From Candidatus Thorarchaeota archaeon (GTDB taxonomy: Archaea; Asgardarchaeota; Thorarchaeia; Thorarchaeales; Thorarchaeaceae), in contig JBHLRP010000008.1 of assembly GCA_048882485.1 (NCBI GenBank), forward strand, positions 13,671 through 77,670: DNA of 64,000 nt, given 5' to 3'. Below are positions 1 through 64,000 of this stretch, in pieces; positions within the stretch are counted from its first letter, which is position 1, and the number at the start of each line of letters is the position of its first letter. Made by a program: the position numbers and the translations under genes. The notes beneath the pieces are model-generated. The model had not been told where the DNA came from. It worked only from the letters and a program-made list of their open reading frames with translations, and did no database searches.

Positions 1-529
1 GAAGAACTGCCAAAATGATGATGCCAGTGTAACCAAGATACACAAACAATAGTGCTGTGATTACAGAACCCAGAACCGCTCCTGCTGTGTCCATTGCACG
101 CAATACTCCGAAGGCTCGCCCTCGTTTTTCTTCGTCAGCAAACCCAGCTACAATCGCGTCTCTAGGCGGTCCACGCATCTTTCCCAATCTATCAGTGGAT
201 TTAAAGAACAGGATTTGATAGAACCCTGTCGCAAGCAGGAAACCTAATCTCGAGATTGTAGAGAGAAAGTATCCGGCCGAGATGAAAGTCTTCCTTCTAC
301 CTGTTCTATCGGAAGCATAGCCCGCACCTAGCTTTGATAATGATGTTATCGTTAAAGCCAGTCCATCAACAATTCCAATCTGGAAGAACGAAAGACCAAG
401 ACGAATCTGCAAGAACGTTGGCCAAATGGGTGCAATCATGTCGGAACTTGTATCGCTCAGAAACGAAGCAGTTCCGAACACAAGGGTCGGATCACGCTCG
501 CTTCTATTCTTGGCATCATCAATGAACAA
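1..529 (-). CDS. MFS transporter (N-terminal part; runs off the left edge)
   Basis: Not in the ORF track. Manual translation gives ...FGTASFLSDTSSDMIAPIWP...GAGYASDRTGRRK (MFS motif A)...RGPPRDAIVA...RGRAFG. Probable TTG start at 529 downstream of GGAGG. Confidence 0.85.
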   Translation of the reverse strand, partial: MFIDDAKNRSERDPTLVFGTASFLSDTSSDMIAPIWPTFLQIRLGLSFFQIGIVDGLALTITSLSKLGAGYASDRTGRRKTFISAGYFLSTISRLGFLLATGFYQILFFKSTDRLGKMRGPPRDAIVAGFADEEKRGRAFGVLRAMDTAGAVLGSVITALLFVYLGYTGIIILAVL

Positions 530-646
530 ATCTTGAATTCCCTCCTGCTCGCCTATTCACTCCCAGCATTTATTTCATTGCCAGAAGAAAGGAGAGTTGA
601 TTCCTAGTTCACAAGCGTTTTATTATCCAATTCTATCTGTGCCGCT

Positions 647-1849
647 ATGAGTCCTAGTAGGTCGAAAGTCTACTTTGGATCTGTGAAACATGGGAACACG
701 GGTCGTTTCGCCTCATTTGGGGCAAAAGTGGACAAGGTTATCGAACTTCTTGACTTCTCAACTATAGAGAAGAAAGATAAAGTCGCTATCAAGATGCATT
801 TGGGTTTTCACGACGGATATCAGACTGTGCCCGTCTTCTTTGTACGTCGGCTGGTCAAAGCGGTAAAGAAGGCTGGCGGATACCCATTCGTGACTGACAA
901 TCCCACTGCAGTCTATAATGCCGCAGAGCGTGGATATACAGCTGAAACATGTGGCTGTCCTATCATTCCAGCTGCTGGAGTTAAGGATGGCTATACAAGG
1001 AAAGTGGAGTTCAACTTTGGAAACGTCGACACCCTAGAGATGGGTGGAGTACTGGCGGACGCTGATGTGCTGATTGATTTCACTCACGTTAAAGGTCACA
1101 ACTCATGTGGATATGGCGGAGCGGTGAAGAACATCGCTCTGGGTGGATATCATGGCCCAAGCAGATGGCAGAAGATACATGGTGTCGAGACCAGCATTCC
1201 CTATTGGGATCCAGAGAAATGTACTCCTGAACATGCGAAGAAACTAGTTGAGATATGTCCGGAAGAGTGCATAAACTACAAAGAAGAGAAGCACAAGCTC
1301 ACGGTCGCATTTGGAATGTGTAACCAGTGCTGGAAGTGCATGGAGGCGGACAAGGATGTTGGATGCCTTGATCTGAAACCAGAGAATTACGCGATGTTTC
1401 AAGAACTCATGGCCAGGGCTGCAAATGAAGTCTTGAAGACATTCGATGAGAACAAGAAATTCTTCCTGAACTTTGCCATAGACATCACTGGGATGTGTGA
1501 TTGCTGGGGAATCGCTCAGCCGCATGTTGTGAACGACATTGGTGTCCTAGGAAGCAGGGATATTGTAGCCATTGAACAGGCATCACTGGACTTGGTTGCA
1601 CAGGAGGGTCTCATTGAAAGCATGATTCCTCCCTACTATAGGAATCTGAACCTGGATCCTGAGGCTGATCTCCATCCATTTGCGAGGCTGCACGGGCCTA
1701 TGAAGAATCCCTATTTGGTGACTGAATATGCTGAGGGATTAGGAATGGGCTCAAGGGACTATGAGCTCATAGAGGTCCTCTCAGTAGAAGAAACCATGAA
1801 GATGAAGCCTCCATCAGGAGTTTCTGAAGCTGCTCCGTCGTTCTTCTAG
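647..1849 (+). CDS. DUF362 family iron-sulfur protein
   Basis: VAIKMHLG, THVKGH...GGAVKNIALG and CDC motifs, with an inserted ferredoxin-like Cys cluster (CP..C...CNQCWKC). Confidence 0.8.
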   Translation: MSPSRSKVYFGSVKHGNTGRFASFGAKVDKVIELLDFSTIEKKDKVAIKMHLGFHDGYQTVPVFFVRRLVKAVKKAGGYPFVTDNPTAVYNAAERGYTAETCGCPIIPAAGVKDGYTRKVEFNFGNVDTLEMGGVLADADVLIDFTHVKGHNSCGYGGAVKNIALGGYHGPSRWQKIHGVETSIPYWDPEKCTPEHAKKLVEICPEECINYKEEKHKLTVAFGMCNQCWKCMEADKDVGCLDLKPENYAMFQELMARAANEVLKTFDENKKFFLNFAIDITGMCDCWGIAQPHVVNDIGVLGSRDIVAIEQASLDLVAQEGLIESMIPPYYRNLNLDPEADLHPFARLHGPMKNPYLVTEYAEGLGMGSRDYELIEVLSVEETMKMKPPSGVSEAAPSFF

Positions 1850-2010
1850 TAATATAGGGGATTAAGTAGCTGCAGAGGTAACACTCAGTGAGAGCTTGCA
1901 CCAAATATCAGACGACTTAGCATCGCATACAACATAAGAATCTTTAATATATGCTAGTAATATAGAATATATGACTGGCTCTTGTGAGTCATGAGAAGGT
2001 GGGACGCCAG

Positions 2011-2451
2011 ATGACTGAGAGTCTAACGCCTGAAGACAGACTTCGCAAGTATAAGGAGTTCATCTCAGGACTTGCACATGCAAATGACTCCCAGCGTAGG
2101 AACCATTCCTCTGGTCTAGGCAGTACTACTTCTGAAGCGAAGAAGCCTCCAGTGAAGAAAGAACTCATTGCCGCTCTTGCGGTGCTCAAGGATGCCCAGG
2201 AGAAGATGGAGTCTGCTCTTACTGAAGGCCAATCAGCTCGAAAGAATGTCATGCTGAAGATAAAGGAGAAAGCCCTAGAGTCTTCAATGCTTGAAATACG
2301 AGATGAGAAACGCAGATTGCAGCGCAAACTTGAGAAAGGCGAGATCACAAAGGCAGAATACGAAGCTGAAATTCAGAAACTTGTTCGCAAGGGAAAGAGC
2401 GTCCTAAAAGAGCAATCCATTGTTGCAGCAAAAAAGAATGGCTTAGCCTAG
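2011..2451 (+). CDS. hypothetical coiled-coil protein with SHOCT-like C-terminal motif
   Basis: The ORF track starts at 1984, but ATG 2011 follows AGGTGG. LEKGEITKAEYE resembles a SHOCT motif. Confidence 0.6.
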   Translation: MTESLTPEDRLRKYKEFISGLAHANDSQRRNHSSGLGSTTSEAKKPPVKKELIAALAVLKDAQEKMESALTEGQSARKNVMLKIKEKALESSMLEIRDEKRRLQRKLEKGEITKAEYEAEIQKLVRKGKSVLKEQSIVAAKKNGLA

Positions 2452-2564
2452 TTCTTCTTAATACCATTTAATCCTTCAAGCTTCTGCCTAATTCATTCCA
2501 AATGCGGATGAAGAATCTAGCTTTCTTAAATTCTGATTTTTCCGGCATCTGCTGAGGTAGAGGA

Positions 2565-5090
2565 ATGAAAAAAGCCGCTACACTGCTGTTAATTGTGCTT
2601 CTTATTGCTCCCTTATTTGTTGCTGTAGCTTCACCAGATGCTGCAGAAGGGATAGATTCGATGCAAGACATAGAACCAACGATTTCTTTCAAGGAATCGA
2701 TGATGGCTTCCCGGAATATTAGGGTAGCAATCTATGATGAGTCCAACACCACCGTACCATTGAAGTCAGATGCCCTTGGTCTGACAAACAATATCACCGA
2801 AGTAGCCGCAATACTCGTGGGTGCTGGCTATCAAGTCACTTTAATCACGACTGATGATATACTTGACTACAGGTTGACGACGGCATCCTTTGATGTGTTC
2901 ATTATGGTCAACAATCTTCCTAGAGAGAGTATCTCCAAGCTTGTGAAGGACTTCTGGCTGGGTGGCGGAGGGCTATTGACCTTCCACGGCGCGCTGAGTT
3001 ATCTGTATTATGAAAGCATCATCATCCCCAGCTGGGACGTTGATGTTGGAGATGGAATGTATTGGGGATACTTCTCAAGTGACAATCAAAATGTGACAGC
3101 GCGTCATTCGACAATGAAAGACTATAATGTTGGTGATGTTCTTACTGAACGAAACAACCTTTGGGCCACTGCATGGGAAAGAGTATTGATAGGCACATTA
3201 GGATTTGAAGCCGAAGCAACAAAAGCTGATGATTTCACGATCCTGATGAACAATGGGAATACAGCTGACTTCATCACCGCATTCTCAATGGATAATACTC
3301 ATGAAGGCGGTAGAGTAGTTCATCTTCCTGGGGATGGATACTCGATTCCTGCGGCGTTTGAAAGCATCATCACTGACTCAATACATTGGCTTGCTCCAAG
3401 GCCAAAGGCAAAGATTCTCTATGATCTTTCACATGACCCATGGCTCACTGCAGATCCATGGGATGGTGGCTATGAGGCATTCTACTTCTCACCTTGGAGA
3501 ACCGGGCTAGTTAATCGATCATATACTGTCGACAAACTCCATCCATCCTCCGAAGGCAATCTCACGTATCCAAATCTAGAGCCGTATGATATGCTTGTGG
3601 TCAATCAACCAATGGCAGACTATACGCAAGCTGAGGTTCAAGCTGTCGAACAATGGGTTCAGGATGGGGGTGCCCTATTTGTTGTTGGAGATAATGCGGG
3701 AGTTCCTGATAACTATCGTCTGAATGAGCTTATCGAGCCATTCGGTATACAGTTCAATCACACGCTTCCTACCTATGTTGGAGTCTTCTCAGACTATGAC
3801 ATGCATCCCACAACTGAGGGTTGTGCTTCCCTTTCATATATCGGCTCAGCAAGATTGAACATATCTGGTGCTGCATATCCAATTTGGAGGTACACGCCTG
3901 GAGATATTGCTGTAGCTGCAACTGAATACGGTCATGGTCGAGTGCTTGTAATCCCTGATGCAAATTCAGTTGTCGATGCGTGGATTGGGGATGCGAATAA
4001 TTTCCATTTTGCTATGAATATAGTGAATTGGCTTACTTCCTATGATGCCAAGACTCTTGTCTACGTCGACACTGCATCGCATGATCCAAATACACTCCTT
4101 TATCGAGGACCAGTTGCTCAAGCACTGAATGATATTGGATTGAAGTTCCTGCTGACATATTCGTACACCTACTTCAATTTGAGTCTTCATTCCGAGAATT
4201 GGGAACTGGTAGTCTACGACAACATCAATTATGGCACTTCTATTATCTTTGAAGAGATACTAGATTACGTTCGTGCAGGTGGCAGGATGGTCTTCAGCAC
4301 ATGGACCTATAGTAATGCTCTGGCAACAGAGTTGAATAACTACATCGGATTTGAATATGCAGGCAATTATTTCAGTCCTCAACCACCAATCCATGTCTGG
4401 AATCCCGGAGCTGGCATATTCAATAATCCAAATCCGTACGGAGCAGGAAATATCAGCTCGAATATTGACTATTCCTTTGGATTGGAGTGTCAGAATCTGA
4501 CAGTGTTTGACAACGCCACTGCTTTGGCAGGACTTGATTCCACAACATCAACGACTAATGCGAGTATCGTTTTGGGTGCTGGTGGAAGAGTCATTGTAAA
4601 TGGCATGCTACTATCAATGTACATGAATGACACAGATGACTCGACCTATCCTGATGCAGTTGAGATTTGGGAGAATGAGATTGCGTTTCTCATGAAACCA
4701 AGCATAGATGCTCCTGCTGACGTTGAATACATAGAGGGGACTACGGGCAATCTCATCGCGTGGCATCCTGACAGCCTCATCCCATTCAAATATGAGGTTG
4801 AGATGGATGGCGTTCCTGATGGAACTGAACCATGGGATGGCGGGCCGGTTTCGTATGGCATTGATGGACTCGCGAATGGAACCTACGTGTTCACAATCAC
4901 CATCTTTGATCGGGCAGGCTACACTGCAGTGGATGAAGTCACTGTGACTGTACTTGAGATTCCCCCGACAACTACCGAACCACCCCCAATGCCTCCATTG
5001 GATACAACCATATTGATTATCATTGCAGCTGCTGCTGGAGTTGTGATAATAATCATGTTGATAGTCATGCGGAAGCGCGGAGCAGAGTAA
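2565..5090 (+). CDS. secreted, C-terminally anchored surface protein with repeated DUF4350/GIFT-like alpha/beta domains and an Ig-like domain
   Basis: Signal peptide MKKAATLLLIVLL; three repeats containing W/YxxxGGxL; many N-x-S/T sequons; Pro/Thr linker, TM helix and basic tail. Confidence 0.75.
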   Translation: MKKAATLLLIVLLIAPLFVAVASPDAAEGIDSMQDIEPTISFKESMMASRNIRVAIYDESNTTVPLKSDALGLTNNITEVAAILVGAGYQVTLITTDDILDYRLTTASFDVFIMVNNLPRESISKLVKDFWLGGGGLLTFHGALSYLYYESIIIPSWDVDVGDGMYWGYFSSDNQNVTARHSTMKDYNVGDVLTERNNLWATAWERVLIGTLGFEAEATKADDFTILMNNGNTADFITAFSMDNTHEGGRVVHLPGDGYSIPAAFESIITDSIHWLAPRPKAKILYDLSHDPWLTADPWDGGYEAFYFSPWRTGLVNRSYTVDKLHPSSEGNLTYPNLEPYDMLVVNQPMADYTQAEVQAVEQWVQDGGALFVVGDNAGVPDNYRLNELIEPFGIQFNHTLPTYVGVFSDYDMHPTTEGCASLSYIGSARLNISGAAYPIWRYTPGDIAVAATEYGHGRVLVIPDANSVVDAWIGDANNFHFAMNIVNWLTSYDAKTLVYVDTASHDPNTLLYRGPVAQALNDIGLKFLLTYSYTYFNLSLHSENWELVVYDNINYGTSIIFEEILDYVRAGGRMVFSTWTYSNALATELNNYIGFEYAGNYFSPQPPIHVWNPGAGIFNNPNPYGAGNISSNIDYSFGLECQNLTVFDNATALAGLDSTTSTTNASIVLGAGGRVIVNGMLLSMYMNDTDDSTYPDAVEIWENEIAFLMKPSIDAPADVEYIEGTTGNLIAWHPDSLIPFKYEVEMDGVPDGTEPWDGGPVSYGIDGLANGTYVFTITIFDRAGYTAVDEVTVTVLEIPPTTTEPPPMPPLDTTILIIIAAAAGVVIIIMLIVMRKRGAE

Positions 5091-5100
5091 TTCTATTTTC

Positions 5101-5140
5101 GAAGCCCGGCTTTTCGGGCTTCATTTTATTCCTTTTTTTT
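5101..5140 (+). terminator. hairpin plus T-tract terminator
   Basis: GAAGCCCG/CGGGCTTC stem followed by TTTTATTCCTTTTTTTT just after the 5090 stop. Confidence 0.7.
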
Positions 5141-5236
5141 GGTTCTTCATATGATGAATTGAGAACAATACAATCATAGAAAAGTGAAAAAGGACCACGA
5201 TATTCAAGAATCCTGCTAATAGGGAGGCTGAATGCG

Positions 5237-6145
5237 CTGGCTAAGGGCAAATCTGGCAAGGTTTCCAAAAGAGCCAAGTCGGATGAGGCCTATCTGCAGC
5301 AGTTTTGTGAATTGAGTAGACGTGCAGCAATTGACCAGCTATCGGAATTGATGAAGGGTTATTGGACTGATAAGATTGAATATCCCCTTCATCGCTTATG
5401 CAAGATAATCGAGAAGAAATGGAAAAAGTCTGGCAATGAAGAAGAAGCTATTGAACAGCTAATGCTTGTTCGGGACGGTATCTTTGGAGCTCTTGACATG
5501 CTCTCCCTTTCATTGCCCCTCGAAGTAGGCACAGACACCATCATTCAGAAGCTCATAAAGGGAACAGACTGGGATGACGGCAGGAAGCGCGTTCGAAGTG
5601 AATGCGCACAAATCATCAGTGGCATGATATCAGCAAGGAAAATTGCTCATGTTATCCCTTCAGGATTAGAACGAGACGGTTTCACCTTTCTTTTGCCTGA
5701 ACTGAGAGAAGCCCTGTTGAAAGATGTCAAAAAGGCTGAGCTAAGAGCCCGAAAGGGTAGTGTAAGCTTGGTTGGGCTTTCACGTTCAGTTCTTGGAAGG
5801 CGACTGCTGAGAGAACAAATGATTGCGGATACCAAGATTCCTGAAGAAGATCCGCGACTGACACCTTTGATGGAAGCATATGACAAGCTTCTAGTTGAGG
5901 TGGAATTAGATCAACAGGTCGCATTCCCATTAGAAACTCATCAGGTGACTTTCAACGGGAAAGTAGCGGAAGACGAAATGGAATACATGGATTCGGCAGC
6001 TGGTGCTGAGCCCGCAAGTGTTCAGTCTGAGTTAACGGAATACATCACAAGCCACAAAGAGGTAAAGCGCAAGCCGAAGAAAAAGGCAGGGAAGAAGCCT
6101 AAGAAATCATCAGGCCGCAAGAAGAAGAAGAAGGGAGGAGCATGA
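5237..6145 (+). CDS. hypothetical protein with Lys-rich C-terminal tail
   Basis: The ORF track starts at TTG 5312, but the frame is open to CTG 5237, which lies 9 nt after GGAGG. Tail KRKPKKKAGKKPKKSSGRKKKKKGGA. Confidence 0.7.
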   Translation: MAKGKSGKVSKRAKSDEAYLQQFCELSRRAAIDQLSELMKGYWTDKIEYPLHRLCKIIEKKWKKSGNEEEAIEQLMLVRDGIFGALDMLSLSLPLEVGTDTIIQKLIKGTDWDDGRKRVRSECAQIISGMISARKIAHVIPSGLERDGFTFLLPELREALLKDVKKAELRARKGSVSLVGLSRSVLGRRLLREQMIADTKIPEEDPRLTPLMEAYDKLLVEVELDQQVAFPLETHQVTFNGKVAEDEMEYMDSAAGAEPASVQSELTEYITSHKEVKRKPKKKAGKKPKKSSGRKKKKKGGA

Positions 6146-6146
6146 A

Positions 6147-7640
6147 ATGTCCCCTCTTTCTGCCGATTTCCTAGCCCTCGAAACTAAGAAGCTTGCAGAA
6201 ATGCGAAAAGCCGCATGGAATCTTGAATCAGCCAAACCTGAGCTCATGTATGAAGCAGTCCAGACTCTCACAATGTACAGTGTCAATCGAACTCTTCTTC
6301 CATTTGTGATGCATCATTTACTGGCTGATGATATCTTTGTGCGGAAGATTCTCTTCAGGACAGCTGGCAGGAATATCTATGGTGAGTATATTCCCGAATT
6401 CTTCTCTCATTTGCCAAATCTGCCGCCAGCAGAGGTAGCTCAAGTACTTCAAAGCGTCAAAGAAGCCTTCAGGGAAAATGGACCCCCATTAGAAAAGCCG
6501 GAGTTGAAAAGATGGATTACCGCATTGGAGAAACTGGGTCGTGAACACCAACCCGGTATCGTTGAGATCATGGCTACACTCGGAAACTATGGATATCGAT
6601 GGGTAACCAAGCTAATTAGAAATGACCTAGAGGGCTTGAATATAGGTGCAATTGCTAGCATCAGGGAATTTCCTGAGAAGCATAGGGCTGCAATTGTGCG
6701 GCTCCTCTGTGAAGAAGCCTCTCACCGAAAGCCAGACTTATTGACATACATCGCAGGAGTCACTGATTCAAAAACCGCTAGATTCCTGAAGTCTTTCCTG
6801 TCAGCTGGGAATTGGAAAGATCGGAAAGAGGTTGCTGAAGCTGTGGGTCGTGTGGGAATTACCTCCGCATCGGGTCTTGTGAGAGACCTTCTGAATGATC
6901 CTGATTGGAGAGTCAAACAAGCTCTAGCTGACAATATCGATGTATCTAAATCAAAGCTTTCAAGCCTACTTAGAATAATGGAGATTCTTGTTGCAGATTC
7001 TCACACCAGGGTGAAACGTTCAGCGGGGAGAACACTACTCAGAATGGGGCTAAAGCCATGTATGGGTGTTAGTCTAAACGCCCAACGCGACAAGCTGATG
7101 AAACGATTTAGAGGCCAACTGTTGAAAGCGGCACCATTGAACAAGGAGATCGATTCAACCTGGTTGGGTGTTGATCTATCCGGAGAGAGTCCCTTCCCAT
7201 CTAGTGCTCCCGAAGACGCCCCAGATTCAGCCAAACCGCAACCAGTGGGACTTGGCGATCTTGCATCAGCCTTGTCAACAAGGAAGGCCGAATCTACAAG
7301 TCCAGAAAGCGAGGTAGACCTCCGAACAGCGCTGCTCAAGAAGATGTTGGAGTCTAAAGAATTAGCAGATGCATCTGCGGCAATTGCAGAACCTACAACT
7401 AGCGACGCCTCGAAGATAGATCAAGACCTCCCTCCACCTGCGCGATTCCTAGCACTAATGGATGAACTATCATCGACTCTTGGCAAAGCCCTTCCAGTCA
7501 TGGTGATGAAGGTAAAGGCTCCGGAAATTGAGTTATCGTCTGAAGAGTTTGATGAGGTACTTCGTCAGTTAGTGAAAGAAGGCACAGTCTACATGGTTGA
7601 TGAGGATACTGTACGGCGAGCAGACATAATGACCGAATAG
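6147..7640 (+). CDS. HEAT-repeat protein with C-terminal winged-helix-like domain
   Basis: HEAT/PBS motifs LLNDPDWRVKQ and LVADSHTRVKRSA; acidic linker; C-terminal EEFDEVLRQLVKEGTVY. Confidence 0.75.
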   Translation: MSPLSADFLALETKKLAEMRKAAWNLESAKPELMYEAVQTLTMYSVNRTLLPFVMHHLLADDIFVRKILFRTAGRNIYGEYIPEFFSHLPNLPPAEVAQVLQSVKEAFRENGPPLEKPELKRWITALEKLGREHQPGIVEIMATLGNYGYRWVTKLIRNDLEGLNIGAIASIREFPEKHRAAIVRLLCEEASHRKPDLLTYIAGVTDSKTARFLKSFLSAGNWKDRKEVAEAVGRVGITSASGLVRDLLNDPDWRVKQALADNIDVSKSKLSSLLRIMEILVADSHTRVKRSAGRTLLRMGLKPCMGVSLNAQRDKLMKRFRGQLLKAAPLNKEIDSTWLGVDLSGESPFPSSAPEDAPDSAKPQPVGLGDLASALSTRKAESTSPESEVDLRTALLKKMLESKELADASAAIAEPTTSDASKIDQDLPPPARFLALMDELSSTLGKALPVMVMKVKAPEIELSSEEFDEVLRQLVKEGTVYMVDEDTVRRADIMTE

Positions 7641-7703
7641 ATGGTGCTTGGGTAACACTAATCAGAACTTGGTAGTCTTTACCACAAAGGCGAGGAGAGA
7701 AAA

Positions 7704-9026
7704 TTGTCTGAGAGCACATTGATTCAGGATGGCCTGGTCGTCACCGGGGACCGCAAAGGCACGATTTATTCAGATGGATATGTAAGAATCGAAGGCAATC
7801 AAATTGCTGAGCTAGGAAAGGGCAAGCCGAAAGGCAAAGCTGACAATGTCATTGATGCTAGGGGATGTGTTGTCATCCCTGGGCTAATCACGGCTCATAC
7901 GCATCTCTATGGCATTCTTCTACGGGGTGCAAGTCTCGACATAGACCCTCCCACTGATTTCGCTCAGATACTTCAAAGAGTATGGTGGCCTCTAGATGAG
8001 ACAATGAATCTTGAGGACGCACATGCTAGTGCACTCTCAGCCTCTGCGGATATGCTTCGCAATGGCTCAACTTTCTTTGCCGACACCTATTCTGGTCCCA
8101 ACTCAATTGAAGGTGTGCTAGATAGTGTTGCTGATGGGTCAAATAGAGTCGGAATGCGGTCCATGCTTGCATTTGAAATGACTGAGCGAGATAGCGTCGA
8201 GATTGGTCACAGGGGGCTTGACGAGAATGTGAGATTCTCAGGGTGCGCGAAATGCGGAGGTCTCGCATCGTTGATGATGAGCATCCATGCATCCTTCACA
8301 GTTACCGATGAACTCATCCAAAAAGCAGTTGAAGAGGCTCGAAGATTGGATGTGCCCATCACGATTCATACTTCTGAGGGCCTTGTAGACCTGTATCACA
8401 ATTTGGAGCGCTATGGAGAGCGGACAGTAGAGCGCCTTACAAGACTCGGTGTTCTTGGTCCTAAGACGGTTCTAGCACATTGTGTTCATGTCAATGACAG
8501 AGAGCTCGATCTCATTGCTGAACACAAGGCATCAGTTGCTCACAATCCGATGTCAAATATGCTGAATGCAGTGGGAACTGCTCCAGTTCCCGGTATGCTG
8601 AAGCGAGGAATTCCAGTAGGATTGGGAAATGATGGGTGGATATACGATCCTTTTGAAAACATGAGATGTGCCCTGACAGTTCATCGCCTCGAGCATAATG
8701 ACCCTAGCATCATTGGCCCAGATGATGTGTTCAGAATGGTTACCCTCGATGGTGCTCGATGTTACGGTCTTGAAGACCAAATCGGAAGTCTAGAAGTGGG
8801 CAAGCTGGCTGACATAGCAATTCTGAATGGTACGCGAGTTCCTACGCCGTTGACTCCTGATTCAGTGATTGGACACCTCATAAACACCTTTGGGGGAAGA
8901 GATGTTGCTCATGTATTCGTAGATGGTGTTCAGGTAGTGAAGGATGGTAAGCTTACACTCATATCAGATGAAGAGGTTTCAGAGGTTTCTCGAGCAGCCA
9001 GTGCGAAGCTATGGTCAAGGTTATAG
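7704..9026 (+). CDS. amidohydrolase (MTA/SAH deaminase or SsnA-like)
   Basis: PGLITAHTH, IHTSE, AHCVH, GLGNDG and GSLEVGKLAD motifs. Confidence 0.9.
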   Translation: MSESTLIQDGLVVTGDRKGTIYSDGYVRIEGNQIAELGKGKPKGKADNVIDARGCVVIPGLITAHTHLYGILLRGASLDIDPPTDFAQILQRVWWPLDETMNLEDAHASALSASADMLRNGSTFFADTYSGPNSIEGVLDSVADGSNRVGMRSMLAFEMTERDSVEIGHRGLDENVRFSGCAKCGGLASLMMSIHASFTVTDELIQKAVEEARRLDVPITIHTSEGLVDLYHNLERYGERTVERLTRLGVLGPKTVLAHCVHVNDRELDLIAEHKASVAHNPMSNMLNAVGTAPVPGMLKRGIPVGLGNDGWIYDPFENMRCALTVHRLEHNDPSIIGPDDVFRMVTLDGARCYGLEDQIGSLEVGKLADIAILNGTRVPTPLTPDSVIGHLINTFGGRDVAHVFVDGVQVVKDGKLTLISDEEVSEVSRAASAKLWSRL

Positions 9027-9072
9027 AGGCACCAGATGCAAACCGTTTTCAACTGGTCGTTAGTCGCCAAGA

Positions 9073-10032
9073 GTGGTGCTATCTCTGAATCCCAACTTCA
9101 CCTTTAATCATCCAATCTTCGATGCACACACCCATGGAATCGACCCTGACTCACTCGACCTTTTAGTCAGTATTCAAGAGGGATATGGGATTAAAAAAGC
9201 AGTCCTCATCTGCCACAGTCCCGGAATAATGGAATATGCCAGAAGCACGTATCCGGGTCGTTTCATCTGCGCCAAGTACTTCTCTGGTGCAATGCGATTC
9301 ACTGAGGGCCCGCACAATCTTGCTCGAGAGGTTCTTGCAGCTCCTGAAGAGGGCTATGACCTTGTGAAAATGCAATCAGCTCCAGTAATGAGGGCCCGAG
9401 CCAAGGCAGACCCCGGTGAGCTTCGTCTTGATGGGGATGAGATGTCACCGATGTTTGAAGCAGTAATTGATGCTGACATTCCATTCATTCTCCATATGTC
9501 AGATCCGGATACCTATTACGCTAGTAGATACACCGACACTGACTATTTCGGGACTAAGGAGAGAGACCTCGAAGAGCTGGAGGGAGTGCTTTCGAAATAT
9601 CCAGAGATCAAATTCCAGATAGCTCACTTCGCGGCTCAACCAGAGATTCACCGTCTGGATAATCTTTCAAGATGGTTCGATTCTTACAGAAATTTCAATA
9701 TAGACACAAGTTCAGCTAGATGGGTGTCAAGAGAATTGAGCAAGGATGCGGAGCGGGCGAGCAATTTTCTGGATAAGCATAGTGATCGCATTCAATTTGG
9801 GACTGACTGCGTGGCATTCACAGATGATTCAAGCTACTACAATGGACGTCTTCTTGCTCTCAGACTTCTTCTGGAAAGTTCAGTTCGTAATAGTCCATTG
9901 CCCTTTGAGGATGCAGACACAATCAATAGTGGTGGAACAGCGATAAACGGGCTTTCGCTCGAGATGTCAGCATTGAAGAGGATTTACTGGGACAACGCCC
10001 TTAGATTCTTTGACTTATCAGAAATCAAATGA
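9073..10032 (+). CDS. amidohydrolase family 2 protein
   Basis: FDAHTH, ILH, IAH, FGTD and IYWDNA motifs. Confidence 0.8.
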   Translation: MVLSLNPNFTFNHPIFDAHTHGIDPDSLDLLVSIQEGYGIKKAVLICHSPGIMEYARSTYPGRFICAKYFSGAMRFTEGPHNLAREVLAAPEEGYDLVKMQSAPVMRARAKADPGELRLDGDEMSPMFEAVIDADIPFILHMSDPDTYYASRYTDTDYFGTKERDLEELEGVLSKYPEIKFQIAHFAAQPEIHRLDNLSRWFDSYRNFNIDTSSARWVSRELSKDAERASNFLDKHSDRIQFGTDCVAFTDDSSYYNGRLLALRLLLESSVRNSPLPFEDADTINSGGTAINGLSLEMSALKRIYWDNALRFFDLSEIK

Positions 10033-10062
10033 TATCTATGCTCTCAAGGACTCATACTGAAC

Positions 10063-10623
10063 CTAGTAGGTAACAGATCTAATCCCTGCTTCTCTTGCAT
10101 TCTGAATCGTATTGAGGCTCTCTCGAACTGATCCCATCCCATTCATTCCCGTGGCAATTATGGACTCAACATAATCCATCCCAAGATACCTACAGATTTC
10201 CTCAAACATACCCACTGTATGCCGAGCATAATGTGAGTTTCCTCCCCCCATTGGAATTGCGAGGATGACTCGCTTACCTTGGAAGGTTGACTGGTCCACA
10301 CCATACCATCTATCCAGAAATGCCTTGAATTGTGCTGTAGGTCCCCACCAGTAAATTGGAGTTCCCAAGACCCAAACGTCACTCTTCTTCATCAACTTAA
10401 GAACATGTTTCATGTCGTCGTCCTGTACACACTTCCCTATTGTCTGACATCCATTGCAGGCTTTGCAGGGAGATATGTTGAGGTCTCTGAGGGTGGCCTT
10501 TGCAGCTTCGGCTCCAGCTTCCACTGCTCCAGCCAGGACCTCATCGACCAATGTCTCTGTATTTCCTCCTCTACGAGGGCTCCCCACAATCCCCAGAACA
10601 TGTTTATAGCCTGAGGTCTCCAT
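10063..10623 (-). CDS. flavodoxin-like iron-sulfur flavoprotein (NADPH-dependent FMN reductase family)
   Basis: GSPRRGGNT, CxxCxxCxxxxxC and TPIYW motifs. Confidence 0.9.
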   Translation of the reverse strand: METSGYKHVLGIVGSPRRGGNTETLVDEVLAGAVEAGAEAAKATLRDLNISPCKACNGCQTIGKCVQDDDMKHVLKLMKKSDVWVLGTPIYWWGPTAQFKAFLDRWYGVDQSTFQGKRVILAIPMGGGNSHYARHTVGMFEEICRYLGMDYVESIIATGMNGMGSVRESLNTIQNAREAGIRSVTY

Positions 10624-10647
10624 AGCTCCTCCTCCACAACTGATGTT

Positions 10648-11589
10648 TCATTTCTCCTTGCGATAGATAAGGAATTTCTCGAAAGCTGTGAACTCGGGTT
10701 TCATTCTGACAATTGCTGCCGCTTCTACTCCATCTGTACTGAATCCGAAACTGGATATAATTGGAACATCAGTCCAACCAGCTTCTTTACAGTCCTTCGC
10801 AAGCTCCACCAGAAGTCGCTCCCAAGCATAGTCGTATCCCGGCTTCAAGGCTCTGAACCTAAGGATTAGTCGCTCACCGTCAGCTGGGATGTTGACGGTT
10901 TCGGGGCTGGTTCGTAGAGCGGCTGTTGCTCCAACAGCCTCATCGCCATCAAACAGAATTATCGGGGCTCTATTTGGGAAGACACGATCCTTGAAGTAGG
11001 ATACAAACCCCTCTCTATCTGTGAATGCTTCTCTGAGACGCTCGTCAGCCAAGCACAAGTCAACCAGCTTATCGATATCGTCTTCAGTTGCTTTCCTTGC
11101 TTTCAGTTTTGCCGCCTTCCCCTCCACTTCCTTCTTGGCTGTTTCCTTGACATCAAAATCGACGCTGTACTGGTAGTATGTTTCATGGTCCGTAAATCCG
11201 AGTTCCCGGAAGAACTTATCCTGCTTGTCCTTAATCTTTGAACGAAGGACAATGCCCGTGGTGATTCTGTCGATATCCTCTTTGCTCTTGAGATATTCGA
11301 ACTGCTCGGTGAAGAGCTTTTTCTGTACTTCCGGGGGACAATCTGGCATGGTCCAGCAATATCCAATATTCGCCCTACCAGGTTCATCATCAGAAACATT
11401 TGAAGTGACATATGCAAGGGGCTTACCATCTTCCGTCAATGCGTACCTAGTTGCATCTTCGCCGCGTTGGATGTTGCGGTCTCGAATCTGCCAACCCTGA
11501 GCTGGAAGACCTGAGGCCTCAGTATAGATCTGGGCTTGAATATCCTCCAGTCCTTCATCGGCATTCCATTTCTTGTATACAACCTTCAT
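10648..11589 (-). CDS. hypothetical protein, probable tandem GNAT-like fold
   Basis: The real start is likely ATG 11589 after GAGGAG. KFFRELGF and RKATEDD resemble GNAT motifs. Confidence 0.6.
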   Translation of the reverse strand: MKVVYKKWNADEGLEDIQAQIYTEASGLPAQGWQIRDRNIQRGEDATRYALTEDGKPLAYVTSNVSDDEPGRANIGYCWTMPDCPPEVQKKLFTEQFEYLKSKEDIDRITTGIVLRSKIKDKQDKFFRELGFTDHETYYQYSVDFDVKETAKKEVEGKAAKLKARKATEDDIDKLVDLCLADERLREAFTDREGFVSYFKDRVFPNRAPIILFDGDEAVGATAALRTSPETVNIPADGERLILRFRALKPGYDYAWERLLVELAKDCKEAGWTDVPIISSFGFSTDGVEAAAIVRMKPEFTAFEKFLIYRKEK

Positions 11590-11782
11590 TCTACTTCTCC
11601 TCTCAACACTATCCGAATCGAATACCGGAAAAATATGCAGTGTGCATACAAATATTGTATATAATAAACCTTTGCTCTCACAACCATTTGTTCGACAAAA
11701 TGCGAATTCGCTTAAAACCCATAAATCGGTAGGATAGATTGATTCTAACAAGTCAGAGGATGAGTGAGATTCTGGCAGATTC

Positions 11783-12082
11783 CTATTTCTTCTTTCGTCT
11801 TCTTTTCGGCTTTAGGAACTCCTCCAGTGAGCTCTGCTGAATTGGCCCAAGCTTCCAACTCTTGCCGTCAGGATTTCTCTCTACAACATTCTCTCGCTCC
11901 ATATTATGCAGATGATAGAGGATTGTCGCTGTTGTCACCTCGACACTTTCAGCAATCTCTCCCACGGTTTTCCATTCTTCACTAGCCAGTGTCTGCAGTA
12001 TCTCAGTTCTACGAGAAAGTCCTCTCTCAATATTCCTAATCCAATGAAGGTATGCCCTGCGGTCAAGAGTCAGAGTGTTCAA
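11783..12082 (-). CDS. winged-helix (ArsR-like) DNA-binding protein
   Basis: TVGEIAESVEVTTATILYHLHNMERENVV helix-turn-helix; basic C-terminal tail. Confidence 0.8.
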   Translation of the reverse strand: MNTLTLDRRAYLHWIRNIERGLSRRTEILQTLASEEWKTVGEIAESVEVTTATILYHLHNMERENVVERNPDGKSWKLGPIQQSSLEEFLKPKRRRKKK

Positions 12083-12126
12083 CCCTTCAATAGTTGCACG
12101 CAGAACGAAATGTGTGTTTCTCTTCC

Positions 12127-12405
12127 CTATTTCCTTGAAAGACCCATTAAATCAAGAAAGGCCGCAGGTTCGCTCCCTTCGGTTATGGGTCTTATCCTGT
12201 ATTTTGGATACGTGTGACTCAACTTCGCCGCAATTCTTGTGCCGTAGAGTTTCTTGAACAGCTGAGCTTTGGCTCCTCGCCAAAGATAGATCACTTTCTC
12301 ATCATGATCAATAAAGACCAGAACCTTATCAGTTTCAATAGTCGAGGCGCTTGCTTCAGTCTCAGTCATCTTAGCGTCTGAGTCTATTTCAAAGGCCTCT
12401 ACCAT
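12127..12405 (-). CDS. single-domain gelsolin-like protein (Asgard ProGel type)
   Basis: Gelsolin-repeat pattern VLVFIDH...IYLWRG...AAKL...ITEGSEPAAF. Likely ATG at 12405 (92 aa). Confidence 0.8.
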   Translation of the reverse strand: MVEAFEIDSDAKMTETEASASTIETDKVLVFIDHDEKVIYLWRGAKAQLFKKLYGTRIAAKLSHTYPKYRIRPITEGSEPAAFLDLMGLSRK

Positions 12406-12552
12406 CAATATCCCTCGCTTGAAGGTTACAAAGAAGGATGCATTCTCTCTTATGATACTTTTCCAAATGTATTGCATTATTTTTCGGCTATGATTAAGCA
12501 CGAGCAACCTACAAAAAGGATTCATTCAGTCATCTTTCCGAGGGTGGAAAGG

Positions 12553-13278
12553 TTGACTGAAGAAATCCCATCACGGGTCAAATTCATTGATAGAGCAAGA
12601 CGGCGAATCGAGATTCAGATGAATGGTGTTACGCTTCAATTCCCCTTGAACGCAGTTCCTGATCCATTATACCTTGCCATGGCAACAGCCTTCGATGGTG
12701 ATGAGCAGGTGGAGTGCAAGCTCCTGGCGGCTTACCATGATACAGTGATGAAACCCACACTTTGTTCTTCAGAACCCACCAGTATCTTCAAGGTCACCAC
12801 AGCAACGAAGATAGTGAGACTCACTCTGACTGATGAAGAGATTGAGAATCAGATAGAGGAGATTGAGGGTGAGATTCTATCATTTCAGGGGCGCCCATTT
12901 GAAGAAACCATCGATGAGAGAATCGAGTTGTACAAGAGAATCTATCTTGACGACACAAAGATTGACAGGTTTCGTTTCGGTGCGGCAGAGATGTACGGCG
13001 ACACAACTTATGGGAACATTAGACAGGATCCTAGAGTTGTGTTAAACTTTCAATGGTTCAAGCCTGAGGAGAATGTATATCGTGGCTATCAGGTCAACTG
13101 CATCGCTGAGATTGTGCTACCAGGAAACCCCTTTTATCGATTCATGAGGAGCATGAGGTCTTTATTCGTACGGCGTTTCATAGACCTTCGAGCATCAGAA
13201 TATCCTGCCGCTTACAAGTTCCATGTCTGTGAGGCACATGACAAGAGCTTGTCTACTAGGCCCGGGTTCGTCCCCTAG
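12553..13278 (+). CDS. hypothetical protein, possible FMN-binding split-barrel (pyridoxamine 5'-phosphate oxidase-like)
   Basis: TYGNIRQDPRVVL...GYQVNC motif. TTG 12553 follows GGGTGG. Confidence 0.55.
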   Translation: MTEEIPSRVKFIDRARRRIEIQMNGVTLQFPLNAVPDPLYLAMATAFDGDEQVECKLLAAYHDTVMKPTLCSSEPTSIFKVTTATKIVRLTLTDEEIENQIEEIEGEILSFQGRPFEETIDERIELYKRIYLDDTKIDRFRFGAAEMYGDTTYGNIRQDPRVVLNFQWFKPEENVYRGYQVNCIAEIVLPGNPFYRFMRSMRSLFVRRFIDLRASEYPAAYKFHVCEAHDKSLSTRPGFVP

Positions 13279-13282
13279 ACTG

Positions 13283-15826
13283 CTAATAGTTGGTGAGTCG
13301 TAGCAATCTCTCTGGGAGTTCTTCAACGGCACCTATGTCTAGCACGACGCCGTGTGACTTCTTTGCTAGCTTATCTGCCGCATTCAGGTCGTAGGAACTC
13401 TTTGGAACAAGAATAATCATCTTGATGTCCTGATGCTTGAATTTCTCAGCTAGTCTTTCACATTCAGCTTGGTCGCTTAAGTAGGCGTCAGTGGCGAAAA
13501 TGAAGATCTTCTCCTTGGCCCGAGTTTCCTCAAAATTGTTGAGAGCCCACTGCAGTGAAGTCCTTCCTCCGGTGCCCCCACTTGCTCGTACATCCAATAG
13601 GTCCGCTGCAACCTTCTCCACTGGTACCTGACGCTGGTCAATTCTCTTCACAACGTGCATCACGCTATCAAACAGACACACGCCAAAATCGTCCTTCTGC
13701 ACCCCATATAACCCAGCCATCACACTGATCGCAAGCATGCCAAGCTTCTCAGGTGAATGCATAGACCCGCTCTTGTCGAGGGCCCAGACGAAGGAACGGT
13801 GTCCTTGATAGGTTTCACAAATCAAAAAGTCCTCCACATCAAGAATCTTGAAATTGGTGCGACCCTGTGATAAGAGTGAATCAATTGTTTCTTCCAAGTC
13901 AATGAGGTCGATGTCGTCACCAATACGGAATGGTCTGACAGTAGTTGATTGCTGTATTCCGCCAAGCATTGATGATCCCATTGTTGCTCTAGCGTATCTC
14001 TTTCCAAGGTCTATAAGGAGCCTCTTTGCGATCTCCTTGAGCCTCTGCTTGATATGGTCTGGAAGAGAGTCTCTATAGGCATACCAAATCTTTACGATAT
14101 TTGTTGCTGGTCCGCCAAGCAATCCTCCGAAAACCATGTTAGCCCTTTCATCATCTATGGGTCCAGCTTGTCCAGGACGTCCCCCATAACTAACAGCGCG
14201 TCCATATTGCTGTCTTGTACCCATTCCCATTGCAGCACCAAAATTCTCATGAGCGATAGCTCCAAGTGCTGACTGATTTCCAGTCTGAGCTGATAGGTCT
14301 GCCAGCTCACGAAGTTGATGTTCAGTTAACCCAGCCGATGATATGAGGTTGTGAAGTCGCTCAAAGTCTTGTACACCCTGTTCGATAAGCTTCTTGATGA
14401 CACGATAGGATGGATTGAGCAGCTCCAGAATCTCCTCTTCTGTCATGCCTAGTTTCTCGCCAGCTTCCCGTACGGCTTTCTCCGAGGGCACAATACCCTG
14501 GCGAGAGAGTTCTCTCACTGTCTTTCTAAGGTGGGTCTTCGTCGGGGAGCGTTTGACGGCAGCATCAGCTAAATCTTGCTTTGCCGTATCCCATGATTCC
14601 TTTGGTTGATGCCCACTCACCTTCTCGTTGAGTCTTGACATGTCATTGATTTTCTGCCTGAGATAATCTGACGGCGATGACCTAGAATCAGCACGCTCGA
14701 TGGTTTCTTGGACTTTCTTGTTGAGAAGGCTCTTCCACGCCTCATTGTTTCTTGCGTTCTCAGCTAGCTGCCGAAAGTCAACATTGGTCGAAGCTCCCTT
14801 GTCATATTGCTGGTCATATTGCTCCAGAATATCATCCATTAGATCAGTGTTGTCAGGTGTGTGACTCTTGACAGTATCGGCAAACTCAGCAGCGTCTGCT
14901 AGTTGGTATATTTGTGGCGCGCCTTCCAAATGCTCAGCAATGTTGTCCGGGAGCCTCTCAAGGTGCCTGACATAGGCTGCCACTTCACTAAGATTACCTA
15001 ACGACTCTTGAAGCGCCTTACCCATGGCCTTTCTCTGGGCTTTTGTGCCAGCTTCCATGTCTTCCATGTGTTTTAGGGCACGTGCGGCAGTTGCTGGATC
15101 TCTGTCAGCAAGTTCCTTGAACTCCTCGACAATTCCTTTGTCTCCACGATGAGCTCTGGCCGCAATGCTTTCCGCTGCGTTTGAAGATTCTGCCACATTG
15201 TCCAAGACTCCCAGTGTCTTTGCATCCATGATATTCTGTGATGATAAGCTGCCCATATCCTCGAGCAGCTCCGCTGAAGCTTCTCTTCGAAGATCCTCGT
15301 CACTTGTAAGCCCACGGAGTACCACATCACCCTCGTTCAGGTAATGCATTGCTGCGTCGTATAGCGCAGTATCTTTGCGTTTTCTTAAGTCTTGAAGATA
15401 CTCAAAGCCTGCCTCAACCTTGTCCTTGTCGATCTTTTTGGCTAGATCTTGCTCTCTCTTGATCTGTTCCATGACAGCTGATAGAGCATCCTTTTTCACT
15501 GTGGAAATTGTCTTGGCTTGCGGTTTGCTAGGCTGAGGAGCTGATTCTCTTTTTTCCCGACCCAGGATGATGTCTTCTGCAACTATACGTGCGATGGCTT
15601 GATCTGATGGATACGTAGTGCGGACGGCCGCATCTATGAAATCATCCAGTGTTAGTGCTCCGTTTCGAAAGTACCTCGCGGAGAGTATCTGTGGAATCGC
15701 TTGAGTTTGCCTCACACTAGGTCTAATCTTGACATCAGACCTTGCTCTCATCCTCTTCACAAACTCATGTGCAAAGTGTATTGTATTGCTTGGAAGCGGT
15801 GATATCCTGGGTTGAGTTTGAGCCAT
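13283..15826 (-). CDS. VWA domain protein (CoxE-like), MoxR partner
   Basis: MIDAS motif LDKSGSM...GGT...ATD at the C-terminus; IDLEETI motif; lies 3 nt after the MoxR gene. Confidence 0.85.
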   Translation of the reverse strand: MAQTQPRISPLPSNTIHFAHEFVKRMRARSDVKIRPSVRQTQAIPQILSARYFRNGALTLDDFIDAAVRTTYPSDQAIARIVAEDIILGREKRESAPQPSKPQAKTISTVKKDALSAVMEQIKREQDLAKKIDKDKVEAGFEYLQDLRKRKDTALYDAAMHYLNEGDVVLRGLTSDEDLRREASAELLEDMGSLSSQNIMDAKTLGVLDNVAESSNAAESIAARAHRGDKGIVEEFKELADRDPATAARALKHMEDMEAGTKAQRKAMGKALQESLGNLSEVAAYVRHLERLPDNIAEHLEGAPQIYQLADAAEFADTVKSHTPDNTDLMDDILEQYDQQYDKGASTNVDFRQLAENARNNEAWKSLLNKKVQETIERADSRSSPSDYLRQKINDMSRLNEKVSGHQPKESWDTAKQDLADAAVKRSPTKTHLRKTVRELSRQGIVPSEKAVREAGEKLGMTEEEILELLNPSYRVIKKLIEQGVQDFERLHNLISSAGLTEHQLRELADLSAQTGNQSALGAIAHENFGAAMGMGTRQQYGRAVSYGGRPGQAGPIDDERANMVFGGLLGGPATNIVKIWYAYRDSLPDHIKQRLKEIAKRLLIDLGKRYARATMGSSMLGGIQQSTTVRPFRIGDDIDLIDLEETIDSLLSQGRTNFKILDVEDFLICETYQGHRSFVWALDKSGSMHSPEKLGMLAISVMAGLYGVQKDDFGVCLFDSVMHVVKRIDQRQVPVEKVAADLLDVRASGGTGGRTSLQWALNNFEETRAKEKIFIFATDAYLSDQAECERLAEKFKHQDIKMIILVPKSSYDLNAADKLAKKSHGVVLDIGAVEELPERLLRLTNY

Positions 15827-15829
15827 CGC

Positions 15830-16771
15830 CTACGAACTCCCAGGGACACTTGGAGTACTAGAACCGCCTGAGCCGAGAACCCGTCTCACCAGTGAGTTGA
15901 CCGCAGGTTCGGGATCTATGCCTGGTCTAAACCTCAATGCTCCAGTTAGGACATATGTGGCTGCCTTTGAGAGGATTCCATGTGTTATGTTTTTCTTACC
16001 CTCTCGCTTCGCCATTTGCGCAGAGAGTCTTGCAACTGAGATGCCTGCACGAATTGACGCCGGTATTTCAATATCCGTACTCATTCTAGTGGCTGACACT
16101 AGTCCATAAATGCTCTCTAGAGTTTTGTCTGAAAGATTATACTCCGGACAGTTCAGCTTTACTATCTCAATCTCCGTGGATTTTCTCGGGTAGCCGAGTC
16201 GAATCCACACCCTGATACGATCTCTTAATGCCTCGCTCAGTCGATGTGCTCCTGCCATCTCTTCAGGATTAAGAGTCAAGACAGGGAAGAAGTCATCTGC
16301 GGCTTTGATTCTGCCCAATCTCGGCACAACGGCACTCCACTCTTCAAATGGCTCCAACAAGCTATTCTGGACATACTCTGCTAAGCGGTTTGCTTCGTTA
16401 AGGCCAAAGACGCCTCCGAATATCATGGATTTCAGAAGCGGGCCTGGGTCAAATGACTCCAGAGTGAAGCCCTTGCTCAACACTAAGCTAGGATTGAATG
16501 AACCTATCAGATGTGCTGGTCGAACCCCCTCATCGCCAGTCAGCCACTCAAAGTCACGGTTGCTCTTCTCTGCGTATGCCCTCAAAAGCAAAGTTTTCCC
16601 CACTCCGGGAGGGCCTATCAAAGCTGGAATAAGTCCTGAGTTCTCACAGTCCTCAAGAATCTCGAAGGCCTCCTTGTATTGTTCTTTGATGACAATCCGG
16701 ACCTTCTCTTTCTTAGCAGCCTTGAGGCGCTCATCAAACTTCTCGGAAAAATCCTTAGCTGTTTTTTGCAT
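15830..16771 (-). CDS. MoxR-family AAA+ ATPase
   Basis: Walker A GPPGVGKT, NEANR, TLNP and LSEALRDR motifs. Confidence 0.9.
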   Translation of the reverse strand: MQKTAKDFSEKFDERLKAAKKEKVRIVIKEQYKEAFEILEDCENSGLIPALIGPPGVGKTLLLRAYAEKSNRDFEWLTGDEGVRPAHLIGSFNPSLVLSKGFTLESFDPGPLLKSMIFGGVFGLNEANRLAEYVQNSLLEPFEEWSAVVPRLGRIKAADDFFPVLTLNPEEMAGAHRLSEALRDRIRVWIRLGYPRKSTEIEIVKLNCPEYNLSDKTLESIYGLVSATRMSTDIEIPASIRAGISVARLSAQMAKREGKKNITHGILSKAATYVLTGALRFRPGIDPEPAVNSLVRRVLGSGGSSTPSVPGSS

Positions 16772-16905
16772 TATTCTATGCCCCCATAGATCAAAATGTT
16801 GTGACTTGAAACCATATTAAAGCATGTCCTTTCTGCGTTAGGCGAAGCAGGCGTGCGTGAGTTGATTCCTTCTGTAGTTACAAAAAGCTTGAGGTTTCTG
16901 ATATC

Positions 16906-17895
16906 TTAGCTCCCCAACAATTGCGAGCCATAATTGAACAGGGCTGGCGAGCCTCCAGTATGCCAGAAAATTGTGGGCTCATCTGAAGCTATCTCACCTC
17001 CCATGGCCATTCTAAGCAATGCTACTCCAGCTTTAGCTGTATAGACTGGATCCAGGATGATGCCTTGAGATTTCGCAAACATCTGGATAGCGCTTCGAAC
17101 AGAGTCTTCCATCTCCCCGTACCCCTTTCCTGTGAACCGATCATCAACTTTGATTTCAGGTTTGAATCTGTCTATCAGTGCAGGATACGCATCAAACATT
17201 CGGTCTATCATTTCACCGACCTTTTCTTTGGTGGTCTTTGCATCGCGGAGTACACTGATTCCTATGACGTCAGCATCAAACTCCGCGAGTTTCGCACCAA
17301 TTATCATTCCTGCCAGAGTCCCTCCGGTACCAACAGGGTGGAGTATCTTCTTTGGCTCTATGCCAAGGTCGTCACATTGTTCCCTCAATTCCATCATTGC
17401 CTGAACATATGCTATGCAGCCTACAGGCATGAATGCGCCAGCTGGTATACCATAGGGCCTTAGACCCAAATCTCTGAGCGTATCAATGATTGAGTCCATT
17501 CTTTGAGAGACCTGGTCGAAATCATCTTCTGGGAAGAACTGAATCTCTGCTCCAAACAGCCTGTCTAGAAGCACATTACCAGTGTAATCTTCTGGTTCAG
17601 TTCCTGCTAGTAGCAAAATACACCTCAGTCCATTCTGAGCTGCTCCAGCGGCAGTCTGTCGGCAATGGTTGCTTTGAACAGCTCCGACAGTGACAAGAGT
17701 ATCCGCCTCTTGCTGAAGGGCATCTCCTATCACGTACTCGAGTTTGCGTGTCTTGTTGCCGCCAAATGAAATGCCGGTGAGGTCATCTCTCTTTATCCAG
17801 AGTGACTTCATGTCCAAGGAATATGCAAGGTTCTTCATTTCTTGAAAGGGCGTTGGAAGATTAGCTAGTTTTACTCTTGGAAGGATTTCAAGCAT
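16906..17895 (-). CDS. D-cysteine desulfhydrase / ACC deaminase family PLP enzyme
   Basis: KRDDLTG..FGGNKTRKLEY, QSNHCR, LDPVYTAK and WHTGG motifs. Confidence 0.9.
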   Translation of the reverse strand: MLEILPRVKLANLPTPFQEMKNLAYSLDMKSLWIKRDDLTGISFGGNKTRKLEYVIGDALQQEADTLVTVGAVQSNHCRQTAAGAAQNGLRCILLLAGTEPEDYTGNVLLDRLFGAEIQFFPEDDFDQVSQRMDSIIDTLRDLGLRPYGIPAGAFMPVGCIAYVQAMMELREQCDDLGIEPKKILHPVGTGGTLAGMIIGAKLAEFDADVIGISVLRDAKTTKEKVGEMIDRMFDAYPALIDRFKPEIKVDDRFTGKGYGEMEDSVRSAIQMFAKSQGIILDPVYTAKAGVALLRMAMGGEIASDEPTIFWHTGGSPALFNYGSQLLGS

Positions 17896-17897
17896 CG

Positions 17898-18545
17898 CTA
17901 ATGCCCCGCTCCTGTGAAGGCTGCGATGATGTACAAGAGAATTGCAGTAGCGATTCCTGCGAGAAGTGTCTTTGCTCCATAAATCCAGATGTTCTTCCTG
18001 GATATTGTTCCCAAGAATAGGCCAAGAGCAAAGAGAAGTCCCATGCAGATGATTATCGCAATATAAAACGCCATAGAAACACTGAGTAATCCTGATGGCA
18101 CCAATAGCAATGGAGTGATGATAATGAATGCGGCAACTGAAGGGGCGAGTCCATCAACTAATGCGACAACTGCAGAAGTTGTACGTGTTGCCTTGGCGTA
18201 CATCGTGTTGCTCATGTCCGATAGCATTGCCTTGCCTATTTCCTCAACCTCGCGGTCTCTCTCTGCACTTTCCGCAAGATAAGATCCACTGAATCCTGAG
18301 ACCGCCATCGCGACGCTAGTACCAACCGCTGCGAGCAGAAGAGCGTCGAACACCACCTCTGGATTGGTGGTCTGCATAGTGATGAGACCGCCAAAAATCA
18401 GTCCAAGCATGGTGAGCGCGCCGTCAAACGCGTTCATCGCAAGGTAACGGCGGGCTATTTCAACACCTTGTGTGAGTTCCAGTGCCCTCATAGTCCTCTC
18501 AATTAGTCCAGGGCCCTTTTGCAGGTCATCTTCTGGTTCTGTCAC
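17898..18545 (-). CDS. VIT1/CCC1 family transporter
   Basis: NAFDGALT and AMAVSGFSGSYLAESAE motifs; about 5 TM segments. Confidence 0.8.
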   Translation of the reverse strand: MTEPEDDLQKGPGLIERTMRALELTQGVEIARRYLAMNAFDGALTMLGLIFGGLITMQTTNPEVVFDALLLAAVGTSVAMAVSGFSGSYLAESAERDREVEEIGKAMLSDMSNTMYAKATRTTSAVVALVDGLAPSVAAFIIITPLLLVPSGLLSVSMAFYIAIIICMGLLFALGLFLGTISRKNIWIYGAKTLLAGIATAILLYIIAAFTGAGH

Positions 18546-18664
18546 AGATACTTAGCTCCGTGAATCATGTCCAGCCTAGCAGGTTTCCCTACATGATATA
18601 AGCTATCCGGAATCACAGATATCTGTTGATGCATGATTGCTAACGATATGGCTCTATGATTCTG

Positions 18665-18838
18665 CTAGTATAGCCAGAGCACCTCTGCGAATAGAATCAG
18701 GAAAATAAGTATCGCGATTAGGATGATTGCACATATCACCTGGACTGAACATGTGCAGCATCTTTCACAGCAGCCCTCTTGCTGCTGTGGTTCTCGAGGA
18801 CTTGGTGTGTAGTCATCTGGCATCGGAATCTCTGTCAT
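18665..18838 (-). CDS. small Cys-rich tail-anchored membrane protein
   Basis: Pro-rich N-terminus, GCCERCCTC, then a single C-terminal hydrophobic helix. Confidence 0.6.
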   Translation of the reverse strand: MTEIPMPDDYTPSPREPQQQEGCCERCCTCSVQVICAIILIAILIFLILFAEVLWLY

Positions 18839-18958
18839 AGGAACCACACTAGCTTCAAAGTGCTTCTTTCAAAGCCTGCTATCTGTGATAACTATCCTTC
18901 TTATGAGGATTACGTGGTTGTCTACAGATACGGCCGCAAAGGTTGAAAAGCGAAGAAG

Positions 18959-20494
18959 GTGAGTTTATGGCGAAGCGTGTGGAGACCAGGAGAATTGTCG
19001 GAGAACGAAAAACCAACCACAATTTTCGATAGACCATTTGGCCTGCGGATTATTGGGCTGACTCAGATGGCTTTTGGAGTCTTTGGCCTGCTTGCAGCAG
19101 TAGGTATCCTAGTTGCCTCTTTTGGAGCTGCTCCAGCCTTTGCTTTAGTGGGACCTTTGTACGCCTTAGTCATTTTCGTTGGAGTTGCGCTACCTTGCCT
19201 GATTATAGGAAATTACGTTGACGATCTCAGAAGAAACGCAGTGATTGGTCAAGCACTCTACAGTATCATCGCAGTTGGCTTGACAACCTACTTTTTGTTG
19301 AATTGGGGAGTCGCATACAGTTGGACTGTGCCTTGGTTTGAACTCAGCTTCAACATACAGATTGGAAATATTGCAGTCTTTGTGTTGGCGACTCAGGCAG
19401 CTTTTCTGTTCTACATGCTGATTTATTGGAACCGAATAGCGCCACCATCAGGAACCGTCATCGTCAGAGACCGGAGACGTGCACGCCTCCTTGAGGAAGG
19501 GTTGATGGCTGTTCCACTCACACCAGCGCTACTGAGCTCAGATGGTTCTGTGCTGTCTCAGGATGAGGCACAAAGAATCATTGATGTTCGAAAAGTCACT
19601 ACCACTGAGGGCATGGCGATTCTTTGCTCAAATTGCGATGGGGCGACACCTCTGACTAAGATGGTGGATGACAACACAGTAGTTTGTGATTACTGTGGAG
19701 TCACTCTTGCTGTGAGCAGTGTCTTTGTCCCATGTGAAGACCATCCAGAGTATCTCGCGGCTACAAACTGTGCCGTCTGTGGGGAGCATTTCTGCCGAAG
19801 ATGTCTAACTGCACAGGATCCTCCTATAGACAGGCGTTGGAAAGGCTCCACTGTCTACCTCTGTAGAAACTGCTTCGAGGGTAGATATCGTCCAGCTGTC
19901 ACAACCACTTCACTTGTCTTGCCAATTGAAGACTTGTTTGGTCAGGCTGGGGGACGATTCTCAAAAGTAGGTGGAATGTATCGACGGTTTCTGGGAGCCT
20001 ATGGAGGCGCAATGGCAAAGGTATTCAGAGCCTCAATCCATATCTTCTCTTCATTGGACTGGTCCAGCGGCGCGAGCTCCAGCGGAAGCAGCTGCGGAGG
20101 AGGAGGAGGGGGTGGTGGCGGAGGCGGCGATGAATGCTGTGGAGCAATTCTTGTGATCATAATCATTATCATCGCGATTCCTATCCTAGTTGGCCTAGTG
20201 ATGCTTCTTGGAGCGATAGTCATTGTACCAGTTCTCTTCTATGCTGGACTCATTGGAGTGACAATAGAGGCAATCAGAATCATCCGAAAAACGGATTTCG
20301 TATCATTAGAGCAGGCACGGGAGAAGGGCTTGCTTGAGGGTCGCAAGGTTGAGGTCGAGCAGACTCCGCTTCGCAATGAAAGCCGGCCTTGGATGGATGA
20401 CCGCAGAGTCAGAGAAACTGAGAGGCAGTATGAAAGAGATAGAGCTCATGAGAGAAAAGAGGTTCCTGCCGATTCGTTCTGGAGGAGATACTGA
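18959..20494 (+). CDS. membrane protein with zinc ribbon, B-box-type zinc finger and poly-Gly linker
   Basis: Four N-terminal TMs; CSNC...CDYC; CEDH-x7-CAVC-x4-CRRC...CRNC; poly-Gly; C-terminal hydrophobic hairpin. Confidence 0.8.
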   Translation: MSLWRSVWRPGELSENEKPTTIFDRPFGLRIIGLTQMAFGVFGLLAAVGILVASFGAAPAFALVGPLYALVIFVGVALPCLIIGNYVDDLRRNAVIGQALYSIIAVGLTTYFLLNWGVAYSWTVPWFELSFNIQIGNIAVFVLATQAAFLFYMLIYWNRIAPPSGTVIVRDRRRARLLEEGLMAVPLTPALLSSDGSVLSQDEAQRIIDVRKVTTTEGMAILCSNCDGATPLTKMVDDNTVVCDYCGVTLAVSSVFVPCEDHPEYLAATNCAVCGEHFCRRCLTAQDPPIDRRWKGSTVYLCRNCFEGRYRPAVTTTSLVLPIEDLFGQAGGRFSKVGGMYRRFLGAYGGAMAKVFRASIHIFSSLDWSSGASSSGSSCGGGGGGGGGGGDECCGAILVIIIIIIAIPILVGLVMLLGAIVIVPVLFYAGLIGVTIEAIRIIRKTDFVSLEQAREKGLLEGRKVEVEQTPLRNESRPWMDDRRVRETERQYERDRAHERKEVPADSFWRRY

Positions 20495-21318
20495 TGGCCT
20501 ATCACACAGAGAACATCCTATGTCCTGTTTGTGGAGGTCGAATCGGTGTCGAGTTCACAGACAAAGTCAATCGCTGTGAGTACTGTGCCAGTTCGGTCCT
20601 AGGACCGAGTCAAAGCAGAAACTGTGTCAACCACTCAGACATCCTAGCAAAGGCATCCTGTAATGTATGTGGTGATCTCATCTGCGAAGAGTGCATGCAT
20701 ACCAGGATTGGAGATTATGGAGGAAAGCTTCTAACCATTGTGCATTGCAACAAGGATACTTGTATAGCAGAAAGTGATTGGGCAAAGTCCCTCAATAGAG
20801 AGTTTCAGGAACTGACCAACTTCGATTGGTCTGATAATGAGGACAACATTATCCTTAGAGTCGTTGGATTGGGTGCAATCCTAATGATGGTCTTCGAACT
20901 CTTCTTCATTCTGGCAATGCTATGGATTCAATACTTTGATCCTTGGGGACAATCAGTTCCTTCGCCGATTCCATTCCTTTTTGTTCGGGGCGACACCATT
21001 GTTATTCTAAATATCATCGGAAATGCATTGTCTGCCGTCATACTTCAAACGGCCCTGCAGATTTACATTCATGAAAGACAACTAGGATCAGGTGTATTCT
21101 TGCTTGGATTTCTGCTCCTCGAGGCGGCATTTCTCCTTGCCAGAGGACTCTACTTCAATCTATTAGCCTACCCAGGAACTTGGCTTGTTCCATTCCTGCT
21201 TGGAGCATTTGGCGTCGCCACACTGATGATATTCTTTGGTTCATTAGCAGGTATCTATGTGGGATGGAGGAAACATAGCCAAATAGCTGATGCAAAGATA
21301 AGACTTGGTCTTGAGTGA
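20494..21318 (+). CDS. zinc ribbon plus B-box-type zinc finger membrane protein (4 TM)
   Basis: CPVC...CEYC; CVNH-x7-CNVC-x4-CEEC; TGATG overlap with the upstream gene. Confidence 0.8.
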   Translation: MAYHTENILCPVCGGRIGVEFTDKVNRCEYCASSVLGPSQSRNCVNHSDILAKASCNVCGDLICEECMHTRIGDYGGKLLTIVHCNKDTCIAESDWAKSLNREFQELTNFDWSDNEDNIILRVVGLGAILMMVFELFFILAMLWIQYFDPWGQSVPSPIPFLFVRGDTIVILNIIGNALSAVILQTALQIYIHERQLGSGVFLLGFLLLEAAFLLARGLYFNLLAYPGTWLVPFLLGAFGVATLMIFFGSLAGIYVGWRKHSQIADAKIRLGLE

Positions 21319-21346
21319 GAAGTGAGATTTGCTTAACTCATTGTCC

Positions 21347-23095
21347 TCATTCTTTCGGGGTATCAAATAGGTCGATGAATCTAAACCTATCAACATCAAC
21401 CAGGCCCCTATCAGTTATCTTGAGTTTAGGTATCACAGGCAAAGAGAGGAAAGCCATGGTCATGAAGGGCTCACTGAGTGTACTTCCGATGGTCTTTGCG
21501 GCATCTTTTAGTTCCTGTATCTTCTCACTGACCACTTCTATTGTCTGATCTGACATTAGACCTGCAATAGGAAGTGGCAATGAAGCAATGACCTTCTCAT
21601 CTCTCACTATCGCCAATCCGCCTTGCATTCGGACAATCTGAACTGCAGCTGCTATGAGATCTCTGTCGTTGGTTGCTACCGCAACTATGTTGTGACTATC
21701 GTGAGCAATGGAACTGACCATAGCTCCTTCTTTTAGACCAAGACCTTTCACAAATCCTATACCCGTCACGTCTGATGCATTGTGCCTTTCAATGATTGCA
21801 ATCTTTGAAATGTCTCTGTCCACATCAGGAATTGCTAGCCCATCCTCAATCCTAGTGTCCTCAACAAGATGTTCAGTGATAATCTGATCAGGTATAATGC
21901 CTATGACGTTCATCTTATCTCCCCGGGCCTTGACCTGGAAATCTTCTGGATCTAGCCATGTTATGTTGACCGATCTTCGGAGACGTGGCTGTTCGTGCTC
22001 TCCGATGTCCCAAATTAGCTTCCCTTTGGAAGCCACCATTTCACCATTCTTGTAAACGCTATGGACGTTGATGTTCTTAAAATCATCAAGCACTGCAATG
22101 TCCGCATGATAGCCTGGTGCAATGGCTCCCCTATACTGTAGACCGTAATGTCGAGCTGTCGATATAGTGGCTACTCGAATGGCTTGGACAGGATCTACAC
22201 CATAGGATACTGCATCGCGAATCAGACTGTCAATATGCCCTCTTTCAAGTAAATCCAATGTGTTGCGGTCATCGGTCACAAAACTGCAGAGCAATGAGGT
22301 GTGCGGCTGGATAAGCGGTGAAAGGTCCTTGAGGTTCTTTGCAGTTGATCCCTCCCTGATATGAATGTGCATCCCCACGGCAAGCTTGGCCTCCGCTTCC
22401 TCCAATGTGTAGCACTCATGTTCGGATGTTATCCTAGCGGCGGCATAGGCGTTCAGTTCCATCCCTGCGAGGTCAGGTGCATGACCATCAACTCTCTTTC
22501 CTGTTGCCAGTGTCACTCTGATTTTCTCCAGAATGTCGGGGTCTCTGTAGACAACTCCGGGGTAGTTCATGGCTTCTGCGAGTCCCAATACATAGTGCTC
22601 GGAAAGGAGTGGTTTGATGTCTAAGAAATCCAGCGCTACCCCATTTGTCTCCAAATCGGTTGATGGCACACATGATGGGAGCATGATGTAAAACTCGAGC
22701 GGGCCTCCTCTCATGGACTTGGACATGTACATGATTCCCTCAAGTCCCAACACATTTGCGATCTCATGAGGGTCGGCAACAACTGCCCCTGTCCCATGGG
22801 GCACCACAGCTCTGGCATATTGAAGTGGCATGACCATGGAAGACTCCACGTGTACATGGGCATCAAAGAATGAGGGTACGACATACTTGCCCTTGAGGTC
22901 AACAGTGTTGCTGCCAACATACTTTCCAATGCCTGCGATATAGCCCTGATGGATCGCGACATCTCCTTCGATTATATCTCCAGAAAAGACGTTGACCACT
23001 GAAGCATTTTTCAGGACGAGATCGGATCGAGTTCTTCCAGCGGCAACATCAATCATCTGGTCAAGGGGGTAGGTGTCGGTCTGCGTTGTAGCCAA
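21347..23095 (-). CDS. ade: adenine deaminase
   Basis: DAHVHVESSM, DPHEIANV, DGHAP, REGS, TDD, AHDSHN and LPVIPKLKITDRGL motifs. Confidence 0.95.
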   Translation of the reverse strand: MATTQTDTYPLDQMIDVAAGRTRSDLVLKNASVVNVFSGDIIEGDVAIHQGYIAGIGKYVGSNTVDLKGKYVVPSFFDAHVHVESSMVMPLQYARAVVPHGTGAVVADPHEIANVLGLEGIMYMSKSMRGGPLEFYIMLPSCVPSTDLETNGVALDFLDIKPLLSEHYVLGLAEAMNYPGVVYRDPDILEKIRVTLATGKRVDGHAPDLAGMELNAYAAARITSEHECYTLEEAEAKLAVGMHIHIREGSTAKNLKDLSPLIQPHTSLLCSFVTDDRNTLDLLERGHIDSLIRDAVSYGVDPVQAIRVATISTARHYGLQYRGAIAPGYHADIAVLDDFKNINVHSVYKNGEMVASKGKLIWDIGEHEQPRLRRSVNITWLDPEDFQVKARGDKMNVIGIIPDQIITEHLVEDTRIEDGLAIPDVDRDISKIAIIERHNASDVTGIGFVKGLGLKEGAMVSSIAHDSHNIVAVATNDRDLIAAAVQIVRMQGGLAIVRDEKVIASLPLPIAGLMSDQTIEVVSEKIQELKDAAKTIGSTLSEPFMTMAFLSLPVIPKLKITDRGLVDVDRFRFIDLFDTPKE

Positions 23096-23165
23096 TCCTC
23101 TTCACTCCTTTAGTTTCTCTACTCAGACAGACAACAAGAAAGGGTTTCCGGTGTCATCATATTAT

Positions 23166-23352
23166 GCACGGTTTTTTCCATATGCACTTGACCCGAGTCA
23201 AGGTTAACTTGTTAAACCTCACTCCGTGCCTCCCTCTAGGTTTCACCTTGATTCAGCTAGAGCGGTCATACCCATTTTCCGAATCAGAAAAATCATCCTT
23301 CAAAGGCCTCGAAATTTCAGGTTCATATACTCAGAAACCGAATATGGAGGCC
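23166..23352 (-). promoter_or_regulatory. putative structured RNA in the ade upstream region
   Basis: Several nested stems (GGCCTC/GAGGCC, CTCTAG/CTAGAG, GCACGG/CCGTGC, CTTGAC/GTCAAG). Wobbles read as G-U on the minus strand. Confidence 0.4.
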
Positions 23353-23401
23353 AATAGAAAATAATGCTTGTTTAGACATAGTAGAATTGCCTAACCCGGT
23401 G

Positions 23402-24166
23402 TTATTCCTTCTTCACACCAACAACGATTAGCCTTCTAGCTGTGTTATCATATACGCTACCATCAAGTCCACCATAGGCACGCACATCTACGAATCCCGC
23501 TGATCTAAGTAATGACTTCAGCTCTGTGGCTGAGTAGATATAGTGAGTGACAATCCATTCATGTCTTGTCCCATCTTGTGTAATCAATATCCAAGTGTTG
23601 TGAAATTTTCTCCAATCATCAGCGGGCTTTCTTCGTTCAAGATAGATGCCATACTCCCCTTCGCTCCAGTCCGCCTCTTTGTATATTCTTGCTAGAATCT
23701 CCTTCCCCATTACATCAATAATGAACCGACCTCCAGGTCTGAGAGATTTGTATACATTATCCAGCACAACCATTTGCTGACTATCGTCATCGAAGTATCC
23801 AAACGAAGTGAACATACTCAAGACAACATCAAAGCTTTTCTCTCGCACAAACTCTCTCATGTCCATCAGCACAAACTCAGTTGAGAGGGCTTCATTCTTT
23901 GCTGTGCCCTTCGCTATCTCTAGATAGGACTTGGTTCTATCAACGCCGGTGACCTTGTATCCTCTTCTTGCGAATTCATTTGAATGCCGACCGATTCCGC
24001 AACACAAGTCCAAGATTTCATCTTCAGTTGACATCTCTAATAGCTCGATGGTCTTGTCTACTTCTTCGATGGTCATCTCAATCCTTTGTTCACTGAACAT
24101 GACCCGGCCAAATCTCTCCCACAGTTCATCCCTTTCATACCAGGGTGTCTTATCATCAGCTGGCAT
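23402..24166 (-). CDS. class I SAM-dependent methyltransferase
   Basis: ILDLCCGIGRH, FDVVLSMFTSFGYF and LRPGG motifs; ATG 24166. Confidence 0.9.
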   Translation of the reverse strand: MPADDKTPWYERDELWERFGRVMFSEQRIEMTIEEVDKTIELLEMSTEDEILDLCCGIGRHSNEFARRGYKVTGVDRTKSYLEIAKGTAKNEALSTEFVLMDMREFVREKSFDVVLSMFTSFGYFDDDSQQMVVLDNVYKSLRPGGRFIIDVMGKEILARIYKEADWSEGEYGIYLERRKPADDWRKFHNTWILITQDGTRHEWIVTHYIYSATELKSLLRSAGFVDVRAYGGLDGSVYDNTARRLIVVGVKKE

Positions 24167-24322
24167 GGCGAATACCACGATAGACAATCGGATGAAGGTC
24201 CATTTCAACTTTCGGTCAAGAGTTGTTGTCCAATTCCATTTCGTTTGATTTTTAACGGACATCTGGCGGGAACAGATAGAGCTTCAGTTGCGACTGTAGC
24301 TTTTGAGCTATGGAGACAATTA

Positions 24323-25006
24323 ATGATGACGTGGCTGGAAAGACACCCCATCAGAACGGACTCCAAGAGCATTGCCCTTCTAGCTATCTTTACAGCGATG
24401 GTGATAGCCATTGAGGCATTTCCAATACCGGGGATAACTGACATCCCACTGGACCCCTCTGGCGGATTCACAATAGACCCTACGGGCATACCAATTGTGA
24501 TTGTATTTGAGGGACTTGGATTCCTCTTTTCGTTGATCATGATAGCTGCAATGTGGATCGCAATTGGATACCGAAATCCAATCGGTGCAACCTTCAAGGG
24601 CTTTGCTGAGTTCTACACCATACTAGGTATGATAGTTGCGAAGATAATAGTCAGACGCCGGAGATATGACCGAAGGGTACGTATCATCCTGTACTTGATT
24701 TTCGGATGCCTCTTCAGAGCGGTTGGTATGTTCTTAACCAACATTCCATTGTTACAAACGCTTTATGGACTTCCTTTCGACATAGCTGTAGCAGGGTCTG
24801 CAGCATATGTTGCCCTTAACATCATTCAAGCAGCTATCAACGTAGTTGGCGGACTCATACTCTATTACCTAATCCCCGAGAATTTGGCACTTCAGGCGGG
24901 CCTAGGGGATGACGCCGGCAGCGCGTCTTCTAGGGTTGAAGAGCTTCCGTTAGAAGAAATTGAGAGTTCTCAGCCAGATGACCCCGCGTTCCGAGGTCAG
25001 GGATGA
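24323..25006 (+). CDS. ECF transporter S-component-like membrane protein
   Basis: SKSIALLAIFTAM N-terminal motif, IDPTGIP, and about 6 TMs. Confidence 0.65.
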   Translation: MMTWLERHPIRTDSKSIALLAIFTAMVIAIEAFPIPGITDIPLDPSGGFTIDPTGIPIVIVFEGLGFLFSLIMIAAMWIAIGYRNPIGATFKGFAEFYTILGMIVAKIIVRRRRYDRRVRIILYLIFGCLFRAVGMFLTNIPLLQTLYGLPFDIAVAGSAAYVALNIIQAAINVVGGLILYYLIPENLALQAGLGDDAGSASSRVEELPLEEIESSQPDDPAFRGQG

Positions 25007-25013
25007 ATCAGCA

Positions 25014-25769
25014 ATGAAGAATCGAGAACTCACCATAGTGCCAATTCGGGAGATTCCCCTGATTAAACCAGGGGATGACCTCCCCTCTCTTTTTGCTGAG
25101 AAGCTGAGGGGCATTAGCGAGGAGCTTGAATCTGGCGATGTCCTCGTGGTATCTCATACCATTGTGTCTATAGCTGAGGGGCGACTCTATTTACTGTCAG
25201 AGATTGAAGTTTCTGATAAAGCAAGGCAACTGTCATCGAAATTGGAAAAAGAACCAGAGTATGTACAGCTGGCATTGGACAACTCAGTCGAAATAATCCG
25301 TGAAGCACCTGTATTGATTACAAGAACTGCCCAGGGGCTCATTACTGACTTTTCTGGTGTCGACAAGAGCAATGCTCCGCCTGATCATGCTTTGGCACTT
25401 CCCATGGACCCGGACAATTCGGCTCAGGCGATACATGATGCGATTTCTAATGAGCTTGGCATTGAGATCCCTGTAATCATAGCTGACACTCAAGGTCGGC
25501 CTTGGAGGAGAGGTGCAATCAACTTAGCAATTGGTATTGCTGGCATGACGCCCTTTACTGAGAATGCCGGCAGACTGGACCGCTTTGGAAGAACACTTCA
25601 GACTTCCCGCGTGTGCCTTGCTGATGAACTTGCGGCGGCAGCCGAGCTTGTTATGGGCCAAGCTGGAGAAGGAATTCCAGCTGCCATAATACGGGGATTG
25701 AATCTTAAGAATGAACATGGGTCTGCTAAAGATATCCTAAGAGACCCCGAACGAAACCTCTTCAGGTAG
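25014..25769 (+). CDS. cofE: coenzyme F420-0:L-glutamate ligase
   Basis: IPLIKPGDDL, SGVDKSN, LPMDPDNSA, DTQGRPWRRG and ADELAAAA motifs. Confidence 0.92.
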   Translation: MKNRELTIVPIREIPLIKPGDDLPSLFAEKLRGISEELESGDVLVVSHTIVSIAEGRLYLLSEIEVSDKARQLSSKLEKEPEYVQLALDNSVEIIREAPVLITRTAQGLITDFSGVDKSNAPPDHALALPMDPDNSAQAIHDAISNELGIEIPVIIADTQGRPWRRGAINLAIGIAGMTPFTENAGRLDRFGRTLQTSRVCLADELAAAAELVMGQAGEGIPAAIIRGLNLKNEHGSAKDILRDPERNLFR

Positions 25770-25773
25770 AAAG

Positions 25774-26352
25774 CTATCCCATCAACAGGGCTAATGTTTC
25801 AGCCATATCATGCTCACTCCAGAGACCTACATGATACCATCTTAGATATCCCTCATTATCAATAATCACAATGGAAGGGATGTATTGGACATTGAGGTAG
25901 TTGCTAAAGACACTCTGAGTATCAAGACCATGTGGCCAGGGGAGGTCCTTGTCTTCCATGTAGGCTGCCATCATGGCTTCGGTTTCACTAGTATCAACGG
26001 TGAGGGATAGCAAATAGATGCTGTCACCCATGTTGTTGTACAGGGTTTCCAAATCCCCATTCTGAATCGCGCAAGAGCTGCACCACGTAGCCATAAGATC
26101 GATGACCACGAAGCGGTTTCGTAGCGAATGAAGTGACACAATGCTTTCATCGGACATAACGAGGTTCCAATCAGGCAATTGTATTCCCCGATTTCTTAGG
26201 TCAACATCCTGTGCAATGTTGTCTGTGGTTGTGTTCGTGTGCCCATTATTGTTGGAGCCTCCATCAAATGTAAGGAACGTTAAACCAACAGCAAATCCAA
26301 CAACAACAATGCACGCAACGGCTATGACTAAAAGTGCCTTCTCTGGTTGCAT
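25774..26352 (-). CDS. membrane-anchored TlpA/redoxin family protein
   Basis: N-terminal TM; ATWCSSC; YIP cis-Pro loop. Confidence 0.85.
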   Translation of the reverse strand: MQPEKALLVIAVACIVVVGFAVGLTFLTFDGGSNNNGHTNTTTDNIAQDVDLRNRGIQLPDWNLVMSDESIVSLHSLRNRFVVIDLMATWCSSCAIQNGDLETLYNNMGDSIYLLSLTVDTSETEAMMAAYMEDKDLPWPHGLDTQSVFSNYLNVQYIPSIVIIDNEGYLRWYHVGLWSEHDMAETLALLMG

Positions 26353-26493
26353 TTTGTAACCTCAACAGAGTCCGGACGTGCATACTTATCGCACACTGTT
26401 AATAAGAATTGGGAAGTAGACAAAGTCTTGAAGGTGAAAGTGCACGCCACAGATATCCTTAGATATTCTAGAACTCATCTCCTCCTGAGCAAA

Positions 26494-27441
26494 ATGGCAG
26501 AAGGAAAAAGAAGGTTCATACCTGCATTCATTTTCACAATTGCTGGCATTGCTGCAGCGGTATATGCGGTCGTCAGGGTCACTGGGATAATCGGTGGTCC
26601 ATTGGCATCAACTGACCTCGTTCGACAGATAGACGGTGGATTTGCAATTGATACGATTACTGTCATGGCCATTGTGCTACCAATCTATTTCATAGAGTTC
26701 ATCTTGCTTTCTGTTCCATTTGCTGCTATCATGATGCTTATGAACAGGCTCTATCGCGCGAAATCCTACACCCAGAGTGTAATACCTGTTGGAAATAGAT
26801 TCGGAGCCGTGCGCATCATTCGAAGAGCTCTAGTGCCTTCACTATTTGCATTGTCATTCAGTGAAATCATGATCCAAATATTCCCTGATACAATCTTGGC
26901 CGTTCCAGTATATCCTGCGGAAGTTGCCTATACTGGTGTTGTACGCCTAACTGAACCACTAATCTGGCTTCTAGGAGCTCTGATTGCCGTGGTACTTGCG
27001 GTTCCGCTGTATTCACCAACCTGGATTCTCAATGACTCTGGTATTGTGACTCATTTGAAGAGGAATGAATTAGAGATTAGGAGATGCCCAGATACGGAGG
27101 GCGTGGGCAAATGGTTCGGTCAGTATCTAACTGGATTTGCAATTTTCTCCTACCCAGTTGCGATTGCTAGCAAGTTCATTATAGCTCTGCCGCGACTCAT
27201 TCTTGAACGTGGAGGAACAATAGGTTTGGACTATATCTTTGAAAGCCTTGTCTGGATAGCTGGTTTGCCTCTTATCGTGATGGCATTCATTCTGCCTGTG
27301 ATTATTGTGAGCGAATTCGCTCTCCCCAAAACGTCATCCATCATACAAAGGGTTGCACGAAGTTTCGGTGCGGAAGACCTCAGACTTGAGGACGTAGAGC
27401 CGGTTCTAAATCGGGATGATACTGGGTATTCAGTGCAGTAG
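26494..27441 (+). CDS. hypothetical multi-pass membrane protein
   Basis: About 6 hydrophobic segments; likely ATG at 26494. Confidence 0.7.
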   Translation: MAEGKRRFIPAFIFTIAGIAAAVYAVVRVTGIIGGPLASTDLVRQIDGGFAIDTITVMAIVLPIYFIEFILLSVPFAAIMMLMNRLYRAKSYTQSVIPVGNRFGAVRIIRRALVPSLFALSFSEIMIQIFPDTILAVPVYPAEVAYTGVVRLTEPLIWLLGALIAVVLAVPLYSPTWILNDSGIVTHLKRNELEIRRCPDTEGVGKWFGQYLTGFAIFSYPVAIASKFIIALPRLILERGGTIGLDYIFESLVWIAGLPLIVMAFILPVIIVSEFALPKTSSIIQRVARSFGAEDLRLEDVEPVLNRDDTGYSVQ

Positions 27442-28039
27442 GGCTTGGTTCCCATGGAGTATCGACGAATAGCACCCTATACGGTCGTGATTTGCGATCG
27501 ATTATGACATGACCTCTCTCTGCTAGCATCTTGACATACTTCTGGACTTTCCCCTTCTTGATTTCGCTCCTTGCAGTGAGGTCTGCGTATGTCCCTCCTC
27601 TGGATTGCTGTATGACACAGAGCAGCTGATACTCGGGTAGATTGAGAACCACCGATCGCAGTGCGTCGTTTTCGCGGAGCATACCCTCCTCATCTGCTGA
27701 GAGTAGCCTGGAAACCTTTGCCTTCAACTTCGAGATTTCAGCCAGGAGCGTGACTCTGTCAGATTCAAAACGAGAGAAGATGCCGCTTGAAGTATGCAGT
27801 AATTCGGCACTCAAGTCATTGGCGAGCCCATCAATAGCTTCTCTGGACGCTAGCCGTGCCTCTCTCACTAGACCAGTGAGGTCACTAGAGTCAAGCCATT
27901 CCCCAGCAATGAGTTTCTCCAATTCAGAATAGTAATTCTCCAATCGACGGACCCAGAGATCACGTTTGCCTTGAAGCACACCAGCTATTCTCAGTGTTGA
28001 TCTTGCCGCAGTATCTTCATGACTACTCATGTGGCTCAC
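27380..28039 (-). CDS. coiled-coil protein with C-terminal winged helix
   Basis: GTYADLTARSEIKKGKVQKYVKMLAERGHV winged helix-turn-helix. Confidence 0.65.
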   Translation of the reverse strand: MSHMSSHEDTAARSTLRIAGVLQGKRDLWVRRLENYYSELEKLIAGEWLDSSDLTGLVREARLASREAIDGLANDLSAELLHTSSGIFSRFESDRVTLLAEISKLKAKVSRLLSADEEGMLRENDALRSVVLNLPEYQLLCVIQQSRGGTYADLTARSEIKKGKVQKYVKMLAERGHVIIDRKSRPYRVLFVDTPWEPSPTALNTQYHPDLEPALRPQV

Positions 28040-28110
28040 TCTAGATTCTACTGCACTGACTGAAAATAGGAGCTAGTGTCACGTGGATATGATGGACTAT
28101 CATACATGGT

Positions 28111-28800
28111 CTAGATCCAAGTAATGGTGTCCAGTAATTCTTCGATGGGTCGTGGGAAGTAGTCTTGGTGCCTTAATCTAGAGTCCGCAGCAAGTTCAGT
28201 GCCTTCATCGAAGACCAGATGCTCAAGCTTCATCGCTCCAAAGATGGAAGAGATGTTCAATGTATTGAAGTGATTGCCATTCAAAAGCAGATATCGCAAG
28301 TCTGTGAATCTTGCAAGTGGTGATAGGTCTAGCCGCGCTAGGTTGTTGTTAGCTAGAACCAAGTACTGCAGACGGGTGCATCTGACTAAGGGCATGAGAT
28401 TCACTTCACTTAGCTGGTTGTTTGAAAGGTAGAGCCACTTGATGCCTCTTAAATCCGCAAGAGGTGAAAGGTCGATAGTGCTCAGCTTATTCTGTGACAA
28501 GTCAAGAGCTTGTAGCTTAGATGATCGGCTAAGAGGAGAAAGATCGATTGTCCCAATCTGATTGTCGCTTAGAATCAGCATCCTCATGTTGGCACATTCA
28601 TACAAAGGACCAAGATCAACTTCTGATATGGCATTGGACTTCAAGTTCACAGTTTCCAAGTCCCTTAGCGAGGCTAGTGGGACCAAGTTTATACTGGCTA
28701 TATTCATGCCTTTCAGGTCGAGGTCAGTGACATAGATGTCTTTGTCTGTTTGAAGTTGCTCGCCTACCTCTGTGGTAAATCTAATTACGACCCTACCCAG
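28111..28800 (-). CDS. leucine-rich repeat protein (internalin-like)
   Basis: About seven 22-aa repeats LxxLxLsxNxLxxIDLSPL. The frame is open upstream of ATG 28707 to CTG 28800, which follows GAGGAG. Confidence 0.85.
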   Translation of the reverse strand: MGRVVIRFTTEVGEQLQTDKDIYVTDLDLKGMNIASINLVPLASLRDLETVNLKSNAISEVDLGPLYECANMRMLILSDNQIGTIDLSPLSRSSKLQALDLSQNKLSTIDLSPLADLRGIKWLYLSNNQLSEVNLMPLVRCTRLQYLVLANNNLARLDLSPLARFTDLRYLLLNGNHFNTLNISSIFGAMKLEHLVFDEGTELAADSRLRHQDYFPRPIEELLDTITWI

Positions 28801-28968
28801 TTCTACCGACTCCTCTCTCAGGCTGATTTTTACAATACAAATTGCCTCATGACTTTTACGCTATTCGCGTGCCGCACATATTTCCATTTGTGCATCGATG
28901 TAAAAAGGTTCTGGGAAGTGCAAAATAAAACCAAATCATGCCATTTGTATGGAGCGGAATGTTCGCTC

Positions 28969-29517
28969 CTAGTACTTAACAATACGAGTTTTCTCGACAT
29001 GTGCCCATGGAATCGAATCTGGTGTTGTGCTCTTTATTCGATTCACAAGTTCTAGCATCCCTTCTGGGTTATGAATGTCACCAAACTCCATTGTAGCTTC
29101 CTCCTCCTCGTCCTTTGTATATATTCTGAGGGCGCCGAGATTTATCACCCTAGAATGAGGTGGGGTATGAATCTCGAACCTGTCAATCTCATCATAGAAG
29201 ACTCGAGTTGTCATTCTATTATACGAGCCTTTCATCACACGCAGATTCCATGTTGTGACAACATAGACAGTGTATCTTTTCTTGTATTCCCCAATGCCCC
29301 ATAGCAGCAGAGCGAAGAGCATTCCTCCCATGCCCAACCACCACGCAAGCTCATCATAAGCAACGACTCCCGCAGCTACTGATATCATGAAGAGCCACCC
29401 TATAACGAAAAACACGGCACCGAGAACATACAGGTACAAGAATCCTGTTCGTGCGGGATGAAATGTCGCCAGAAGTTTCTCGCGGTTCTCCTGCGGAATG
29501 CTTAGCTGCTCGGTCAT
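28969..29517 (-). CDS. membrane protein with bacterial PH (bPH_2) domain
   Basis: Two TMs, then YVVTTWNL..KG...NLGALRIYT...IHNPE. Confidence 0.75.
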   Translation of the reverse strand: MTEQLSIPQENREKLLATFHPARTGFLYLYVLGAVFFVIGWLFMISVAAGVVAYDELAWWLGMGGMLFALLLWGIGEYKKRYTVYVVTTWNLRVMKGSYNRMTTRVFYDEIDRFEIHTPPHSRVINLGALRIYTKDEEEEATMEFGDIHNPEGMLELVNRIKSTTPDSIPWAHVEKTRIVKY

Positions 29518-29570
29518 GGGAATCACGGAAGGTGACCATCATATCGGTCTTATCAAGTTGTCGCGGGCGA

Positions 29571-30209
29571 TCATCTAGGAATTATCGATCCCTCTTCGGG
29601 AATGATACATTTTCCATCAGGAAATTCATATTGGAATTGCCTACAGAACGATTTTGGCCTCCTAAAGAGCCAATGCATGGGAACGACAGTTGGGAGAGGA
29701 GTATTGAACTTGGCCAGTTGCTCAATAGCAGAATTTGGGGAGGTAGCGACAAGGCCACTAATTGGAAGTGCGAAGAGGTCCAGATCCTTGTCGCCAAATC
29801 GCTCCAGGTTGACTGAATCTCCGCAGTGACCAAAGGCGAATCCATTTGATTTAGCAATGACTCCATAGACTACAATCCCTCCAAAGAAACCATGTTCACA
29901 TTCTACGAATTCGAGAGTGAATTCATCGAAGTTTAGCTTCTCGCCCAGCTTTGCTTCGACAGCCCTCTCTCTCCATTTTCCCAACGCATCTATCACCTGT
30001 CCATTTCCAATTAGTAATGCCTCAGGATTTCGCTCAAGGAAAATGCCTACTCCTCTTGTATGATCAAGGTGTTTGTGAGTACAATAGACAACATCGCCAT
30101 CAAGATCTCCTGATTTCTTGTTTGACGGATCAATTAGAAGGCTCTTAGTCCCAAACCTAATGTGAAATCCCGATTGCCCCAGGAATTTGATTTCTGGCCA
30201 TTTTGACAT
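29571..30209 (-). CDS. MBL-fold metallo-hydrolase
   Basis: LIDP, THKHLDH, HCGD and VPMHW motifs. Confidence 0.9.
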   Translation of the reverse strand: MSKWPEIKFLGQSGFHIRFGTKSLLIDPSNKKSGDLDGDVVYCTHKHLDHTRGVGIFLERNPEALLIGNGQVIDALGKWRERAVEAKLGEKLNFDEFTLEFVECEHGFFGGIVVYGVIAKSNGFAFGHCGDSVNLERFGDKDLDLFALPISGLVATSPNSAIEQLAKFNTPLPTVVPMHWLFRRPKSFCRQFQYEFPDGKCIIPEEGSIIPR

Positions 30210-30335
30210 ATTTGACACCAATGCACAATGCTTCAGATGATTGACATGCGCTCAGCTTTATATTCATTCAGGAGAATCATACCCCGAGTCTGAGACTTTG
30301 AATCCCTCAGACTCCCTCGGGGTGTATTAGCGAGC

Positions 30336-31271
30336 ATGCAGGATGTCGTGGTAATTGCGGCTTTACTTAGGGAGATATCATTTGGAATACTTCTCGTTGG
30401 ACTGTTCTATACATTTGGAATGTTTCTGATTGGTAGACTAGTTTCAGCAATAGGGGAGCATGGCACAGATCATGATGTCGAGAAGGAGGTTGACCATGAT
30501 GTGGAACATGACGTCGACCATGGTGAGATAGAACATGAGGTGGACCATGAATATGATATGGATCATGGAGACATCGATCATAGTATTGAACATGAATATG
30601 AGGCGGACCACGAGCTAGATGCTGGTTACGAACACGAGATTGGGCATGAATTGGAAAAGGAAATTGATCATAGTATTGACTATGATGTTGACCACGATGT
30701 GGACCATGATGTGGATGTTGACCATGACGTGGAGAAAGAATGGGATCAAGAGGTTGATATCGACCATGAACTGGATGTGGAGAAGCAATCAGGTTTCTTC
30801 GAGAGCGATAGAGGGGCACCTCTTGGTGTGACGATCGGAACTACATTGCTAAGTTTTGGCTTCTTTGGTTCTATCATCTACTACGATGGGATTGTGATTC
30901 CATTTGCAGGTAAGTTCCTTCTTCATTTTCTTGGAGCTGCTTTAGTGGTGTACGCAGTTAGAACAGTTCTTGGAAAAGTGTTTGTTGAGTCTGGATTCAT
31001 GATAGAGCCGCGTCATCTTGTAGGCAGGCATGTTGAAGCAGTTTCAACTATCAGTGACTATTTTGGCGAAGTGCGAACTGACACTGAAATGGGCCTGAGA
31101 CGGTTTCATGCGCGTCCCTTTCAGAAAGGTGTTGCTTTTGAGAGAGGTACTGACCTCTATGTGGTGTCCGCGAACGAGAAGTTTGTCTATGTGGATCCGC
31201 GAAAAGAAGCCCTGAAGTGGAGTCATAGGCAAAGCCAGAAACGCCGTGAAACTGAAAAAGAAGAAGCCTAG
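30336..31271 (+). CDS. NfeD/YqiJ-like flotillin partner with long His/Asp/Glu repeat
   Basis: TM, H/D/E repeat, two TMs, then an OB-like NfeD C-terminus (LVGRHVEAVSTISDYFGEV); lies upstream of the SPFH gene. Confidence 0.75.
   Translation: MQDVVVIAALLREISFGILLVGLFYTFGMFLIGRLVSAIGEHGTDHDVEKEVDHDVEHDVDHGEIEHEVDHEYDMDHGDIDHSIEHEYEADHELDAGYEHEIGHELEKEIDHSIDYDVDHDVDHDVDVDHDVEKEWDQEVDIDHELDVEKQSGFFESDRGAPLGVTIGTTLLSFGFFGSIIYYDGIVIPFAGKFLLHFLGAALVVYAVRTVLGKVFVESGFMIEPRHLVGRHVEAVSTISDYFGEVRTDTEMGLRRFHARPFQKGVAFERGTDLYVVSANEKFVYVDPRKEALKWSHRQSQKRRETEKEEA
30456..30786 (+). repeat. intragenic degenerate [D/E]-H-[D/E]-hydrophobic tetrapeptide repeat
   Basis: DHDVEKEVDHDVEHDVDH... over about 110 aa; recurrent GACCATGA/GATCAT units. 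Confidence 0.85.
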
Positions 31272-31319
31272 AAGGCATTTCTGTGCGCAGGTTTATATCA
31301 AGAGAAATCGATAGTCACA

Positions 31320-31513
31320 CAGGTGCGTCTGACCTCAGTGAACTACCATCTGAGAGATGATTCAACAGGAGATTCGAAGGCAAGGACTGAATCCACGAGG
31401 GCCAAGTCTGACTCAGAGAGTCTGCATGTGATGGATGCAGGGGCCAAGGCAATGACTTGGAAACTGAAAATGCATATTCAGAGGACAATAGGTCAACTGA
31501 GGAGGAGTACTTG
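31320..31513 (+). ncRNA. putative large structured 5' leader RNA of the flotillin gene
   Basis: TTTATAT at 31292 predicts a start near 31321. Long-range stems CCTCAGT/ACTGAGG and CCAAGTC/GACTTGG enclose internal hairpins; wobbles are G-U on the plus strand. Confidence 0.55.
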
Positions 31514-31543
31514 AAAACACAATTGTGTGAGTAGAAAGAAAAA

Positions 31544-32863
31544 ATGCAAGCAGGAATACTTGATTGGTTAGCAGCAAACCCAGCTCTTGCCATCGCACTG
31601 TTTGGCATTCTGGGAATACTTTTGCTATCCTTCTACATAGTGAAGTATGTCAGGATCTTTGATCCAAACATTTTCTATGTACATCTTAGGAAGGGTAAGG
31701 CAATTAAGCAAGGAGAGGGCGGCATGGTAATTCGAATTCCATTCTTGGATAGAATACTTGCCGTGGATAGAACCGTCCAGCAGCTCAATATCTCTGCTGA
31801 GTCTGTGCTCTCAAAGGAGAAGCAGAAGATTCGATTGAGTGCTGTACTTCAATGGCAGGCAGAGAATGCTATCGCCACGATAAACAATGTGAAATGGGGA
31901 GAGATACCTCCTCGGCTTACAGCTATCATTGAATCGGTCATCCGTACCTCTTGTGCCCAATTGGAGGTCGAGAGTATTCTCGAGGAACGTCAGCTGATCA
32001 TCGAGGCAATCAAGAAGGAACTGACTGACATCGTCAGTGAGTGGGGGCTCAAAATCGTAACAGTCGAATTAGTAGACGTAGTAGTGGTTAACGAGTTATT
32101 TCTCCAAGACATGTCAAAACCCAGAGAAGCAGAAATGCATAGGCTTGCTCAGATTGCCCAAATCGAGGCAGAGCAAGAAACAGGTGTCAAAGACATCGAG
32201 AGATCAAGGATGCTAAGGCAGAAGGAAATCGAACGCGATCAGCAAATTGGCGTGCAGGAGCAAGCCCAGCTCAGAGCTATTCAAGAATCAGAGAAGCAAC
32301 GTGAACAAAGCGTTCTCGAGATAGAGCTTCAGAAAGATCTCATGCAGAAACGATACGAAAAGCAGCAGGCTGAGGTCGAAGCCGCCAAGGATCTAGAAGT
32401 TGCTAAGTTTGCTGCTGAAGCTGAGAAGCAGAAGAAGATAAAGCAGGAGGTTGAAGTACAAGCTCAGAGGATTCTGCAAGAAGCGAAGGCTGATGCAGAG
32501 AAGATCAGCATGGTAGCTTCAGCTGATGCTGAGAAGATCCTAAAAGTCACAAGCGCTGAAGCTGAGGGTATCAAAAAGACTCTAGCCGCTGCGAAGGACT
32601 ATACGCCACAGGCGTTTGCGAGAGACTTTCTCCAGATTCTTCCCCGGATTTATGAGCAGATAGACATTGGCGACATCACGCTATTTGGCGGTGGAAGCGG
32701 TAATGGTTCAGATGCTGGAGAGGAAGGAGGAGGCGCCGGTGCATTCCAGATATTCGGAAATGTGCTTCTTCCCATGATGCTAATGGCTAGAATGATGGGC
32801 TTTGATTTCCAGGGCTTGATGAAGGACTCGCTTGGGAGCATGGCGGTCGAAAAAGCTGCTTAA
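31544..32863 (+). CDS. SPFH domain / flotillin-like protein
   Basis: N-terminal TM, SPFH domain, and an AEA-rich coiled-coil flotillin region. Confidence 0.9.
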   Translation: MQAGILDWLAANPALAIALFGILGILLLSFYIVKYVRIFDPNIFYVHLRKGKAIKQGEGGMVIRIPFLDRILAVDRTVQQLNISAESVLSKEKQKIRLSAVLQWQAENAIATINNVKWGEIPPRLTAIIESVIRTSCAQLEVESILEERQLIIEAIKKELTDIVSEWGLKIVTVELVDVVVVNELFLQDMSKPREAEMHRLAQIAQIEAEQETGVKDIERSRMLRQKEIERDQQIGVQEQAQLRAIQESEKQREQSVLEIELQKDLMQKRYEKQQAEVEAAKDLEVAKFAAEAEKQKKIKQEVEVQAQRILQEAKADAEKISMVASADAEKILKVTSAEAEGIKKTLAAAKDYTPQAFARDFLQILPRIYEQIDIGDITLFGGGSGNGSDAGEEGGGAGAFQIFGNVLLPMMLMARMMGFDFQGLMKDSLGSMAVEKAA

Positions 32864-32878
32864 CACATAGATTCCAAA

Positions 32879-32918
32879 GCCTGGGGATGGATAAAATCCC
32901 TCTCCAGGCCACTCTTTT
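32879..32918 (+). terminator. hairpin terminator between convergent genes
   Basis: GCCTGG...CCAGGC stem followed by CACTCTTTT. Confidence 0.5.
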
Positions 32919-32935
32919 GCGAGATGGTCCAACCA

Positions 32936-34726
32936 CTAGAAACCTTTGTAACAAGGCTTGCTCAGCATTTGAAGAAGTTCCTTTCTCAGATTCTGCTCCT
33001 GAATGAATCCATTCAATTCTATGTCACAGAGTTTTATTGTAGGCAATACGGGCATCTCATCTTCAGGCAATTCTACACTAGGATCATCAACATTGATTGA
33101 TTCTATTATTGAGCTAGCAATGCTGAGTTCTTCCATGAGTCGTAGCAACAGGTCGTAGACAGGTTCGCACCAGAAGCAGTGAGTCGACTTATAGAAGGTG
33201 ATGCATTTCTTGCCACCGCAAGGCAACTCAGTTTCATCGGTCCACGCTGGGAAGACACAGACAAACTTGGCTCCCTGTGACGGGTCTCCTTCAACGCGAT
33301 CCTCAACCCAAATCTGCCCATTGAGACTTCTTACAATATTGTCAGCCAGCGTAAGTCCAAGGCCTCTCCCAACCACTTGAGCATCAGGATGCCCGCTCCT
33401 CTTGAAGATGAACTCCTTTAGAGGATCTAGAATGCCGGGACCGTAGTCAGCGAACTCTATGCGTACAAGCCGTGAGTCAATAATTTGGGCAATGATGTCT
33501 ATCTCCACCAAGTCCCTCTCATCATACATTGCAGAATTGTGGATTATGTTGAATAGAACTTGCGAGAGGTACTGATGGCCTGGTATGTGGAACTTCCCCT
33601 CAGTGATATTCGTATTAACCTTCAATTCCTTCCAATGGAAGTCTATTCTTACTGATTCGACTGCGGCAACAAGGTGACTATAGATATCTGTCTTCTCTAG
33701 ACTTGGCGGTTGGTCTCTAAGTGCCATGATTGTCCTCATATTAGCAATCATTCTAGCAGATCGTCTGACATTCCAATTCGCCTGTTCCATTTGTGCCTGC
33801 AAGCTTCCTGGGATTTCCATCTGTGATTCTAACAAGCCCATAGCAAACAAGATAGATTGGTTGATGTTGTTGAGGTCGTGAGTAGCAACTTCTAGATAGA
33901 GATTCGCCCTCTCCTCTTCCATCCTCTCTCTTCTTTCTGCAGTCTTTCTTCGATCAATATCAAGGGCCATTAATCCAATTCGACTGGATTTGCCCGGCTT
34001 GTCCAAAGGTCCGGCTGTGACACTTACCCAAATGGGCTTTCCATCAGCCCTCCTCATCATGATCTCTACTCCGTTAACTGCTCCTCCTTGAAGTATCTCA
34101 TTGAAGACAAGCTTTCCTGCTTGAGCATCAATTGGGTCTCCTGGAAGGAAGGTTTCAATATTCCTTCGAATCATCTGTTCTTCTTTATGTCCTAAGAGTC
34201 GCATTGCAGCCTGATTGACCTGAAGAATAATACCTCTAGGGCTTAGGGTGAAGTAAGCTATTGGTGATGAGTCAAACAGCTGACGATATCGCGATTCAGA
34301 TTGCTCAATCGCAGCTTCTAGTTTGAGCTGTTGTGTGATGTCGCGTACAATCCCAACTTTGGCAGGTGCTCCTTGGTAATCAAAGTCTGCAAGACTGATT
34401 TCCGCCATCACCGAACGCCCAGTCCTAGTGACCAAATGGATTCGATGGCTTGGGGAAATGTCTGACGATATTTCAAAACTCTCAATCTGCTCTTTGAACT
34501 GATGAGAAGATGCTGGATTAAGTAGGCTGACAAAGTCCTTTCCAAGAAGTTCGCTCTCTTCAAACTCTAGTAGCTTTGAGAATGCTGGATTGACCATTGA
34601 AATCAGGTCGTCCTGAATCACCACTATTCCATCATTCGCCATCTGGAGGATGCTCTTGTACCTGTCATTTGATTCAATACGTTCCTCAGGCACATGAAAC
34701 ACATCCGGCATGCAGTTAGCGTACAT
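32936..34726 (-). CDS. PAS-PAS sensor histidine kinase with C-terminal thioredoxin-like CxxC domain
   Basis: Two PAS/PAC domains; H-box THDLNN; N-box NIIHNS; DYGPGI; GRGLGL; C-terminal FYKSTHCFWC...VLPTI. Confidence 0.9.
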   Translation of the reverse strand: MYANCMPDVFHVPEERIESNDRYKSILQMANDGIVVIQDDLISMVNPAFSKLLEFEESELLGKDFVSLLNPASSHQFKEQIESFEISSDISPSHRIHLVTRTGRSVMAEISLADFDYQGAPAKVGIVRDITQQLKLEAAIEQSESRYRQLFDSSPIAYFTLSPRGIILQVNQAAMRLLGHKEEQMIRRNIETFLPGDPIDAQAGKLVFNEILQGGAVNGVEIMMRRADGKPIWVSVTAGPLDKPGKSSRIGLMALDIDRRKTAERRERMEEERANLYLEVATHDLNNINQSILFAMGLLESQMEIPGSLQAQMEQANWNVRRSARMIANMRTIMALRDQPPSLEKTDIYSHLVAAVESVRIDFHWKELKVNTNITEGKFHIPGHQYLSQVLFNIIHNSAMYDERDLVEIDIIAQIIDSRLVRIEFADYGPGILDPLKEFIFKRSGHPDAQVVGRGLGLTLADNIVRSLNGQIWVEDRVEGDPSQGAKFVCVFPAWTDETELPCGGKKCITFYKSTHCFWCEPVYDLLLRLMEELSIASSIIESINVDDPSVELPEDEMPVLPTIKLCDIELNGFIQEQNLRKELLQMLSKPCYKGF

Positions 34727-34862
34727 TCCAATGTTCTGTGATACAGTGCAATAGATTTAGCTGATTTGGAACGCTCATAATGTTTGCTGGTCTAGTGTTA
34801 TCATCATCATTCAAAGGGCCGCATAGATAATATTTTAATAGTTATTCAAATGTTAAAATGTT

Positions 34863-35186
34863 GTGACTACGGAAGTGAATGACCAAGATGAGGCTGACCT
34901 AGACCAGATAGACGCGCAGAATATATCGCGGTTGTTCAGCGCACTTAATGATGAGTCAAGGGTTAGAATAGTCAACCTGCTAATGCGGGAAGAGAAGATC
35001 TTTGTTTCTGAGATTGCAAAAAGGACAGGCCAGCATATCAGTAGCGTGAGTCACCATCTGCGAATTCTCAAAGACCTTGGCTTTGTTAGACATGAGCGTG
35101 ACGGAAAGCATGTCTATCACATGCTCGACGACGACTGCATCAGAGACATCATGGAGAGAGCGATAGAACATGTTGCTGGAAAGTGA
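34863..35186 (+). CDS. ArsR/SmtB family metalloregulator
   Basis: FSALNDESRVRI...VSEIA...SSVSHHLRILKDLGFV; probably leaderless (TTTTAATA about 30 nt upstream). Confidence 0.92.
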   Translation: MTTEVNDQDEADLDQIDAQNISRLFSALNDESRVRIVNLLMREEKIFVSEIAKRTGQHISSVSHHLRILKDLGFVRHERDGKHVYHMLDDDCIRDIMERAIEHVAGK

Positions 35187-37074
35187 AGCAGCTTGCACTC
35201 ATTGTGCAAAGCAAGAGGAAGAAGACACCAAGACAAGTATGACTGAAAGGTATGTCATTGCAGTACTTGCTTCTATCACTTGGGCGGCAGCAATTCTTGT
35301 TGAGCTGCTTTTGCAGAATCAGTTGTTTGTCTATGGACTATCAATCGCCGCACTCCTAATGGCAGGGAGATGGATCATCCCAAGGGGACTCCGAGGTGCC
35401 GCAAAGATTCATCTGGACATCAATTTCCTGATGACATTTGCAGCTTTTGCTGCACTTATCATAGGTGCACCCTTGGAGGGAGCCGCAGCCATGTATCTCT
35501 TCTTCATTGCCAATCTTCTAGAGGACCGAGCAAGTGAACAGGTTCGGAATGACATACAGGGACTGCTAGAGCTAGCACCACCTATGATCTCGATTAAGAC
35601 CTCTGGAGGAATAGTGGATGCGCCAGTAGAATCAGGCCAGATAGGTGAAGTCTTCGTTGTCAAGCCAGGGGACAGAATCGGCCTTGATGGAATTGTTGCT
35701 TCAGGCAACACTAGTGTGAATCAGAGTCCGATCACCGGAGAATCCATGCCGGTCTCAAAACAGGTTGGCGATACAGTATACGCTGGAACAATAAACATGG
35801 ATGGCTCTGTTGAGATTGAAATCACCCATCCGTCCAATGAAACCGTGCTCTCTCGAATAGTTTCACTTGTAGATGATGCCCGTAGCAAGAGATCGCCAAC
35901 TGAAAAATTGGTCTCCAGGATTTCTCATCGGTACACTCCAATGGTAGTGCTTGCGTCCGTTGCAATGGCCTTGCTAACGTTCGCCTTCGGATTCACATTA
36001 GAGGAGGCTATTTACAGAGGACTTACATTGCTCGTCACATCTTGTCCGTGCGCATTTGTAATCTCAATTCCAGTCAGCATGGTCAGTTCAATTGCTGGAT
36101 CGGCAAGAAGTGGTGTTCTCGTCAAGGGGTCCGAATACATAGAAGCACTGAGCAAATCATCAGTGGTTGCATTTGATAAGACCGGCACCTTGACTGAGGG
36201 AGTGCTTCAAGTCGAGAGCATTACACCTGCAAATGGAGCGACCAGAGAGGAAGTTCTGAAACTCGCAGGATCATTAGAGATGTTTTCGGAACACCCCATT
36301 TCCCGAGCAATCACACAACTAGCTGAGATAGAAAGGGTGACTCCAAGTGAAGTAGATTCCTTTCAAGCAATAGCTGGACGCGGTGTCATGGGCATAATTG
36401 CTGGAGAAAGAGTTGCAGCAGGAAACAAAGGTCTCATGGCAGATGAAGGGATTGATATTGATGGCGGGGCATCTTCAGCTATTGGGACTAATGTCTACGT
36501 CGCAAGGAATGGAACTCATGTTGGGACTATAAGACTCATGGATTCAGTCCGACACACCGCGAGGAGAGCAATCCAAGATCTTTCTGCCATGAACATAAGG
36601 TCGATAATGCTCACTGGGGACAACCAGGCTACAGCTAGCTATGTCGCAGAAATTCTCAATGTTGATGAGTATCACGCGGACCTCCTTCCTCATGAGAAGG
36701 TAGAACAAGTTGAAGCTATCTCTGATGAGGGGACTCATCTCTTCATTGGCGATGGAATTAACGACGCGCCTGCAATGGCTGCATCTGATGTTTCCGTTGC
36801 GATGGGCGTGATCGGGTCTGATTTGGCTTTGGAAACAGCGGATGTGGCTTTGATGGAGGATGACTTGGAGAAGATTCCCATTCTAATTCAACAAGCCAAG
36901 AGGACAATGTCTATTGTGAAACAAAACATTGCGGTTTCAATTGGCATAAAAGCAGCGGTGGCAATCTTGGCCATAGCAGGATTGGCAACACTCTGGCTTG
37001 CGGTTGGAGTGGGTGACATGGGAGTTTCATTGCTTGTGATTGCAAATGCTCTAAGACTTGCTGTGCGTCGCTAG
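35170..37074 (+). CDS. cadA: heavy-metal (Zn/Cd/Pb) P1B-type ATPase
   Basis: TGES, CPC, DKTGT, SEHP, TGD and GDGINDAP motifs; N-terminal CTHC. Confidence 0.9.
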   Translation: MLLESEAACTHCAKQEEEDTKTSMTERYVIAVLASITWAAAILVELLLQNQLFVYGLSIAALLMAGRWIIPRGLRGAAKIHLDINFLMTFAAFAALIIGAPLEGAAAMYLFFIANLLEDRASEQVRNDIQGLLELAPPMISIKTSGGIVDAPVESGQIGEVFVVKPGDRIGLDGIVASGNTSVNQSPITGESMPVSKQVGDTVYAGTINMDGSVEIEITHPSNETVLSRIVSLVDDARSKRSPTEKLVSRISHRYTPMVVLASVAMALLTFAFGFTLEEAIYRGLTLLVTSCPCAFVISIPVSMVSSIAGSARSGVLVKGSEYIEALSKSSVVAFDKTGTLTEGVLQVESITPANGATREEVLKLAGSLEMFSEHPISRAITQLAEIERVTPSEVDSFQAIAGRGVMGIIAGERVAAGNKGLMADEGIDIDGGASSAIGTNVYVARNGTHVGTIRLMDSVRHTARRAIQDLSAMNIRSIMLTGDNQATASYVAEILNVDEYHADLLPHEKVEQVEAISDEGTHLFIGDGINDAPAMAASDVSVAMGVIGSDLALETADVALMEDDLEKIPILIQQAKRTMSIVKQNIAVSIGIKAAVAILAIAGLATLWLAVGVGDMGVSLLVIANALRLAVRR

Positions 37075-37075
37075 A

Positions 37076-38659
37076 CTAGCGGTATGAGTTCATTGCACGG
37101 ACTCCTGCTTCTAGAAACATGAAAACAATTGTCAATGTGAAGAACGGAAGCGCGACAAGTATCAGTTGCTCATGAGCTAATGCAGCAACCAAGCCGATTA
37201 AAGTTGCACCCAATGTGAGGTTAACAACTGGAAATGAAAATGCCAAAGGAACGGGCAGTACCTTTGGGTCATTTGTGATAACTGGGACATATGCACCGAT
37301 AGCTACACCAGTAGCTGTAAACATCAGAATCAGAGGAGCTGCTAGAGTAAGCAAAGACGCAAAACCTTCCACACGGAAGAAATAGGATAGGAACCCTAGA
37401 ACTGGAATTGTCGCCAGTCCTACCTCAATGAGACTAAGTAGATATTTCGCGAGAACTATATCCATGGGCTTGAATGGACTCGCCTTCAAGAGGTAGATGT
37501 TTTCTTGTTCATCTACGAAACTTAGGAGACTAGTAACACTGCTAAGCTGTATAAAGAGGAGTACAATGAGCAGAAAGGCTGGAACCGCAGTTGCGCTAAG
37601 CTCAGGAGGAATCTGAAGGGTAGCGAGACTGGCAGGTCGAAATACGTTGAGGTATACCACGAAGATCGTCCCGAAGATGACATAAACATATTTCCAGAAC
37701 TGAAGAGGGCTCCGCATTCTAGACCAGAAGTCTTTGAGCATAATCCATGACATCGGGTCTGAAAATCTGGTTTGTGTGAAGTCGACTTGTCCTCTGACGA
37801 TTTTGCTGAAGCGGCCCTCGACTTTTTCTCTGCCTACTGCGGCCGCAAAGATCTCGTAGTAATCGAAATCACATAGGGCAGCTAGGAAAAGAAATGAGAT
37901 GAGAAAACCAAGAATGAGGAAAACTAGACCCAAGTTTGGACCATATCCCCAAGCCAAGATCCCTGTGACTTCAGTCAATATGTAAGCATAGGCGTTTGAA
38001 GGAAACACAAGGGCCTCTGGGTAGCTTCCCGTTATCTGAGGGAGCGTTGGAAGAAATGCGGCTAATCCGAAAAGAACAACTAGGAAATGCCTTGCAGGAT
38101 TACGAGTGCGCTGCTGAACCTTGATCCTAAGGTATGATGCAATGCCTGCCAGGAAGTAATTCACTTCAAAATAGCCAATTGTGGTGACAAGAAGCAGAAA
38201 CATGGGAATGAACAAGAGATTTGCCGAGGTCACTATAGGCAATATTGCAATGACTCCTGCAAGAGCAAAGATGAGTTTTCTAATGAATCTGCGAACGTAT
38301 CTGCTCATAAACAGCTGAAATGGCTTAACAGGTGCACCCAGGATAATTGACTCATCATCATCAGTCAATGAAGCAGCGATGCCGATTCCGAAATATCCCC
38401 CCACAACAGATGATAATGTCAGGATTCCCATCCCAGCGAATATTGTTCCACGTTCAAGAACTTCTTCAATCATTGCCCCTACCGTGTACACCACTTCGCG
38501 AAAGCTTAGGACTGTTGATAATACTGTACTGACAAAATACACACCAATAATGGTAATTCCATAGAACATCAACATCGCTGGAGTTCTAATAGCACGCTTG
38601 AATTGGTTCCACAGCATCCTGACTTCATTTCTAGCCAGTGAATAAGTAGTGTTGACCAA
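37076..38659 (-). CDS. putative ABC exporter permease
   Basis: About 12-14 TMs in two halves; directly downstream of the ABC ATPase. Confidence 0.8.
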   Translation of the reverse strand: MVNTTYSLARNEVRMLWNQFKRAIRTPAMLMFYGITIIGVYFVSTVLSTVLSFREVVYTVGAMIEEVLERGTIFAGMGILTLSSVVGGYFGIGIAASLTDDDESIILGAPVKPFQLFMSRYVRRFIRKLIFALAGVIAILPIVTSANLLFIPMFLLLVTTIGYFEVNYFLAGIASYLRIKVQQRTRNPARHFLVVLFGLAAFLPTLPQITGSYPEALVFPSNAYAYILTEVTGILAWGYGPNLGLVFLILGFLISFLFLAALCDFDYYEIFAAAVGREKVEGRFSKIVRGQVDFTQTRFSDPMSWIMLKDFWSRMRSPLQFWKYVYVIFGTIFVVYLNVFRPASLATLQIPPELSATAVPAFLLIVLLFIQLSSVTSLLSFVDEQENIYLLKASPFKPMDIVLAKYLLSLIEVGLATIPVLGFLSYFFRVEGFASLLTLAAPLILMFTATGVAIGAYVPVITNDPKVLPVPLAFSFPVVNLTLGATLIGLVAALAHEQLILVALPFFTLTIVFMFLEAGVRAMNSYR

Positions 38660-38678
38660 ATTCGATCACCTGCATAGG

Positions 38679-39590
38679 CTATTCTGGGATACCTCCAGTG
38701 AGTTCGAGAAAGACTTCTTCCAGATTCGTTGCACGTTTGCTCTCATTGAGCAGATCTTTCAGAGTCCCGCGTCCTACGACCTTCGCTTCATTCATTATGA
38801 CAAATCGATCACACAGACTTTCAGCCACTTCCAAGATATGAGTGGATATGAGAATAGCCGACTTCTCCTTCTTCAGATTATTAAGATGTGCTTTGAGGCT
38901 CCAAGCACCGCGTGGGTCAAGTCCATAGATTGGCTCGTCGAAAGCCAGCACGAAAGGTGGCTCTCTTACAAATATGCCAACCAAGAGGGCTCTTTGCAGA
39001 TTTCCCTTGGAGAGTGTTCCAATGTAGTTGTCTAAATACTCCCGAAGCTGGAACATGTCAAGATAGTGACTCATGCGAACCAGAGTCTCTTCATTTGGAA
39101 CATCGTAGATTCGACCCATGAACATCAGGTATTCTCTTACCGTTAGACTGGGATAGCAAGTGGGCTTCTCTGGAATATATCCGATGAGGTCTTTCGCTGG
39201 AATTGGCGATTTCTGGATATCATGACCACCAACATAGACTTCTCCTCCACTCGCCTTGATGATCCCTGTCAAGACACGCAGTGTTGTCGTCTTCCCTGCA
39301 CCATTGGGTCCTACAAGACCAACAATCTCTCCCGGAGAAACTTTGAGGTCCAGTTTGTCCACTGCCAATGTCTTACTGAAGCTCTTGGACATTCCCTTGA
39401 TTTCGAGGGCAGGATCAGGCAACATCTTTCGCTTGTCACTTCTCTTGTCCTTTCTCTCCTGCATGGCTTTAGTCAATTCTTCGATAAGCCAGATTCGCTT
39501 GACAGTACGACTGGCTATTGGCACTTTCAGAATCCGCGCAAGTCTCACAAGTTCTTCATCGGTCATCCTCTGAATCGTAGAGAGTTCCAC
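38679..39590 (-). CDS. ABC transporter ATP-binding protein with N-terminal helical extension
   Basis: GPNGAGKTT, LSKG, FDEP..GLDP and STH motifs. Confidence 0.92.
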   Translation of the reverse strand: MELSTIQRMTDEELVRLARILKVPIASRTVKRIWLIEELTKAMQERKDKRSDKRKMLPDPALEIKGMSKSFSKTLAVDKLDLKVSPGEIVGLVGPNGAGKTTTLRVLTGIIKASGGEVYVGGHDIQKSPIPAKDLIGYIPEKPTCYPSLTVREYLMFMGRIYDVPNEETLVRMSHYLDMFQLREYLDNYIGTLSKGNLQRALLVGIFVREPPFVLAFDEPIYGLDPRGAWSLKAHLNNLKKEKSAILISTHILEVAESLCDRFVIMNEAKVVGRGTLKDLLNESKRATNLEEVFLELTGGIPE

Positions 39591-39700
39591 ACTCAGTCGA
39601 AACGCCTCCAGCCACCATGTTAGTGAACAGTCAATTGGTCAGACTTGAATTCATGACATAAGAAGTCATGGGTACAAGTATATAACATTCAATATAATAC

Positions 39701-40405
39701 TCAGAACTCTTGGACGTATGGGATAACCCGTTGGAACTCTAGCGACCAATTCTTGACCTCTGTCACCAATGGGTAGACCTCTACCCCTTTCTTATGAGCG
39801 CTCTTTAGCTCAAGTGCGAATTTAGGATCAGTGTCCGCTTTCGGAGAGAAGACTTCCGCATCAGGTCTTTGGATAACAAATACAACTGCAGCCCTGTTCG
39901 CCAATCCGTCTTGAATTGACCTGGCAAGATTTCTGAGATGTCTAGCTCCTCTTTCAGTTGGCGCATCTGGAAAGAGGGCATGTCCATCCTCAACTAGTGT
40001 GCAGGATTTGACCTCGATGAATGTAGCCCCTTCGGCACCCTCTAACTTGAAGTCGAAGCGACCGTCATAAATCCGAGGCTCAGCAATGACAGTATCATAA
40101 GGCCGAAACCAATCAAAGGCATGATTCAGTAGGTTGGATTTCATGAAACGGTTAGGCAGATTGGAGTCAATAGAGATCAAGACTCCATCGTGGGAAACAC
40201 CGATCATGTCATACTCTGTCTTACGATGGGCACTGGCTTTACGTCGAAGGTAGACCTGTTTGCAAGGAATCATCAATTCATGCATTCTCCCAGGATTTGG
40301 AATGAAAACCTCAATGATTCTTCTGTTGAGCTCGACTCTTCCAAGGAATCTATTCGGTCTGTCGACAAACCGAGCTTCTAATACTTCACCATCCGCAACC
40401 ATCAT
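39701..40405 (-). CDS. sfsA: SfsA family DNA/RNA nuclease
   Basis: RPNRF, PNPGRM, IEVKSCTL and FPDAPTERGARHL motifs. Confidence 0.95.
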   Translation of the reverse strand: MMVADGEVLEARFVDRPNRFLGRVELNRRIIEVFIPNPGRMHELMIPCKQVYLRRKASAHRKTEYDMIGVSHDGVLISIDSNLPNRFMKSNLLNHAFDWFRPYDTVIAEPRIYDGRFDFKLEGAEGATFIEVKSCTLVEDGHALFPDAPTERGARHLRNLARSIQDGLANRAAVVFVIQRPDAEVFSPKADTDPKFALELKSAHKKGVEVYPLVTEVKNWSLEFQRVIPYVQEF

Positions 40406-40475
40406 GAGACGAGTGCGATGAATCGGTGTTGCACATTGCTCTTCCGGTCTGGCAATAAACTAGCTTACCAGCATT

Positions 40476-41576
40476 TCAGAAGAATTCAGAAAGGATTGAT
40501 TGAGCACTTCCTTCGGAGAGACCAGATACTTTCACGCCAATGAGTCTCAGGTACTTGGCCGGATTCCTCTTTCTATCGAAGATTTCAACTGCGATTTGCT
40601 GGAGCATATCTTGGTCATCGGTTTCCACCGGGATTGACTTACTTCTCTGGATAGTTGAGTAATCCGCATATCGCATCTTGACAGTGACTGTCTTGAACTT
40701 GAGAGATTTCTGTCGAAGCCTGTCACCTATCCTTCCACACATTCTCGTAATTGTTCCATGAAGGTAATCTACCTCATCTGGATCAACATCCATCATGAAT
40801 GTGAAGTCCTTTGATATAGACTTCCTTATGCGAGGTCCATTGTCGAGCAAAGGTCGGTCATCTATTCCATGTGCCCGATTGTATAACCAGCGCGACCCTC
40901 TTCCCATTATAGGCCAGAGGTCAGTGATTGTCATCTCATGTATCTGACCCAGCGATTCTATGCCCGATTTGCAAAGTCTTTGGGCAGTCTTTGCACCAAC
41001 TCCATTGAGTGCATCAACAGGCAATGGAGCTAGAAATCTAAGTATTTCCTCCGGGTCATGACCCACCAGTGTGATTCCTAGAGGTTTATTCATTCCCGTG
41101 GCAATTTTAGCTACACTCATGTTCGGAGCTACACCGATTGAACAGGGCAGCTTTGTCTGCAGTCGGATTTCACTTTGGATCGTCTGTGCTAATGAGTAGG
41201 GTCCTTCATAGTCTTGAACAAGCTTGGTTACTTCTATGTAGGCCTCATCGATGCTGGCTCTTCGCACCCTGCCTTCATCTGAGAAGCCTCGAAGGACATC
41301 CATTACTTCTGCAGAAGCTTCTCCGTATGATGAGAACTCGCCAGACACGAAAACAGCATCTGGACATAAACGATAAGCCTTCGAAACTGGCATCCCCGAG
41401 TAAATGCCAAATGCCCTTGCTTCATAGGACGCAGTTCTCACCACGCCTCGCCCTCGACCACCCTTTGGATCATGACCTACGCAGACTGGCATTCCAGCTA
41501 ATTCAGGATGATTTCGGTACTGTTCTACCGCGGCAAAGAACGCATCCATATCCACGTGCATTATCCAGCGTTCCAA
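40476..41576 (-). CDS. dinB: DNA polymerase IV (Y family)
   Basis: HVDMDAFFAAVE, ASYEAR, SIDEAY, AKIA...KP and little-finger RLIGV motifs. Confidence 0.95.
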   Translation of the reverse strand: MERWIMHVDMDAFFAAVEQYRNHPELAGMPVCVGHDPKGGRGRGVVRTASYEARAFGIYSGMPVSKAYRLCPDAVFVSGEFSSYGEASAEVMDVLRGFSDEGRVRRASIDEAYIEVTKLVQDYEGPYSLAQTIQSEIRLQTKLPCSIGVAPNMSVAKIATGMNKPLGITLVGHDPEEILRFLAPLPVDALNGVGAKTAQRLCKSGIESLGQIHEMTITDLWPIMGRGSRWLYNRAHGIDDRPLLDNGPRIRKSISKDFTFMMDVDPDEVDYLHGTITRMCGRIGDRLRQKSLKFKTVTVKMRYADYSTIQRSKSIPVETDDQDMLQQIAVEIFDRKRNPAKYLRLIGVKVSGLSEGSAQSILSEFF

Positions 41577-41741
41577 CTTTTTTCCCGAGTCTTTACTATC
41601 CGAAACTGTTTTTGCATTTCTCCAGTCCTTTATACTATTGGACGAATTCTTTGCGGACGGGGAGTTGACCGAACCTATTGCTCTTCCAACAGAGTGATAT
41701 GGACCATCTCAAGGCCAAGCGAGTACTCTGGAGGAACACAT

Positions 41742-42350
41742 TTGACCGATTTTGACAGGCTTTCTCAGCAGATGCGTTTCATTGTGGAGATAGACAAACT
41801 CAAACACGTTGTTCGACAGTCCGCTCTGACTGATGGCACCCGGCAAGAGAACGACTCTGAGCACTCCTGGCATATTGCAGCCATGGCTGTCCTTCTGTCG
41901 GAATATTCCAATACTCAGGATATTGACCTTCTCAAAGTCATTAAGATGCTTCTAATTCATGACCTTGTAGAGATAGATGCTGGCGATACATTTCTATACG
42001 ATGTCATTGGGAATTCCACTAAGGCCAAGAGAGAGCGAAAAGCTGCAGCAAGGATATTCGGAATGCTACCTGAAGATCAAGCTGAAGAGATGCTCTTGCT
42101 TTGGGAGGAATATGAGGCACGAGAAAGTCCAGAAGCCAAGTTCGCATTTGCTATGGATGCAATTCAGCCTCTCATCCTCAGCTTTCACAACAAAGGGTGG
42201 TCATGGAAGAAACATAGTATTGTCAAATCTCAGATTGTAGACAAGAAGAAACCTCTGAAGATCGGTTCAGAGAAACTTTGGGAATATGCCCAAACATTGA
42301 TCGCAGAGGCTGTGAATGAAGGCTTTCTTATAGATGATGAGGCGGCCTAG
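41742..42350 (+). CDS. HD domain protein (HDDC2/YfbR-like)
   Basis: DKLKHVVR, ENDSEHSW, HDLVEIDAGD and LWEEYE motifs; TTG 41742 after GGAGG. Confidence 0.9.
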   Translation: MTDFDRLSQQMRFIVEIDKLKHVVRQSALTDGTRQENDSEHSWHIAAMAVLLSEYSNTQDIDLLKVIKMLLIHDLVEIDAGDTFLYDVIGNSTKAKRERKAAARIFGMLPEDQAEEMLLLWEEYEARESPEAKFAFAMDAIQPLILSFHNKGWSWKKHSIVKSQIVDKKKPLKIGSEKLWEYAQTLIAEAVNEGFLIDDEAA

Positions 42351-43297
42351 ACTGCATACTGTGAGAAGAACTGTTCCAAGTCCACATTTCCTCCGCTAAG
42401 TATGACTCCTATGCGTCGTTCCTTCAGCTGATCACTTATCTGTAAAAGAGCCGCAAGAGAAACAGCACCTGATGGCTCCACAACGATTTTCATTCTTTCC
42501 CAGAGCAGACGCATTGCTCTCACGATTTCTTGATCACTCACTGTGACGATTCTGTCTACATTCTTCCGGATTATTGAGAAGGTCAACTCGGAGAGTGAAG
42601 TTAGAAGTCCATCAGCGATGGTGTGTGGATTCACCGAGGGATGAATCTCTCCAGTTGTAAATGAGCGATAAGCGTCGTCAGCACCCTTTGGTTCTCCTGC
42701 AATGACTTGAGCTTCAGGCATGAGACCTTTAGTAGCAATAGAGGTGCCGCTCAAAAGTCCTCCACCTCCAACAGGCACGAAAACTAAGTCAAGAGACCCT
42801 ATTTCCTTAATGAGCTCGTAGGCAGCTGTTCCTGCTCCAGCAATGATGTTGGGGTTGTCATAGGGATGTACGAGAGTATATCCATGCTTCTCAATTAGCG
42901 CCGCAGCAGTGCTTTGCCGAGAAGCTAATGTTGGCTCGCATATAACGACCTCTGCGCCATAACCTTTGGTGGCTTCCATCTTCACTGCAGGAGAACTGCT
43001 TGGCATGACTACCGTGCATCTCACGCCTTGTTTTGATGCCGCTAGTGCTAGAGCTTGGGCGTGATTCCCCGAGGAATGAGTTATCACCCCTCTCTTGCGC
43101 TCCTCTTCACTTAGCAATGAAACCGCGTTGAAAGCGCCGCGGAACTTGAACGCTCCGACGCGCTGGAAGTTCTCACATTTGAAGAAGACATCGGAGCCGG
43201 TGAGTGCATCAATAGTGGTTGAAGTCATTACGGGAGTCCTTACAACAGAGTCCTTGACTCTCTCATATGCAGCTTCAACATCTGAAAAGACTACCAT
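42347..43297 (-). CDS. threonine/serine dehydratase (serine racemase-like) PLP enzyme
   Basis: KCENFQRVGAFKFRGA, SSGNHAQA, GGGGL and SGGN motifs. Confidence 0.92.
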   Translation of the reverse strand: MVVFSDVEAAYERVKDSVVRTPVMTSTTIDALTGSDVFFKCENFQRVGAFKFRGAFNAVSLLSEEERKRGVITHSSGNHAQALALAASKQGVRCTVVMPSSSPAVKMEATKGYGAEVVICEPTLASRQSTAAALIEKHGYTLVHPYDNPNIIAGAGTAAYELIKEIGSLDLVFVPVGGGGLLSGTSIATKGLMPEAQVIAGEPKGADDAYRSFTTGEIHPSVNPHTIADGLLTSLSELTFSIIRKNVDRIVTVSDQEIVRAMRLLWERMKIVVEPSGAVSLAALLQISDQLKERRIGVILSGGNVDLEQFFSQYAV

Positions 43298-43428
43298 AGA
43301 TGGAAAGCACTTTATCCTGCAGAAAAGGATTGCTTTCATTCGCTAAAGAAAATTCGAAAGGCTTAATCCTCGCCGTTGACGAATGACTCGAATCAGTGAA
43401 TCAGTATTTCTAGGAGTATGATTCTCAG

Positions 43429-44169
43429 ATGGGTAACAAGTTCCTAAATACACAAATGGATTACATTCGAGTTCTTGTTGTTATTGTAATCCTAGGACTG
43501 GAAGCAATTGCTGCATTCACAGGAATAGCAAATCCCTGGTTTCTAGGTGCCTCAGTCGCCCTAGTGATACTGGCTATTGCCAACTATATTGATGTTCGAT
43601 CTGAAGAGTGGTCACGCTATGCATTGTTTCTCCTAACGGCAATGATTTGTGGCTCAATTGGTGATTTCTTGTTGGCGGATATCTTCCGTATAACACCAAT
43701 CCCAGTCTTGAATGGCATAATCTTTTTCGGAATTGGTCATGTTTTCTACCTCCTGGGGCTTCGAGATAGATCTAGCATGCTCCTCCGCTCTCCAGGAGCA
43801 AATCAATCCAGATTGGTGACAAAAAATCTTGCAATGTGGTTGGTGGTTTCTATTCTTGTGGTTTTACTCTTCGTGACGACAATCTTCAATCCAGCAATGC
43901 TCGAGCTTGGAATTGGAATGCTAGCCTATGGTATTCTTCTTGGAACAGTTTTGGCGTTCGCTATCACAAAATGGTTTGATGACTTTCCATCCAAATTTAC
44001 CTTCTGCATATCAATTGGATTTCTCCTCTTCTTCTTCTCAGATTGGTTGCTTGGCTATCATATGATGACCGATGCAAGCTTCCTTTCTGGTCCGTATGTC
44101 GGATTGACATACATCATTGGGCAGCTACTGATTCACCTATCAACCATGTTTGGTTCAAAAGGAACCTGA
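43429..44169 (+). CDS. lysoplasmalogenase (YhhN/TMEM86) family protein
   Basis: GDFLL, FFGIGHVFY, FFFSDWLL and TYIIGQ motifs. Confidence 0.75.
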   Translation: MGNKFLNTQMDYIRVLVVIVILGLEAIAAFTGIANPWFLGASVALVILAIANYIDVRSEEWSRYALFLLTAMICGSIGDFLLADIFRITPIPVLNGIIFFGIGHVFYLLGLRDRSSMLLRSPGANQSRLVTKNLAMWLVVSILVVLLFVTTIFNPAMLELGIGMLAYGILLGTVLAFAITKWFDDFPSKFTFCISIGFLLFFFSDWLLGYHMMTDASFLSGPYVGLTYIIGQLLIHLSTMFGSKGT

Positions 44170-44203
44170 AAGATGAAACATCAGCAACCTTGGTAGTGAT
44201 ACG

Positions 44204-44695
44204 ATGCGAGGCATTCGAAGAAAAGAGAAGGAGATTACAGAGACTGCAGAAATGATTGCTATTCTGAAGCAGGCAAAATACATCACTGTAGCTATGTGTC
44301 TGGATGATGAGCCATACCTAGCGACATTGAGTCACGGCTTTGATGTTGAGAATAACTGTATCTACTTCCATTGTGCTCAAGAGGGGAAGAAGATCGACAT
44401 TCTAAAACAGAACAACCTGGTCTGGGGACAGGCTCTGAAAGACGATGGATATGCCATAGGCAAATGCGACCATCTGTATGCTACCACTCAATTCAGAGGG
44501 AGAGTCACTTTCATTATTGATGAGAACGAGAAGAGGCATGCTCTGAGAGTGATGATTGATCAATTGGAGGAAGCACCGAATGAAGTCTATGCAGAGCAGG
44601 TGACAGACAAATCAGTCAAGCGAGTGGGCATTGGACGCATTGATATCGAGAGGATGAGTGGCAAGAGAGCCTCAGAGGTCATAATCCAGACATAG
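44204..44695 (+). CDS. pyridoxamine 5'-phosphate oxidase-like (NimA-like) flavoprotein
   Basis: MRGIRRKEKEI, IYFHCAQEGKKID and MSGK motifs. Confidence 0.88.
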   Translation: MRGIRRKEKEITETAEMIAILKQAKYITVAMCLDDEPYLATLSHGFDVENNCIYFHCAQEGKKIDILKQNNLVWGQALKDDGYAIGKCDHLYATTQFRGRVTFIIDENEKRHALRVMIDQLEEAPNEVYAEQVTDKSVKRVGIGRIDIERMSGKRASEVIIQT

Positions 44696-45100
44696 CTAAG
44701 GATTGTCCGAGAGGGCTTGAAGCACCTCCAATGCTTCCTCACCATCTTCAAATGGCACAAAGAGATGGTCATGGTAGTAGGCTGAAACTACATTCACGCT
44801 AATTCCTTCTTTGGCGAGTTCCGTCGATATCTTTGCAATGAAGCCAATGGCCTCAAGGTCTGAGTGGACTGACAGTGTGATTAACGCCCAAGTCGCTAGA
44901 TACTGGAGCTTACGGGAGTCAGCTATGCCTCTCTCAACAATGAAAGTGACTCCCTCGTCTTCTCTGAACATAAGAAGCGCGTCATCTTTGAGGTCTTCGA
45001 TAAGACTCTCTTCAACTGAAACGAACACGTATTCCACATCTGACAGTGTGGGTTCCATTGACCTGAGAAGAGTGCCTAGATCGTGTTCGCCACGTTTCAT
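44696..45100 (-). CDS. ACT domain protein
   Basis: FREDEGVT, ITLSVHSDLEAIG and SAYYHDHLFVP motifs. Confidence 0.88.
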   Translation of the reverse strand: MKRGEHDLGTLLRSMEPTLSDVEYVFVSVEESLIEDLKDDALLMFREDEGVTFIVERGIADSRKLQYLATWALITLSVHSDLEAIGFIAKISTELAKEGISVNVVSAYYHDHLFVPFEDGEEALEVLQALSDNP

Positions 45101-45120
45101 CCGATTCTCCTCGCAATGAC

Positions 45121-45636
45121 TTAGCTTCTCTCTCCGCCAAAGGTCTCCCAGGAAACAATTTCATCCAGCGAGCGTCGATTGCTTGTCCTTTCTTGGTTTC
45201 CATAGCCTACTGAAACTGAGCAAACAACTCTAAGAATATCAGGTACGTTCAAGAGTTTCCGGAATACAGGCTCGATGGCTGTGTCTCGTACCCCCATCCA
45301 GCATGTGCTCAATCCCTGCCCGTAAGCGGCTAGCAGCATGTTTTGAACAGCATTGTGAGGATCAGCCAAGTTATATCTCTGGTGTCTGGCTGGCTCACCA
45401 AGGACCACAATGACGACAGGTGATTCCTTCATGAATCGTCCATATGTGTGAGCATCAGCGAGTTTTTCACGCATTGCCTTGTCACGGACTACTATGAAAT
45501 GCCAAGGCTGCCTGTTTGAGGCTGAGGGCGCCCATTGTCCGGCTTCCAGAATCACCTTCACCTTGTCATCCTCGACCTCAGTGTCCTTATACTTTCTAAT
45601 GCTTCTTCGGTTTCTAATTGCTTCCAGAACATCCAT
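45121..45636 (-). CDS. nitroreductase family protein
   Basis: RRSIRKY and APSASNRQPWHF motifs; ATG 45636. Confidence 0.92.
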   Translation of the reverse strand: MDVLEAIRNRRSIRKYKDTEVEDDKVKVILEAGQWAPSASNRQPWHFIVVRDKAMREKLADAHTYGRFMKESPVVIVVLGEPARHQRYNLADPHNAVQNMLLAAYGQGLSTCWMGVRDTAIEPVFRKLLNVPDILRVVCSVSVGYGNQERTSNRRSLDEIVSWETFGGERS

Positions 45637-45769
45637 CTTTAGTCTCGATGCGAATGATGCATGACCAATATAAGCCATCGCACATGGCACTCGAATGATA
45701 ATGTCTTGATGGCAAACCTAAAAGGAGCATAGTGTTGGCCCTGAATCATCCGGGACGGCGAATTCTACC

Positions 45770-47209
45770 ATGCGAATTAAGACTCACCAAAAACTGTTGA
45801 CAAGCGTTGGCGTCGACATTGGCACTTCTACATCACACGTTGTCTTTAGTAGCATCCTTCTTGAAAGAAACCTAAAGAGCCGTACCGAGAAGTTTGAGAT
45901 CAAAGAAAAGAAAGTACTTCACAAGGGGCCCATTCATTTCACGCCCCTCTCTGGCCCAGACACAATCGATTTTGAGGCTCTCAGGAATCTCATTCTTGCA
46001 GACTACGCTGATGCTGGTTTCGAGCTTACTCAAATAGATACAGGCGCCGTGATTATCACAGGGGAGACCGCACGCAAAGAGAACGCTGAGGAAATAGTGG
46101 AAGCTCTTGCAGGTGAAACCGGAAAATTCGTGGCAGCAACAGCTGGACCCAATTTTGAAAGTGTCTTGGCGGCTCATGGTGCTGGAGCTGTGATGAAGTC
46201 CGCAGAAAGAGGTCTGACCATTTTGTCTTGTGACATCGGGGGTGGGTCATCGAATATTGCAGTCTGCAGAGATGGGAAGGTGTTCGCGACCGCAGCGATC
46301 AATGTTGGCGGTCGTTTGGTAGCAACTGATGATGCAGGTACTATTATCCGACTCGAGGAAACTGGAAAGCGACTTGGCGAAAAGGTCGGCCTCAGCCTGA
46401 AGCTGGGCCAATATCTTGACGAACCCTCAAAGCAACTATTGGCACAAGCACTTGCTGATGCTCTCATTGAAGCCATAGAAGGGAAGCAGGGGTCAGAGAT
46501 CACAAACATGCTAATGATGACTCCTCCTCTCGCCTTTCAGGACAAAGTGGATGAAGTCATGTTCTCTGGCGGCGTTGCTGAGTTTATCTATGGGCTAGAA
46601 ACCAATGAGTATAATGACCTAGGACAATTGCTGGCTCAATCAATTGTGAAATTGGTCGATAAGTACGAGATTCCAATGGCGGAGCCAGAACACCGCATCC
46701 GCGCAACTGTGATTGGTGCAGGCCAATCAAGTCTTCAAGTGAGCGGGTCAACAACCTTCCTTTCCTCAGGGCTGGAATATCCACTGAGGAATCTGCCCGT
46801 CATCACTCCCCATGTGCCGAAAGGAAAGACAACAATGGAGAAAGTGCGGGATGCAATCCAGAATGCTCTCAAGAGATTTGATATCAAGGAAGGCATTGAT
46901 CCTCTTATTCTTGCTTTTGAGGATGCAGTCCGTCCATCCTATGAAAGCCTCACCGAATTTGCCAAGGGTATTGTAGCTGGTTTGCCTAGAACCACTGCTA
47001 ATAGTTCGCCTATTTTGATGTGCTTTGACACAGATATAGGCAATAGTGTCGGAAATGTGATTAAGCGCGAGACTGGGGTGACCAATGAGATTCTTTCCAT
47101 TGATGAGATATCTCTGCATGAAGGTGATTTCGTCGACATTGGCGAGCCTATAATTGAAAACGTCGTGGTTCCAGTAGTCGTAAAGACACTGGTCTTCGAG
47201 GAACGATAG
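45770..47209 (+). CDS. eutA: ethanolamine ammonia-lyase reactivating factor EutA
   Basis: SVGVDIGTSTS, TGAVIITGETARKENA, FVAATAGP, DIGGG, IRATVIGAG and VPVVVKTL motifs. Confidence 0.88.
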   Translation: MRIKTHQKLLTSVGVDIGTSTSHVVFSSILLERNLKSRTEKFEIKEKKVLHKGPIHFTPLSGPDTIDFEALRNLILADYADAGFELTQIDTGAVIITGETARKENAEEIVEALAGETGKFVAATAGPNFESVLAAHGAGAVMKSAERGLTILSCDIGGGSSNIAVCRDGKVFATAAINVGGRLVATDDAGTIIRLEETGKRLGEKVGLSLKLGQYLDEPSKQLLAQALADALIEAIEGKQGSEITNMLMMTPPLAFQDKVDEVMFSGGVAEFIYGLETNEYNDLGQLLAQSIVKLVDKYEIPMAEPEHRIRATVIGAGQSSLQVSGSTTFLSSGLEYPLRNLPVITPHVPKGKTTMEKVRDAIQNALKRFDIKEGIDPLILAFEDAVRPSYESLTEFAKGIVAGLPRTTANSSPILMCFDTDIGNSVGNVIKRETGVTNEILSIDEISLHEGDFVDIGEPIIENVVVPVVVKTLVFEER

Positions 47210-47217
47210 GAGGGCAA

Positions 47218-48513
47218 TTATCCTTCATCTGTCACCCACAAGTCGTCAGATTTGGCCCAATCTGCTTTATGAGGATCTGATTCTGAGCTCGAACCAATCT
47301 CCGATGATGATTCCATTTTCGAAGGTTCTAGGCTCGATTTAGTATCATGTGCAGATTTAATGTTCGGTGACCGCAGGCTCCTTAGTTTCGAGAGTATCAA
47401 ATATGTAAAAGGAACTCTTACAGTGACGTGAGCTTCGGAATGAATAGCCTGCTTTCCTGATGGCGGGTTGCCCATTACCACAATCTCTGGATCCTTCTCA
47501 AACCACATCTGGACTGCCTTATCTTCCCAAATGGTTTGCCTGGGAGGAATCTGCTTTTGGAGAAAGACAACTAGAAAACCTAACACAATCAACACGGGGA
47601 TTGGGAAAGCTGTCATAAATGGCGATATAATCATGAAGAAGGCAGCTGGCGCTATAATCGATAGTGCAGCATAGGCAAGAACCCTCGTCTTTTCAGTGTG
47701 AGTCTGTATGTATTGAAGAACTGAATATGCAAATACAAGCGAGAAAATATTCATCAAATATGTCAAAATCACGCCAACTGCGGGCAATATGTAGAATGAA
47801 ACGTAACCATATCCAAAGCCTGACGTATAGTATCCTATCCAAATTGCCGTTGTCATACCAAAATTCAATCCCGTCTCGTAGGGACTGAAGTAAGAGTAGA
47901 AATACGCAATGCTTGGGAAGCAGAGTGCTATTATCCCTAGGATATAACTTAGAATCCCGAATCTGCCTGGGCGAATGCCCCCTTCATGAATCAAGGACTC
48001 GGGTGTCTGAGAGAAGTACGCTGCTTTTCTGTCAGAGTCAATATACGAACCCTGCCGACCCAACACCGGAAGGACCACAAACACTGCTATCACCCATGGA
48101 ACAATCGATTGAATCATGGAACCTCCATAGTATGGCACAGGTACATACGGGCTGCCATAGGGCACAAGAATCGACAGAGGATATACTATGAGTGATATGA
48201 AAACCGCCGCAGCTAATGCCATCTTCTTGATTGCCTTTTCCCTAGGTTGCTGAGTCAGCCATCTAGTGAAATAGATTCCAGGAAAACACACGGCAATTGC
48301 CAGCCCAATTGTAAGGAAATCGAAGGAGATTGGAGAATAGGATGGAGGCTGCATGTAGTAGTCATAGTATGGGTACATTCCAAATGAGAAGATTAGGGAT
48401 ACGTATTGAAAAGATATGGGAACAGCAAATTCAATGTTTAGAGCAAGAGGTACAATTAAAATGGCAATCATCCTGATGATAGTCTTGGCCAGGAAACTTC
48501 GATTCAAGTCCAA
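47218..48513 (-). CDS. hypothetical multi-pass membrane protein (two similar 4-TM halves)
   Basis: About 8 hydrophobic segments, Tyr-rich loops and a Ser-rich tail. Confidence 0.7.
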   Translation of the reverse strand: MDLNRSFLAKTIIRMIAILIVPLALNIEFAVPISFQYVSLIFSFGMYPYYDYYMQPPSYSPISFDFLTIGLAIAVCFPGIYFTRWLTQQPREKAIKKMALAAAVFISLIVYPLSILVPYGSPYVPVPYYGGSMIQSIVPWVIAVFVVLPVLGRQGSYIDSDRKAAYFSQTPESLIHEGGIRPGRFGILSYILGIIALCFPSIAYFYSYFSPYETGLNFGMTTAIWIGYYTSGFGYGYVSFYILPAVGVILTYLMNIFSLVFAYSVLQYIQTHTEKTRVLAYAALSIIAPAAFFMIISPFMTAFPIPVLIVLGFLVVFLQKQIPPRQTIWEDKAVQMWFEKDPEIVVMGNPPSGKQAIHSEAHVTVRVPFTYLILSKLRSLRSPNIKSAHDTKSSLEPSKMESSSEIGSSSESDPHKADWAKSDDLWVTDEG

Positions 48514-48646
48514 CCCTCAGTTCCTCTTGACAGGTGAACTTTCGCATCTTTCTCTAATAAGCCTATCAATAGAATGAAGTCTGTATCACTTGGTGCTTTG
48601 GGAGAATTGAAATAGGTGAATATTCCGACACGAGAAATGAATTGAG

Positions 48647-49567
48647 ATGATGCAGGAAACTCCTCCCGATTTCTTAGTCGATCCGATTGCCTATCTACAA
48701 TTCTACTGGAATCAAATTTCACCCTATGTTTTCCTTGTAGCTACGCTCATCGTTATCGGGTTGATCTACATTATTGTGACAAGATTGGCAAAGAGATCCT
48801 TGCTGGCTCTTGGAATGGGAAGAGAGGCTACAATTGGACTTGTACTCATTCTCAGGCTTATCTTCTTCATGTTTGCAGTCTTAATGCTAGTTAGCTTTTT
48901 CGAAGCGAGTTATACAGCAATACTCTCAATATCAGCGATTTTTGGTACTGCACTCGGTCTCGCTTTCTCAACCGCCCTTAGCAATATTGTGAGCGGTCTC
49001 TATGTGTTAACTGCTAGACCTTTTAGAGTAGGAGACTACGTGCGGATTGGTTCAGTCGAAGGAATAGTCCGGGAAATTACTCTCAACTACACTCGCGTCT
49101 TATTGACTGATGAAAACATTCAGCTTGTGCCGAACAATAAAGTTGTCAGTAGTGAGGTCACAAATTTCAGGATAGACCTGTCGAAATACATTGAGAAGAA
49201 ACAGGAGGAGGCCCTTCAAGAAGCAGATACTAGGCATTCATACCGAGAAACACTTGATGAAGCATGGAAACAGCTCAAAATGCTTACATCAGAAGAATTC
49301 GCGTATAGATATACCTTCGACATTAATGTCCATATGAATCAAGATCACATGGCGATACTCAAGACTTTTGATGAAGTCTGTGATAAGTGGTCGAATGTAT
49401 TCTTAACCCGCCCCAATTACATCGTGTGGGCCAAGCCAGTTGCTGCCATCACTTACAGATTCTCATTCATAGTAAGTGATCCCATGGTGATCATCAAAAG
49501 AGGCTCTGACTTTATGCAAGAACTCCTGACCAACTATTATGAATCCACTGAATCCATTCAAGAGTGA
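48647..49567 (+). CDS. MscS family mechanosensitive channel
   Basis: ALGLAF...SNIVSGL...RPFRVGDYVRI...VPN motif. Confidence 0.9.
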   Translation: MMQETPPDFLVDPIAYLQFYWNQISPYVFLVATLIVIGLIYIIVTRLAKRSLLALGMGREATIGLVLILRLIFFMFAVLMLVSFFEASYTAILSISAIFGTALGLAFSTALSNIVSGLYVLTARPFRVGDYVRIGSVEGIVREITLNYTRVLLTDENIQLVPNNKVVSSEVTNFRIDLSKYIEKKQEEALQEADTRHSYRETLDEAWKQLKMLTSEEFAYRYTFDINVHMNQDHMAILKTFDEVCDKWSNVFLTRPNYIVWAKPVAAITYRFSFIVSDPMVIIKRGSDFMQELLTNYYESTESIQE

Positions 49568-49580
49568 AAGCAGAGAGTAT

Positions 49581-49627
49581 GAGAAAGAAGAGAATAGAGG
49601 CATAAGCGTTTACTTCGTCTATGCCTC
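49581..49627 (-). terminator. hairpin plus pyrimidine tract downstream of ssb
   Basis: GAGGCATA/TATGCCTC stem followed on the minus strand by TATTCTCTTCTTTCTC. Confidence 0.55.
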
Positions 49628-49643
49628 CAAATAATAACAAGCT

Positions 49644-50147
49644 CTAATATCTGCGATCACGGTCGCGTTCTCGATATCCGCCGCCGCCACGTCTATCTCT
49701 GTAGCCACCACCACCGCGACGGTCTCTGTAGCCTCCCCCGCCGTAGCCGCCACGTCCTCCATATCTCCTTGGTGGACGTTCATGCTCTTCGGCTGAGAGA
49801 TCGTTTTCCTCGTTGACTTCTTCAATTGGCTCCTCAGCTTCATTGATGATGCCGTATCTACCAATATTGAGTCGAAGATTCCTCTGAAAGAGTCCAGTAT
49901 ATCCGTTTTCAAGCTTGTAGGTCTTGCCAACCTCCAGTGCGTCAATGGAGTCATCCCATAGGGGCATTACGACTATGCCACTGGCATCTCCAATGACAAT
50001 GTCTGCAACACGATGGGTTTCGCCATCATGCCTTGAGGTCACCTCGCGAGCCTCGCCCTTTGATAGGACCTTGAACGAAATTGTCAGGTTCTTCATACGG
50101 GGTTTAAGGTCTGAGATGATAGCAAGAACAGGTTCCGGTTCGCTCAT
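49644..50147 (-). CDS. ssb: single-OB-fold single-stranded DNA-binding protein with RGG/RD-rich tail
   Basis: ISDLKP, IGDASG...LWD and NGY...LNIGRYG motifs (crenarchaeal SSB-like); tail (GGGGYRDRR)x2-3. Confidence 0.88.
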   Translation of the reverse strand: MSEPEPVLAIISDLKPRMKNLTISFKVLSKGEAREVTSRHDGETHRVADIVIGDASGIVVMPLWDDSIDALEVGKTYKLENGYTGLFQRNLRLNIGRYGIINEAEEPIEEVNEENDLSAEEHERPPRRYGGRGGYGGGGYRDRRGGGGYRDRRGGGGYRERDRDRRY

Positions 50148-50166
50148 GTTAAATCACTCTAGTTTC

Positions 50167-50267
50167 GGAGTAACAGGTTTGCAAAACGAGTAGGGGTCAT
50201 CCGGGAATCGGCCCGGGAATCGGGATCGTATTCATTGGTGACGACAGGCTCGTCTTACCTGCACTCC
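50167..50267 (-). ncRNA. putative structured 5' leader of the ssb mRNA
   Basis: Nested stems GGAGU/ACUCC, GCAGGU/ACCUGU, GACGAG/CUCGUU, GUCGUC/GAUGAC and CCGGG/CCCGG. TTTATTA lies about 25 nt upstream. Confidence 0.6.
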
Positions 50268-50323
50268 TAGACCACTCAGTTTTCCTAATAAAGCTGTGTG
50301 AGGGGTCGAAATGTCATCTATCC

Positions 50324-50788
50324 CTAGCCTAGCTTCTGAGGAGGATTCAATCTACTCACGTAATACATGCCAGCGATTAGGACCAGAGGTCCCAGGAAGA
50401 TAATTGCAGAGCCAATACTCCAGAGAAAGCTGAACTCAGCATTCAGATTGACCAGAATATTCCCCGAGATGAACATGATAATCCCGGATAGCATGATGAT
50501 GATTCCAGGTTTCGTGTCCCTCTCTTCAATCACAGGCTCAGGAGCAGATGCAACAGTTGGTGCATCAGATGTCTTGACATCAGATTTGTAGAAGCGGGTT
50601 CCATCTGATGTCAGTCTTCCAGATAGCTTGCCTTCCTCTACCAGCTCCATGAGCATCTTCTGAGTCGCTTCAGGTGATAGGCCAATCCGCGAGCTCAACA
50701 TGTCTATTGAACTAACATTGTTCTCCACAAGGTCAACTAGATTAACTGCACTCTCCGAACGAATGCTTGTCGTTTCGCCACCTATCAT
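50324..50788 (-). CDS. winged-helix (PCI-like) domain protein with two C-terminal TMs
   Basis: SIDMLSSRIGLS...MELVEEGKLSGRL winged helix followed by two hydrophobic helices. Confidence 0.7.
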   Translation of the reverse strand: MIGGETTSIRSESAVNLVDLVENNVSSIDMLSSRIGLSPEATQKMLMELVEEGKLSGRLTSDGTRFYKSDVKTSDAPTVASAPEPVIEERDTKPGIIIMLSGIIMFISGNILVNLNAEFSFLWSIGSAIIFLGPLVLIAGMYYVSRLNPPQKLG

Positions 50789-50943
50789 TGTCCATCACAA
50801 TTGAAAACACACCGAGTCAGAATATAACACATAGCCACTATCTAGGCTCACAATTAAGGTTCACATGTTGTGGACTCGAGTAGTGACTTCTCGTTTTCGT
50901 TCAGCGCAATTCTACAGACGCGTCAATTCTTAATTCACAATAC

Positions 50944-50974
50944 TTATATAAAGTATTATGTAATACTATTACAT
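50944..50974 (+). promoter_or_regulatory. TATA box and palindromic operator, copy 1
   Basis: TTATATA at 50944; ATGTAAT-ACT-ATTACAT at 50958-50974. Confidence 0.7.
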
Positions 50975-51026
50975 GAAAGACTGAATCTGCTGGTGTTCGA
51001 GCGGTGACAGTCACGAGGTGAGATGG

Positions 51027-51170
51027 ATGACTAACAAGAAGAATCGCAAATGGTGGAGTCGGATTGCCAGGCGTATTGCCAAGCGCTACAGGAATGAAAC
51101 GATCTATCGCGAATACACGCGAAGCCCTGGCTGGCCCAGTGTGGCGTTTTGGTCAAGTCTGTACAAGTGA
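51027..51170 (+). CDS. 47-aa cationic, Trp-rich micropeptide (copy 1)
   Basis: MTNKKNRKWWSRIARRIAKRYRNETIYREYTRSPGWPSVAFWSSLYK. GAGGTGA site upstream; paralogous to 51296-51400. Confidence 0.75.
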   Translation: MTNKKNRKWWSRIARRIAKRYRNETIYREYTRSPGWPSVAFWSSLYK

Positions 51171-51210
51171 TAAGACACTGAATGACAATCATAATACGAT
51201 TCCGCAATAC

Positions 51211-51241
51211 TTATAAAGAGGAATACGTAATACAATTACGT
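51211..51241 (+). promoter_or_regulatory. TATA box and palindromic operator, copy 2
   Basis: TTATAAA at 51211; ACGTAAT-ACA-ATTACGT at 51225-51241. Confidence 0.7.
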
Positions 51242-51295
51242 GGAAAACTGAAACCGCGCGGGAGACCGGGCGGTGACAGCCACGAGGTGATATAA

Positions 51296-51400
51296 ATGAC
51301 AGACAGGATAAATCGCAATCAGTCGAAGAGGATTGGCAGGCGAATTGGAAGGCGCTTCACGCATGAGTCGATCTATCACGACTACTTTGCTGAGGCATAG
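51296..51400 (+). CDS. 34-aa Arg-rich micropeptide (copy 2)
   Basis: MTDRINRNQSKRIGRRIGRRFTHESIYHDYFAEA. GAGGTGA site upstream; 14/30 identical to copy 1, with synonymous codon changes. Confidence 0.7.
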   Translation: MTDRINRNQSKRIGRRIGRRFTHESIYHDYFAEA

Positions 51401-51459
51401 ATGATGGCCTCTTGCGTGTGATGATCATGTCTGGACAAGCAAAAAGGAAGTAGGTTATT

Positions 51460-51558
51460 ATGGCAATCGAAAAGAATGAAAAGAGAAAGAAGGCATACAG
51501 AAAGCAGATCCATAGTACTAGAGCTATCGCATGGGCTTACCAGTATAAGGCCGGGTAG
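51460..51558 (+). CDS. 32-aa basic micropeptide
   Basis: MAIEKNEKRKKAYRKQIHSTRAIAWAYQYKAG; AGGT upstream. Confidence 0.45.
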   Translation: MAIEKNEKRKKAYRKQIHSTRAIAWAYQYKAG

Positions 51559-51600
51559 TGAAGATGGCTCTTTTGGAGCTCTTTATTCTTAGCGCTTCTA

Positions 51601-51660
51601 GTGAGCCCGTGCTTATGTCCTCAGGGGCATGAGCACTCTCACACATTTTGTGTTTCTTAA
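51601..51660 (+). terminator. 3' hairpin and T-rich tract closing the micropeptide locus
   Basis: GTGCTTATGTCC/GGGCATGAGCAC 12-bp stem (two G-U on the plus strand), extended by GTGAG/CTCAC, then TTTTGTGTTTCTT. Confidence 0.55.
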
Positions 51661-51668
51661 AACTCGAC

Positions 51669-52106
51669 TCATTTTGTGTATCGTTTCTTGAGATTCTTGA
51701 ACCATTCAGGGACCACTGCATGATCAACTCTGTCGGATGAAGGGAGATAGGGCTTGATATCCATAATAGGAGTTTCGTCCTTGGCGTCTATCTGGTCTAT
51801 CTCTATGGCTCTTTTTTCTTCATACAGGCCAAGAAGTTTCACGATTGAAAGGCAAAGGAGATTTGGCCTTGCAGGAGAGCGGCTAGCAAAGACACCGGAT
51901 AGCTCTGCCCCTTCAGCAGGGGGTATATCCTGTAGATGCGTTCTATGCTCAGGCATGTCGAAGCCAGTTGCCCACCATATCACATGAATGTGAGAGAACT
52001 TGTCTACATTCAATGTACCATCCCAGAACTTAGAGCCAATCTGCAAGAATATCCTCCCATCGTCATGCTTCTTCACAAATCCTATTGGCTCAATCTTGAA
52101 CTCCAT
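51669..52106 (-). CDS. tsaA: TsaA/TrmO family (tRNA t6A37 N6-methyltransferase-like)
   Basis: PIGFV, FSHI, GVFASRSPARPN and TPIMDIKPY motifs. Confidence 0.88.
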   Translation of the reverse strand: MEFKIEPIGFVKKHDDGRIFLQIGSKFWDGTLNVDKFSHIHVIWWATGFDMPEHRTHLQDIPPAEGAELSGVFASRSPARPNLLCLSIVKLLGLYEEKRAIEIDQIDAKDETPIMDIKPYLPSSDRVDHAVVPEWFKNLKKRYTK

Positions 52107-52115
52107 TTTTCCACC

Positions 52116-53411
52116 TCATTTTGCTACAACTGCTCGAATCGCGGAAAGCGTATTCTCAATGTCATCCTTTGTATGAGAGAAAGACATCGCTCCAAGTCCA
52201 TGATAACCATAGATTCCCTCTTGCATCAAGAGGCTCTGGAACTTGTCGAGCGCATCATGATCCAGCTGATTGCCAATATCCGTGCCTGTGCGTGGAGGTT
52301 TCTCCATCCTATTGTAAAGCGTGTGTATATAGATTAGTGACCCGTGGCCCGTGGATATTGCCTTGTATTTGTGTTCGTTAAGGATCTTGTTTATTTCATT
52401 TCTGAAATCCGTGCATCTTTTGTTCAAGGCTGGATACATATCTTTCTTATCTCTGAGCTGGTCTAGTGTCGCACATCCTGCAGTCATTGCTAATGGATGA
52501 CTTGAGAAGGTGCCTCCACCAACCCATCGGCCTCCTTGTGCACCAGGAGTAGCAAGGCTCATGACATCCTCTCGTCCACCATAGACACCCAGATGCATCC
52601 CGCCGCCCACGATTTTCCCCATTGTCATAATGTCTGGAATCACACCAAACTCATTCTCCCCTGCAGAGCCATACGAGAATCTGAACCCTGTTATTATTTC
52701 GTCGAAGATCAGCAGGATTCCCCGACTCTCAGTTTCTTCACGAAGGTATGGTAAGAAGTCAGCATCAGGAGGAACTGCGCCACCCGCACCGAGGACGGGC
52801 TCAATTATCACAGCAGCAAGCTCAGTCCCATGTTCTTTCATAAGAATATCAAAACTGTCTTCGTCATTGAAGTTGAATGAAACGCCATTGAAGTAGGCAT
52901 CATCCGTGTATGGTGATTTGAGGTGATATGCCAAAGCGTCGTTGCCGCCATGCCAGCCACCAAGAGTCTTTGCTACAAACTTCTTCTTTGTAAAGAGCCG
53001 CGCTAGTCGAGTAGCATACATCGTTGATTCCGCACCTGTTGAACAGAAGCGCATCTTCTCAAGGAAGGTTACCGCCTCTTTGAGCTTCTCAGCTAGCAGA
53101 ACCATCTGCTCGTTGAGACCGCCAAAATGTATCCCTTGTTCGATCTGTGCTGCGAGAGCTTCCCGCACAGCTGGATTATTGTGTCCAAGGATTTGAGCGT
53201 AATGCGTCATCCACCAATCAATGTACTCATTGCCGTCAAGATCCCAGACATGTGAGCCGTTTCCACGCTTGATGTACGGTGGATAAGCTCCACAGCTATC
53301 AAGCCCGAAAGTTCTGATGTTGTGGTTGATTCCGCCACAGAATAGACCCACAGCTCTCTCCCAGAGGTTCCTAGAGGCTGGAGTTCTCTCCTTGTACTTC
53401 TCAATCGCCAT
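52116..53411 (-). CDS. class III aminotransferase (glutamate-1-semialdehyde aminomutase-like)
   Basis: WDLDGNEYID, ILGH, STGAES, IFDEIITGFR, GKIVGGG and GTFS motifs. Confidence 0.9.
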   Translation of the reverse strand: MAIEKYKERTPASRNLWERAVGLFCGGINHNIRTFGLDSCGAYPPYIKRGNGSHVWDLDGNEYIDWWMTHYAQILGHNNPAVREALAAQIEQGIHFGGLNEQMVLLAEKLKEAVTFLEKMRFCSTGAESTMYATRLARLFTKKKFVAKTLGGWHGGNDALAYHLKSPYTDDAYFNGVSFNFNDEDSFDILMKEHGTELAAVIIEPVLGAGGAVPPDADFLPYLREETESRGILLIFDEIITGFRFSYGSAGENEFGVIPDIMTMGKIVGGGMHLGVYGGREDVMSLATPGAQGGRWVGGGTFSSHPLAMTAGCATLDQLRDKKDMYPALNKRCTDFRNEINKILNEHKYKAISTGHGSLIYIHTLYNRMEKPPRTGTDIGNQLDHDALDKFQSLLMQEGIYGYHGLGAMSFSHTKDDIENTLSAIRAVVAK

Positions 53412-53483
53412 GAGAGTCACCTTGCTAAATGCGATTTTTTCACTACCCGGCTGCGATTTATTCTTTGGGTAAACTAGTTCACC

Positions 53484-55115
53484 CTACATGCTGTGACGAA
53501 GTACAACTCCAGGTAGCTCGTCTGTCTGTTTTCCATCGCTCACAACTTGTGTTCCATTTACAAAGACTTCATGAATGCCCTCGGGAAACTGATGGGAGTC
53601 TGTGAATGTTGCCCTATCAACCACGGTCATTGGATCAAACACGACAAGGTCGGCAACCATGCCTGCTTGTATTCTTCCTCTGTCATCAAGCCCCAGCTGT
53701 TTTGCAGGGAATCCTGTCATCTTCCAAATTGCATTTTCAAGAGTCAAAAGACCCTCCTCCCTGACATATTTCCCTAGAATTCGTGGGTAGGTACCATAGA
53801 AGCGCGGATGGGGCTTTCCATATCCCAGAACACCTGTTGGGGATACACCTTCTCCATCGGTTCCAACCATTGTGTATGGAAACCTCATAATTCTGTGAAT
53901 GTCTTCCTCTCCCATGCTCTGCATTGTCATTCCAACTTCTCCTTTCTCGTCTAGAAGGAGCTCGACGAGCATTTCAAAGGGATTGGAATACCCCCTCCGC
54001 GTTGCGATGGCTTGAAGACTGTGTCCTTCAATACCCGTCCATTTCTCTGTCTTCGTGGATGAGATAAAGACGCCCTCCCATCCAGCCTCCTTGATTATGT
54101 TCTCCCATCCCTCAATCCCAGTCTCAATGTCATTTTCGATTTGTTTCCGTATTTTCGTATCTTGCAGATTCTCAAGAATCGCATCAATTCCTCCCTCATG
54201 AGCCCAAGGTGGTAGTACAGTTATGAGCGAGGTTGCTCCTCGATTGTAGGGATATTGATCACATGCAATCATAAGCCCCTTCTCATTGGCCTCTGCAATC
54301 ATCCTCAGTGTAGTTTCACTGGCGCCCCAGAAGAGTTTGCCCGCAACCTTGTGATGTGCAATCTGCCCACCTCTGCATCCAGAGTCTTTTACAATGTCGA
54401 TCAGTTCCTTTACAGCCTGAATAAGAGTTGCCCCTTCTCCTCTAATGTGCGAGAAATAGAGTCCGTGGTATTGAGCTACTACCTTAGCCAGTTCCAGAAT
54501 CTCTGATGTATCCGCATAGACCTGAGGAGCATAGATTAACCCCGTGCTTAATCCAAATGCTCCTGCCTCCATTGCCTCTTTTGTCAGTATCTTCATTCCT
54601 TCTAACTCGTCTGAGGTGGGATTGCGATTCTCATATCCGGGCCCAGCTGCTATTCGTACAGCTCCAAATCCAACCAGCGGCACGATATTCATGGAAGTTT
54701 TGTTATTTTCCAAGGATTCGAGGTATTCCTTGAATGTCCTCCACGTGATGTTAACATCTTGGCTTGGGGGTGCAAAGAGCTCAATCTCTTTCTTCATTAA
54801 GTCGATTCTTTCTTCATTCACAGGAGCCAAGGAAAAACCGCAATTGCCAATGACAGAAGTAGTAACACCTTGTCTAATCATGGACTCTAGTCGATTATCA
54901 AATAGCAGAGCCATATCGTTATGACTATGCATGTCAATGAAACCGGGAGCGCAGGCAAGTCCCTCCCCTTCAATGATTATCTTTGAGTCAAACCTAGTTT
55001 CTCCAATATCAGCGAACAGGCCATCTCGGATACCGATATCTCTCTTAAATCCGGAGCAACCAGTTCCATCGAAGATTGTCGCACCCTTTACCAGAATATC
55101 ATACTCATCGCCCAT
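53484..55115 (-). CDS. N-acyl-D-amino-acid deacylase (D-aminoacylase)
   Basis: PGFIDMHSH, GNCG, STGLIY, HIRGE, YPY, GTDG and HPRFYGTYPR motifs. Confidence 0.92.
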   Translation of the reverse strand: MGDEYDILVKGATIFDGTGCSGFKRDIGIRDGLFADIGETRFDSKIIIEGEGLACAPGFIDMHSHNDMALLFDNRLESMIRQGVTTSVIGNCGFSLAPVNEERIDLMKKEIELFAPPSQDVNITWRTFKEYLESLENNKTSMNIVPLVGFGAVRIAAGPGYENRNPTSDELEGMKILTKEAMEAGAFGLSTGLIYAPQVYADTSEILELAKVVAQYHGLYFSHIRGEGATLIQAVKELIDIVKDSGCRGGQIAHHKVAGKLFWGASETTLRMIAEANEKGLMIACDQYPYNRGATSLITVLPPWAHEGGIDAILENLQDTKIRKQIENDIETGIEGWENIIKEAGWEGVFISSTKTEKWTGIEGHSLQAIATRRGYSNPFEMLVELLLDEKGEVGMTMQSMGEEDIHRIMRFPYTMVGTDGEGVSPTGVLGYGKPHPRFYGTYPRILGKYVREEGLLTLENAIWKMTGFPAKQLGLDDRGRIQAGMVADLVVFDPMTVVDRATFTDSHQFPEGIHEVFVNGTQVVSDGKQTDELPGVVLRHSM

Positions 55116-55285
55116 TACCAATCACTTCCGATGCGGACTCTGTTGGATGTTCCAACTCGTTTTGCTTCAATGACATAAACAGTTCGGCTTATTCTTCGTC
55201 ACACATCCGAACATCTATAACAAAAAAGATGCGGGTTTCTTTAACCTCCATTTAGGAGGAAAGCACGACAAGGCTGATTCTGGAA

Positions 55286-56683
55286 ATGGATGACCTTCAG
55301 GAAAATGTCGCAGCAGAGCCCGTAATACAGGAGAGGGCTGAGGAAGACGATGTCTCAGCTTTATCTTGGTGGCAATCAGTCAAGAAGGTCTTGAGCAATC
55401 GAAATTGGGCTATCTATCTTGGGACCGTTTGGATCTATAGCAGTATGAATGTGCTGAACCAGTACTTCACTCTGTATTTCCGCGACATAGGTGTATCATA
55501 CGTCATGGTCGGAATTGTAATCTCACTCATGTTCGTAGTGAACATGATTGGCACAACATTCTCTGGATATATTGCGGACAACTTCGACCGTCGGAGACTC
55601 TCAGGAATAACCTTGACGATCAATGGATTCGCATTCATCATGCTTTCTTTTGCAACAGAGATTATTGCAATAGTTATTGCTATCATAATCTTTGGATTGT
55701 CTTCTTTCACTAGCACTGGTGGACAAGCTTATAGTATGGAACAGATTGACAGACGACTGGGTGGAGTCGCAAATAGCCTGTTCACTTTAGGTACAACTTG
55801 GGGTCTGGTTCCTCTGCTCGTTGTAACAATCTTGCTGGACATTGGGACTCCATTTGTCTCTGTAATCCAGATGCTGATGTTTGCGGCAGGGATTCTGTTT
55901 CTAATCTCCGCGCTCATTAGGTTCACAGTGTTGAAATCTCTTCCAAGACCGGAACGGGTCAAGAAGGAAGGCAATATCCTGCGGGACTTTCTTGGCGAAA
56001 ATGTACGTGGCCTGAAGCTCCTGTTCAAGGTGTTTCCAGTATTCGTCCTTATAATCGGTCTGGATGCGTTTAGTGACTCCTTCTATAGGTTTGCGAGTTG
56101 GTATTTTGTCAATGAGACTCTCTCATTCACAATTGGTGAGATCAATCTCATGATTTTGGTAACCCTTGCATTCTCAGTCCCATTGACGCTATATCTTGGT
56201 CGTATATTCGACCAGAGAGGAGGAAGGGAGCTTACAATTGCTGTCTATGCTGTTATGCCCATAGCGGTTGGCCTTCTAGTGCTAGCTGTGCAAGTGCCCT
56301 ATATAGCTCCTATTGAATGGCTGGTTGCAGCTGACAATGTGTTTCCAGGTCTACGCGTAGTCTTCTCACTAGCCTTCATTGCTACAGCTCTGAAGACAAT
56401 CAATGATACCCTATGGTTCTCCATCCTTGGCACCTATATCCTGAAATCATTACCTCGGCCAGATTTGGGGAAGATGCTAAGCTTGACCATGGTCGTTGTA
56501 TTCCTATTCATCTCAGTAGGTCCAATTCCTGCTGGATTCATCTACGACGCATTTCAGGGCCTTCCACTGCTTCTCTCAGTAATAGCTATCAATGTGTGTA
56601 TTCTCATAGTGCTCATCACTAGGAGCATTGAGCCAAGAATTGATGTTGAAGAATTAGAACGTGAGCACGATCTCCAAGTCTAG
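55286..56683 (+). CDS. MFS transporter
   Basis: Motif A in both halves (GYIADNFDRRR and GRIFDQRGGR); about 12 TMs. Confidence 0.88.
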   Translation: MDDLQENVAAEPVIQERAEEDDVSALSWWQSVKKVLSNRNWAIYLGTVWIYSSMNVLNQYFTLYFRDIGVSYVMVGIVISLMFVVNMIGTTFSGYIADNFDRRRLSGITLTINGFAFIMLSFATEIIAIVIAIIIFGLSSFTSTGGQAYSMEQIDRRLGGVANSLFTLGTTWGLVPLLVVTILLDIGTPFVSVIQMLMFAAGILFLISALIRFTVLKSLPRPERVKKEGNILRDFLGENVRGLKLLFKVFPVFVLIIGLDAFSDSFYRFASWYFVNETLSFTIGEINLMILVTLAFSVPLTLYLGRIFDQRGGRELTIAVYAVMPIAVGLLVLAVQVPYIAPIEWLVAADNVFPGLRVVFSLAFIATALKTINDTLWFSILGTYILKSLPRPDLGKMLSLTMVVVFLFISVGPIPAGFIYDAFQGLPLLLSVIAINVCILIVLITRSIEPRIDVEELEREHDLQV

Positions 56684-56727
56684 CCTGTCCGGAAGGAATA
56701 TGATGGAGGAATTGCTTACCTCTTCTT

Positions 56728-57774
56728 GTGATGAAGATGTCAGATACACTGACCGTTGGAACAGCTGAAGCAAAGAGAGGCCAATTGGCAAAGGGTGTCA
56801 TTAGAGGCATTGAACTCAATACGTCTGACCGAATTGACATCCCTGTCCTGGTGATGAATGGCACGCGAGATGGACCAATACTTCTAGTGGTATCAACACA
56901 GCATGGCATTGAGATACAAGGAGTTGAGGTCATACACAAGGTCATGCGTGAGAGGGTGAATCCAGAGCAGCTGCGAGGTGCGATCATAGGCATTCCCGTG
57001 GAGAACCCTCTGGCATACATGCATCATCAATATCTATCTTGGGTTGACAATCAAGATCTCGGAGGCGGAGGCAGTGCAAGTCCACTTACAGCAGACAAGC
57101 CTGATGGAACAGCGACTGAACGCCTCGCTCACGCCCTTTGGACCGAGGCATGGTCCAAGGCAGACTTGGTGATCAATATTCACTGCAATACACGTCCTGA
57201 TTCTCTCATCTTTCAAGAAATCTTGGTTGGAAATCCCAAGACTAAAGATGCCCTGTGGAAGATGGCAAAGGCATTTGGAGTCACCACTATTGTTGATGAA
57301 ACCCCCTTTGAAGAGGATTCGCCACCAACTCTTGCAAATCTAGTTTCTAAGAAAGGAGTTCCTGACCTTCTTATGGAGCTCATTGATGGAAGATGGATAT
57401 CTGATCCTTCGACCACCGCAGGTGTGAGAGGCGTTCTTAACATCATGAAGGCCTTCGATATGCTGGATGGAGAGATCGAACCCCAAGAGGGCTTCCCAAT
57501 CATAGAAGGTGAATGCAAGTGGGAAGGCATCATACGGGCAAACAGAGGTGGGCTAATTCGCTTTCTGAAGACACCTGGCGAGTTTCTGAAGAAGGGAGAG
57601 AAGTTTGCTGAGATATATGATCTCTATGGAGATGTTCTTGAAGAGGTCACCATTCCTATTGATGGTTACATCTGGGCTTATCCATGTGGAGATATCCTAG
57701 GCACACCGGGATCTATGCAAACAGTGCAGACTGGAGCTAATGTCGCGTATTGCTTTACGAGTTCGGAACAGTAA
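56728..57774 (+). CDS. succinylglutamate desuccinylase/aspartoacylase family protein
   Basis: QHGIE, IPVENP and INIHC motifs; C-terminal biotinyl-like domain. Confidence 0.85.
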   Translation: MMKMSDTLTVGTAEAKRGQLAKGVIRGIELNTSDRIDIPVLVMNGTRDGPILLVVSTQHGIEIQGVEVIHKVMRERVNPEQLRGAIIGIPVENPLAYMHHQYLSWVDNQDLGGGGSASPLTADKPDGTATERLAHALWTEAWSKADLVINIHCNTRPDSLIFQEILVGNPKTKDALWKMAKAFGVTTIVDETPFEEDSPPTLANLVSKKGVPDLLMELIDGRWISDPSTTAGVRGVLNIMKAFDMLDGEIEPQEGFPIIEGECKWEGIIRANRGGLIRFLKTPGEFLKKGEKFAEIYDLYGDVLEEVTIPIDGYIWAYPCGDILGTPGSMQTVQTGANVAYCFTSSEQ

Positions 57775-57860
57775 TGAACGCCAAGAGCACTTGCCTAGGG
57801 AAAGGCTCTCTGACCAGCATCCTTTTAGAGGCCGACGACTGTGCAGCGTGGATGGTCGAA

Positions 57861-58136
57861 ATGTCGAAGATTAAAGTGACCGTTGAGAGAATAGATGGAC
57901 ACTGTAACCTTCCTGTGCTTGTGGGCGATCACTTCTTTGTAGATGGGTCAAGGCTCAGTGTTCCAAAAGACAGCAATGTTTGCATATGGGCATTGCAAAG
58001 CATGATGCCTGTGTTTCCGATATACAATGTAAAGAAGAATCTGCCAGATGACCATTGGGTAAAGAGTGTGAAGCATTTCACTTGCCCGGATCCAGAGGGC
58101 AGAGTCATTTTCCGACTCGAGGCCCTTGAGGAATAA
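57861..58136 (+). CDS. TIGR04076 family small Cys protein
   Basis: KVTVERIDGHC...VGD.F...CIWAL...CPDP motif. Confidence 0.8.
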   Translation: MSKIKVTVERIDGHCNLPVLVGDHFFVDGSRLSVPKDSNVCIWALQSMMPVFPIYNVKKNLPDDHWVKSVKHFTCPDPEGRVIFRLEALEE

Positions 58137-58140
58137 TCTC

Positions 58141-58653
58141 ATGATTCTTGTTGACATAAGCAAGTGCACTGGTTGTAGAAGCTGTGAAACCGCATGCTCA
58201 TTCTATCATACGGGGAAGGTCAGTAATCGTTTTGCCAGAATCAAAGTAATGCACCTCTATGAAACAGGCATTGATGGTCCTGTGGTATGTGTTCAGTGCA
58301 AAGAGAGATACTGCATGGAATGTCCCGTGGATGCAATGACGATTGGCACGCTTGGTGAAATAGTTGTATCTCCTACCATTTGCAATCAATGCGGCACATG
58401 TATACGAAAGTGCCCGATTGGAGCCGTGGAAGAACATGAAGAGATTGTCTTTGTTTGCGACCTGTGCGGAGGTCGACCGAAGTGTGTCGATTCTTGCACA
58501 GAAGGGGCTATAATCTTCGAGCTGAATGCTCCTCGGATATCACTTGCTGGGACCGAAGTATCTTCAAAAGAACTGAACACAAGTGAGCGGCGACAGCAGT
58601 ATATTAAAGGTTTAGGCGATGACGTGAGGAAGTCTTGGAGGAGTTCTGCTTGA
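58141..58653 (+). CDS. 4Fe-4S dicluster protein (AOR partner)
   Basis: Four CxxCxxCxxxC-type motifs. Confidence 0.92.
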   Translation: MILVDISKCTGCRSCETACSFYHTGKVSNRFARIKVMHLYETGIDGPVVCVQCKERYCMECPVDAMTIGTLGEIVVSPTICNQCGTCIRKCPIGAVEEHEEIVFVCDLCGGRPKCVDSCTEGAIIFELNAPRISLAGTEVSSKELNTSERRQQYIKGLGDDVRKSWRSSA

Positions 58654-60440
58654 CCAAATACGGGTATGGCGGGAGTATTCTAAGGATTGACCTCTCAACT
58701 AAGTGCTTCAAGATTGAGAAGAGCAATGCATCGTGGTTCAGAAGTGTCATCGGTGGTCGTGCTGCAAATACGAAGAGGCTGTTTAAAGAGCTTGATGTTG
58801 GTTGTAATCCCCTTGGTCCTGAGAATATCATCATTTTTGGAGTTGGGCCACTCACAGGCACGCTGCTTCCTGCATCTGCATACTATACTGTTACTGCAAA
58901 GTCACCGATGACAGGCATTCTGGGAGACTCTGCAGCAGGAGGCCAATTCGCAGCAGAGATGAAACTCACTGGATTCGATCAGATCATAATAACTGGAAAG
59001 GCAGAAGCGCTGACCTACTTACTGGTGAACAATCATTGTGTTGAGTTTGTAAGATGTGAGGAGCTCGCTGGCAAGACCATAATAGAAACTACATCCTCAA
59101 TCCGAAAAACGCAAAGGGACCACTCAATCGAGGTTGCTGCCATTGGACCAGCTGGAGAGAACAAGGTCCTCTTTGCAACCGTAGTTTCCAGTGGCAACCG
59201 AGTCAATGGTAGGACTGGTATGGGTGCAGTCATGGGTTCTAAGAATCTCAAGGCTTTAGCTGTCAGGGGCTCTGGCGCAGTGGCATCTGCAGATCCCATC
59301 GCATTTCTCGACGAGGTTGAGAAGATGCGTGAAGCCATTTCTGCCCACGTTGAGTATGACAAAAGGCATAGATTGGGCACTACAATGCTGATGAATGACC
59401 TCAATAGCATCGGCATCCTTCCTACAAGGCACTTCCAAGATGGCATCTGTGACTATGTGGATGACATCTCTGGGGAGCGTCTGGCTGATGAGTTCAAGGT
59501 GAAGAATAAAGCATGTTTCAACTGCAATCTTCACTGTTCACGCTATTATGTCACGGAGGCTCACGAGGCCGAAGGACCGGAGTTTGAAACTCTTTGTAGC
59601 TTCAGCTCTAGGCTAGGCAGTGATGACCTCCCCTTCGCTCTGGAGATGAACGCTTGGCTCAATCAGATGGGGCTTGATTCGATCTCCACGTCTGAGGTCA
59701 TTGGATGGATTATTGAGTGTCAAGAGAAAGGCCTCGTTTCTCCAGATGACTTGGATGGCTTAAGCATTGGTTGGGGAGATGTGGAATCGATTCGAACCGC
59801 GGTAAGCTTGTTAACCTTTCGGGAGGGCGTTGGGGACCGACTTGCGGATGGTGCTACGAAGCTCTCGAAGGACTTCAATGCTGAGGTTCAGAAACTCGTC
59901 ATGCAAGTCAAGGGTCTTGATATTATCTGTGGAGACCCTAGAGGGATCAAGGCGTATGGTCTCACTTATGCTATCGCATCTCGTGGCGGAGACCACTTGA
60001 GAGCTGAGCCCTACTTTGAACTCACCAACAGGTTGGAGGAGTCCAAGAAGCGATTTGGAACAGAGAAGGCGGCAATGAGAATGGAGGAGGAAGGAAAAGC
60101 CGCATTGGTGACCTATTCTGAAAAGATTGCTCTTATGACTGATTCCATGACAATGTGCAAGAACATAGGTCTCTGCATGGATGTGCTTAACTTTGAGAAT
60201 GCGGCTGCTTTGCTGAAGTCTGGGATCGGTGTCGATTATTCTCCCGAGAAACTGCAGAAGATGATGGGAGATTCTGTGAATCTCCAACGCAAGCTAAATG
60301 AGAAGTTCGGTGTATCTAGATACGACGATACATTGCCGGACCGTTTCGTCAAAGAGCCCCTAGCGCGAGGTCCAACAAAAGGCTCAATTGTCAATATTGA
60401 CAAGATGGTTGATGAGTACTACCAACTTCACGATTGGTGA
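58650..60440 (+). CDS. aor: tungsten aldehyde:ferredoxin oxidoreductase family protein
   Basis: GPLTG, KSPMTG, IGPAGE, GRTGMGAVMGSKNLKA, CFNCNLHC, EFETL, GLDSIS and RGGDH motifs. Confidence 0.92.
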   Translation: MTKYGYGGSILRIDLSTKCFKIEKSNASWFRSVIGGRAANTKRLFKELDVGCNPLGPENIIIFGVGPLTGTLLPASAYYTVTAKSPMTGILGDSAAGGQFAAEMKLTGFDQIIITGKAEALTYLLVNNHCVEFVRCEELAGKTIIETTSSIRKTQRDHSIEVAAIGPAGENKVLFATVVSSGNRVNGRTGMGAVMGSKNLKALAVRGSGAVASADPIAFLDEVEKMREAISAHVEYDKRHRLGTTMLMNDLNSIGILPTRHFQDGICDYVDDISGERLADEFKVKNKACFNCNLHCSRYYVTEAHEAEGPEFETLCSFSSRLGSDDLPFALEMNAWLNQMGLDSISTSEVIGWIIECQEKGLVSPDDLDGLSIGWGDVESIRTAVSLLTFREGVGDRLADGATKLSKDFNAEVQKLVMQVKGLDIICGDPRGIKAYGLTYAIASRGGDHLRAEPYFELTNRLEESKKRFGTEKAAMRMEEEGKAALVTYSEKIALMTDSMTMCKNIGLCMDVLNFENAAALLKSGIGVDYSPEKLQKMMGDSVNLQRKLNEKFGVSRYDDTLPDRFVKEPLARGPTKGSIVNIDKMVDEYYQLHDW

Positions 60441-60494
60441 TCTGCATCGCAATCATCATAATGGAAACAAGTGAAGAACTTGGAGTATACAAGC

Positions 60495-61301
60495 CTATTC
60501 TTTCTTTGCTGACACTATGATTGAATTGGGAAAGATCTGGTTGGTGTCAATAAATGGGTAGTATGGCTCTTTGGACTCGCGGTAAGGCATAGCATCTGGG
60601 GGCATGGTTTCAATTTCCTCCCGAGCGTATCCTTTTGGTTCAGCAATGCCTTCGATTCTGAACCCAGCAACAATCGGACCGTTAATTATCTGGCCTAGAC
60701 GCCAACCTGTTGACTCGAAGGTAGCTATGGACTCTCCATCATAGTTCGTCCAATCCCAGATTTCTCGCTCGTCTTTGAAGTAATTGACTATCTTTGAGAG
60801 ATCATGGAGCTCCATCGCCTCACCAAATACAAGCCAAATGGGATGACTCATGCACGTGACAAATCTGCCACCAAGTCTAAGTATTCTTGAGCATTCATTG
60901 AAGACCTTCTGAATGTCAGACACATAATTCATGGCATGCATTGAAACAATTAGATCAAAAGTAGCATCTTCAAGAATAGACATATCCTCCATATCACTCT
61001 TGATGAATCTAACATCAACGCCAACGCTATCTGCAAGTCGCCTAGCATACTCAAGCTGTTTCTCTGATTGGTCTAGTCCAACCACAGACTTGGCGCCCCA
61101 TTTGGCCAGTACAATGCTGTTCTGACCTCCGCCACAGCCGACTTCAAGAACATCAAGTCCTTTCACATCTCCCATTATTCCAAGCTCACGTTCTCCTGGG
61201 CCATAGGCATTGTAATGGATGTTTTCTAGTGAGATTATCTGAGCAGCCTGATAATGGTCAGACAACTTGTCCCATGACTCTTCATTGCGTTTATTGGACA
61301 T
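60495..61301 (-). CDS. class I SAM-dependent methyltransferase
   Basis: VLEVGCGGG, GLDQS and FDLIVS motifs; ATG 61301. Confidence 0.9.
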   Translation of the reverse strand: MSNKRNEESWDKLSDHYQAAQIISLENIHYNAYGPGERELGIMGDVKGLDVLEVGCGGGQNSIVLAKWGAKSVVGLDQSEKQLEYARRLADSVGVDVRFIKSDMEDMSILEDATFDLIVSMHAMNYVSDIQKVFNECSRILRLGGRFVTCMSHPIWLVFGEAMELHDLSKIVNYFKDEREIWDWTNYDGESIATFESTGWRLGQIINGPIVAGFRIEGIAEPKGYAREEIETMPPDAMPYRESKEPYYPFIDTNQIFPNSIIVSAKKE

Positions 61302-61384
61302 TGTGGTCCCTACCAATGGGTTTCTTGGTTTGCAGAATTCGCGAAGAAATATATTCTTCGCCGTCAACGCTGCCTGAGTGCAGC

Positions 61385-62320
61385 ATGAAGGTGGTTTTGC
61401 TGGATACGATAGACAAGAAACTCATACTAGAACTCGATCATAATTGCAGAGCGACGTTCCAAGAGCTTGCGCATAAGCTTGGGATGACTGCAAATGCAGT
61501 AAGGAAAAGAGTCACGAAGCTTGTCGAACAAGGTGTCATAGAGGAATTTGTGGTCATTATGAGACCGGCAATGACTGGAGCTGAGTTTCTTCTTGCTCTT
61601 TTTCACACTGATGGTCATGAAGATGATGAGGTGCTCATCAAGGAGTTGGGCGATTATCCCGGAGTGGTGCAGACTGGCTTGGTCGCATCTATCAAAGGGC
61701 GTACATATCTAGTGTTCGCAGAATACATCGGTGCTGCTGGATTGATGGACCTGCGGAAGTTTCTTTGTGGTCTTGAATCAGTTCAAGACGTCGAGATGCA
61801 TACCCTTCTTAGACAACAGGGCTCAAAAATCGAGCTGAGCAGGCTGCATCTCAGAATCCTCCGACAGCTAATAGAAGATGCCAGAATGTCCATCACTGAT
61901 ATAGCAAACAGCACCGGGCTTTCAGCAAAGAGAGTTAGGAGGGCATTATCAGACATCACGCAGAGTGGTGCGTTCTGGCTTGCAGCTAGATGGAATCTAA
62001 GTGCTGGAGAGGATACAGAGTTTTACGCCAGGATTGAGATTGACGAACAGGTGGCGGATAGAGAAGCTGTGGATGATTATTTACGATCCAATCATCCTAG
62101 TGAGTATTGGCTATCATTTCATTCAGCCATTGAGCCAATGGTATTTGCGAAATTCGTAACAGAGCACTTCAGGGAATCAGATGAAATTGCAAGAGCATTG
62201 AAGAATGCACCATTTGTCAAATCGATTGACGTGCTAATCTGCTATCCTGTGCATAAGTTCGAAAGACTGAGTCAGTTAATGCTCAAAGAGAAGCTGACTG
62301 AAGCTGGGCTCTGGCCCTAG
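61385..62320 (+). CDS. tandem (duplicated) Lrp/AsnC family transcriptional regulator
   Basis: Two HTH-RAM units: LDTIDKKLILEL..NCR..FQELA and LRILRQLIEDARMSITDIA. Confidence 0.88.
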   Translation: MKVVLLDTIDKKLILELDHNCRATFQELAHKLGMTANAVRKRVTKLVEQGVIEEFVVIMRPAMTGAEFLLALFHTDGHEDDEVLIKELGDYPGVVQTGLVASIKGRTYLVFAEYIGAAGLMDLRKFLCGLESVQDVEMHTLLRQQGSKIELSRLHLRILRQLIEDARMSITDIANSTGLSAKRVRRALSDITQSGAFWLAARWNLSAGEDTEFYARIEIDEQVADREAVDDYLRSNHPSEYWLSFHSAIEPMVFAKFVTEHFRESDEIARALKNAPFVKSIDVLICYPVHKFERLSQLMLKEKLTEAGLWP

Positions 62321-62370
62321 AATCACTAGATATATCTAGTTCATTTCCTCCCTTTTGCTGTTTCACATGG

Positions 62371-63210
62371 GTGAGTTCCATGACTCTAGATATTTACAAA
62401 CTGCGAAGCGAGTTCGGAGAACAGCATAGTCTTCTAACCACTTCTGATGGTGCCACTCTTTTCATTAGGAAGTGGGGACCTGAGGGTCCGCCCAAAAGCA
62501 CAGCTATACTCATTCTTCATGGAATTACCGCCTACAGTGGTCCCTATAGCGAGATTGCGACACCGCTCGCTTCAAGGGGCTTTGCGGTCTTCGGATTGGA
62601 CCTCCGAGGCCATGGTCTTTCTGACGGAAATAGAGGTGACACTCCCGGGAGAGAGAGATACGTGAAGGATCTCTGCGAAGCAATTGCATTCGTGAAGGAA
62701 CAGCATCCCAGCATTGTTATTCTAGGACATAGTCTCGGTGTTCTTTCGTCTATCCTAGCAATGAGTGCATGCATCAAGCAGATTGATGGTGCGATATTTC
62801 TCAGTGCGGCAAGAGATACACGGCCGGGCGTTTATCCCTCCATAGGTGGGGTTCAGAAGCTGAAGATTATTCTTAGCTCAATCTTCTTTCCAAGCAGGCC
62901 TGTTATGGAGTATCGTCGGGAAGGAATGGTAGGGCTGGATGATCCTTTATTTACATTCAGCTACACACTTCGTTTCATGAGAACAACAGTCTTGTCGGAC
63001 TTCAGCTTTCCTTCTGAGATGCCATTCCCTGTTCTCGTAGCTATTGGAAACGAGGACGAGCTATTTGCGGTCGATGCTGCTAGAGCCCTATTCGAGGAGA
63101 TACCGTCAAAGACCAAGGAGTTCCTAGTTGCTGAAGGTGCCAGGCACGCAGTTTTTCCAGAAGGCTGTTTGAATCCTATATTCGAATGGGCTGATTCCAC
63201 ATTCAAGTAG
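62371..63210 (+). CDS. alpha/beta hydrolase (lysophospholipase/Hydrolase_4-like)
   Basis: LHG, DLRGHG, GHSLG nucleophile, D..F and GARH motifs. Confidence 0.9.
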   Translation: MSSMTLDIYKLRSEFGEQHSLLTTSDGATLFIRKWGPEGPPKSTAILILHGITAYSGPYSEIATPLASRGFAVFGLDLRGHGLSDGNRGDTPGRERYVKDLCEAIAFVKEQHPSIVILGHSLGVLSSILAMSACIKQIDGAIFLSAARDTRPGVYPSIGGVQKLKIILSSIFFPSRPVMEYRREGMVGLDDPLFTFSYTLRFMRTTVLSDFSFPSEMPFPVLVAIGNEDELFAVDAARALFEEIPSKTKEFLVAEGARHAVFPEGCLNPIFEWADSTFK

Positions 63211-63820
63211 GTTGGAAGTTTCTCTTCTGGAATGTATTAATGACAAGCAAACCAACGAAGAGGAGCGAGCCAAAGACGGTGAACCACTCAATAAGTGGAC
63301 CACCAAAGAATATCTGAAAACCTAATGTTAGGAAGTCAATCGAAATCCCATAGACCGCAATCAGTTTCCAGAAATCTGAATTCAACACAAGTGCGAAGTT
63401 GACAATTAATAGCACAAAGAAGTTCAAGAGAAAGAAAGTTGAGGACGCCACCATATGAGATGCCCCCTGGTCCTCCGAAAACACTCCTATCAATATGAGA
63501 GCCACTGCAGAGCAGAGTCCAATAACTTGACCTATGATGAGAGGCACCTTTTGATACAGACGATCTGTATGCCATTGATAGAATCCGATGTAGAAAGGAA
63601 ACAGAGCGATACCTGTTAGAATGCAGCCAATATTGTAGAAATAGGCACCAAATGGGCTATAGTTGAAGTTTCCAAGACGACTAAGATAGTGTGTGGAGGG
63701 GCCGTAGCTCTCTGGATAGAATGCCCACGAAATTAGGGTGAAGACAATATATAATATGATTACCAGTACGCCGCCAATTATCAGTAGGGGCCACCTAAAT
63801 GAGAATCGCTGCATCAGCAA
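63203..63820 (-). CDS. DUF998 family membrane protein
   Basis: HYLSRLG, IGVF and H..EW motifs; about 6 TMs. Confidence 0.75.
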   Translation of the reverse strand: MLMQRFSFRWPLLIIGGVLVIILYIVFTLISWAFYPESYGPSTHYLSRLGNFNYSPFGAYFYNIGCILTGIALFPFYIGFYQWHTDRLYQKVPLIIGQVIGLCSAVALILIGVFSEDQGASHMVASSTFFLLNFFVLLIVNFALVLNSDFWKLIAVYGISIDFLTLGFQIFFGGPLIEWFTVFGSLLFVGLLVINTFQKRNFQPT

Positions 63821-63887
63821 AGCCTCTCAAGTGATTGTGTTCTTCTCCCTGTTAAGACTTCGGCAGAGCAAATGAAACTGGCTGCTA

Positions 63888-63966
63888 GTGACCGGCGGCG
63901 GATGAAGGCACGGCCGTAAACGAAACGGGCCGGGTCTGACACACCCCGCAAGGGTGCGTTGGTCGC
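63888..63966 (+). ncRNA. SECIS-like / K-turn-containing structured RNA
   Basis: AUGAA (63902), an 11-nt helix, AAA, then UGAC (63937), enclosed by a 10-bp stem with three G-U pairs on the plus strand; GNRA-type side hairpin; pyrimidine tract after. Confidence 0.55.
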
Positions 63967-64000
63967 ACCTCCTTCCATCCTTTCTCTTTTACTAAACATT

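Follow-up and report, generated by a model that had tools for sequence, protein, structure and literature searches.

A candidate operator-controlled operon of tandem microprotein genes in a Thorarchaeota genome

The FbpABC proteins of B. subtilis, which are Fur-regulated, and the small acid-soluble spore proteins are small basic proteins of stress regulons that are made upon derepression. The peptides described here are likewise tiny, mostly basic, hydrophilic and paralogous, but they differ from those proteins in lacking a Pfam match, in having an acidic-aromatic conserved part and three promoter types, and in their Asgard host. Type I toxin-antitoxin loci resemble the present locus in their ORF of fewer than 60 codons, structured leader and tandem copies; their toxin, however, is hydrophobic and forms a transmembrane helix (PMC8309996), whereas here there is no such helix, the ribosome site is open, no antisense unit was found and control would be exerted by a candidate DNA operator. 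Leaderless bacteriocins such as aureocin A70 and garvicin KS also come from operons of several cationic, leaderless peptides of 30-34 residues. These and other multi-peptide bacteriocins are hydrophobic (GRAVY +0.15 to +0.7) and have export and immunity genes (PMC6131525), in contrast to the hydrophilic peptides of this locus, next to which no such genes were seen. As to regulation, the closest parallels in fold class and placement are aCcr1 of the Sulfolobales (PMC9976892, PMC9976878) and CdrS, both self-regulated repressors of the ribbon-helix-helix (RHH) type and with a site next to the core promoter. Unlike aCcr1, the RHH-like protein considered here has 110 residues with an extra N-terminal helix and a C-terminal coiled coil and, unlike those of aCcr1 and CdrS, its candidate regulon is made up of some six genes, all uncharacterised. 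Among the operator sites examined, none preceded a gene of cell division. Finally, ARPP-1, predicted to be a cysteine enzyme, occurs in gene neighbourhoods linked to ADP-ribose, DNA damage and conflict, some of them two-gene arrangements with a WYL regulator or a HIRAN domain (PMC9503650). Here ARPP-1 is likewise paired with a putative transcription factor, but the regulator is RHH-like rather than WYL and microproteins form part of the regulon. Small regulated proteins under a self-repressing factor are of a known kind. These peptides and their regulon are undescribed: neither the libraries nor the papers searched contain a description of either. The host group, the Thorarchaeota, comprises uncultured relatives of eukaryotes whose gene regulation is nearly unstudied.

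The window, that is, the whole stretch of DNA analysed, covers 64,000 nucleotides of a Candidatus Thorarchaeota assembly (GCA_048882485.1, contig JBHLRP010000008.1). The locus of interest is flanked by a divergent winged-helix membrane gene (50324-50788, minus strand) and a convergent trmO gene, and consists of three tiny genes of 47, 34 and 32 codons (Table 1). A preliminary description had proposed two tandem units of about 267 bp, each ordered TATA box, palindrome, leader hairpin, GAGGTGA and small ORF. All of these elements were present in both units, and the duplication was borne out by two direct repeats in register with each other, one of 53 nt (79% identity, spacing 267) and one of 128 nt (74% identity, spacing 269), as well as by blastn alignment of unit 1 with unit 2 (181 nt, 74.6%, E 7e-27); blastn found no third copy in the 3.96 Mb genome. 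The peptides were as described, the first carrying a net charge of +11 and four Trp residues in 47 aa and the second a net charge of +4 in 34 aa, with 14 identities over the first 30 positions of an ungapped alignment. The suspected loss of the tail of copy 2 was traced by pairwise alignment to a frameshift after codon 30, and the DNA similarity extends beyond the copy-2 stop because a relic of the frameshifted tail lies there. Two features had been missed: the third conserved gene (51460-51558) and the hairpin at 51601-51642. In the 47-aa peptide, codons 12-19, a 12-nt internal repeat, form a basic amphipathic stretch, codons 23-30 form the conserved motif, and the Trp/Pro tail is specific to the genus.

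Table 1. Features of the microprotein locus (positions in the window)
Feature	Position	Strand	Basis or remark
TATA box, unit 1	50944-50951	+	sequence; invariant columns in 8 orthologous promoters
Candidate operator, unit 1, YGTAATASTATTACR	50959-50973	.	between TATA and likely start site; conserved as sequence
5' leader hairpin, unit 1	50979-51012	+	z -1.3; ends upstream of ribosome-binding site
Shine-Dalgarno GAGGTGA, unit 1	51015-51021	+	sequence
Class A microprotein, long form, 47 aa	51027-51170	+	tail pN/pS 0.47
TATA box, unit 2	51211-51218	+	sequence
Candidate operator, unit 2, one mismatch	51226-51240	.	sequence
5' leader hairpin, unit 2	51239-51283	+	-26.7 kcal/mol, z -5.6
Shine-Dalgarno GAGGTGA, unit 2	51284-51290	+	sequence
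Class A microprotein, short form, 34 aa	51296-51400	+	frameshift removed tail; short form kept in other genomes
Relic of lost tail codons of copy 2	51401-51445	+	pairwise alignments
Class C microprotein, 32 aa	51460-51558	+	second gene of unit-2 transcript
3' hairpin closing operon, terminator or stabiliser	51601-51642	+	-29.1 on plus strand, -17.6 on minus strand; z -4.9

ORF1 and ORF2 belong to class A, and the third ORF to class C, of a family of peptides of 26-49 residues. The short C-terminal motif is T-x-[DE]-S-[LI]-Y-x-[DE]-Y in class A peptides and the Tyr-rich S-T-x-A-[IL]-x-Y-A-Y-x-Y in class B/C peptides, both borne on a variable, hydrophilic and mostly basic N-terminal stretch. A profile built from the third gene found class B/C members in 68 of 85 genomes of this archaeal family, a figure that rose to 80 upon iteration, with up to 13 copies per genome; the iterated search found none in 314 other Asgard genomes. 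Class A was found by profile search in 30 of the same 85 genomes. The two profiles align weakly (E 0.0014, probability 7%), and diverged A/BC hybrids that score with both occur in genomes the profiles had missed; the classes therefore probably form one superfamily present throughout the archaeal family. Elsewhere, the ORFs occur in operons of two to four coupled tiny ORFs, and their stop codons often overlap the ribosome site of the next gene. In class B/C, the terminal Arg codons themselves often constitute that site. The source genome carries microprotein loci on at least five other contigs. Two of its short contigs, C131 and C157, hold near-identical peptide loci (L092 and L170) that could be strain variants or contamination, the latter being put at 5.8% for this assembly.

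The family comprises hundreds of genes, mostly skipped by annotation. The peptides had no match in Pfam, NCBIfam, PHROGs, PADLOC, Rfam, PDB sequence profiles or the ESM Atlas. Relatives of ORF1 bear the names of Thorarchaeota or Promethearchaeota hypothetical proteins. With a profile of the genus type, two representatives were recovered among 1.84 billion proteins and six proteins among 5.8 billion, all hypothetical, and two of the three window peptides were missing from a collection of 15 billion proteins. No viral relative of the peptides was found.

The preliminary description had taken synonymous differences at codons 2, 12, 16 and 24 as a sign of selection on the peptide. The differences are real, but the window pair alone gives a pN/pS of 0.94; this evidence was therefore too thin, though the conclusion stands. 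Over the core, pN/pS in frame was 0.62 for class A (23 sequences) and 0.54 for class B/C (80 sequences), and off-frame values were 1.1-1.5. At the genus level, values of 0.55 for codons 12-30 and 0.47 for the tail were obtained. Third codon positions are the most variable, the RNA of the core is unstructured, and the conserved Ser is written by both TCN and AGY codons. It is highly likely that the ORFs are selected as protein on a short C-terminal motif, and that their transcript starts with a hairpin, has a strong and accessible ribosome site and closes with a second hairpin. The proposal of selected and regulated micro-genes of an undescribed family thus gained support from selection, conservation and the lack of library matches. 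One might still regard the loci as largely neutral, spreading promoter-ORF cassettes of little function: the value for the window pair and the frequent decay and rearrangement of copies (class C is broken in L003, and the start is lost in L090 and L196) would suit such an origin. This is highly improbable given an in-frame constraint that spans 16 genera, retention in 80 of 85 genomes and conservation of start codon, ribosome site and operator; furthermore, neither mobile-element features nor a viral match were found.

What selection maintains was approached by comparing charge and motif. In class A, net charge ranges from -6 to +11, and from -6 to +4 outside this genus, and most orthologues contain no Trp. 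The designation of an Arg-rich family therefore holds in this genus and fails for class A at large, where the acidic-aromatic motif is what is kept; in this class selection appears to act on the motif and not on charge. The amphipathic, basic, Arg-rich stretch (moment about 1.0) is limited to the class A peptides of this genus. By comparison, all 81 class B/C peptides are basic (+2 to +10). Several resemblances were considered and set aside. A proteasome HbYX tail is contradicted by the position of Tyr, which is second-last in just 14 of 81 B/C peptides. A likeness to Sda, to FbpA or to the final helix of the histone fold reflects a generic helix-capping pattern and received no support from searches, and profile comparison revealed no similarity between the peptides and the helices of the candidate repressor discussed below.

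Could the peptides act on membranes, as type I toxins or as antimicrobials of the leaderless multi-peptide kind? ORF1, with its 47 aa, charge of +11, four Trp and moment of about 1.0, would invite this interpretation, as would tandem peptides of 30-34 residues in one operon and their rapid gain and loss. Yet GRAVY values lie between -1.2 and -1.3, which also speaks against the antimicrobial peptide of classical type that had been suggested; no signal peptide or hydrophobic stretch was detected in any of 130 peptides, the best 17-residue Kyte-Doolittle mean being -0.02 (A) or 0.78 (B/C) and below 0.8 in all. A census of the genes that recur around some 120 loci included no ABC exporter or immunity gene. 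None was seen at the window locus, and the gene that follows some other copies is an MFS, not an ABC, gene. The amphipathic stretch, moreover, is confined to one genus. The type I toxin alternative also fails on the leader: besides the missing hydrophobic helix, all 12 leaders and flanks that were folded have a hairpin that is complete upstream of the ribosome-binding site, so that this site is not sequestered. A membrane-directed activity is thus very unlikely.

Full-length centroid folds left the ribosome site mostly open, the long-range pairing of unit 2 being weak and on unconserved bases. Leader covariation was not significant (one pair; 125 of 500 shuffles scored as high), and the locus had no Rfam match. 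The 3' hairpin element also ends other operons of the peptide family. From these folds, the transcript appears to be built for output rather than silencing, with control at the DNA level. A putative fourth peptide, "class D", was discarded: its conserved motif coincided with the 3' hairpin in 24 of 24 cases (z -1.9 to -9.4) and is therefore, in part at least, the shadow of an RNA structure. The corresponding window ORF (51558-51632) is broken in L003. In many operons an open, coupled ORF of 35-40 codons enters the 3' hairpin and stops within it (e.g. L013:2385-2504), and its translation might modulate the hairpin.

The palindrome of each unit lies 7-8 nt downstream of the TATA box and has two matches in the window versus 0.14 expected. 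Judging from archaeal promoter layout, a protein bound at this position would block initiation. The alternative of an RNA stem was rejected, as the palindrome shows no covariation and is conserved as sequence. The exact palindrome occurs in 51 of 87 genomes and a reversed control in 3. With a matrix built partly from these same sites, the operator was located ahead of 29 of the 32 class A ORFs, which represent two to four genera; it also lies upstream of a gene for a 110-residue RHH-like protein in nine genera. The exact operator was present in 23 of 28 genomes with the RHH-like gene and in none of 16 without it, counts in which kin are not independent; class A was absent from the same 16 genomes. 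Two nearly complete genomes (G100 and G026, 97-98%) have neither gene nor site, and their congeners have both. Outside this archaeal family, homologues of the RHH-like gene have similar palindromes upstream in two Asgard families (L166, L249-L251). The right half of the 15-bp palindrome reads AGTATTA, the motif bound by the archaeal RHH protein aCcr1 (PMC9976892). As to the identity of the protein, Pfam RHH_1 matched 5 of 19 members (best E 0.0014), all RHH scores being below curated cut-offs; the top fold match, a weak one, was the RHH part of NikR (2.3 A over 34 columns), and a monomer model showed both helices and no strand. The protein also matched AbmR below cut-off (E 9e-5), the nucleic-acid region of which resembles CopG (PMC6282994). 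Overall, the palindrome is most probably an operator linked to the RHH-like protein as its repressor.

The operator regulon comprises the RHH-like gene itself (for example L015:3494-3832; 1-5 paralogues, one at 18616-18993 of contig C3 of the source genome), ARPP-1 (identified at E 4.5e-32), a shortened ARPP-1 paralogue, the class A + C operon, a protein of 54-58 residues and a small membrane-anchored protein. In many cases ARPP-1 and an RHH-like paralogue are transcribed away from each other with the operator in between, an arrangement also seen in the source genome (contig C3); this pairing was found again in an Asgard family (L168) distinct from the two with similar palindromes. The neighbourhoods reported for ARPP-1 give a weak hint of stress as the trigger. 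The candidate pair of regulator and operator, with its six-member regulon, is open to immediate in vitro test and would provide the first archaeal regulatory context for ARPP-1. Several members deserve a separate mention. The protein of 54-58 residues is conserved and of no known family (L014:2942-3112, contig C23 of the source genome; L078, L181, L189, L191-L193); a fold model of the 54-residue form was unusable (pLDDT 51). The shortened ARPP-1 paralogue, of about 180 aa, seemingly lacks the catalytic insertion (L183, L184, L188, L194, L195) and is found under the operator near 49300-49640 of contig C12 of the source genome. Small membrane-anchored proteins are encoded behind the operator and a long leader (L015:2651-2917, L077, L140:1974-2297, L185:273-686). 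Three consecutive operator sites surround the RHH-like gene on contig C1 of the source genome, and in G003 the operator separates an RHH-like paralogue from a gene that by eye resembles a photolyase (L164:2-1243).

Another possibility is that the peptides are small basic proteins which bind nucleic acid or ribosomes and are produced in large amounts under stress or in dormancy, in the manner of SASP, protamine-type or hibernation-factor-like proteins, with the Tyr helix stacking on bases or oligomerising. The uniformly basic class B/C peptides would fit, as would the +11 and +4 of the window class A peptides with their Arg-rich helix, the high-output transcript, the many copies under several promoters, the relaxed N-terminal sequence and the occurrence of ARPP-1 elsewhere among DNA-damage and conflict genes (PMC9503650). 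This interpretation is doubtful, however, since class A is neutral or acidic outside the genus and its motif includes two acidic positions; nor did the peptides match SASP-like families or, among PDB sequence profiles, solved ribosomal or chromatin proteins.

Further copies of the peptide genes lie behind two other promoter types. The second type, found in 72 of 87 genomes, also drives a bactofilin-like gene, which is therefore co-regulated with the peptides, and an MFS gene; a weaker copy of it, with the start codon at the same offset, forms the promoter of the divergent winged-helix gene in the window (50790-50880, minus strand). A third type drives additional peptide copies. The bactofilin-like gene behind the second promoter type has 417 residues and occurs in several genera (L169:710-1960, L203:1570-2820, L229, L233). 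At 12 fetched loci from five genera, a gene of one MFS_1 subfamily lies directly 3' of the peptide genes on the same strand, and in L228 the peptide stop and the MFS start overlap. This subfamily is present in 66 of 76 genomes of the archaeal family, and in 18 of 19 genomes of a second Asgard family, where the peptides were not found. Copy numbers of peptides and MFS genes correlate (rho 0.65, and 0.60 after allowing for genome size), the values being inflated by linkage and kinship. The window operon does not adjoin an MFS gene, and most class A operons are without a transporter. Between peptide ORF and MFS start, the leader contains an inverted repeat, TGGTCAC ... GTGACCA (L218, L219, L228, L095, L097, L206, L091), a possible structured RNA or protein site.

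Two explanations that take the transporter as their starting point were weighed against these arrangements. The peptides could be cis-acting leaders, passage of the ribosome over the Tyr codons controlling the MFS gene and the window copies being displaced derivatives. The ORFs do precede the MFS gene in 12 loci, one of them overlapping its start, two to three Tyr codons stand close to the stop, and stops often overlap the next ribosome site. A co-oriented gene behind the leader, the attenuator arrangement, is found for the MFS-linked copies; at the window, however, the next gene is the convergent trmO. There and in many other operons the transcript ends in a hairpin facing a convergent gene and the motif is still selected, its non-Tyr positions being conserved as well as the Tyr ones, which renders this explanation quite unlikely. 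Alternatively, the peptides could be exported signals or precursors of modified peptides, with the N-terminus as leader, the Tyr-rich C-terminus as product and the MFS protein as exporter. Arrays of paralogous short ORFs, a conserved C-terminal core following basic residues, the MFS linkage and the copy-number correlation would all agree with export. In modified-peptide precursors, however, it is usually the leader and not the core that is conserved, and here the C-terminal core is conserved and the N-terminus variable. No radical SAM, P450, YcaO, ligase or protease gene recurred in a neighbour census of about 120 peptide loci, there is no signal peptide, and most class A operons are unaccompanied by a transporter; in addition, the core is nearly identical across genera and would therefore confer little kin specificity. 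A role as exported signal or precursor is thus unlikely.

We favour the reading of the locus as an operon of soluble microproteins that would act in trans as modulators by docking on one conserved protein, to which we assign a probability of roughly 0.38. A short conserved motif, a helix-capping start, a variable tether and, in class A, independence from charge all favour a trans-acting docking peptide. Against it, the amphipathic basic stretch of the class A peptide in this genus fits nucleic-acid or membrane binding equally well, the depression of pN/pS below 1 is moderate and copies decay often; moreover, the window operon has no MFS gene beside it, and the MFS subfamily also occurs in an Asgard family where no peptides were found. 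We postulate that the RHH-like protein acts as a repressor, binding between TATA and start site at its own gene and at the genes of the regulon, and that a stress or growth-phase signal releases it. Derepression would then yield the three peptides of the operon, two of class A and one of class C, in bulk, alongside ARPP-1 and the rest of the regulon. The docking step is proposed tentatively: the motif would fold as a short capped helix, dock on one conserved cytoplasmic partner and tune it, and copies behind the two other promoter types would bring other signals into the same output. By association, the likeliest named partner would be the MFS subfamily encoded behind the peptide genes at what is probably the ancestral locus. 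A broader and rather doubtful extension would see in the family a microprotein signalling layer that has no known parallel, with one docking motif in up to 13 copies, three different regulators and several signals integrated on one conserved target, possibly the lineage-expanded MFS transporter or a bactofilin cell-shape programme, by analogy with eukaryotic short-linear-motif regulators. Should the motif prove to be a docking helix, Asgard archaea would offer an example of free microproteins exerting control through a short motif.

The interval between the winged-helix membrane protein gene and trmO was compared in related genomes. G001 and G015 have one 48-codon gene and the third gene, G005 has the arrangement of the window, G011 has a long copy and a broken third gene, and L196 and L198 contain whole-operon duplicates, short then long. 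From these varied arrangements, the ancestral unit would consist of operator, class A gene, class C gene and hairpin, and it appears to duplicate and decay often. The 34-residue short form recurs in G005, L196 and L198, so that it represents a variant that has been kept and not an accident of this one genome.

Two other genes of the window drew our attention. At 49644-50147 on the minus strand lies a gene for an OB protein that binds single-stranded DNA; its tail of repeats, rich in Gly, Arg and Tyr, is like that of eukaryotic RGG proteins. Further upstream, at 45770-47209 on the plus strand, is an EutA-like gene (ethanolamine-lyase reactivating factor, by eye), with no evident eut neighbours between 44 and 58 kb.

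Follow-up and report, generated by a model that had tools for sequence, protein, structure and literature searches.

The closest described relatives of the RNA analysed here are the lokiSECIS of Lokiarchaeota VhuU.1 (PMC4989117) and the type I eSECIS-like elements of Thorarchaeia (PMC11227280). Asgard type I eSECIS have a core of the form 5'-(A/G)UGA...(G/A)A-3', an upper stem of 7-15 bp in which two mismatches at most are tolerated, and leading adenines in an apical loop of 8-20 nt. The loop is reported to start with G[U/G]AAA in the SECIS of Thorarchaeia frhA and vhuU (PMC11227280). In Lokiarchaeota VhuU.1, the AUGA of the SECIS overlaps the vhuU stop codon (PMC4989117); vhuU is a roughly 50-codon selenopeptide gene of [NiFeSe] hydrogenase. 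A SECIS-shaped RNA may also lie away from a Sec codon. The abstract-level account of an Sbp2l target mRNA, which does not encode a selenoprotein, describes a SECIS-like element in eukaryotic translational control with a known binding protein (PMC10783607); the copy described below resembles it in its position away from a Sec codon, and is known from sequence alone. A literature search found no description of orphan or duplicated SECIS copies in Asgard archaea. The present analysis adds an ectopic copy, the anatomy of its insertion, and checks by an independent model and an independent sample.

The DNA analysed, referred to as the window, is a stretch of 64,000 nt from a Candidatus Thorarchaeota archaeon genome (G000) in which tRNA-Sec is present. 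The window corresponds to C8:13671-77670, and its end coincides with the end of contig C8 at 77,670 nt, 10 nt past the repeat that contains the element. The features are as follows.

62371-63210, plus strand: nearest plus-strand gene, an alpha/beta hydrolase, ending TAA/TAG.
63206-63814, minus strand: neighbour gene, a 203-aa membrane protein without a Pfam family; ancestral, its orthologues not followed by the element.
63840-63868, no strand assigned: ancestral intergenic motif including TTAAGA, conserved in G005, G009 and G011, all of which are without the element.
63869-63893, plus strand: left junction of the insertion; homology ends near 63868 with G005 and near 63888 with G011.
63884-63990, plus strand: complete repeat unit; the three-way junction of the vhuU SECIS in a displaced copy, with its pyrimidine tract.
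63888-63897, plus strand: 5' strand of the closing stem P1, pairing with 63957-63966 (10 pairs, three of them G-U).
63902-63905, plus strand: AUGA, 5' side of the SECIS (K-turn) core.
63906-63915 with 63928-63937, plus strand: P2, 10 positions including one A.G mismatch.
63916-63927, plus strand: apical loop GUAAACGAAACG, 12 nt, starting GUAAA.
63938-63939, plus strand: GA, the same in all four copies of this genome; 3' side of the SECIS core.
63942-63956, plus strand: P3 hairpin CACCC/GGGUG, arms 63942-63946 with 63952-63956.
63957-63990, plus strand: 3' strand of P1 and pyrimidine tract, the most repeated core, common to all full and partial copies.
63992-64000, minus strand: probable 3' end of a convergent TPR cargo gene, its putative stop TAG being the complement of 63992-63994.

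An earlier note on this DNA, made from the letters alone, had described a eukaryote-type SECIS-like RNA on the plus strand, and all of its coordinates proved correct when the sequence was rechecked. These comprise AUGAA at 63902-06, the 5' arm of the helix at 63907-17, AAA at 63918-20, UGAC at 63937-40, the closing stem 63888-97/63957-66 with three G-U/U-G pairs, the hairpin 63942-46/63952-56, the pyrimidine tract at 63967-90 and TTAAGA at 63852-57. The minimum-free-energy structure returned by RNAfold is the same three-way junction. Its fold energy is not better than that of shuffled sequence (z = 0.06), so thermodynamics alone is uninformative on the element, and the motif taken alone, before comparison with homologues, would be unconvincing. 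Set against the type I form outlined above, AUGA 63902-05 and GA 63938-39 supply the core, the upper stem has 10 positions with one A.G mismatch, and the 12-nt loop carries the leading adenines, its GUAAA start agreeing with the Thorarchaeia elements. The window copy therefore shares the AUGA...GA core, the upper helix and the A-rich loop with lokiSECIS and the Thorarchaeia elements (PMC4989117; PMC11227280), whereas it has no vhuU or other UGA gene upstream. Helix and loop measure 10 bp and 11-12 nt in the Thorarchaeota vhuU family, compared with 9 bp and 11 nt in the Lokiarchaeota example (PMC4989117). Furthermore, the structure here is a covarying three-way junction, with a 10-bp P1 and a P3 of 4-5 bp after the GA, while the models in the consulted portions of both reports comprise core, upper stem and loop (PMC4989117; PMC11227280).

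The window copy is 76-85% identical over a 106-nt stretch to three full copies on contig C46 of the same genome, and the 3' part of the element also occurs as a single fragment on C107. For the 63957-63990 core, nhmmer found five copies in this genome. A search with a covariance model of the four copies of this genome recovered full-length elements from 26 of the 36 genomes searched within the family and from none of the 24 that represent other families of the phylum; weak covariance-model matches at C14 and C33 were discarded as short, chance-level hits to the pyrimidine tract only. Across 61 genomes, 33 of the 48 meaningful matches come immediately after a vhuU gene, the AUGA core supplying the stop codon of that gene. 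The pyrimidine-tract motif is not a common genomic signal, given that its 14-15-nt core occurs outside the repeats only at C3, C14 and C77.

The helices were assessed in an alignment of 29 vhuU-linked SECIS elements, all from other genomes (A5). Pairing holds in 91% of the cells of this alignment, and both partners vary in 15 of the 24 pairs; none of 500 shuffles matched the covariation, and slid registers came nowhere near it. Both-sided changes were seen in six of the ten P1 pairs (92% of cells paired) and in seven of the ten P2 pairs, and 97% of cells are paired in P3, where the basal pair varies between A-U, G-C and C-G in 12 sequences. Thus, all three helices are supported. A model built only from these 29 vhuU-linked elements, with any copy from this genome or from the relative G015 left out (R2), scored the window copy at 88.6 bits (E 6.5e-23) as the sole match in the 64-kb window. 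In addition, the window copy is 100% identical over 107 nt to G015:C18:1498-1599, which lies directly 3' of the G015 vhuU. The element is thus homologous to the SECIS of confirmed selenoprotein genes, and the earlier reading of it as a eukaryote-type Asgard SECIS holds, as does the choice of the plus strand as the strand on which it evolved. By descent and by structure, the window element is a member of the Asgard vhuU SECIS family.

Generic models were less responsive. No Rfam family reached its gathering threshold in the 64-kb window, and the eukaryotic SECIS_1 model (RF00031) gave 14 bits (E 8.4) against a threshold of 35 bits. A poor score with a eukaryotic SECIS model had been named in the earlier note as grounds for abandoning the SECIS reading; the score is indeed poor, but it refutes nothing, because SECISearch3, a eukaryotic tool, is likewise reported to have given no significant results on Asgard selenoprotein genes (PMC11227280). 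The idea of another K-turn ncRNA was not borne out, as curated C/D-box and H/ACA sRNA models produced only sub-threshold matches outside the element (SNORD95, 14.6 bits; sR35, 11.3 bits).

The window locus is unrelated to vhu, and no same-strand Sec-UGA gene ends at or just before the element there. This agrees with the earlier observation that no plus-strand selenoprotein gene lies upstream, since 62371-63210 is free of in-frame UGA codons and 63206-63814 reads from the minus strand. No vhuU coding remnant precedes the window copy, whose homology begins at 63884. The element is absent from the orthologous locus in G005 (flank 93% identical), G015, G009, G011 and G004, and from the same locus in eight further database contig records of relatives. 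After removal of overlap these five genomes and eight records amount to 12 distinct genomes; L071, whose M14-like protein is identical to that of the G005 locus, appears to be the G005 locus itself. TTAAGA had been put forward as a weak promoter of the element's own, but relatives without the element keep the motif around it, and TTAAGA was therefore not brought in with the element. The intergenic motif ..CTTAAGACYTCGGCAG.. upstream of the membrane-protein gene is conserved in G000, G005, G009 and G011, and this region is probably the promoter or leader of the membrane-protein gene.

The left junction is real and not an artefact. One run of an independent study yields a 3922-nt contig that matches 63500-63975 without a difference. 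The Logan contig of the source run itself takes in all of 63500-64000 and extends another 26 nt. Exact-match scans of metagenome and genome contig collections for the C8-specific junction returned no match. CTAG at 63885-88 is common to the first bases of the element and the ancestral intergenic sequence. A GACTAGGGC-like site is found again at the right junction on C107, and the CTAG-containing sequence of the ancestral spacer is present at both junctions, pointing to either joining by microhomology or a short duplication of the target. A 61-codon minus-strand ORF (63814-63999) runs antisense through the whole element and is open to the contig end; it is probably spurious. An RNA contig (X8) was rejected as evidence for the orphan copy, as the identical element there follows the 3' end of vhuU; this contig may include DNA. 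Other runs with only a small share of matching words were kept out of the evidence.

The parent arrangement is preserved on C46, where the first copy is preceded by two [NiFe] hydrogenase genes, one for the small subunit and one for a large subunit without its C-terminus. After these genes comes a short ORF (...RCYDC-U-LSCGAH...), the stop of which is the UGA of the first copy's AUGA core; this is the VhuU arrangement as in Lokiarchaeota (PMC4989117). The order on C46 is vhuU, E1, an alpha/beta hydrolase gene (antisense), E2, an 809-aa Zn-metalloprotease-like gene, E3 and an S8-peptidase-like gene. G005 has vhuU, Ea, metalloprotease, Eb, hydrolase, Ec and peptidase in this order, with the two middle cassettes swapped relative to C46. 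Ea matches E2 exactly and Ec is almost the same as E3; Eb, a mosaic of two types, has lost its AUGA. The repeat is about 100-140 nt long and comprises the last codons of vhuU, the SECIS and the pyrimidine tract. A vhuU coding remnant of 30-45 nt is kept in the orphan copies on C46, and spare copies behind vhuU are also found in G015, G009, G016 and G023. Crossovers at differing points inside the repeats fit homologous recombination better than one fixed cut site, and no recombinase was found among six neighbouring or cargo proteins scanned. The earlier note had set identification as a multicopy mobile-element end against the SECIS reading. The repeat comes close to such an end in that its units bound shuffled cassettes.

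The vhuU arrays may be compared with the 3'-end displacement arrays of rhs, CDI and T6SS loci and with tandem accretion at tRNA-gene att sites, in that spare copies of a gene end stand behind the intact one with cargo between them, and partial copies have the 3' boundary in common. They differ in that the duplicated 'end' is mostly a non-coding RNA signal and that the studied copy has left the parent locus; furthermore, neither toxin-immunity logic nor an integrase is seen here. Compared with the C46 array and its G005 counterpart, the C8 copy belongs to the same repeat family, with single-gene cargo in either orientation and the same peptidase leader after the repeat, but it lies at an unrelated locus, has no vhuU remnant and is of the G015 sequence type, not that of its own genome.

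Several observations were made in passing on these arrays. The 809-aa Zn-metalloprotease-like gene (G000:C46:18759-21185, minus strand) takes its last codons and stop from the vhuU remnant of E3, read in another frame. Behind the vhuU of G015 (L012:633-1599, minus strand; G015:C18), a 50-aa ORF and a DUF6036/AbiEii-like nucleotidyltransferase gene form a toxin-antitoxin-like pair bracketed by one intact and one decayed repeat copy. In another genus, an ectopic partial copy (L036:1501-1592, minus strand; G020:C18) is fused to the 3' end of a membrane-protein gene; its 3' half is nearly identical to that of the window copy, and its left junction is a loose end in two metagenome runs.

What lies beyond the end of C8 is indicated by synteny and by reads. 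In three relatives the membrane-protein gene directly adjoins an M14-type peptidase-like gene, the orthologue of which in this genome is at C107:4072-5175 (96% amino-acid identity to that of G005). Past this gene, C107 has a stretch of about 50 nt with homology to the S8-peptidase leader of vhu arrays, a partial repeat copy consisting of the 3' 42 nt (C107:5296-5255), and a TPR gene cut short by the contig end on the side facing C8. C8 and C107 are probably linked, the gap between them in the assembly being about 475 nt as estimated from the contig of another sample. The read continuation past 63999 is a minus-strand frame with a TAG stop at 63994-92, and the independent sample continues for about 909 nt past the window end before another copy of the 3' part of the repeat. 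The 3' end assigned to the TPR gene is based on this continuation, on the C107 TPR gene and on frame arithmetic with the other sample's spacer. From C107:5366 to the TAG, the TPR ORF would be 849 nt (283 codons) if that spacer length holds, a weak estimate; the second repeat copy of that sample differs from the one on C107, which weakens both the length arithmetic and the gap estimate. A close orthologue of the TPR cargo gene was not found in 40 family genomes, where generic TPR matches reached only 29-46% identity. Two candidates for this region were rejected. The G015 cassette (small ORF and DUF6036/AbiEii-like nucleotidyltransferase) was considered as filler of the C8 gap and is absent from this genome, and frame arithmetic, itself resting on the other sample's spacer length, is against the 61-codon ORF being a C-terminal extension of the TPR protein. 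In metagenome runs at least four different sequences follow 63989/90, and contig depth, when summed over 63959-75, exceeds the flank by a factor of 3-4. The several continuations and the raised depth indicate that the 3' part is a repeat junction common to several cassettes.

Taken together, the window element is likely to be a displaced, recent and probably inert copy of a vhuU SECIS, a recombination relic that came with an ectopic fragment of a vhuU cassette array. Repeat copies bracket single accessory genes behind vhuU, and in this model recombination between the copies shuffles the cassettes. An array fragment of roughly 1.1-1.2 kb would have been inserted between the membrane-protein gene at the end of C8 and the M14-type peptidase-like gene on C107, bringing one complete SECIS unit, the TPR gene in antisense orientation, a 3' portion of the following unit and some 50 nt of S8-peptidase leader, with insertion junctions that would share CTAG-type microhomology. 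The homology, structure and copy number of the element and its absence from the relatives' orthologous locus are direct observations, and this absence, together with the partial copy and TPR gene adjoining on C107, argues for an insertion in this genome.

The flanking orthologous DNA of G015 is only 74% identical to that of the window. The complete identity of the SECIS against this flank points to a recent arrival from a G015-like lineage, in the vhu array of which the fragment probably originated, and suggests that modules move between lineages. Recency also explains why the element is intact, so intactness is uninformative on function. The orphan copies range from 102 down to 20 bits under R2, and AUGA is missing in G005 Eb and in G009 L051. 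Some orphans are thus intact while others lack AUGA or half of the structure, which argues against consistent selection on them, and the window copy probably has no function at its present site. Against its reading as a relic, the window copy is perfectly intact, and several other orphan copies in the genus are intact too.

A dedicated att-like recombination site, embodied in the repeat unit and especially in its 3' part, with a functional C8 copy seeding a new array, would account for the swapped cassette order between G000 and G005 with elements at every junction. It would also suit the partial copies, which start at 63884, 63933, 63949 and 63954 yet end alike at the 3' side, as well as the multiple sequences that follow the repeat in metagenome runs and the near-identical 3' part in G020. 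However, the crossover positions vary and the elements are mosaic, as in general homologous recombination, the neighbouring genes examined include no recombinase, and the C8 junction resembles a join by microhomology that falls beyond the core of the repeat; such a site is therefore considered unlikely. A more far-reaching proposal is that the unit of vhuU tail and SECIS is a cassette-exchange handle able to move away from the hydrogenase locus and seed new arrays in Thorarchaeota, or that the intact orphans, among them the window copy and the conserved junction behind cysS in relatives, are retained as protein-binding K-turn RNAs tuning the selenocysteine machinery; this is regarded as improbable.

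The earlier note had also raised a stand-alone, trans-acting or decoy RNA, and this function found no support. Such an RNA could be a decoy or sink for EFSec, L7Ae or an SBP2-like protein or, as antisense within the 3' UTR of the TPR mRNA, a partner of vhuU SECIS RNA or a terminator or insulator. The intact SECIS core features, the tRNA-Sec in the genome and the cysS-linked SECIS-like junctions of relatives, almost invariant across two genera with no Sec gene, are compatible with it. But the element is missing from the orthologous locus in 12 relatives, orphan copies elsewhere decay, and there is no promoter of its own, TTAAGA being ancestral. Moreover, identity to this genome's own vhuU SECIS is only 85%, so antisense pairing would be poor, and a stand-alone role is judged decidedly unlikely. 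An active cis-acting SECIS located 5' of a plus-strand selenoprotein gene past the contig end, another suggestion of the earlier note, draws on the fact that the window stops 10 nt after the repeat, which leaves any downstream gene outside. It is very improbable, given that the read continuation and the syntenic C107 indicate a convergent minus-strand TPR gene, that the independent sample reaches a further copy of the repeat's 3' part, and that no copy among the 33 linked to vhuU precedes its gene. Almost no weight is given to an assembly chimera in which the last 117 nt of C8 stem from a co-occurring G015-like strain: the position at a contig end, the full identity to another species' SECIS and an estimated bin contamination of 5.8% would suit it, but the independent-study contig bridges the junction without differences, the source-run contig spans it, the 10 nt after the repeat differ from G015, and the right junction on C107 matches.

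An intact, high-scoring Asgard SECIS can accordingly occur without a selenoprotein gene, so that SECIS-first searches for selenoproteins in these genomes will yield false leads, and repeat status is worth checking when orphan SECIS matches are annotated. The C8 copy adds an ectopic site to a form of cassette shuffling that is tied to the RNA signal of a selenoprotein gene. In addition, the covarying three-way junction around the Thorarchaeota SECIS core may help in building better SECIS models.

SECIS-like junctions of other kinds were noted in the relatives. FdhA is a known selenoprotein family. The same three-way junction at L052:1501-1600 (minus strand; G011:C96) follows an fdhA C-terminus and an FrhB/FdhB-like gene, and its candidacy as an ectopic orphan was rejected because of this position behind fdhA-fdhB, FdhA being a selenoprotein. 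This junction probably belongs to a formate dehydrogenase operon as its SECIS, in a position behind the second gene that has also been described for HdrA-VhuD pairs. A further junction, which has AUGA, an AAA loop, GA, P1 and P3, is found about 40 nt past the stop codon of the cysteinyl-tRNA synthetase gene cysS in four relatives from two genera and is almost invariant among them (L045:1501-1595 in G006; L044:1501-1595 in G004; L048:1501-1592, minus strand, in G018; L035:67-158 in G010). It is absent behind this genome's own cysS (C1:110275-111714). The cysS genes have no in-frame UGA, and nothing obvious as a Sec gene was seen within 4 kb upstream in G018. A conserved SECIS-like junction 3' of cysS with no Sec gene implies that such RNAs may have uses beyond cis recoding.
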